From Bacteriovoracaceae bacterium (GTDB lineage Bacteria; Bdellovibrionota; Bacteriovoracia; Bacteriovoracales; Bacteriovoracaceae): a stretch of DNA of 26,671 bases. Made by a program: the position numbers and the translations under genes. The stretch is from contig JBFGZE010000041.1 of assembly GCA_041586955.1 (NCBI GenBank), positions 1 through 26,671 on the forward strand, given 5' to 3'. This document shows, piece after piece, positions 1 through 26,671 of this stretch. Below the pieces are notes generated by a model. The model saw only the letters and a list, made by a program, of their open reading frames with translations, had not been told where the DNA came from and searched no databases. Each line of letters begins with the position of its first letter. The first letter of the stretch is position 1.

Positions 1-134
1 GAACCCCGAATAAAATCCTTAGAAATAATCAATTCCACATCATGCTGTAAGCGTATATCGGAATAGGCCTGGCCCTGCCCTGCGGTCAAGATCACAGTGA
101 AAATAATGAGCATGGTAAATTTCTTCAGTTCCAA
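1..134 (-). CDS. Partial (5' end only) exported hypothetical protein, runs off the left edge
   Basis: Hand-translated from TTG at 134: MELKKFTMLIIFTVILTAGQGQAYSDIRLQHDVELIISKDFIRG..., open to the edge. Signal-peptide-like N-terminus and GGGGAG SD upstream. Not in the ORF track. Confidence 0.65.
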   Translation of the reverse strand, partial: MELKKFTMLIIFTVILTAGQGQAYSDIRLQHDVELIISKDFIRG

Positions 135-145
135 TGGACTCCCCC

Positions 146-174
146 ATGACAATTTACAAAAATTGTACCATACT
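146..174 (+). promoter_or_regulatory. Candidate sigma70 promoter for argS
   Basis: ATGACA (146-151), 17 bp spacer, CATACT (169-174), upstream of the GTG start at 210. Confidence 0.35.
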
Positions 175-209
175 ATGAGCACTTTAAAATTCGAGCCTAA
201 GGGGGGCCC

Positions 210-1976
210 GTGCAGCGAACAATCCATGCTATAAAATTTGAATTGGCAAGTACAATCTATCAGTCCGTCTGCCAGCAATTTGATTCCCTGCCATTCTCCA
301 CAGAGGACATTTTCAAATTTTTAACCACCCCTCCATCCCTGGAAATGGGTCATTTCGCCTTCCCTTGTTTTCCATTGGCCAAGGCCTTAAAAAAGTCGCC
401 CGTTCAAATCGCCGGAGAAATCAAAGAACTGATTGGTGACCACCCGTTAATCGCCGAAATTATTTCACAAGGGCCCTACCTCAATTTTCGTCTCAATTTG
501 GCACAGGTCGCTGAAAAAACCATTAATCATATTATTGACGGCTCAACTTTCAATGGCCCATTGGTGGAAACACCCCAAAAAGTCATGATTGAATATTCCC
601 AACCTAATACCCATAAAGTTCTCCATGTAGGACATATGAGAAACCTATGTCTCGGTAACGCTCTCGTGCGCCTCCTACGCTATACCGGCGAAGATGTTTT
701 GGCCGTGACTTATCCTGGAGACGTGGGGACTCATGTGGCAAAATGCCTATGGTTTCTCAAACATCATTTAAACGAAGAATACCCCTCCTCCCACCAGGGG
801 GCCTGGCTTGGTCAAATTTATACCAAGGCCAATGCCCTTTTAGAGGATCAATTAGGCACAAGTAAAGAAGAGCAAAATCGCTCTGAACTGACGGCAATTC
901 TCAAAGAATTGGAAAGTGGCCAAGGAGAATATTTCGACCTTTGGCAAGAAACTCGAAAATGGTCTCTCGAATTAATGCAAGAAAGTTATGATTGGGCCGA
1001 TGTGGAGTTCGATCGTTGGTTTTTTGAATCAGAAGTTGACGCTCCCTCTCTGACCTTCGCTCACGAACTCTATAAGGCCGGTAAATTAATTAAGGATCAG
1101 GGTGCCATTGGTATGGATCTCTCACCAGAGAAATTGGGATTTTGCCTCTTGGTTAAATCTGATGGCACAGGACTTTACGCCACCAAAGATGTGGAATTGG
1201 CCAAAGTCAAATTCGAAGAATTCGGTGTCCAGCGCAATATTTATGTCGTTGATGATCGTCAGGCCTATCACTTTAAACAAGTATTTAAAGTGCTCGAAAA
1301 AATCGGCTTTGAACAGGCCAAGGATTGTTACCACCTCCCTTATGCCATGGTAGAGTTAAAAGATGGTGCCATGAGCTCACGCAAAGGTAATATCATTCCT
1401 TTAATGGACCTCGTGGCACAAATGGAAAACGCGATTAAAGAGCGTTACCTTAAGCGCTACCTTGAAGAAGAAACGGAAGGCTGGAGCTTAGAGCTCGTGG
1501 ATCATACCGCGAAAATAATTGCCAATGGTGCCATTAAATATGGCATGTGCCGTATGGATAATAACCGTAAAATCGTCTTTGATATGGATGAATGGTTAAA
1601 ATTAGACGGTGAGACAGGGCCCTATTTGCAATATGTCCATGCCCGCATCTTTAGCCTGGTTCAAAAAATTAAAATTGATGAATCTCAAGTCAATTTCTCG
1701 CAATTAACCACGCCACAAGAAGAGGCACTTTTAATTAAGCTCACCCAATTTAATGAAGTGGTGGTTCAAAGCGCAACCCAAATGAAAACCATTAATTTAT
1801 GCAGTTACCTCTACGAATTAGGAAAATTATTTAATTCTTTCTACGCCGAGTGCTCCATTGCCAAAGCGGAAAATGAGACCCTCAAGGCGAATCGTTACCA
1901 ATTGGCCCTGGCCTGTGGCAAAGTCATGAAAGAAGGACTCGCCCTCCTAGGTATTGAGGCCCCTGAAAAAATGTAA
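210..1976 (+). CDS. argS: Arginine--tRNA ligase
   Basis: 588 aa. EYSQPNTHKVLHVGHMRN (HIGH motif), AMSSRKGN (KMSKS-like), GETGPYLQYVHAR, C-terminal LLGIEAPEKM typical of ArgRS. Confidence 0.97.
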   Translation: MQRTIHAIKFELASTIYQSVCQQFDSLPFSTEDIFKFLTTPPSLEMGHFAFPCFPLAKALKKSPVQIAGEIKELIGDHPLIAEIISQGPYLNFRLNLAQVAEKTINHIIDGSTFNGPLVETPQKVMIEYSQPNTHKVLHVGHMRNLCLGNALVRLLRYTGEDVLAVTYPGDVGTHVAKCLWFLKHHLNEEYPSSHQGAWLGQIYTKANALLEDQLGTSKEEQNRSELTAILKELESGQGEYFDLWQETRKWSLELMQESYDWADVEFDRWFFESEVDAPSLTFAHELYKAGKLIKDQGAIGMDLSPEKLGFCLLVKSDGTGLYATKDVELAKVKFEEFGVQRNIYVVDDRQAYHFKQVFKVLEKIGFEQAKDCYHLPYAMVELKDGAMSSRKGNIIPLMDLVAQMENAIKERYLKRYLEEETEGWSLELVDHTAKIIANGAIKYGMCRMDNNRKIVFDMDEWLKLDGETGPYLQYVHARIFSLVQKIKIDESQVNFSQLTTPQEEALLIKLTQFNEVVVQSATQMKTINLCSYLYELGKLFNSFYAECSIAKAENETLKANRYQLALACGKVMKEGLALLGIEAPEKM

Positions 1977-1991
1977 CCCTCCCTCATCCCT

Positions 1992-2022
1992 CAGAGTCAT
2001 ACTCATATGGAGTATGACTCTG
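1992..2022. terminator. Perfect 13-bp hairpin between convergent argS and nsrR, probably a terminator
   Basis: CAGAGTCATACTC-ATATG-GAGTATGACTCTG. No immediate strong U-tract. Confidence 0.55.
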
Positions 2023-2079
2023 GGCAAGTTTTCGCATATTGCTCAGTTTTTTAGGAAAGTTATCAGGGTTCGTTGTGGA

Positions 2080-2469
2080 TTAAACAAGGTCTTTAATTTT
2101 ATACTTTTTAAGTTCACCCAAAAATGCCGATGTCGCTTTAGACAACATGCCCTTCAATTTACAATGAGGCTCGAGCGTACACGTATTACTTTCCGGGTCA
2201 AAGCACTCCACAATTTCAAAACTTTCAACTTGTGAAATAAGTTCCGCGAGAGTTCTGTTTTGAGCACCTGGGTTGAACTCAATCCCCCCCTTTGGCCCTT
2301 GGCTACTGTGAATATATCCAAGTTCGGAAAGCTTATTAACAGCAACGCTTAAATGATTTTTAGAGATATTGTAACTATCTGCAATATCTTGGATTCTCAC
2401 CTTGCCTTTATTGCGCTGCAGATAGATGAGGACTCGAATACAATAATCTGTTTTTGTTTTTAAACGCAT
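2080..2469 (-). CDS. nsrR: Rrf2-family NO-sensing transcriptional repressor (NsrR-like)
   Basis: MRLKTKTDYCIRVLIYL N-terminus, wHTH with QGPKGG, three Cys in VECFDPESNTCTLEPHCKL. Divergent from qNor-ric. Confidence 0.85.
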   Translation of the reverse strand: MRLKTKTDYCIRVLIYLQRNKGKVRIQDIADSYNISKNHLSVAVNKLSELGYIHSSQGPKGGIEFNPGAQNRTLAELISQVESFEIVECFDPESNTCTLEPHCKLKGMLSKATSAFLGELKKYKIKDLV

Positions 2470-2501
2470 ATTTATTTGTACAATTATCTTTATTATTTAC
2501 A

Positions 2502-2524
2502 AAGATATTTTTAAAATATATTAA
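2502..2524. promoter_or_regulatory. Candidate NsrR operator in the nsrR/qNor divergent intergenic region
   Basis: AAGATATTTTT-A-AAATATATTAA resembles the 11-1-11 NsrR consensus AAGATGYATTT-N-AAATRCATCTT. The background is very AT-rich, which weakens the match. Confidence 0.45.
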
Positions 2525-2564
2525 TATAATTAATAAATATGATTAACCGTTTAGTGAGGGTGTT

Positions 2565-4838
2565 ATGAAAAAGTATTGGTTATTGTTAGTCATTGTTCTT
2601 ACCGGGACATTTACAATCTTAGGGTTTTTTGGAAATGAAGTTTACAAACAGGCACCTCCGATCTATCGCTATTTAAAAACTGATACGCATGGCGTAATAC
2701 ACACTCAGGAAGATATTCTAGATGGCCAAACCATATGGCAATCAATTGGTGGTCAACAAATAGGCTCAATTTGGGGCCATGGTGCATACCAGGCCCCTGA
2801 TTGGACTGCAGACTGGCTGCATAGAGAACTCGTTAATTATCAAGAGATATATGCTCTCGAACATTTCAATAAAAATTTTGAGGATACATCGACCCAACAA
2901 AAAATGATGATTAAGGCCTCTATGCTGGAAGATTATCGACACTCAAAACTCGTTAATGACTCGGTTACCCTTTCAAAGACTAGGTACCAAGCATTTTTAA
3001 AAACAAAGAAATACTATCTCAGTCTTTTTAGTAATTCGCCCGAATTAAGAGATACAAGAAAGGCCTATGCTATTCATGAAGAAGTTCTACCTTCCTTGGA
3101 AAAACGTGAAAAAATGATGGCGTTTTTTCATTGGTCAACTTGGGCGGCATCTGCAAATAGACCCGGACAAAAACACACTTATACAAATAATTGGCCCCAC
3201 GAGCCTTTAATAGACAATATACCAACAAGTGAAAATATATTTTGGTCTATCATTTCGGTCATTTTATTATTGGCCTCAATTGGATTTTTGGTTTGGTTTT
3301 ACGCATTTAAAAAGGAAGAAGATGAGACCAGTCTAAAACTTCCAGAAACTGATCCCTTACAGAATTTCAGCTTAACACCTTCAATGAAATCGTTATGGAA
3401 ATACTGGGCAACAGTTATTCTTCTCTTTATTTTACAGATCGGTCTCGGTGGAATTCTTGCCCATTATACTGTAGAGGGACAGGATTTTTATGGAATCCCA
3501 ATATCAAAACTGCTTCCTTATACCTTAGCGAGAACTTGGCACATTCAACTGGCCCTATTCTGGATTGCGACCTCATTTCTTGCGGCAGGACTTTTTATCG
3601 CACCAATAATAAACGGTGGAAAAGATCCTAAATACCAAAAATTTGGAGTTAATTTTTTATTTGGGGCATTACTAGTCGTTGTTTTGGGCTCTCTAACTGG
3701 AGAGGCATTAGCTATTCATCAATTGCTTGACCTCAATTTAAGCTTTTTGTTTGGCCATCAAGGGTATGAATATGTGGACCTTGGAAGAGTCTGGCAAATA
3801 TTACTTCTAGTTGGATTGGGAGTGTGGCTTCTTTTGATGTTGAGATGTATTGCTCCTGCGTTAAAGTGGGCGAAAGATACAAAGCAACTTTTACTCCTCT
3901 TTGCGGCATCAACAATTGCGATCGGTTTGTTTTATGGAGGAGGACTCTTTTATGGCGCCAGGACGCACATAAGTATAATGGAGTTTTGGAGATGGTGGGT
4001 TGTTCACCTTTGGGTTGAAGGTTTTTTCGAAGTTTTTGCTACAGTAGCACTTGCATTTATATTTGTAACGCTTGGATTAATTAAACCTAAATCCGCAACT
4101 AAAGCATCCCTTCTTTCTACCTCTATCTTTTTAATAGGTGGAATCCCTGGAACCTTCCATCATCTTTACTTTAGTGGAACACCCTCCTCAATCAGTGCAA
4201 TTGGTGCGTGTTTTTCGGCCCTTGAAGTTGTTCCGCTTGTCTTAATTGGGTTTGAAGCATTTCATACCTTTAAAATACAAAAACTAACAAGTTGGACCAG
4301 AAATTATAAATGGCCCATTACCTTTTTTGTAGGAGTGGCCTTTTGGAACTTACTTGGTGCTGGAATATTTGGCTTTTTAATTAATCCTCCAATTGCACTT
4401 TATTACTTACAAGGTTTAAACACCACTGCAGTTCATGCACATGGTGCTACGTTTGGAGTCTATGGTCTTTTATCTTTAGGTTTAATCATTTTTATCGTGC
4501 AAACAACATTTAATAAAAGGCAATGGAACGATAAAGTCATGAGCTTTGCGTTCTGGGGAATGAATATTGGGCTTGTCCTGATGATTGTTTTAAGCCTACT
4601 CCCAATTGGCATGATTCAATTTTGGGCATCTTTAGAATCTGGACTTTGGTACGCGAGAGGTTCAGAAGTAATGCAATCCAATCTCATACAAAACTTAAGA
4701 TGGCTTAGAGCAATAGGTGATGTCATATTTGCAGCAGGTGCCTTGGCATATGCACTCGCCGTCTTAGATAAGGCGGGGATTTATAAAATCAAGGTGGCCG
4801 ATAAAGAAATTAATCGTGAATTGGCCTTAGAAAACTAA
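2565..4838 (+). CDS. norB: Quinol-dependent nitric oxide reductase (qNor, NorZ/NorB type)
   Basis: 757 aa polytopic membrane protein. GSIWGHGAYQAPDWTADWLH, RTWHIQL, WWVVHLWVEGFFEVF, GTFHHLYF, SALEVVPL, HAHGA: heme b/b3 and FeB ligands and conserved Glu present. Confidence 0.96.
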   Translation: MKKYWLLLVIVLTGTFTILGFFGNEVYKQAPPIYRYLKTDTHGVIHTQEDILDGQTIWQSIGGQQIGSIWGHGAYQAPDWTADWLHRELVNYQEIYALEHFNKNFEDTSTQQKMMIKASMLEDYRHSKLVNDSVTLSKTRYQAFLKTKKYYLSLFSNSPELRDTRKAYAIHEEVLPSLEKREKMMAFFHWSTWAASANRPGQKHTYTNNWPHEPLIDNIPTSENIFWSIISVILLLASIGFLVWFYAFKKEEDETSLKLPETDPLQNFSLTPSMKSLWKYWATVILLFILQIGLGGILAHYTVEGQDFYGIPISKLLPYTLARTWHIQLALFWIATSFLAAGLFIAPIINGGKDPKYQKFGVNFLFGALLVVVLGSLTGEALAIHQLLDLNLSFLFGHQGYEYVDLGRVWQILLLVGLGVWLLLMLRCIAPALKWAKDTKQLLLLFAASTIAIGLFYGGGLFYGARTHISIMEFWRWWVVHLWVEGFFEVFATVALAFIFVTLGLIKPKSATKASLLSTSIFLIGGIPGTFHHLYFSGTPSSISAIGACFSALEVVPLVLIGFEAFHTFKIQKLTSWTRNYKWPITFFVGVAFWNLLGAGIFGFLINPPIALYYLQGLNTTAVHAHGATFGVYGLLSLGLIIFIVQTTFNKRQWNDKVMSFAFWGMNIGLVLMIVLSLLPIGMIQFWASLESGLWYARGSEVMQSNLIQNLRWLRAIGDVIFAAGALAYALAVLDKAGIYKIKVADKEINRELALEN

Positions 4839-4857
4839 TGAATTCAGGAGTTGCATT

Positions 4858-5520
4858 ATGGAATTAAATGGAAAAAGTACTTTAGGGGAATGGGCATCCA
4901 CCTCGCCAGGGGCAAGCGCTGTATTTATCAAAAATAGTTTTGATTTTTGTTATAAAGGTTCTCAATCGCTGGAGGAATCTTGCAAGGCCAAAGGAGTAGC
5001 GGTTGAAAAAGTCATTGAACAAATTAAGGAATATTCTAAAGGTAAGGACCTCCTTACCTGGAATTCTTTGGAATTAGAGCAAATGATCGATAAAATTCTC
5101 GAACGATTTCATCATAAACATCGTCAAGATTTAACCATCTTAATTCCCCTTGCGAGGAAAGTAGAATCTGCTCATATGGATAATAAATATTCACCTCAGG
5201 GATTAGCGTTTTTTTTAGAGAAGTTATTGTTTGAACTTGAGTCACATATGAAAAAAGAAGAACAAATTCTTTTTCCATTGATTAAATCAGGCCAAGGACA
5301 AATGTCGCTTGGACCCATTAACATGATGATATATGAGCATGTCGGACATGGTGAAAACCTTGCTCAGCTAAAAGCACTCGCAAAAAACTATAAATTGCCT
5401 GAGAATGCTTGCGAAAGTTGGGTCACGCTCTATCAAGGAGTGTCCACTCTTGAACGAGAAATCATGGAGCATATTGCAATAGAAAACAATGTATTATTTC
5501 CAAAAGCATTAAATGGATAA
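4858..5520 (+). CDS. ytfE: Iron-sulfur cluster repair di-iron protein (Ric/YtfE/ScdA), with a variant N-terminal motif
   Basis: 220 aa. ScdA_N-like domain (DFCYKG instead of DFCCGG) and hemerythrin ligands in RFHH, HMKKEEQILFP, EH, HIAIENNVLFP. Confidence 0.93.
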   Translation: MELNGKSTLGEWASTSPGASAVFIKNSFDFCYKGSQSLEESCKAKGVAVEKVIEQIKEYSKGKDLLTWNSLELEQMIDKILERFHHKHRQDLTILIPLARKVESAHMDNKYSPQGLAFFLEKLLFELESHMKKEEQILFPLIKSGQGQMSLGPINMMIYEHVGHGENLAQLKALAKNYKLPENACESWVTLYQGVSTLEREIMEHIAIENNVLFPKALNG

Positions 5521-5524
5521 GTGA

Positions 5525-5550
5525 GGGCGAGAAAGGTTTTCTCTTCGCTC
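5525..5550 (+). terminator. Imperfect hairpin immediately after ric
   Basis: GGGCGA...TCGCTC outer stem, or alternative GAGAAA-GGT-TTTCTC. No U-tract. Confidence 0.3.
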
Positions 5551-5585
5551 CCCCAGCATAAACGAAAGAGAAATCACGTTTTGAT

Positions 5586-5603
5586 AATCACATAAGTGTG
5601 ATT
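5586..5603. promoter_or_regulatory. Palindromic operator-like site upstream of the small CCGGCS ORF
   Basis: AATCACA-TAAG-TGTGATT, perfect 7-bp arms. Confidence 0.35.
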
Positions 5604-5668
5604 GAAATAACTCAAGATATAACGCAAATAAAAAGATAGCTTGATTGGAGCTAAAATAAGGAGTCTCT

Positions 5669-5776
5669 ATGAATAATGAAAAAAAAGATGAGTCAGAAAA
5701 AGAAAAAGGGCCACTAACAGAAAATAAGGAAATCGTAGAAGAAACAAATGATGGCTGTTGTGGAGGCTGTAGCTAA
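5669..5776 (+). CDS. Small acidic peptide (35 aa) with C-terminal CCGGCS, resembling CCGSCS-motif proteins
   Basis: MNNEKKDESEKEKGPLTENKEIVEETNDGCCGGCS*. SD AAGGAG ends 5 nt before ATG and a strong terminator follows. Below the ORF-track size cutoff. Confidence 0.75.
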   Translation: MNNEKKDESEKEKGPLTENKEIVEETNDGCCGGCS

Positions 5777-5812
5777 TTAATTTTTTTCTTACCCAAAAAG
5801 AAAGTTACAGGA

Positions 5813-5848
5813 TAAAAGAGGGACCTATATCAAAGGGTCCCTCTTTTA
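5813..5848. terminator. Rho-independent, potentially bidirectional terminator
   Basis: TAAAAGAGGGACC-N10-GGTCCCTCTTTTA, 13-bp stem with A/T tracts on both sides. Confidence 0.8.
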
Positions 5849-6018
5849 AACGAGAAATTATGGCCAATAAAAGTTTCACTAGATAGTCACTACCTCTAAT
5901 ATAAACAAAGTTAATTTTAATAGTCACATGTCTCCAAACAGAATTTGATTACAACAATGTCACTACAATGAATGGTCAAGAATCTGCATATTCGCTAGTC
6001 CCTAAAGAGACAGAGCTT

Positions 6019-6039
6019 ATGTTGGTAAATTACCAACAT
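6019..6039. promoter_or_regulatory. Perfect 10-1-10 palindrome, probable transcription-factor site
   Basis: ATGTTGGTAA-A-TTACCAACAT. Confidence 0.4.
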
Positions 6040-6209
6040 CACTTACTTGATATACCCGATATGAAATACTTTTAAGTCAGATCAAACTAAAACACGCCAT
6101 TGTAAAATCATTGAGTTAAACGCTAGTCGCCCCTTTGCGAAGGCCGTGCTAGTGACCGTTATCAATAGATAATTACTCCTTGCCAGCAAGAATAATAATG
6201 ATAACATAC

Positions 6210-6237
6210 TTAACAAAGTTAACTATTAACTAGGTTA
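6210..6237. promoter_or_regulatory. Tandem TAAC-N3-GTTA palindromes, probable MarR autoregulatory operators
   Basis: TTAAC-AAA-GTTAA (6210-6222) and TTAAC-TAG-GTTA (6226-6237) just before the marR ATG. Candidate promoter TTGCCA (6180) ... TGaTAACAT (6199-6207) lies upstream. Confidence 0.5.
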
Positions 6238-6242
6238 CGCAT

Positions 6243-6686
6243 ATGAATAATTCAAATATTTCACAATTAATTTTTAGAGTCGTGCCAAATTTCATGAGTA
6301 ATGTTAGGTGCTATATAAAGGATGCAAGCGGGCCTAACTTGGGTTTTACGCAATTTCGAATATTAGCAAATATCGATAGAGGTACCAATACGGCAAAGCA
6401 GATCGCTGAACTTCATGGAGTCTCTCAGCCAGCAATATCGAAGACAGTAGAAACTCTCGTGAGTGAAGGGTTTCTTACCCGTCACCAAAACAAGAATGAT
6501 AGACGATGCATAAAACTTAAACTTACCGGAAAAGGTAATAAAGAAGTAAACGGTATTAAATCTGATGCAAGCAAGTTATTTGAGGCCAAGCTAAATTTAT
6601 TAAATAAAAAAGAAAAATTAGAGCTCGTATCGGCCCTTCAGTGCCTAGAGTCATTTCTTGTCAAAATACAGGAGGATAAATCTTGA
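6243..6686 (+). CDS. MarR-family transcriptional regulator
   Basis: 147 aa. QFRILANI...AKQIAELHGVSQPAISKTVETLVSEGFL...DRRCIKLKLTGKG wHTH. Confidence 0.92.
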   Translation: MNNSNISQLIFRVVPNFMSNVRCYIKDASGPNLGFTQFRILANIDRGTNTAKQIAELHGVSQPAISKTVETLVSEGFLTRHQNKNDRRCIKLKLTGKGNKEVNGIKSDASKLFEAKLNLLNKKEKLELVSALQCLESFLVKIQEDKS

Positions 6687-7915
6687 AAGGTAAATCGCTT
6701 CTAAGTCTATTAGTTCTTTCTCTTCCCGTTTATGCGTCAGTTGACGAACTATTTTTAAAATCATTGGACAGTTCAAAAAATGTTGAAATCATTAACCTGA
6801 CTAAAAAAAAGACTCTTTCGGATCTTAAGAATAAGTCATCGGCGCTATTTCCATCTATTAACCTGGTTAATACCAATAAATATGGGAACAATGGAATTAA
6901 CTCAGCATCTAAAAAAGATGAAATTGATTCCCAAGTCGCACTTTCACTTCAACATAAACTATTTCAAGGTGGTGCGGAGTTCATCTTAAATGACTATAAG
7001 AAAATTATACCAAGGCAGGCATTCAGTCAGCAGCAAGAAAGCATTGCGCAGTACTATGGTGAATTTACCTCCCTCTATTTCCAAGTAACATCATATGTGG
7101 AAGAAAAGCAAACAATAGAAGCTCTTTTGAAAAATTTAAGAAAAAGAGTTGAGATTGTAAAATCGAGAACACAAATTGGTAGAGATAGAAAAGCAGACCT
7201 CTACGCACTAGAATCTCAACTCTATCGTTTAGAGGCGGATCTTTATGCCAGTGAAGCTCAATTAAAATCAGCTCGAATTAATTTTTTAAATTATTCAGGC
7301 CTCCCTAGTACTATAAAGATTGAAGACGACACCGACCCTATGACACTGATACTGTCAGGGGACGTTGAATTGGAAAAAAGGCCAGAGCTCAAAAAACTAC
7401 AGCTTAAAGTCGAGAGTTCTAGACTCGAGGCAAGAATGGAAAAAGCTTCTTACTATCCTCAAATTGATTTCGCTTCAAATTATTATTTAGGTAAAAGCGG
7501 CTTAGGTCGTAATGATTGGGATATAAGTATTAATGTTAGATTGAACCTTTTAGATTTTGGCAAAAGGTCTTCGAGTGTTCAAAGCAAAAATATTGCTGCT
7601 TCTATTAATCAAGCTCGATATGATCATTTAACATTAAATACACACAGGAGATGGAGTGAATTTGTAAAAAATTTTGAATCTAAGAAAAATGAACTTGCGA
7701 CCCTTAAAAAAGCTTTAAGCAGAAGTCGAAATTCATTTCATGAGCAACTTAAAGATGTTAAACGAGGCCTGGTAACTCAGATTGAAGTCATTAGATCTTT
7801 AGATGATGTCATCGGTTTAGAAAAATTAGTAATTAAGTCAGCTCTAGGAGTGAAGTCACTTTACTATCAAGCTAATGCTTATCTTGGAAAGTATCCTAAA
7901 GGTAAAAATATATGA
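6683..7915 (+). CDS. TolC-family outer membrane efflux protein
   Basis: 410 aa, TTG start overlapping the marR stop. Signal peptide and two OEP repeats (LFPSINL...LFQGG; YYPQIDF...LLDFG). Confidence 0.85.
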   Translation: MKGKSLLSLLVLSLPVYASVDELFLKSLDSSKNVEIINLTKKKTLSDLKNKSSALFPSINLVNTNKYGNNGINSASKKDEIDSQVALSLQHKLFQGGAEFILNDYKKIIPRQAFSQQQESIAQYYGEFTSLYFQVTSYVEEKQTIEALLKNLRKRVEIVKSRTQIGRDRKADLYALESQLYRLEADLYASEAQLKSARINFLNYSGLPSTIKIEDDTDPMTLILSGDVELEKRPELKKLQLKVESSRLEARMEKASYYPQIDFASNYYLGKSGLGRNDWDISINVRLNLLDFGKRSSSVQSKNIAASINQARYDHLTLNTHRRWSEFVKNFESKKNELATLKKALSRSRNSFHEQLKDVKRGLVTQIEVIRSLDDVIGLEKLVIKSALGVKSLYYQANAYLGKYPKGKNI

Positions 7916-10900
7916 ATCTTTCATCAATCTCCATTAGAAATCCTGTATTCGCATGGATGCTCATGTTTACCCTTATTTTATTTGGTGCTCTTGGCTTCTC
8001 TAAGCTCGGAATCAATGAAAATCCAGATGTGGACTATCCTACCATTTCAATTTCTTATGAATACAAGGGAGCAACCCCTGAGGTTGTAGAAAAAGATATA
8101 TTAGAGCCAGTGGAGTCAATTTTAGTTGCCATGCAAGGAATTAAGGATATGACCTCAACTGCCGGAAGAGGTCAAGGTAGAATTACGCTCGAATTCGGCC
8201 TGGATAAAGATATTGATTTTGCCCTTCAAGAAGTACAGACCCTACTTGGGAGGGCGCAAAGACAGCTCCCAAGTACTATTGAAACGCCAACCGTTACGAA
8301 GTCTAATGCAGCAGATGATCCTATTTTATACCTCGGACTAATTTCGACAAAGCTTAATGAAAGAGAACTTAATGTTTTGTTTAAAGACGGAGTCGTAGAT
8401 CAACTGACGACAATAGAAGGAGTATCAGAAGTCAGGGCATTTGGGTCTAGAGATCCAATGATTAAAGTAGATGTTAATGCTAATAAACTTCAAAAATTTC
8501 AACTAACAATCGCTGATATAACGCAAACACTTTCCCGAGAAAGTGTTGAGTTACCTGCTGGAAAATTTGAAACCCTTGAAAATGAAACGAGTATCAGAGT
8601 TCTGGGAGAGGGAAAAACGGTAAACGACTTTAAGAATATGATTATAAGCCGGAGAGGAGGAAAAGCTAATTATACCCCTATCACTCTTTCTCAAGTTGCA
8701 AACATTCACTATGGAGTTGAAAATAGAACCAGAATTTCAAGAATAAATGGTATACCATCACTTTCAATGCCAATCTACAAGCAAAGAGGTGTAAATGCTG
8801 TTGATGTGGCAGAACGGGTCAAGGCCAAAGTTAAAGAGATATCAAAATCTCTTCCAGATGGAACTTCGCTTTCAGTTAATTTTGACAGGACTGCATTCAT
8901 AAGGCTTTCTATTAATGAGCTTATCCAAAATCTTATTATTTCGGCCCTGCTCACTTCATTAGTTTGTTGGATATTTTTAAATTCAATTTCTGCGACTGTA
9001 AATATTTTGTTGGCAATACCGACTGCCATAATTGGAACATTCGCCTTTATGTATTTATTCGGTTTTACCTTAAATACATTTTCTCTTCTGGGGATGACTC
9101 TTGCTATCGGTATTGTGGTTGATGATGCAATTGTGATGCTGGAAAATATCGTTCGCTATGCAAAGGAAGGTCATGATAAAGTTCAGGCAGCATTTAAAGG
9201 AAGTAAAGAAATTACTTTTGCTGTTCTAGCGACGACAGCAGTATTAATTGCTATCTTTGCACCTATTACTTTAATGCCTGGAATTGAAGGACGTTTTTTT
9301 CAAGAATTTGCATTAACGATTTGTATCGCAGTTAGTTTATCTTCTCTAGAGGCGCTAACCCTTGCGCCAATGCGGTGCTCTCAGTTTTTGAATATAACGT
9401 CAAGGGGCATTTTTATTCATCGGTGGGTTGATAACGGTGTTGCCGTTTCTAGAAAGCTTTATTTAAAGTGCCTAGAATATTCTCTCCTTAATAGAGTTAA
9501 AGTGCTTTTGTTTTCTGCAGGGTTCGTTATTGTTTCTTTCCTATCATTTTTTTATATTGATAAAGAATTTGCCCCCGAAGCAGACAGAAGTTTTATGTTT
9601 GTAGTTTTCATTGCCCCAGATGGAAAAAGTTTGGATTATACTGACTCCAAAGTAAAAGAATATGAAGCAATTGCGATGAAGAATAAAAATATTGAAAGAA
9701 TTATCGTTGCTGTTGGTGGTGGAAGAGGAGCAACGACAGGAAACAGAGGCTTTGGAGTGATTCTCTTAAAAGATCAAAGTAAACGATCTTTATCACAATT
9801 TGAAGTTGCCTCCCAGCTACGAAAGGAACTATCGGGTATCAAGGGGATAAAGATAATCATTAGAGATAGGATGGGATCTGCAATTGGTGGAAGAAGAGGA
9901 AGCCCGATAGAATTTACCGTTACCGGCCCAGAGCTTGCGATACAGCAAGACCTATTTAGCAAATTGCAAAAAGAAATGGAGGCCTCAAAGCTTATGGTAG
10001 GAATCCGCTCAGATGATATCGGACAGCTACCCGAAGTTCACATCATTCCTAATCGCTTAAAGGCACAGCAAAGAGGTGTCGAGATTAATACAATTGCCGA
10101 GACCCTTAATGCAGGTGTCGGTGGCGTGAGTCCCGTTAAATATACGGAGAACGGAAGACGATATGACGTCTTCGTCCAACTTGCTGAAGAAGATCGAAGT
10201 GAAAGAACTATTTCATCCCTACTCTTACAGAATAATAGAGGTGAATTTGTCAGTTTAAAAGATGTTGTTAAAATCGAAAATGCTTTTGGCCCTCTGTCTA
10301 TTTACCGTGAAAATCGTGCGAGAGGAATAAGAGTGGATGCAAACTTGGCCAAAGATGTTCCTCAAAGCAAGGCAATCAAATTTATAAAAGATCTTTCTTT
10401 GAAAATATTACCAGCTGGGTACTCCATAAAGTTCTCTAAAGATTTAGACGAATCGATGTTCGGTATTCTATTGATAATGCTATTAGGTTTAGTAATGGCC
10501 TATATGCTACTCGCTAGCCAGTTTAACTCCTTTTCAGATCCAGTAACAGTGTTTCTCGCAATTCCGTTCGGGTTATGTGGCGCATTTATCGCATTATGGC
10601 TTTCAGGAAGTACTCTGAATATTTATTCAATGATTGGGATTCTGTTGACGATAGGAATCGTGAAAAAAACATCAATACTTATCGTAGAATTTTCAAATCA
10701 ACTGAGAAAAGAAAACCTTGAAACAAAAAATGCAATATTAAAGGCATGTGAAACCCGTTTTAGGCCAATACTTATGACGACGTTTACGACTATAGCTTCT
10801 GCATTGCCGGCAGCTGTTATCTTAGGAGCGGGCTCAGAAACAAGGCAGCCAATGGCGCTTGTCATTATTGGTGGTGTTTTTCTTTCGACTATCTTTACTT

Positions 10901-10968
10901 TAATTGTAGTTCCATGTTTTTACTCTTTGATAGCGAGAAAGCAAAAAGTTATTCTAGAAGAGATATAA
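7912..10968 (+). CDS. RND efflux transporter permease (AcrB/HAE1 family)
   Basis: 1018 aa. GIVVDDAIVMLENI (TM4 Asp pair), GIVKKTSILIVEF (TM10 Lys), RFRPILMTT, QPMALVIIGG. Confidence 0.95.
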   Translation: MNLSSISIRNPVFAWMLMFTLILFGALGFSKLGINENPDVDYPTISISYEYKGATPEVVEKDILEPVESILVAMQGIKDMTSTAGRGQGRITLEFGLDKDIDFALQEVQTLLGRAQRQLPSTIETPTVTKSNAADDPILYLGLISTKLNERELNVLFKDGVVDQLTTIEGVSEVRAFGSRDPMIKVDVNANKLQKFQLTIADITQTLSRESVELPAGKFETLENETSIRVLGEGKTVNDFKNMIISRRGGKANYTPITLSQVANIHYGVENRTRISRINGIPSLSMPIYKQRGVNAVDVAERVKAKVKEISKSLPDGTSLSVNFDRTAFIRLSINELIQNLIISALLTSLVCWIFLNSISATVNILLAIPTAIIGTFAFMYLFGFTLNTFSLLGMTLAIGIVVDDAIVMLENIVRYAKEGHDKVQAAFKGSKEITFAVLATTAVLIAIFAPITLMPGIEGRFFQEFALTICIAVSLSSLEALTLAPMRCSQFLNITSRGIFIHRWVDNGVAVSRKLYLKCLEYSLLNRVKVLLFSAGFVIVSFLSFFYIDKEFAPEADRSFMFVVFIAPDGKSLDYTDSKVKEYEAIAMKNKNIERIIVAVGGGRGATTGNRGFGVILLKDQSKRSLSQFEVASQLRKELSGIKGIKIIIRDRMGSAIGGRRGSPIEFTVTGPELAIQQDLFSKLQKEMEASKLMVGIRSDDIGQLPEVHIIPNRLKAQQRGVEINTIAETLNAGVGGVSPVKYTENGRRYDVFVQLAEEDRSERTISSLLLQNNRGEFVSLKDVVKIENAFGPLSIYRENRARGIRVDANLAKDVPQSKAIKFIKDLSLKILPAGYSIKFSKDLDESMFGILLIMLLGLVMAYMLLASQFNSFSDPVTVFLAIPFGLCGAFIALWLSGSTLNIYSMIGILLTIGIVKKTSILIVEFSNQLRKENLETKNAILKACETRFRPILMTTFTTIASALPAAVILGAGSETRQPMALVIIGGVFLSTIFTLIVVPCFYSLIARKQKVILEEI

Positions 10969-11011
10969 TGAGTTATCATTTTTGAATGAATGGGTAGTAC
11001 AAAATTTAGAA

Positions 11012-11132
11012 AATAAAAAATTAGAATTCGTACCAGCGAGTGGGCCATACTGAAAGTATGCGTTCAGTGGAGCCCTGCAATTAGGGACTTAAAAACTTAT
11101 GAGAGCTGAAGAGCAAAGGTACGTTTTTTATT
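11012..11132. other. Structured palindromic element (MITE-like repeat or unidentified ncRNA)
   Basis: AATAAAAAA..CGTACC (11012-11034) complementary to GGTACG-TTTTTTATT (11118-11132), enclosing hairpins CATACT-GAA-AGTATG and CCCT-GCAATT-AGGG. Confidence 0.4.
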
Positions 11133-11190
11133 GAAGAGAGATTTTTACTAAGTAGGCGGAGTTCTTTTTATGTGAAAAATGAAGAGACTT

Positions 11191-11979
11191 TTAAAAACGA
11201 GAAGAAGACCAAAATTTTTTTAGAGGTAAAATTAATAATTCGATGAGTCCTCCTCCTGTATCAAAATTTTTTAGGCCAAGTGGTTTTTGCCGCTGCTCAT
11301 CTTCCTGCCAATGTCCCCAAGAACCAAAAAGGCGATCCCAAAATGATAGGCAAAATCCAAAATTTTGATCATGCTCTTGGCGAATTTGTGAATGGTGAAC
11401 CCTATGCATATCGGGTGTCACTAAAAAGGTTTGGAGATAATGATCAAGCCGCCCCGGCAATTTCCAATTGGCATGATTAAAAATCGCCGAGCCACTCAGA
11501 AGCATTTCAAAAATTAAAACAACCCCTGGATGAATTCCAAATATTGCAATAAGTGCTCCTTTAAAAAGTAGGGAGGCATAAATTTCAATGGGGTGAAAGC
11601 GTAGTGCCGTGGAGGAGTCCAATTGCCCATCTCCATGATGAATGCGATGAAAACGCCAAAAGAGAGGTACTAAATGACTCAAACGATGTTGCCAATAAAT
11701 CATTAAATCCAAAAAAATCAAGCAAGATAGTTGATACCATAATTCTTGATTCAGACTGAAGTAATGACCTAGGCCAATACCTTTTATGGCAAAATACTCG
11801 GCCATCGCCGGTGCTCCAAGACCTCCCAAAACAAAGAGAGGGATTTGAGACGTAACCACCATTCCCCAATTCACAGGCCATCGACGCATCCGGTAACGAT
11901 AATGTCGGCGCGGCCAGCGCCACTCACTGAACAGGCAAATTAAGCTCACAGAAAGGAAAACAATTAACTTTATTGTCAT
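11191..11979 (-). CDS. Sterol desaturase / fatty acid hydroxylase family membrane protein
   Basis: His boxes HRLSH, HRIHH, FNHAN, HRVHH and NFG...WDRLFG. ATG at 11979 (MTIKLIVF) preferred over the TTG at 12015. Confidence 0.88.
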   Translation of the reverse strand: MTIKLIVFLSVSLICLFSEWRWPRRHYRYRMRRWPVNWGMVVTSQIPLFVLGGLGAPAMAEYFAIKGIGLGHYFSLNQELWYQLSCLIFLDLMIYWQHRLSHLVPLFWRFHRIHHGDGQLDSSTALRFHPIEIYASLLFKGALIAIFGIHPGVVLIFEMLLSGSAIFNHANWKLPGRLDHYLQTFLVTPDMHRVHHSQIRQEHDQNFGFCLSFWDRLFGSWGHWQEDEQRQKPLGLKNFDTGGGLIELLILPLKKFWSSSRF

Positions 11980-12105
11980 CTCTTCATGATAAAGAAATAC
12001 GCCTAGTTGGGCCAATTTTTATCTTCTTTTTAAGTCGAAATAGGTTTCTTTTTGGCGTATATTGATGTATCCATTAACCAAGGATTGGGAGGATTTTTAA
12101 CGCTT

Positions 12106-12534
12106 ATGCTAAAAATTAGTAAAAAAACAGAATATGCACTCATGGCCATCAAGTTTATGGCCTCGTTAGGCCCTGAAAAAAAGACCTCAGCACGTGAGAT
12201 CTGCCAATATTTTAATATCCCCTTTGACCCCACTGCTAAAGTTCTACAAATACTCCACCACCATGAAATTGTTGTTTCCACTCAAGGTGTCAAGGGAGGC
12301 TATATCTTGGCCAAACCTCTTGATCAGGTCTCTTATTTTGACCTCCATCATATGATTGAAGGTAAAAAAGAGGATTGGACCATTTGCCATAATACCAAAG
12401 GCGTTTGTGACCATTTTACAAATTGCCAAATACAAGATCCCCTCTTTCATCTCGATGAATTGATTCAGGGATTTCTCAAAAACATTAACTTAAAAGAATT
12501 ACTTTTAACGCAAGAAAGGACATTAAAGTCATGA
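12106..12534 (+). CDS. Rrf2-family regulator of the suf operon (IscR/SufR-like)
   Basis: [15 protein letters not shown]-terminus, QGVKGGY, three Cys ([15 protein letters not shown]). GGAGG upstream of ATG 12106. Stop overlaps the sufB start. Confidence 0.88.
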
Positions 12535-13964
12535 GCACCGATGATATCATCAATAGCGAATATAAATACGGCTTTTATACCGATATTGAGACAGAAGAAT
12601 TTCCAAAAGGTCTCAATGAAGAAATCATTCATTTAATATCGGCCAAAAAAGACGAACCAAAATGGTTGTTGGAGTATAGGCTTAAGGCCTACCGCTATTG
12701 GCTGACACTTACTCCTCCCACTTGGGCCAAACTGGAAATTCCAAAAATTGATTTTGAGGATCTCTATTATTATTCAGCGCCAAAGAGTAAGTCCGATAAT
12801 CCAGCGAGCTTAGATGAAGTTGATCCCGAGTTATTGGCAACGTTTGAAAAACTAGGAATTCCTTTAGGTGAACAAAAAAGAATTACAGGTGTTGCGGTTG
12901 ATGCCGTATTTGATTCGGTATCTGTCGGAACAACTTATAAGGAAGACCTCGAAAAGGTCGGTGTCATTTTCTGCTCCATTAGTGAAGCAGTTAAAGAGCA
13001 TCCTGAACTCGTCAAAAAATACCTCGGAACGATTGTCCCCTATAAAGATAACTTTTATGCGGCCCTTAATGCCGCCGTCTTTTCCGATGGCTCTTTTGTG
13101 TATATCCCAAAGGGCGTTACTTGCCCACTCGACCTCTCAACTTATTTCCGTATCAACGCCAAAGAGACAGGGCAATTTGAACGCACACTTGTCATCGCCG
13201 ACGAAGGCTCTTATGTCAATTACCTCGAGGGTTGCACCGCTCCTCAACGCGATGAAAACCAATTACATGCTGCAATCGTCGAATTAGTGGCGCACGATAA
13301 TGCCACCATTCGCTACTCCACCGTCCAAAACTGGTATGCAGGAGACAAAGAAGGTAAAGGTGGGATTTATAATTTTGTGACCAAGCGTGGGAACTGTCTC
13401 GGTAAAAATAGTTTTATCTCCTGGACCCAAGTGGAAGCCGGCTCGGCCATTACTTGGAAATATCCTAGCTGCAACCTTATTGGTGATAATTCTCAGGGGG
13501 CCTTTTACTCTGTGGCCTTAACAAATAATAAAATGCAGGCAGACACTGGAACGAAGATGGTTCATATTGGTAAAAATACCAAAAGCACGATTATTTCAAA
13601 GGGTATCTCTGCTGAACAATCTGAAAATAATTACCGCGGCCTAGTTAAAGTAGGACCAGGGGCAACGAATGCTCGTAATTATTCTCAATGTGACTCGATG
13701 TTAGTCGGTCGCCAATCATCGGCCAATACCTTTCCCTATATCGATGTCAAAAATAATACCGCCACAGTCGAGCATGAAGCGTCCACCACAAAAATCAGTG
13801 AGGACCAGCTCTTTTATTTACAGTCCCGCGGTATGGATATGGAGAAATGTATTTCCATGATTGTGAGTGGATTTTGCCAAGATGTCTTCAAAGAATTGCC
13901 ATTAGAATTCTCAGTTGAGGCCGTTAAATTATTAGAAATGAAATTAGAAAATAGTATTGGATAA
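12531..13964 (+). CDS. sufB: Fe-S cluster assembly protein SufB
   Basis: 477 aa. [44 protein letters not shown]. Confidence 0.97.
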
Positions 13965-13974
13965 AGGTGTTATT

Positions 13975-14730
13975 ATGATCAAAATAGAAAACCTACACGC
14001 GAAGGTAGGCGATAATGAAATTCTCAAAGGTATTAACCTTGAAGTAAAAGCAGGCGAAGTTCATGCTATAATGGGCCCAAATGGCTCAGGAAAAAGTACT
14101 CTCTCAAAGGTTATTGCGGGCCATCCTTCATTTGAAGTTTCACAGGGCAAAATCACTTATAATATAAATGGTAAAGATTCAGACCTTCAGGAATTAGAAG
14201 CACATGAACGCGCTAAAGAGGGAATCTTCTTGGGCTTCCAATACCCTGTAGAAATTCCAGGTGTTAATAATATTACATTTTTACGAGAAAGTTTTAATGA
14301 GATTTGCCGCCACCACGGTGTTGCCGAAATGGACGAAGAGGAATTTAGAGCTTTTCTTAAACCTAAAATGGACCTTTTAGAAATGAATCCTGCCTTTTTA
14401 GATCGTTCAGTGAATACTGGATTTTCAGGTGGTGAAAAAAAGAAAAATGAAATTTTACAAATGGCAGTCCTTAATCCACGCCTTAGCCTTTTAGATGAAA
14501 CGGACTCTGGCCTTGATATAGATGCCCTTAAAATTGTCGCCAAAGGCGTCAATGGCCTTAAGACCCGTTATAATGCCACCATCCTTGTGACTCATTACCA
14601 ACGCCTCTTAGATTATATTGTACCTGATTACGTCCACGTCCTCTACGGTGGAAAGATTATTAAATCCGGAGGAAAAGAATTGGCCTTGGAGCTAGAAGAA
14701 AAAGGCTACGATTGGCTCATTTCGAAATAA
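13975..14730 (+). CDS. sufC: Fe-S cluster assembly ATPase SufC
   Basis: Walker A GPNGSGKS, FQYPVEIPGV, FSGGEKKK, LDETDSGLDIDAL, THYQRLL. ATG at 13975 preferred. Confidence 0.97.
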   Translation: MIKIENLHAKVGDNEILKGINLEVKAGEVHAIMGPNGSGKSTLSKVIAGHPSFEVSQGKITYNINGKDSDLQELEAHERAKEGIFLGFQYPVEIPGVNNITFLRESFNEICRHHGVAEMDEEEFRAFLKPKMDLLEMNPAFLDRSVNTGFSGGEKKKNEILQMAVLNPRLSLLDETDSGLDIDALKIVAKGVNGLKTRYNATILVTHYQRLLDYIVPDYVHVLYGGKIIKSGGKELALELEEKGYDWLISK

Positions 14731-14737
14731 AGGACGA

Positions 14738-16012
14738 ATGACAATGACTGGAGAATTAATGAAACCTCAATGGGAAAAGATGATTCCTGATAATAGAAAC
14801 CCTCTGCGTGAACAGGGAGCAAATCTATTTAAAAATCTGCCCTTCCCTCATAAAAAACAAGAGCATTGGAAATATACTGCCCTTGAAGATTTCCTTCCTG
14901 AGCAATTAGATGTTAATGAACAGGATGGCAGTCTCGCGACAGCAGACTCCCTTTTCCCTCATATTGATGCCCATCGCTTATTTATTATTAATGGCAAATT
15001 AGACCGCAACCAATCCACTCTCCCTGAAAAAATGGTGATTCATGAATCCGTTGACGGAGACATGCCATTTTCTCTTTCTGAACTAGACTCTAAAGATGAA
15101 ATGGAAGCTTTTAATCAGGCCGCTTTTAAACAGGGAATCGGTTTGACGTTACCAAAAGGCACGGTGCTCGAAAAACCTCTGATGATCTTTCATTTAGGGA
15201 CGGAAACGTCATCCCAAATGGAAATCACACGCCTTCATTTTCAATTTGGGCCCAATACTGAAGCGCAAATTCTTGAGTTTCTAATGCCTAAGAAGTCATG
15301 TTTGCAAAACGTTACGACCTTAACACTCGAAAACAATGCCCATATTGAGCATATTCGCATCAATTTAGGAACACCGAACTCTCTTCTTTTGGCCACATGC
15401 AAGGCCTATTTAAAAAAAGATGCTCAATTAAATAATTTCGCCCTTACTTTGGGTGGTAAATTAACTCGTCAAAATATTAATGTTTATTTACAAGAAAGTG
15501 GCTCTTTCGCTCGCGTCAATGGCCTTTATTGTCTCAAAGAAAATGAGCATGGTGATCATAACGGTCAAATCCACCACCTAGTCGAAAAAACCACGTCAAA
15601 TCAACTCTATAAAGGAATTGTCGATGACGAAGGTCACGGCATTTTTACAGGTAAAGTGATTATTCATCGCGAGGCAATCGAAGTTGATGCCACTCAATTA
15701 AATAAAAATATCCTTCTCTCCAAAAAGGCCCATGTTAACTCTAGGCCTCAACTTGAAGTTTATGCCGATGATGTTAAGGCCGCCCATGGCGCTACCGTCG
15801 GCCAAATTTCCCCAGAAGAAGTCTTTTATCTGCAAAGTCGGGGAATTGATTACCACCGCGCCCAGAAAATCATCTGTCATGCCTTTGCCCGTGAACCCAT
15901 TGAATACCTTAAAAGTAAGGCCATCGGTGATGCCATTGGCAAACTCATTTTTGATGAATTTGAAAAGCGGGCCATGCGCCATTTTGAAGAAGTTGAGGTG
16001 AGCAATGATTAA
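14738..16012 (+). CDS. sufD: Fe-S cluster assembly protein SufD
   Basis: EHWKYT, PQLEVYADDVKAAHGATVG, FYLQSRGI. Alternative start at 14759. Confidence 0.93.
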   Translation: MTMTGELMKPQWEKMIPDNRNPLREQGANLFKNLPFPHKKQEHWKYTALEDFLPEQLDVNEQDGSLATADSLFPHIDAHRLFIINGKLDRNQSTLPEKMVIHESVDGDMPFSLSELDSKDEMEAFNQAAFKQGIGLTLPKGTVLEKPLMIFHLGTETSSQMEITRLHFQFGPNTEAQILEFLMPKKSCLQNVTTLTLENNAHIEHIRINLGTPNSLLLATCKAYLKKDAQLNNFALTLGGKLTRQNINVYLQESGSFARVNGLYCLKENEHGDHNGQIHHLVEKTTSNQLYKGIVDDEGHGIFTGKVIIHREAIEVDATQLNKNILLSKKAHVNSRPQLEVYADDVKAAHGATVGQISPEEVFYLQSRGIDYHRAQKIICHAFAREPIEYLKSKAIGDAIGKLIFDEFEKRAMRHFEEVEVSND

Positions 16013-17216
16013 TCCTCACCGCGCCCTCTTTCCCTGCTTAGACCAGATGATAAAAGGTAACCCTCTTGTCTACTTAGATAATGCGGCGACAACTCTCAAG
16101 CCCCAGGTGGTCATTGACCAAATTACACATCATTATTCAAAAATGACCGCCAATGTTCACCGTGGAGTGCATACCCTCTCCACAGAGGCCACCGCCCAAT
16201 ACGAAGCAACCCGCACCCTTGTTAAAGAATTTATTAACGCATCATCTGAGAAAGAAATTATTTTCACCAAAGGCACGACGGAGTCGATCAATTTAGTGGC
16301 GCAATCCTTGACCTCAGGGAAGTTTTTATCGCCAGGTGATGAAATTCTTGTCAGTCGTATGGAGCATCATTCCAATATTGTTCCTTGGCAATTGATTCTA
16401 GAAAGGAGCGGTGCCAAATTGATTGAAATTCCTATCACTCAAAATGGCGATATTGATCAAGAGGCCTTCCTTCAATTACTTGGCCCTAAAACCAAGATGA
16501 TGGCCGTCACTCATGTCTCAAATTCTTTGGGCACGGTTAACCCTATTAAGAAAATGATTGCCGCCGCCAAATCCCACGGCGCTTTAACTTTGATTGACGC
16601 CGCTCAATCCATAGCTCATACACCTATTGATGTCCAAGATCTCAACGTCGATTTTTTCTGCTTTTCCGGTCATAAAATGTACGGGCCAACAGGAATTGGT
16701 ATTCTCTATGGGAAAGAGGAACTTCTCGATAAAATGCCTCCCTACCAAGGAGGTGGTGCCATGATTAAAACCGTTAGTTTTGAAAAAACGACCTTTAATG
16801 ATTTACCCGAAAAATTTGAAGCGGGAACCCCTCATATCTCTGGGGCCATATGTCTAAAGTCGGCGATCGAGTTTATTCAAAATATTGGTTTTGAAGAAAT
16901 TGCTCGAATTGAAAACAATTTGACCAATATGGCCCTCGCAGAACTCCGCCAAATTAAAAAACTACGTTTAATCGGTAATCCGGAAAAACGTGCTTGTGTC
17001 ATCTCATTTTTTATTGATGGCGCTCACCCACATGATGTGGGGACTTTATTAGATCAACAGGGAGTCGCCATTCGTACAGGCCATCATTGTACCGCCCCTT
17101 TGATGGACTTTTACGGCATCCCCGCCACCTGCCGCGCCTCTTTTGCCATTTATAATGATGAAAGTGACGTGGAAAAATTTTTGGTGGCACTTCATAAATC
17201 TTTAGAACTCCTATAG
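16005..17216 (+). CDS. sufS: Class II cysteine desulfurase SufS
   Basis: YLDNAATT, EHHSNIVPW, FSGHKMYGPTGIG (PLP Lys), FEAGTP, RTGHHC (catalytic Cys). Confidence 0.96.
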   Translation: MINPHRALFPCLDQMIKGNPLVYLDNAATTLKPQVVIDQITHHYSKMTANVHRGVHTLSTEATAQYEATRTLVKEFINASSEKEIIFTKGTTESINLVAQSLTSGKFLSPGDEILVSRMEHHSNIVPWQLILERSGAKLIEIPITQNGDIDQEAFLQLLGPKTKMMAVTHVSNSLGTVNPIKKMIAAAKSHGALTLIDAAQSIAHTPIDVQDLNVDFFCFSGHKMYGPTGIGILYGKEELLDKMPPYQGGGAMIKTVSFEKTTFNDLPEKFEAGTPHISGAICLKSAIEFIQNIGFEEIARIENNLTNMALAELRQIKKLRLIGNPEKRACVISFFIDGAHPHDVGTLLDQQGVAIRTGHHCTAPLMDFYGIPATCRASFAIYNDESDVEKFLVALHKSLELL

Positions 17217-17232
17217 GGAGAAGGATATTCAT

Positions 17233-17796
17233 ATGTCAGACGTGGCCATTACCATTCAACCAACCCCCAACCCTAACGCCCTCAAGTTTATTCTGAGCGG
17301 CCAGGTAAAAAAAGAGGGAAATTCAACCTATCGTACGCCTCTAGATTGTGGGGATAATAAATTAGCTCTTAATTTATTTAGCGTCCGTGGTGTTGACCAG
17401 GTGCATTTTTTTGATAATGTCATCACCATCACCAAATTCACCTATGAAGATTGGGAAAATATAGAACTCGCCGCGAGTGAAATGATTAAAGATGGTTTTG
17501 AGGATCATAATCCCGATTACTTTGACCCCGATCCCGAAGCAGAGCGTAGACGTAATTTACCACCCGAATTAGAAACGATTGAGGCCATTCTCGATAAAAC
17601 AATTCGCCCAGGCCTTCAAGGAGATGGAGGAGATATTCAAACCGTCAGTATTGAGGATAATATTCTCTTGGTCCGTTACCAAGGTGCTTGCGGCACATGC
17701 CCCAGCTCAACGACTGGTACCCTTGAGGCCATTCGCGGTATTCTTAAAGAGCAATTCCGCGAAGATATTGAAGTTTATATCGCCCCAGAATACTAG
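17233..17796 (+). CDS. Nfu-type Fe-S carrier (Nfu_N plus NifU_C domains)
   Basis: PTPNPNALKF N-terminal domain and IRPGLQGDGGD...YQGACGTCPSS CxxC. Confidence 0.92.
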   Translation: MSDVAITIQPTPNPNALKFILSGQVKKEGNSTYRTPLDCGDNKLALNLFSVRGVDQVHFFDNVITITKFTYEDWENIELAASEMIKDGFEDHNPDYFDPDPEAERRRNLPPELETIEAILDKTIRPGLQGDGGDIQTVSIEDNILLVRYQGACGTCPSSTTGTLEAIRGILKEQFREDIEVYIAPEY

Positions 17797-17849
17797 TTGG
17801 TCTCCCTTTCAAACTCCGTTATAATTATAGTTAAACGGAGGATGCAAGG

Positions 17850-18545
17850 ATGTACGATACCTATCAAACACTGGAAGAGTTTCTTCAGGCCAATGGCCTG
17901 GCCAAAAAGGCTTATCTAGAAGGGCCTCATCCAGAAGTTTTTCACCTTTTATTTGATTCCAAGCAAAATGAGATCGACAAGGCCCATCAAATGATTGACC
18001 ACCTCAAGGCCCAACTCAGCCGCCTAGGTCAGGAGATGCGCCATATAGAGGAAAGGAATTTTACTGAGCGTCTCACTCTCGGCCAGCAGTCCAAAAAGTT
18101 GACAGAAACCATTCAAGAATTAGAGAAAAGAAATATCGTTTTAGAAAGTTCAAATGCTGAGCGTAGTTTTCTCAATAATGAGATTGAGGCCCTCCATAAG
18201 CAATGTGAGCAATACTCTCGGCTACAAAAAAGTATGGACCATGCTCTGAAATGGGAACGTTCGCAAATTAACTCTCTCACAAGGGAAACAGAAGAACTAT
18301 CCCAGTCAGTAGATACCAGTCATATGGCCGTCATTCAAATGGATCAGGAGATTCAACACCTTAAAAGTAAATTAGCAGATCGCGAAAAGCAGATTCAAGA
18401 AATGTCTGAAGAGTTAGATGATAGCCGATCCTATGGCCGCCAATATAAACAAATTAATAATCGCATGACGAATGAGCTTTTCCGCAAAAACTCGGAAATT
18501 GAAAAGCTTCAGCATATCGTCAATAAGGGGCCCTCTCTTCAATAA
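17850..18545 (+). CDS. Hypothetical coiled-coil protein
   Basis: 231 aa, E/Q/K/L-rich heptad pattern over most of its length, GGAGG SD. Confidence 0.7.
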   Translation: MYDTYQTLEEFLQANGLAKKAYLEGPHPEVFHLLFDSKQNEIDKAHQMIDHLKAQLSRLGQEMRHIEERNFTERLTLGQQSKKLTETIQELEKRNIVLESSNAERSFLNNEIEALHKQCEQYSRLQKSMDHALKWERSQINSLTRETEELSQSVDTSHMAVIQMDQEIQHLKSKLADREKQIQEMSEELDDSRSYGRQYKQINNRMTNELFRKNSEIEKLQHIVNKGPSLQ

Positions 18546-18569
18546 AAGAGACGCTCCCCTCTCCATTCA

Positions 18570-19274
18570 TTAAAACTTGGCCAATAAGCCGAAGGTATAC
18601 AGATAATCAAACTTTTTATCGCCTGTGACCGCCGGCCTATCGTCATAATTACCAACATAGGCCAATTTCAGGGCGAAATTGGTCGACATGGCCACGCTTA
18701 ACGAGCCTTCAAAGTTTAATAACCAATCATCAGAATCTGTTAAATTGGGAATATATTCAAGCCAAAACTTACCCCATAGACCAGGTTTAAACCTTTTACT
18801 CACTTCAGAGTAAAGTCGGGCCTTACTTTCACTTCTCGTTTTAGTGCTGATAACCTTCTCTCGCGTAAAACGATAACCGGCCTCAAGAAACCAAATAATA
18901 TTCTTTTTTTTAATAATATGATAAATCATCCCAAGGTCAGTATTATAACGAGTATAAATTCCTGTAAACTTATCGCCTTCAAGAATTTCACCAATAAAAA
19001 TAGAATAGCGCTCATTCAAAATCTTTTCAAAGCGCACATTCAAATCCCAATTGCGCGTGCTAATCTCATTATCACTAGAACCCAGGGTATAATGTCCACC
19101 AAATTTATAAAGCTGAGAATTGGCCTTATAAACATTTTTAGTCTTCGCATTATAAACTTCAACAAGCGAGTTACCACCAGTCACCAGTACAGAAACTTCA
19201 GAGTCATTATAAAACTCACCGTATGAAGAAGTTATAGCACTCAATAGCAATAGGGCGACAATCCAATTCTTCAC
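18570..19274 (-). CDS. DUF481 / YdiY-like outer membrane beta-barrel
   Basis: Signal peptide, TGGNS, alternating beta-strand pattern, YDDRP, C-terminal Phe. GTG start with GAGG SD. Confidence 0.8.
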   Translation of the reverse strand: MKNWIVALLLLSAITSSYGEFYNDSEVSVLVTGGNSLVEVYNAKTKNVYKANSQLYKFGGHYTLGSSDNEISTRNWDLNVRFEKILNERYSIFIGEILEGDKFTGIYTRYNTDLGMIYHIIKKKNIIWFLEAGYRFTREKVISTKTRSESKARLYSEVSKRFKPGLWGKFWLEYIPNLTDSDDWLLNFEGSLSVAMSTNFALKLAYVGNYDDRPAVTGDKKFDYLYTFGLLAKF

Positions 19275-19288
19275 AACACTACCTCTTG

Positions 19289-20119
19289 TTATTGTTGAAT
19301 TTGATGAGCGTCAATATCTTGCTGTGGAGGAAAAGGAATCGAAACCCCTTTATCAGCAAAAGTCATTTTTACTTTTTCATGGGTATCAAAATAGACCGCC
19401 GAATAATCTTTATTCTTAACCCAGGCCTGAACTGTAAATTTAACTGAACTTGGGGTCAATTCCCCTATTGCCACAAAGGGAGGAGGATCTTTAAGAATGC
19501 GATTATCTGTGATTAAAATGTCCTGAATTAAGGCCTTTGCCCTTTTAAAGTCATCACTATGTCCAATCCCAAAGGACATATCCACGCGCCTATTATCCTC
19601 GGTAGAAAAATTGACCATGACTCCATTGGAAAGTGGGCCGTTTGGCAAAATAACGGTTCTATTATCGGCCGTAGTTAAAATGGTACAAAACATTTCAATT
19701 CTTTTAACAACCCCACTTTCCCCCATCACATTAATCATATCGCCAACTTTAAAGGGCCTAAATACTAGGATGAGTACTCCTCCAGCAAAATTACCAAGAC
19801 TCCCCTGCAAAGCAAAACCTATCGCTAAACCCAAAGCAGCAAATATGGCGACAAAGGATGTCGTGGCTATTCCCAACATTGAAGCAATAGAGATTAATAA
19901 CGCTATTCGTATTAAGTTTTTGGCCATAGACACGAGAAATGGCCTCAACGAAGGATCCATTTCACGTTTGGTCATTTGTCGATCAAAGAGAAGGCACATC
20001 CAATTAATTGCCTTCCACCCGACAAAGAGGGTGACTAGGCCAAGGATCGCGCGCGGTGCATACAGTAAGATGGCTTGTAAAATTGTATTTCCAAAAGAAA
20101 AAGCGGATTCAGGATTCAT
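19289..20119 (-). CDS. mscS: Small-conductance mechanosensitive channel
   Basis: GLAIGFALQGSLGNFAGGVLILVFRPFKVGD, LPNG, RRVD, SIPFP. Confidence 0.93.
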   Translation of the reverse strand: MNPESAFSFGNTILQAILLYAPRAILGLVTLFVGWKAINWMCLLFDRQMTKREMDPSLRPFLVSMAKNLIRIALLISIASMLGIATTSFVAIFAALGLAIGFALQGSLGNFAGGVLILVFRPFKVGDMINVMGESGVVKRIEMFCTILTTADNRTVILPNGPLSNGVMVNFSTEDNRRVDMSFGIGHSDDFKRAKALIQDILITDNRILKDPPPFVAIGELTPSSVKFTVQAWVKNKDYSAVYFDTHEKVKMTFADKGVSIPFPPQQDIDAHQIQQ

Positions 20120-20391
20120 GGAACGCCTCCTAGATGAATTTAGATTGTTTTACCCTAAAACTGCGATTCGTGTCACGATATTTTTTATTGACCCCATAAA
20201 AAACAAATCTATTACATTTTGTCCCCAATATTATGAGAGTAATAAAATATTAACTGTTGAATAGTCGAGATGCCACGTACCGGTGACACAAGTCCATTGA
20301 TCGCTATTAATATAATAATGATGATGAGGTGACCCAGCAGTGAGAATAGAACGGCCTACCTTTGGCCTCTCAATATTATTTCAGAAATTGA

Positions 20392-21246
20392 TTACTCATC
20401 GGCCGGAAGATATTCCAACATTTCAGGATAATTATAAGACTTGGCGAAGCTCCGAGCGTTACGCCCTTTGTTATTCTTTATATAGGGGTTTGCTCCCTGA
20501 TCAATGAGGTAAATAACAATTTCCGTAAATCCCTCCCGAGTAGCGTAGAGTAACGCCGTCATTCCCTCATCATCTTTCGCATTTATAAGCGCCCCAGATT
20601 CTATAAGACTACGAGCAATATTAATATTCCCCTCCATGGCGGCATCCATCAGATGAGTAAAACCACCACTATTTGTAAGAAGATTCGCATCTGCACCTTT
20701 ATCGAGGAGCATTTTTACCATATCGCCATGCCCTCCACCGACCGCCAGGCCCAGAGGAGTGATCCCTTGTTTATTTTGATGATTGACATCCGCTCCACGG
20801 GCCATCAACTCGAAAAAACAATCCATGCAATTGCCATTGATTGACTCCATCAAAAGAGAATAGCCCTCTTCATCTTTCCAATTGATATCGAGACCAGTCT
20901 CTAAGGCCTTGTGTAATTCTTCAAACTTACCGCTATAGGCAAGATCTCCATAGTTTTGATTATTAATTTTTAAAGGCCGCCCCTCTTCTACCAACTGAGA
21001 TGTTTCAATTTGAGATTGGGCCTTTGTCACATGATCTTCAATTATGACTTCTTCCTGAACTGGGTTATCCCGTAGAGCAGGATCAGGAGCAGGAGCAGAA
21101 ACTTTGACTTCATTCTCTTTTACAGAATCAGTAATCAACACTGGAGAACGATCCAAATCCTTTTCAGGGCTAGAGAGTGATACAGATTGACGATAGAGAA
21201 AGAGAATGGGTATTAGAATAAGTGTACTTAATAGTACCTTTTTCAT
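20392..21246 (-). CDS. Exported ankyrin-repeat protein (about 6 repeats), candidate Bd3460-like immunity protein
   Basis: N-terminal hydrophobic segment, acidic/Pro linker, then repeats such as GITPLGLAVGGGHGDMVKMLLDKGAD and GMTALLYATREGFTEIVIYLIDQGANP. Start overlaps the dacB stop (ATGA). Confidence 0.9.
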   Translation of the reverse strand: MKKVLLSTLILIPILFLYRQSVSLSSPEKDLDRSPVLITDSVKENEVKVSAPAPDPALRDNPVQEEVIIEDHVTKAQSQIETSQLVEEGRPLKINNQNYGDLAYSGKFEELHKALETGLDINWKDEEGYSLLMESINGNCMDCFFELMARGADVNHQNKQGITPLGLAVGGGHGDMVKMLLDKGADANLLTNSGGFTHLMDAAMEGNINIARSLIESGALINAKDDEGMTALLYATREGFTEIVIYLIDQGANPYIKNNKGRNARSFAKSYNYPEMLEYLPADE

Positions 21247-22541
21247 CGCATTGGCTCCACCGCTGGGAAGAAAAATTCTGGAGTATAAGAGAAGGCCATT
21301 TTACCTCCTAAATCCTCCATTAGTTTTAGCACAATCTTATCTTGAATGATACGAGCATTCCCTTTCGAACCTCGAACGTGATTAAATATACCAAAATAAT
21401 TGCGTCCCATTTGAGTGGCCAGCATACCGGCCAAGGCCGAAGTATGTTTTAAGCTCCCCGTTTTGGCCACCATGGCATTCATTATACGTCTCGATTTTAA
21501 GCGACTACTAAAAGTGCCTCTATCAACAGCAGGTACCGCAACTAATTTTTGAATTTTAGATTGCAAGTCGCCAAGCTTAACATCAAGCTCTTCAATTAAC
21601 TTAATCACGAGAGCGCATGTAGCGTAATTATCATAGCGATATTTTTCAGTTTCAACCGGGAGTCCTGAGCCAGTATACATTCGAATAAGATCTTCATCTT
21701 TGTTAAATCCAACTTTTTTGGCTATTAACTCACCGTAATTATCTTTGACCTTTTTATTCATATACTTTCTAAAAGCTTTTACGCCTCCCAATTGAAAGAA
21801 AACTTGATCCGCTATAAAGTTATTTGACTTTATATTCATCACCTTTAAGTATTTAGCAATTTGAGGAGAAAGGTGCTGATAAACTTTCTCTGCACCATCT
21901 GTATCAGCGAGAGGATTTTTGTCGACAAACTTAACGTCTTTCACCTCTAATTTAATATCATCCAAAGAGCGTTTAATTTGTAACTCTTCAAGAACATTTT
22001 CCGGCGTATTGGCGATAAAGATCCTATAAGATTTTTTTAATTTTTCCCAGTCCGGTGTATGAAAATAATCTTTTAGTGTTTTTTTCGTTTTATCCGTGGA
22101 GACCCTAAAAACTGTCCCCGCACCCCTTTCAGCATAGGCAAAGGCCATCATATTTTTATCAAAGGTCAAACGATCAATCTTAGTAATCCCTAAATTATTC
22201 AATTGAGATAAAATGAAAAATAATTTCCGCTTTGAAAAGACTGGATCCTTTGCTCCCTCAATATGAAGTTTCTTATCATGAAAATAAAACTTTGTTTCGT
22301 ATTGAAAAGAAGGCTTAAGACGCTCGACGGCCCAAAGTGTCGTCATTAACTTTGAAACACTCGCCAAACGCACTTTCATATGAATATTATCGCCCTCTAA
22401 CTGTCCTTTAGAGTTGGTATAGCAAAAGGCACTATCTTTATAATTTAATTTATAATCTTTAAGAAGTTTTTTCCAATAAGGGCCAGCTTCCACACTACTA
22501 ATAAGCCCAATAATAAGAACAATCCAGTATTTTTTCATCAT
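21243..22541 (-). CDS. dacB: D-Ala-D-Ala carboxypeptidase/endopeptidase, peptidase S13 (DacB/PBP4-like)
   Basis: SxxK (ASVSKL), SxN (KSNNFIAD), KTG (AKTGSL). Signal peptide from MMKKYWIV at 22541; the longer 22634 start runs through a terminator. Confidence 0.9.
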   Translation of the reverse strand: MMKKYWIVLIIGLISSVEAGPYWKKLLKDYKLNYKDSAFCYTNSKGQLEGDNIHMKVRLASVSKLMTTLWAVERLKPSFQYETKFYFHDKKLHIEGAKDPVFSKRKLFFILSQLNNLGITKIDRLTFDKNMMAFAYAERGAGTVFRVSTDKTKKTLKDYFHTPDWEKLKKSYRIFIANTPENVLEELQIKRSLDDIKLEVKDVKFVDKNPLADTDGAEKVYQHLSPQIAKYLKVMNIKSNNFIADQVFFQLGGVKAFRKYMNKKVKDNYGELIAKKVGFNKDEDLIRMYTGSGLPVETEKYRYDNYATCALVIKLIEELDVKLGDLQSKIQKLVAVPAVDRGTFSSRLKSRRIMNAMVAKTGSLKHTSALAGMLATQMGRNYFGIFNHVRGSKGNARIIQDKIVLKLMEDLGGKMAFSYTPEFFFPAVEPMR

Positions 22542-22596
22542 ATTTTCACCACTCAAAGGTCCTGTACCTTTTTTACCCCGCTTACTCTTCACTCTC

Positions 22597-22630
22597 AAAG
22601 AAAGGAGAAAAGGGATTCCCCTCTTCTCCC
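22597..22630 (-). terminator. Rho-independent terminator after the L,D-transpeptidase gene
   Basis: Minus strand GGAGAAGAGGG-GAAT-CCCTTTTCTCC followed by TTTCTTT. Confidence 0.75.
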
Positions 22631-22643
22631 ACATTTCTTATTT

Positions 22644-23957
22644 TTAATGGGTATATTGACGAATCATAAAGGCAGGTGCCAATTCGTCTTTGTAGCCCCC
22701 AGCATTAATTTTTTTATCAACTGGATGTGCGTACCCATCTAAAATACCGGTGTCGATATAGAATACACCCTGCATTTGCTCTGGTTTAATTCCATAGATA
22801 TTAGCGCCTTTCCCACGCTTACGACGGAAATACCCCGACCTTTTAAACTCTCTAACGTCTGGCTTATTATCTATAATATAAGTCCCTTCATCGAGAATCT
22901 CATCAAACTGAATACCAGATTGGTAAACTGTTTCTCGGTCTGCCGTTTGCCCATTGACTGTTTGAGGGCCACGAGTTGTTAAAGTGTAATCCCAAGTCAA
23001 CATCGTGTTATCTTGATATTGTGTTAAAAACGGATCTTTGAGAGCTTCTTTGGCATAAATTTTAACGACGGGAGTTCCAACGTCTAATAAATGATTTAAA
23101 TAAGCAATTGTCTCATTATCTGTCCGTGAGCAACCATGCGAACGGGGGTCAGTAAAAAAATTGGCGGCCAATTTTTTTGTCTTTTGAATAAATTCATCTT
23201 TATTTTCACCCCAGCCAATTGTCCCATGAGTCCATTGGCCGTCATGATTTGGGCCAATAAATAAGGCATACCATCCGAAAGCACCACGCATATTGCCCTG
23301 GGCCTTCCCATTAACTTTGGGCATATACTTTTTCCTCGTCCAACTGACGGCACCTTTACTAGGTTTAGGCAATTCAGGGTAACCAGGCTTATACCAAGCG
23401 GGGTAACTACCATGACGATCTTCATAAAATTTCTTCTTATAAGTTAAACGGTAGCTACCGAGTAAAGTTCGAACACCATCATCATCCTCACCGGCTGCCA
23501 TATCTGCTTCCAAAACCATTTTATGTTGGCAACGGCCATCATCACATTTCTTCTCATAAAGACGAAGTGTTTCGGAGGCAATATTTTGAATCATAAAATA
23601 TTTGGTATCAATGTTTTTAAGGGTGTATCTATTTTTTCCCAAATATTTATAACTTAAAAAATAGGTAGGACTTGCAGGAACAGGAGCGGCAGTTTTCACC
23701 AATTCAACTTGAACATAATCATCGTTGAAGTTTTCAGAGGCATCTATCACGCGAACTTGATCGTTTCTGCTTAGACGGGCAAGCTTTGTTTCATCATTAG
23801 CAACATCGGACGAGCGAATGAGAAGGCGGTTGCTTTGAACATAATAAATTGTACCAACTTGCAATTCACTCCGCTCTTTAAGCGTGAAGCTCAAATCTTT
23901 AGCATAAATAGTATTTTGAACACAAAGGGTCAAAAATAATAGAATAAAACGAAACAT
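22644..23957 (-). CDS. Secreted L,D-transpeptidase (YkuD family) with an N-terminal SH3b-like domain
   Basis: Signal peptide, LLIRSS...LARLSRNDQVRVI (SH3b-like), WTHGT...SHGCSR catalytic motif, GTPVV. AGGAGG SD. Confidence 0.85.
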   Translation of the reverse strand: MFRFILLFLTLCVQNTIYAKDLSFTLKERSELQVGTIYYVQSNRLLIRSSDVANDETKLARLSRNDQVRVIDASENFNDDYVQVELVKTAAPVPASPTYFLSYKYLGKNRYTLKNIDTKYFMIQNIASETLRLYEKKCDDGRCQHKMVLEADMAAGEDDDGVRTLLGSYRLTYKKKFYEDRHGSYPAWYKPGYPELPKPSKGAVSWTRKKYMPKVNGKAQGNMRGAFGWYALFIGPNHDGQWTHGTIGWGENKDEFIQKTKKLAANFFTDPRSHGCSRTDNETIAYLNHLLDVGTPVVKIYAKEALKDPFLTQYQDNTMLTWDYTLTTRGPQTVNGQTADRETVYQSGIQFDEILDEGTYIIDNKPDVREFKRSGYFRRKRGKGANIYGIKPEQMQGVFYIDTGILDGYAHPVDKKINAGGYKDELAPAFMIRQYTH

Positions 23958-24347
23958 TATCTCCTCCTAATGGGAATTTATCGTTTACGAACCTAGAAGC
24001 ACTTTTTCGATCTCTCAAATTCTTAAATGCGTATGGTCGTAAAGGGTCATAACTCACTAACGCCCCGCGCATCAAGCTTAGGGTTGCGCGGTACGTAAAA
24101 AATGCTATATGGCCGCTTTTCAGGTAGAAATATGCTTATTTTCAACAGGTTGCCAGACCCTTAACAGGGCCTTCTTTTTTACAAGACTCTCTCTTGTTTA
24201 GGTGCACCGTGTTATTATCAATGAGAAACGAGTGAGGAAAACGATGTATCGGCATACACCAACTTTAGTGCTCATAATCTTTCCCTCTTAAAAATGAAAT
24301 GGTCACAAAAGAATTTTAAACTACCAAAAGCAAAGGGTAATTAATTA

Positions 24348-24770
24348 ATGAAAAAGATCTTTCTCCTCTTGTCTCTGATTGTTATCACCGATAGCGGCCT
24401 TTTGGCGCAACCTCTTGATTGGTATAATGGTCATTTTGAAACAACCTCTTTTCAGCAAGGACTCGAAGCAGAAGATGATGGTGAGAGTGTGCGTGTCAGC
24501 TCACTTAGAATCCAGACCCAAGATAGAGACAGTGCTAAAGTGAAAATACATATTGCTTCAGGAGCATACGCCAATTGTAGTTTTGAAGGCGAAATGGTGC
24601 ATAAACGGCGTCATTTGGAATACTCTGAAGTTTTTGCTGATGGCAGCACCTGTGTACTTAAAGTAAAACCTCAAGGTCAGGCCATTGTCATTCAAGACGT
24701 AAAGGGACATTGCAGACAGATGTTTTGTGATGCGACCGGTACCTTTAACAACGAAAAATTCGAAATGTAG
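24348..24770 (+). CDS. Small secreted hypothetical protein with four Cys
   Basis: 140 aa, signal peptide ending LLA-Q, beta-rich, C..C..CRQMFC. Confidence 0.75.
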   Translation: MKKIFLLLSLIVITDSGLLAQPLDWYNGHFETTSFQQGLEAEDDGESVRVSSLRIQTQDRDSAKVKIHIASGAYANCSFEGEMVHKRRHLEYSEVFADGSTCVLKVKPQGQAIVIQDVKGHCRQMFCDATGTFNNEKFEM

Positions 24771-24800
24771 CTCGAGAAGCTTCTAGTGCTCCACTTTTAC

Positions 24801-25691
24801 TTACCAATTAAAGGGTCTATAGTACTCCATCATTTTCTCATGTGGACTTCCTGCCTTCGGTGCATATTTATAACTAAAACGACAACGGCCCGGAAGAGAA
24901 ATAAGAATCGAGTCAGTGCGCCCATTACTTTTAAGCCCAAACATAGTTCCGCGATCATGTAAAAGGTTAAATTCCACGTAACGTCCACGCCGGTGAAGTT
25001 GGAAGTCTTCATCATCAGTATCATAGGCCTCATTCTTTCTCTTTTCCACAATGGGAAAGTAGGACGGTATAAAGGCCTGGGAAAAATCCTTAATCATTTC
25101 GGCGTCTGCTCTGGTATCTCCAGTATTAAAATGGTCATAAAAGAAACCGCCAATACCACGCATTTCCCCGTCGCGGTGAGCATTCACAAAATACTCATCA
25201 CATTTTTTCTTCCACTCATCATAATGGCCGTAGGGAGTTAAAGCATCTTTCCACACTTGATGGAAATAATGGAAATCTTCCTCGTGAGGGTAAAAGGGAG
25301 TGAGGTCCGCGCCACCTCCAAACCAAAATTTATCACCGGCCTGGATCATGCGGAAATTAGCGTGAACAGTCGGAACTCGCGGGTTCCGAGGATGGATGAT
25401 CAAGGAAATACCGCTTGCCCACATTGTTCCATCAGTGCTGCCACTCCGCTCTGAAAAACCTGGACTGATCTTGCCATGAACAAGAGAGGTATTAACACCA
25501 GCATTTTCAATAATATCGCCGGTAAAAGCACGCGTAATACCACCACCTCCAGCTCTACCAACAAAATCCTGCCGCTTCCAAATATCCTCTTCAAGACTAA
25601 GCTCTGCGTCACACGCAAAAAGTTCCTTCGTAATTTCGTCCTGTAGGGCCTTCACATGCTCGCAAAATTCATTTTTAATTGTTTCTAACAT
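24801..25691 (-). CDS. hemF: Oxygen-dependent coproporphyrinogen III oxidase
   Basis: HPRNPRVPTVHANFR, WFGGGADLTP, RGIGGFFYD, RRGRYVEFNLLHDRGTMFGL, SILISLP. Confidence 0.96.
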   Translation of the reverse strand: MLETIKNEFCEHVKALQDEITKELFACDAELSLEEDIWKRQDFVGRAGGGGITRAFTGDIIENAGVNTSLVHGKISPGFSERSGSTDGTMWASGISLIIHPRNPRVPTVHANFRMIQAGDKFWFGGGADLTPFYPHEEDFHYFHQVWKDALTPYGHYDEWKKKCDEYFVNAHRDGEMRGIGGFFYDHFNTGDTRADAEMIKDFSQAFIPSYFPIVEKRKNEAYDTDDEDFQLHRRGRYVEFNLLHDRGTMFGLKSNGRTDSILISLPGRCRFSYKYAPKAGSPHEKMMEYYRPFNW

Positions 25692-25770
25692 CAGTTAACC
25701 TTGTATTTTTAATGCTTAATGGCCTAAGCTTTGATAGATATAGATCTACCATATTTTATATAAATTAAAC

Positions 25771-26475
25771 ATGAGACAATTTTTTATTATAATATTTTTT
25801 ATTCTTTCTGCGCTGCCAATGCAAGCGCAGAATAATGACAATCTCAATAAGCAAAAATATCTACAATTACAAAAGCAAAAAGCTACTCATAAACGCACTC
25901 CTAAATACCATTTTGGCTACTTTGATCGCGACCATACATTCACTGAATCGGCGAAACTTGTTGGTTATGTTTATGCGGCTTCATGGGTGGGTTATCCGTT
26001 AAGTCAACCAAAAGTTTTTCGTGATCAAGGATCATTCACCAATTACCGCAAAAATTTCGGTCACTTAGTTTTCGACCGTGATGAGCCTTTCTGGAATTGG
26101 TTGGTTCACCCGCTTTCAGGCAGTCAATTATTTCTCTTTTACCGCGCCAATGGCTATGGCCGCATCAATTCTCTGGCAATGAGCTTTATCTCCAGTACAC
26201 TTTTTGAGTTCACTGTTGAAATTTATACTGAACCTGCCAGTATTCAAGATCTTTACCAAACCCCTATTCTTGGGTCCATACTTGGAGTCGGTCTCGAAAC
26301 CCTTAGTCTCTACCTAATCAATACTGGCAATGCTTTGGGAAAAATAATTGGCCATACCATTAACCCTTGGACCCTCTTCAAGTTTTTTGAGGGAAAAGTG
26401 CGAGTTTACCCTCATTACCGAGAAACAGAAAATAATCATAAAAAGGGAGGACTGGTTTTCTATGCAGAATTTTAA
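25771..26475 (+). CDS. DUF3943-domain exported/membrane protein
   Basis: Signal peptide and NWLVHPLSGS...RANGY...STLFEFTVEIYTEPASIQDLYQTPILGSILG pattern. Confidence 0.75.
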   Translation: MRQFFIIIFFILSALPMQAQNNDNLNKQKYLQLQKQKATHKRTPKYHFGYFDRDHTFTESAKLVGYVYAASWVGYPLSQPKVFRDQGSFTNYRKNFGHLVFDRDEPFWNWLVHPLSGSQLFLFYRANGYGRINSLAMSFISSTLFEFTVEIYTEPASIQDLYQTPILGSILGVGLETLSLYLINTGNALGKIIGHTINPWTLFKFFEGKVRVYPHYRETENNHKKGGLVFYAEF

Positions 26476-26671
26476 CCTTACTCTCCTTTTAATCGCCTTT
26501 CTTTATACTCCCATTTCCTTGGCCAATCAAAATCGGCTATTCCTTAAAGGTGGATTCGGCATCACTCGCGGGCAGGTCAAGGCACTTGCCTCCAGTGAAG
26601 ATACTTTTTCTGGTTTTGGGGTGAATACCCATTTTGGTTATCAATGGATGGACTGGTCGCTCGATTTATCC
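26462..26671 (+). CDS. Partial outer membrane beta-barrel protein, runs off the right edge
   Basis: Hand-translated MQNFNLTLLLIAFLYTPISLANQNRLFLKGGFGITRG...GFGVNTHFGYQWMDWSLDLS. GGAGG SD at 26446. Overlaps the DUF3943 stop. Confidence 0.7.
   Translation, partial: MQNFNLTLLLIAFLYTPISLANQNRLFLKGGFGITRGQVKALASSEDTFSGFGVNTHFGYQWMDWSLDLS

What the first reader, a model, noticed from the sequence alone, without database searches (positions are those of the whole stretch)
4858..5776. Ric/YtfE has lost its CCGG motif while the next small ORF carries DGCCGGCS: possible in-trans thiol partner
Seen: Ric keeps all di-iron His/Glu ligands but reads DFCYKG (tgt tat aaa ggt) where the family has DFCCGG/DYCCGG. 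About 150 bp downstream an unannotated 35-aa ORF ends in DGCCGGCS. Established: the vicinal Cys pair of E. coli YtfE (C30/C31) lies near the di-iron site and is implicated in redox relay. Inference: the peptide could supply the missing dithiol or shuttle Fe/NO, giving a two-component Fe-S repair system next to qNor and NsrR. C-to-Y is a single-nucleotide change, so the pairing may be coincidence or a sequencing error.
Basis: partly seen in the sequence, partly recalled or inferred. Interest (0 to 1): 0.72.

Follow-up and report, generated by a model that had tools for sequence, protein, structure and literature searches.

The report
Cysteine-tail peptide beside the Ric gene
The tiny gene after Ric is real and encodes a free-standing copy of a cysteine-rich tail that close relatives carry fused to the end of Ric itself, so it is a partner module of the nitric-oxide stress system rather than a patch for one lost cysteine.

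Summary
Observation confirmed. Ric (4858-5520) reads DFCYKG (TAT at 4951-4953). A 35-aa ORF (5669-5776) ends in NDGCCGGCS, has an AAGGAG ribosome site, and is followed by a 13-bp hairpin terminator.

The ORF is a conserved gene. Five genomes of the window's family carry free-standing versions (35-49 aa, lysine/glutamate-rich, ending N[DG]GCCG[SG]CS), and a 1.84-billion-protein library holds six more. Across ten genomes the tail codons vary at third positions but keep all three Cys.

The same tail is fused to the Ric C-terminus in five related genomes, four with intact DFCC[GE]G. It is also fused in 11 of the 120 best Ric homologues, all 11 with an intact Cys pair. The fusions do support a Ric-peptide functional link.

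Two genomes have the peptide but no Ric, next to qNor and/or NnrS. Loss of the Cys pair or of the whole N-domain was seen only in the clade that holds these tail- and peptide-linked Rics, so redundancy remains possible.

Best reading: a flexible thiolate arm (electron, iron or NO relay) of the NsrR/qNor/Ric/NnrS locus; the mechanism is inferred. Closest named family: TIGR04101 "CCGSCS motif protein" (function unknown). Only the tail is shared and the HMM cut-off is not met.

The parts
2080..2469 (-). Rrf2-family regulator (NsrR-like), divergent from the operon
   Evidence: Pfam Rrf2 98.1 bits, E 5.8e-28. The same divergent arrangement is seen in L015, L024, L021, L008 and L040.
2502..2524 (.). 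AT-rich palindrome in the nsrR-qNor intergenic region; candidate NsrR operator
   Evidence: Inverted repeat 2502-2511 / 2513-2522, 90% complementary. Similar GATATAT...ATATATC palindromes sit in the same divergent promoter of L024, L021 and L040. The operator assignment rests on a consensus recalled from E. coli and is inference.
2565..4838 (+). Quinol-dependent nitric oxide reductase (qNor), 757 aa
   Evidence: Pfam COX1 209.5 bits and NorB_cytochrome_c-like 198.1 bits.
4858..5520 (+). Ric/YtfE di-iron protein, 220 aa, with DFCYKG in place of DFCCGG
   Evidence: 70% identical to metagenomic Rics P0004 and P0007, which keep DFCCGG.
4951..4953 (+). TAT codon (Tyr32) at the position of the second vicinal Cys
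   Evidence: Read directly. It aligns to YtfE position 31. Not covered by laid contigs.
5658..5663 (+). Shine-Dalgarno AAGGAG, 5 nt before the peptide ATG
   Evidence: All 5 free-standing homologues have AGGAG, GGAG or AAGAG within the 18-20 nt printed upstream of their ATG.
5669..5776 (+). Small protein gene, 35 aa: lysine/glutamate-rich, ending in the NDGCCGGCS tail
   Evidence: Single copy in its own genome.
5750..5773 (+). DGCCGGCS tail motif; the same motif is fused to Ric in relatives
   Evidence: Pattern match. Codon comparison over 10 genomes.
5813..5852 (+). Terminator-like hairpin (13-bp perfect stem) with a T run, ending the qNor-Ric-peptide unit
   Evidence: z -4.18. No comparable terminator lies between Ric and the peptide.

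Best explanation
The 35-aa ORF is a genuine small protein of the NsrR-controlled nitric-oxide stress unit nsrR | qNor-Ric-peptide. It has a disordered, lysine/glutamate-rich stretch that ends in a three-cysteine tail, N[DG]GCCG[SG]CS.

In this lineage (records titled Bacteriovoracaceae or Halobacteriovoraceae) the tail is a module that exists in two forms. It is either fused to the C-terminus of Ric or encoded as a free-standing peptide in the same locus. The window holds the free-standing form.

Shown here: the gene is conserved and under coding constraint, the fused and split forms alternate, and the module sits in the locus with qNor, Ric and NnrS.

Inferred: the tail acts as a flexible thiolate 'swinging arm'. 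It would carry reducing equivalents, ferrous iron or NO/iron-nitrosyl species to or from Ric's di-iron site or the ScdA_N Cys pair, and perhaps to NnrS. This would parallel the C-terminal cysteines of mercuric reductase, which hand Hg to the active-site cysteines. Because such an arm partly duplicates the job of the ScdA_N Cys pair, that pair (or the whole N-domain) can be lost in this clade, as in the window. The tail was not acquired to repair that loss.
For: (1) Conservation.
- Five free-standing homologues (window, G007, G091, G108, G153) align with M1, E8, N27, G29, C30, C31, G32, C34 and S35 invariant.
- A profile search of 1.84 billion representatives gives 8 clusters at E<=1e-3, of which 6 are new peptides of 38-56 aa with the same end.
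- The exact tail pattern occurs in 9 of 237 family genomes, against 0 of 237 for the reversed control pattern. Eight of the nine are real.

(2) Coding constraint. In the last six sense codons over 10 genomes, all six vary at the third position. The only amino-acid change is S/G at the x position.

(3) Fusion.
- Ric ends ...KAL(S/T/N)(K/E/R)VD(G/V)CCGSCS in G015, G021, G117, G106 and G147.
- 11 of the 120 best Ric homologues end in CC-x(1-3)-C. These include three (P0079, P0093, P0097) outside the clade.

(4) All 8 Rics of the clade that I could see with DNA context have the tail, fused (5) or split (3). None of the 20 other Rics examined has a fused tail, and no tail-like ORF was seen in the held flanks (about 1.5 kb at most; some contigs end sooner).

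(5) An AlphaFold2 model of the fused G021 Ric has mean pLDDT 92.2, with tail residues 223-228 below 50. This fits a flexible appendage after the last helix.

(6) Literature.
- The ScdA_N Cys pair delivers electrons to the di-iron centre. Reduction by Fe-thiolate strictly needs it. The physiological reductant is unknown. A Pelobacter YtfE orthologue carries a C-terminal ferredoxin-like domain (PMC9052748, passages).
- Cysteine-free ScdA is still active with an artificial donor (PMC12412097, passages).
- The MerA C-terminal cysteines pass Hg to the active-site cysteines (PMC4500099, passages).

(7) The Cys pair or N-domain is missing in 5 of the 120 best homologues (P0019, P0055, P0057, P0061, P0099) and in G000, G007, G091 and G147. 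All of these fall in the 100/100-supported clade of 29 rows, and none in the 21 rows outside it.
Against: - No experiment and no expression data. The one RNA/DNA run search gave no usable cover.
- G153 (92% complete) and G108 (80% complete) have the peptide but no Ric. Their best Ric-model hits are 24 bits or lower, or none. The peptide therefore does not strictly need Ric.
- The tail or peptide lies directly upstream of NnrS in 7 of 10 genomes (gaps of 6 to about 40 nt). The fusion to Ric could be a by-product of gene order.
- The rows in the tree were partly hand-picked: CC-less and tailed proteins were added on purpose. The '0 outside the clade' contrast is therefore ascertainment-prone, and relatives are not independent.
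- Nothing here distinguishes electron, iron or NO carriage.
- The topology argument that the C-terminus emerges near the N-domain hinge is inference from an up-down four-helix bundle. It was not measured.
Confidence: 0.55

Rival explanations
1. One reading: the peptide is an in-trans replacement for the vicinal dithiol that this Ric lost (C32Y). Together they form a two-component Ric in which the peptide's CC takes the place of the ScdA_N CC.
For: All 3 Rics seen beside a separate peptide lack the pair: window DFCYKG, and G007 and G091 without ScdA_N. The tail motif D-G-C-C-G-G resembles the ScdA_N motif D-F-C-C-G-G (read directly). All losses of the pair that I saw lie in the tail-linked clade.
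Against: - 4 of 5 fused-tail genomes and 11 of 11 fused-tail database Rics keep the CC.
- Fused forms include the earliest-branching rows of the clade. The tail is therefore not tied to the window's loss, although the order of events is unresolved.
- The CC-intact Ric P0009 and the free peptide P0126 share sources and a longest-contig length of 20,993 bp.
- G153 and G108 have the peptide without Ric.
- The window's ScdA_N domain is otherwise maintained: 48-58% identity to its 8 nearest relatives, against 60% among them.
Confidence: 0.15
2. The peptide works mainly with the membrane NO proteins (NnrS, qNor) or on its own. It would act as a metal (Cu or Fe) chaperone or as a sacrificial thiol/iron-nitrosyl sink. 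The fusions to Ric would be accidents of the gene order Ric-peptide-NnrS.
For: The peptide or tail ends 6 to about 40 nt before the NnrS start in G021, G117, G106, G147, G091, G108 and G153. In G153 the order is qNor-peptide-NnrS with no Ric in the genome. A DUF2249 protein in another family of the phylum ends in ...SGGCCGACGG, so the tail is not exclusive to Ric.
Against: In the window and in G007 and G015 no NnrS follows; the window's NnrS is on another contig. Fused Ric tails recur with different linkers of 0-13 residues, including three Rics outside the clade. That argues for selection rather than one accidental deletion.
Confidence: 0.2
3. The ORF is a precursor of a ribosomally made, modified or exported peptide (RiPP or bacteriocin-like).
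For: It is small, with a hydrophilic 'leader' and a Cys-rich C-terminal 'core'.
Against: No modifying enzyme, protease or dedicated exporter accompanies it in any of the 5 loci. The neighbours are qNor, Ric, NnrS, a hemerythrin-PAS protein, and in the window a MarR regulator with an RND pump. The same tail sits on the end of a cytoplasmic enzyme. The PADLOC and PHROGs libraries were not searched.
Confidence: 0.04
4. Chance ORF, or an assembly or sequencing artefact, with no product.
For: It is very short and of low complexity. Pfam and NCBIfam give no hit. The Atlas best score is 0.78.
Against: Conservation across genomes, synonymous-only variation, ribosome sites, and gene calls in 8 independent clusters.
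Confidence: 0.02

Closest known systems
RIC / YtfE / ScdA di-iron proteins (TIGR03652, NF008221; PDB 5FNN, 7BHA, 9J47)
   Same: The window gene has both domains and all six iron ligands, and aligns to YtfE over residues 8-220. It lies in an NsrR-type NO-stress locus with qNor.
   Different: The second vicinal Cys is Tyr. Its closest relatives carry a C-terminal CCG[SG]CS tail, or encode it separately. This feature is not mentioned in the RIC review (PMC9268430, passages) or in the passages read from PMC9052748 and PMC12412097.
NCBIfam TIGR04101 'CCGSCS motif protein' (function unknown)
   Same: Small (48-61 aa), hydrophilic proteins ending in ...G(V)CCGSCS or ...CCGGCGG, each with its own ribosome site. 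Found in 8 of 401 genomes of one gammaproteobacterial order. hhalign of the two peptide alignments gives probability 95.6% and E 1.3e-8.
   Different: Only the last 14 columns align. The window peptide gives no hit to the model, and the best clade peptide scores 7.5 bits against a cut-off of 28. TIGR04101 members have an M-x-x-S-F-K-K-I-F start and a K-H-G motif that are absent here. Their 14 examined neighbours belong to unrelated families, none NO-related.
C-terminal vicinal-cysteine 'swinging arms': mercuric reductase MerA, and high-Mr thioredoxin reductases (the latter recalled, not read)
   Same: A Cys-Cys pair on a flexible C-terminal end passes a metal ion or reducing equivalents to a buried active-site pair (MerA: PMC4500099, passages). 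The Ric tail is likewise terminal and is predicted to be disordered.
   Different: No sequence or fold relation, and a different enzyme class. Here the arm can also be a separate 35-49-aa protein. This is a functional analogy only.
YtfE orthologue with a C-terminal ferredoxin-like domain (Pelobacter propionicus, as cited in PMC9052748)
   Same: An accessory Cys-based redox module is appended to the C-terminus of a Ric (passage).
   Different: That module is a full CxxCxxCx(n)C [4Fe-4S] domain. Here there are only three Cys in six residues. I did not examine that protein.

Membership tests
RIC/YtfE (TIGR03652, NF008221) | ScdA_N domain followed by a hemerythrin-like four-helix domain | tested here: met
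   PF04405 47.4 bits (cut-off 32.5) and PF01814 73 bits (cut-off 25.3). Aligns to 5FNN over residues 8-220.
RIC/YtfE (TIGR03652, NF008221) | Six di-iron ligands (4 His, 2 Glu) | tested here: met
   H85, H130, E134, H161, H205 and E209 are invariant in the 33-row alignment headed by the window protein.
RIC/YtfE (TIGR03652, NF008221) | Vicinal Cys pair in the D-f-C-C-g-G motif | tested here: not met
   The window reads DFCYKG. 115 of the 120 best homologues of a related Ric have CC.
RIC/YtfE (TIGR03652, NF008221) | Score over the curated model cut-off | tested here: not met
   TIGR03652 204.3 against 204.7 bits (missed by 0.4). NF008221 226.7 against 254.
TIGR04101 CCGSCS motif protein | Score over the curated cut-off (28 bits) | tested here: not met
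   No hit for the window peptide at E<=1. 9 of 10 related peptides give no hit, and one scores 7.5 bits. No true hit in 5 carrier genomes.
TIGR04101 CCGSCS motif protein | Small protein ending in CCGSCS | tested here: inconclusive
   The window ends in CCGGCS. Relatives G007, G108 and G153 end in CCGSCS. hhalign aligns only the last 14 columns.
TIGR04101 CCGSCS motif protein | N-terminal M-x-x-S-F-K-K-I-F region and K-H-G before the tail (seen in members fetched here) | tested here: not met
   Compare alignment A5 with A2.
RiPP precursor | Adjacent modifying enzyme or dedicated maturation/export genes | tested here: not met
   The neighbours in 5 loci are NO-stress genes or unrelated.
C-terminal redox or metal 'swinging arm' | Redox-active or metal-binding vicinal dithiol that exchanges with an active-site centre | not testable with these tools
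   Only terminal position and predicted disorder could be shown.

The most novel reading that the evidence does not exclude
The CCG[SG]CS tail is the missing physiological relay of RIC proteins: a minimal thiolate arm that brings electrons (or Fe-thiolate) to the di-iron site. As a free 35-49-aa 'mini-redoxin' it makes the otherwise near-universal ScdA_N Cys pair dispensable. That would explain why the pair or the whole N-domain was lost at least five separate times, and only in the clade that owns the tail. It would also give a first function to the orphan 'CCGSCS motif protein' family.
Probability: 0.2. Interest if true: 0.75.

Novelty: new variant of a known kind. Interest (0 to 1): 0.52.

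Why it matters
How RIC/YtfE proteins are reduced in the cell, and what their conserved Cys pair hands over, is still open. PMC9052748 states that the physiological reductant is unknown.

A cysteine tail that evolution has repeatedly fused to Ric, or kept as a tiny gene beside it, is a concrete and cheap-to-test candidate for that hand-over step. One can use a synthetic peptide, tail truncations, and nitrite-reductase and iron-donation assays.

It also gives the first genomic-context clue for small proteins ending in CCGSCS, which NCBI names by motif only. And it shows natural Rics that work without the Cys pair or without the ScdA_N domain.

Tried and rejected
- Reads for the TAT codon. One run search and one lay. 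A second run gave one 245-nt contig over 5413-5657 only, so the codon is neither confirmed nor denied.
Scores were 0.01 and 0.00 against a mark of 0.32. The tool's verdict was 'no answer', which is not evidence either way.
- The search for homologous proteins with the two-peptide alignment. Only the window's own peptide came back, from 3 candidates.
- Metagenome-contig scan with the window Ric. It returned 30 loci at 44% identity or less, with no tail or peptide. The search patterns were too window-specific, so the scan was uninformative.
- Atlas look-alikes. Best score 0.78, no lead.
- The search of earlier findings, three times. Nothing found.
- Literature searches. 'CCGSCS' gave 4 irrelevant papers. 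'TIGR04101' gave 0. A search on RIC plus C-terminal extension and cysteine gave nothing on such a tail.
- Glutathione question. The window's own genome has a GSH-S_ATP hit (189 bits) but no E. coli-type GshA. This is inconclusive and was dropped.
- Chance matches set aside. 10 of the 15 genome contigs stretches were rejected: 6 end in TGG rather than a stop, and 4 are short frames in unrelated high-GC or other records. G247 and G140 (stop inside) were also rejected.
- Direction of evolution (fusion or fission). The backbone supports in the tree are weak (92/59, 91/75, 94/80), so this is left open.
Full report
**1. What is in the window**

The + strand carries a compact unit.
- An Rrf2/NsrR-like regulator lies at 2080-2469 on the minus strand.
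- A 95-nt AT-rich divergent promoter follows, with a palindrome at 2502-2524.
- qNor is at 2565-4838.
- Ric is at 4858-5520.
- A 148-nt spacer follows, with no convincing terminator.
- A 35-aa ORF is at 5669-5776, with AAGGAG 5 nt upstream.
- A perfect 13-bp hairpin with a T run lies at 5813-5852 (z -4.2).
- A MarR gene and an RND efflux system follow.

Ric has both Pfam domains. It aligns to E. coli YtfE over residues 8-220 and keeps the six iron ligands. It reads DFCYKG, with TAT at 4951-4953, where the family has DFCCGG. The peptide is MNNEKKDESEKEKGPLTENKEIVEETNDGCCGGCS. It is single-copy in its genome.

**2. The small ORF is a real, conserved gene**

Free-standing homologues occur in four more genomes of the same family: G007, G091, G108 and G153.
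- Each has a ribosome-binding-like site within the 18-20 nt printed upstream of its ATG.
- Each has the same build: a Met-(Asn/Ser)-(Asp/Asn/Glu)-Glu start, a lysine/glutamate/threonine-rich stretch of variable length, and the end N-(D/G)-G-C-C-G-(S/G)-C-S.

A profile of the five was run against 1.84 billion representative proteins. It finds 8 clusters at E<=1e-3. Two are the window's and G091's own. Six are new peptides of 38-56 aa with the same end. Two of the six are called 'hypothetical protein' by their source.

Across the ten genomes with the tail, all of the last six sense codons vary at third positions. The three Cys, the Gly and the last Ser never change.

The exact D-G-C-C-G-x-C-S-stop pattern occurs in 9 of 237 genomes of the family, against 0 of 237 for the reversed control pattern. 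Eight of the nine are real and one (G247) is a chance match in another frame.

A scan of about 185,000 species genomes required AGY for the last Ser. It gave 15 stretches, where my own uniform-composition arithmetic expects about 9 by chance.
- Five are real. All five sit in records titled Bacteriovoracaceae or Halobacteriovoraceae, except one titled Epsilonproteobacteria. All five repeat sequences already seen among the handles.
- Ten are chance.

In an even sample of 401 genomes of the phylum, only G000 and G007 give strong peptide hits. The element is therefore rare and lineage-restricted.

**3. The same tail is fused to Ric in close relatives**

This is the key result. The Rics most similar to the window's among the held genomes are 56-64% identical over the matched part. 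They fall into two groups.
- G015, G021, G117 and G106 are full-length, keep DFCC(E/G)G, and end ...KAL-x-x-VD(G/V)CCGSCS.
- G147 has the same fused tail but an in-frame deletion of the ScdA_N domain.
- G007 and G091 are short, DnrN-like Rics without ScdA_N. In them the peptide is a separate gene after a 322-aa hemerythrin-PAS protein.
- The window is full-length with C32Y and a separate peptide.

So all 8 Rics of this clade that I could see with DNA context have the tail: 5 fused and 3 split. The other 20 Rics examined are 26-42% identical to the window's. All have DFCC(G/K)G. None has a fused tail, and no tail-like ORF was seen in the flanks held, which reach about 1.5 kb at most.

I then searched 5.8 billion proteins with the fused G021 Ric and examined the best 120 of 2,527 hits.
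- 11 end in CC-x(1-3)-C.
- Eight of them are 57-96% identical to the query (...DGCCGSCS, ...TGCCGSCT, ...GSCCGSCS).
- Three are 46-48% identical (...DVCCGHCTCG, ...SSCCGGCGG, ...GICCGSCQ).
- All 11 have an intact Cys pair.
- Linkers between the last helix and the tail range from 0 to 13 residues.
- One of the fused proteins is an NCBI entry from a Bacteriovorax isolate, annotated simply as an iron-sulfur cluster repair di-iron protein.

An AlphaFold2 model of the fused G021 protein is confident overall (mean pLDDT 92.2) but scores below 50 for residues 223-228. The tail is therefore a flexible appendage.

**4.

They do, in fused form. In addition:
- G153 (92% complete) and G108 (80% complete) carry the peptide but no Ric. 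Their best Ric-model hits are 24 bits or lower, or none. In G153 the order is nsrR | qNor-peptide-NnrS.
- The CC-intact, unfused Ric P0009 belongs to the window's own 99/99-supported sub-clade. It shares its three sources and its longest-contig length (20,993 bp) with the free peptide P0126. This is circumstantial, and I could not fetch the DNA.

The tail is thus a standing feature of this Ric lineage, not a repair of the window's mutation.

Something of the idea survives.
- Among the best 120 homologues, 115 have CC and 5 do not: P0019 (DFCAGG), P0055 (NFCTYG), and P0057, P0061 and P0099, which lack ScdA_N.
- In a maximum-likelihood tree of 50 Rics, these five and G000, G007, G091 and G147 all lie inside one clade of 29 rows (support 100/100). 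That clade holds all the tail-linked Rics of this lineage.
- None of the 21 rows outside the clade lacks the pair.
- The losses map to at least five separate places: G147; P0055; the group G007/P0099/G091/P0057; P0061; and G000 and/or P0019.

The caveats are real. I added the CC-less and the tailed proteins to the tree on purpose. Relatives are not independent. For the database proteins I do not know whether a free peptide lies nearby.

The window's ScdA_N domain is not decaying. It is 48-58% identical to its eight nearest relatives, against 60% among them. The C-domain figures are 68-76% against 79%.

The recurrence of second-Cys loss in P0019 and P0055 makes a sequencing error an unnecessary explanation for TAT. 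The codon itself could not be checked in reads.

**5. Context and likely mechanism**

The unit is an NO-stress locus: an Rrf2 regulator, qNor, Ric, and in most relatives NnrS.
- NnrS was confirmed by Pfam at 289.9 bits and by HMM hits.
- Similar palindromes sit in the divergent promoter of four loci. Calling them NsrR operators rests on a recalled consensus.
- The tail or peptide ends 6 to about 40 nt before NnrS in 7 of 10 genomes: G021, G117, G106, G147, G091, G108 and G153.
- It does not do so in the window, G007 or G015.

The literature frames the chemistry.
- YtfE is a nitrite reductase that makes NO. Its ScdA_N Cys pair feeds electrons to the di-iron centre. Reduction by Fe-thiolate strictly needs that pair. 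The physiological reductant is unknown. One orthologue carries a C-terminal ferredoxin-like domain (PMC9052748, abstract and passages).
- Cysteine-free ScdA remains active with an artificial donor (PMC12412097, passages).
- RIC can donate iron and binds Isc/Suf proteins (PMC9268430, passages; search listing).

Against this background, the best-supported reading is that the tail is a flexible thiolate arm serving Ric, and possibly NnrS. Three cysteines within six terminal residues sit on a disordered tether, and the module is either fused to Ric or free. The arm could carry reducing equivalents, Fe(II) or iron-nitrosyl/NO. This is analogous to the C-terminal cysteines of mercuric reductase, which pass Hg to the active-site pair (PMC4500099, passages), and to the Cys-Cys/Cys-Sec ends of large thioredoxin reductases (recalled, not read).

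In an up-down four-helix bundle the end of helix 4 lies at the same pole as the start of helix 1. That is where ScdA_N is hinged, so the tail could reach the Cys pair and its channel. This is inference from topology, not a measurement.

Which cargo the tail carries is not decided by anything here.

**6. Comparison with what is known**

NCBIfam has a model named 'CCGSCS motif protein' (TIGR04101; 59 positions; cut-off 28 bits). I found members in 8 of 401 genomes of one gammaproteobacterial order.
- They are 48-61 aa, hydrophilic, and end in ...KHG-x-x-G-V-CCGSCS or ...CCGGCGG(E).
- The window peptide does not hit the model. The best clade peptide scores 7.5 bits.
- Profile-profile comparison gives 95.6% probability, but over the last 14 columns only.
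- Fourteen neighbours of those genes belong to unrelated families, none NO-related.
- No paper in the searched library contains 'TIGR04101'. 'CCGSCS' returns four unrelated papers.

The nearest named kind is therefore an orphan motif family. The window peptide resembles it in build and tail but fails its membership test. The Ric fusion and the NO-locus context are, as far as my searches reach, not described.

**7. Verdict**

The finding is a new variant of known kinds: a Ric accessory tail, related by motif to the CCGSCS small proteins. Interest is moderate. It offers a testable candidate for the unknown electron or iron hand-over to RIC proteins, and natural examples of Rics without the Cys pair. 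No function has been shown.

Noticed in passing
window 12052-17796: A second Rrf2-family regulator is followed by SufB, SufC, SufD, SufS and an Nfu-type carrier. This is a complete SUF iron-sulfur assembly operon about 6 kb from the NO-stress unit.
   Followed up: no
L093 1492-1770 (-), genome G413: A 92-aa DUF2249 protein (29.4 bits against a cut-off of 29.5) ends in ...SEESSGGCCGACGG. It lies next to a TAT-signal HiPIP and a divergent Crp/Fnr regulator. A similar cysteine tail therefore sits on another nitrate/NO-associated domain in a different family of the phylum.
   Followed up: partly
L039 1468-2049 (-) / L015 3501-4082 (-), genome G147: This Ric has a clean in-frame deletion of the whole ScdA_N domain (MSLGRNNS|KDSDSLLWDK...), yet keeps the fused CCGSCS tail and the qNor-Ric-NnrS order.
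   Followed up: partly
L008 1993-2961 (+) and L040 1958-2926 (+): A 322-aa hemerythrin + PAS_10 protein sits between a short, DnrN-like Ric and the peptide gene in G007 and G091.
   Followed up: no
window 2502-2524; L024 5724; L021 5989; L040 1446: Conserved AT-rich palindromes (GATATAT...ATATATC type) lie in the promoter shared by the Rrf2 regulator and the NO-stress operon. They are candidate NsrR operators of this lineage.
   Followed up: partly
window 20392-21246 (-): A 284-aa protein made almost wholly of ankyrin repeats (Ank_2 140 bits). This is unusual for bacteria and is of unknown role here.
   Followed up: no
P0048 (protein; alignment): Another Ric homologue ends in a different Cys-rich tail...GGGCGGGCSCKT. 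My tail regex missed it, so C-terminal cysteine tails on Ric may be more varied than the 11 of 120 counted.
   Followed up: no
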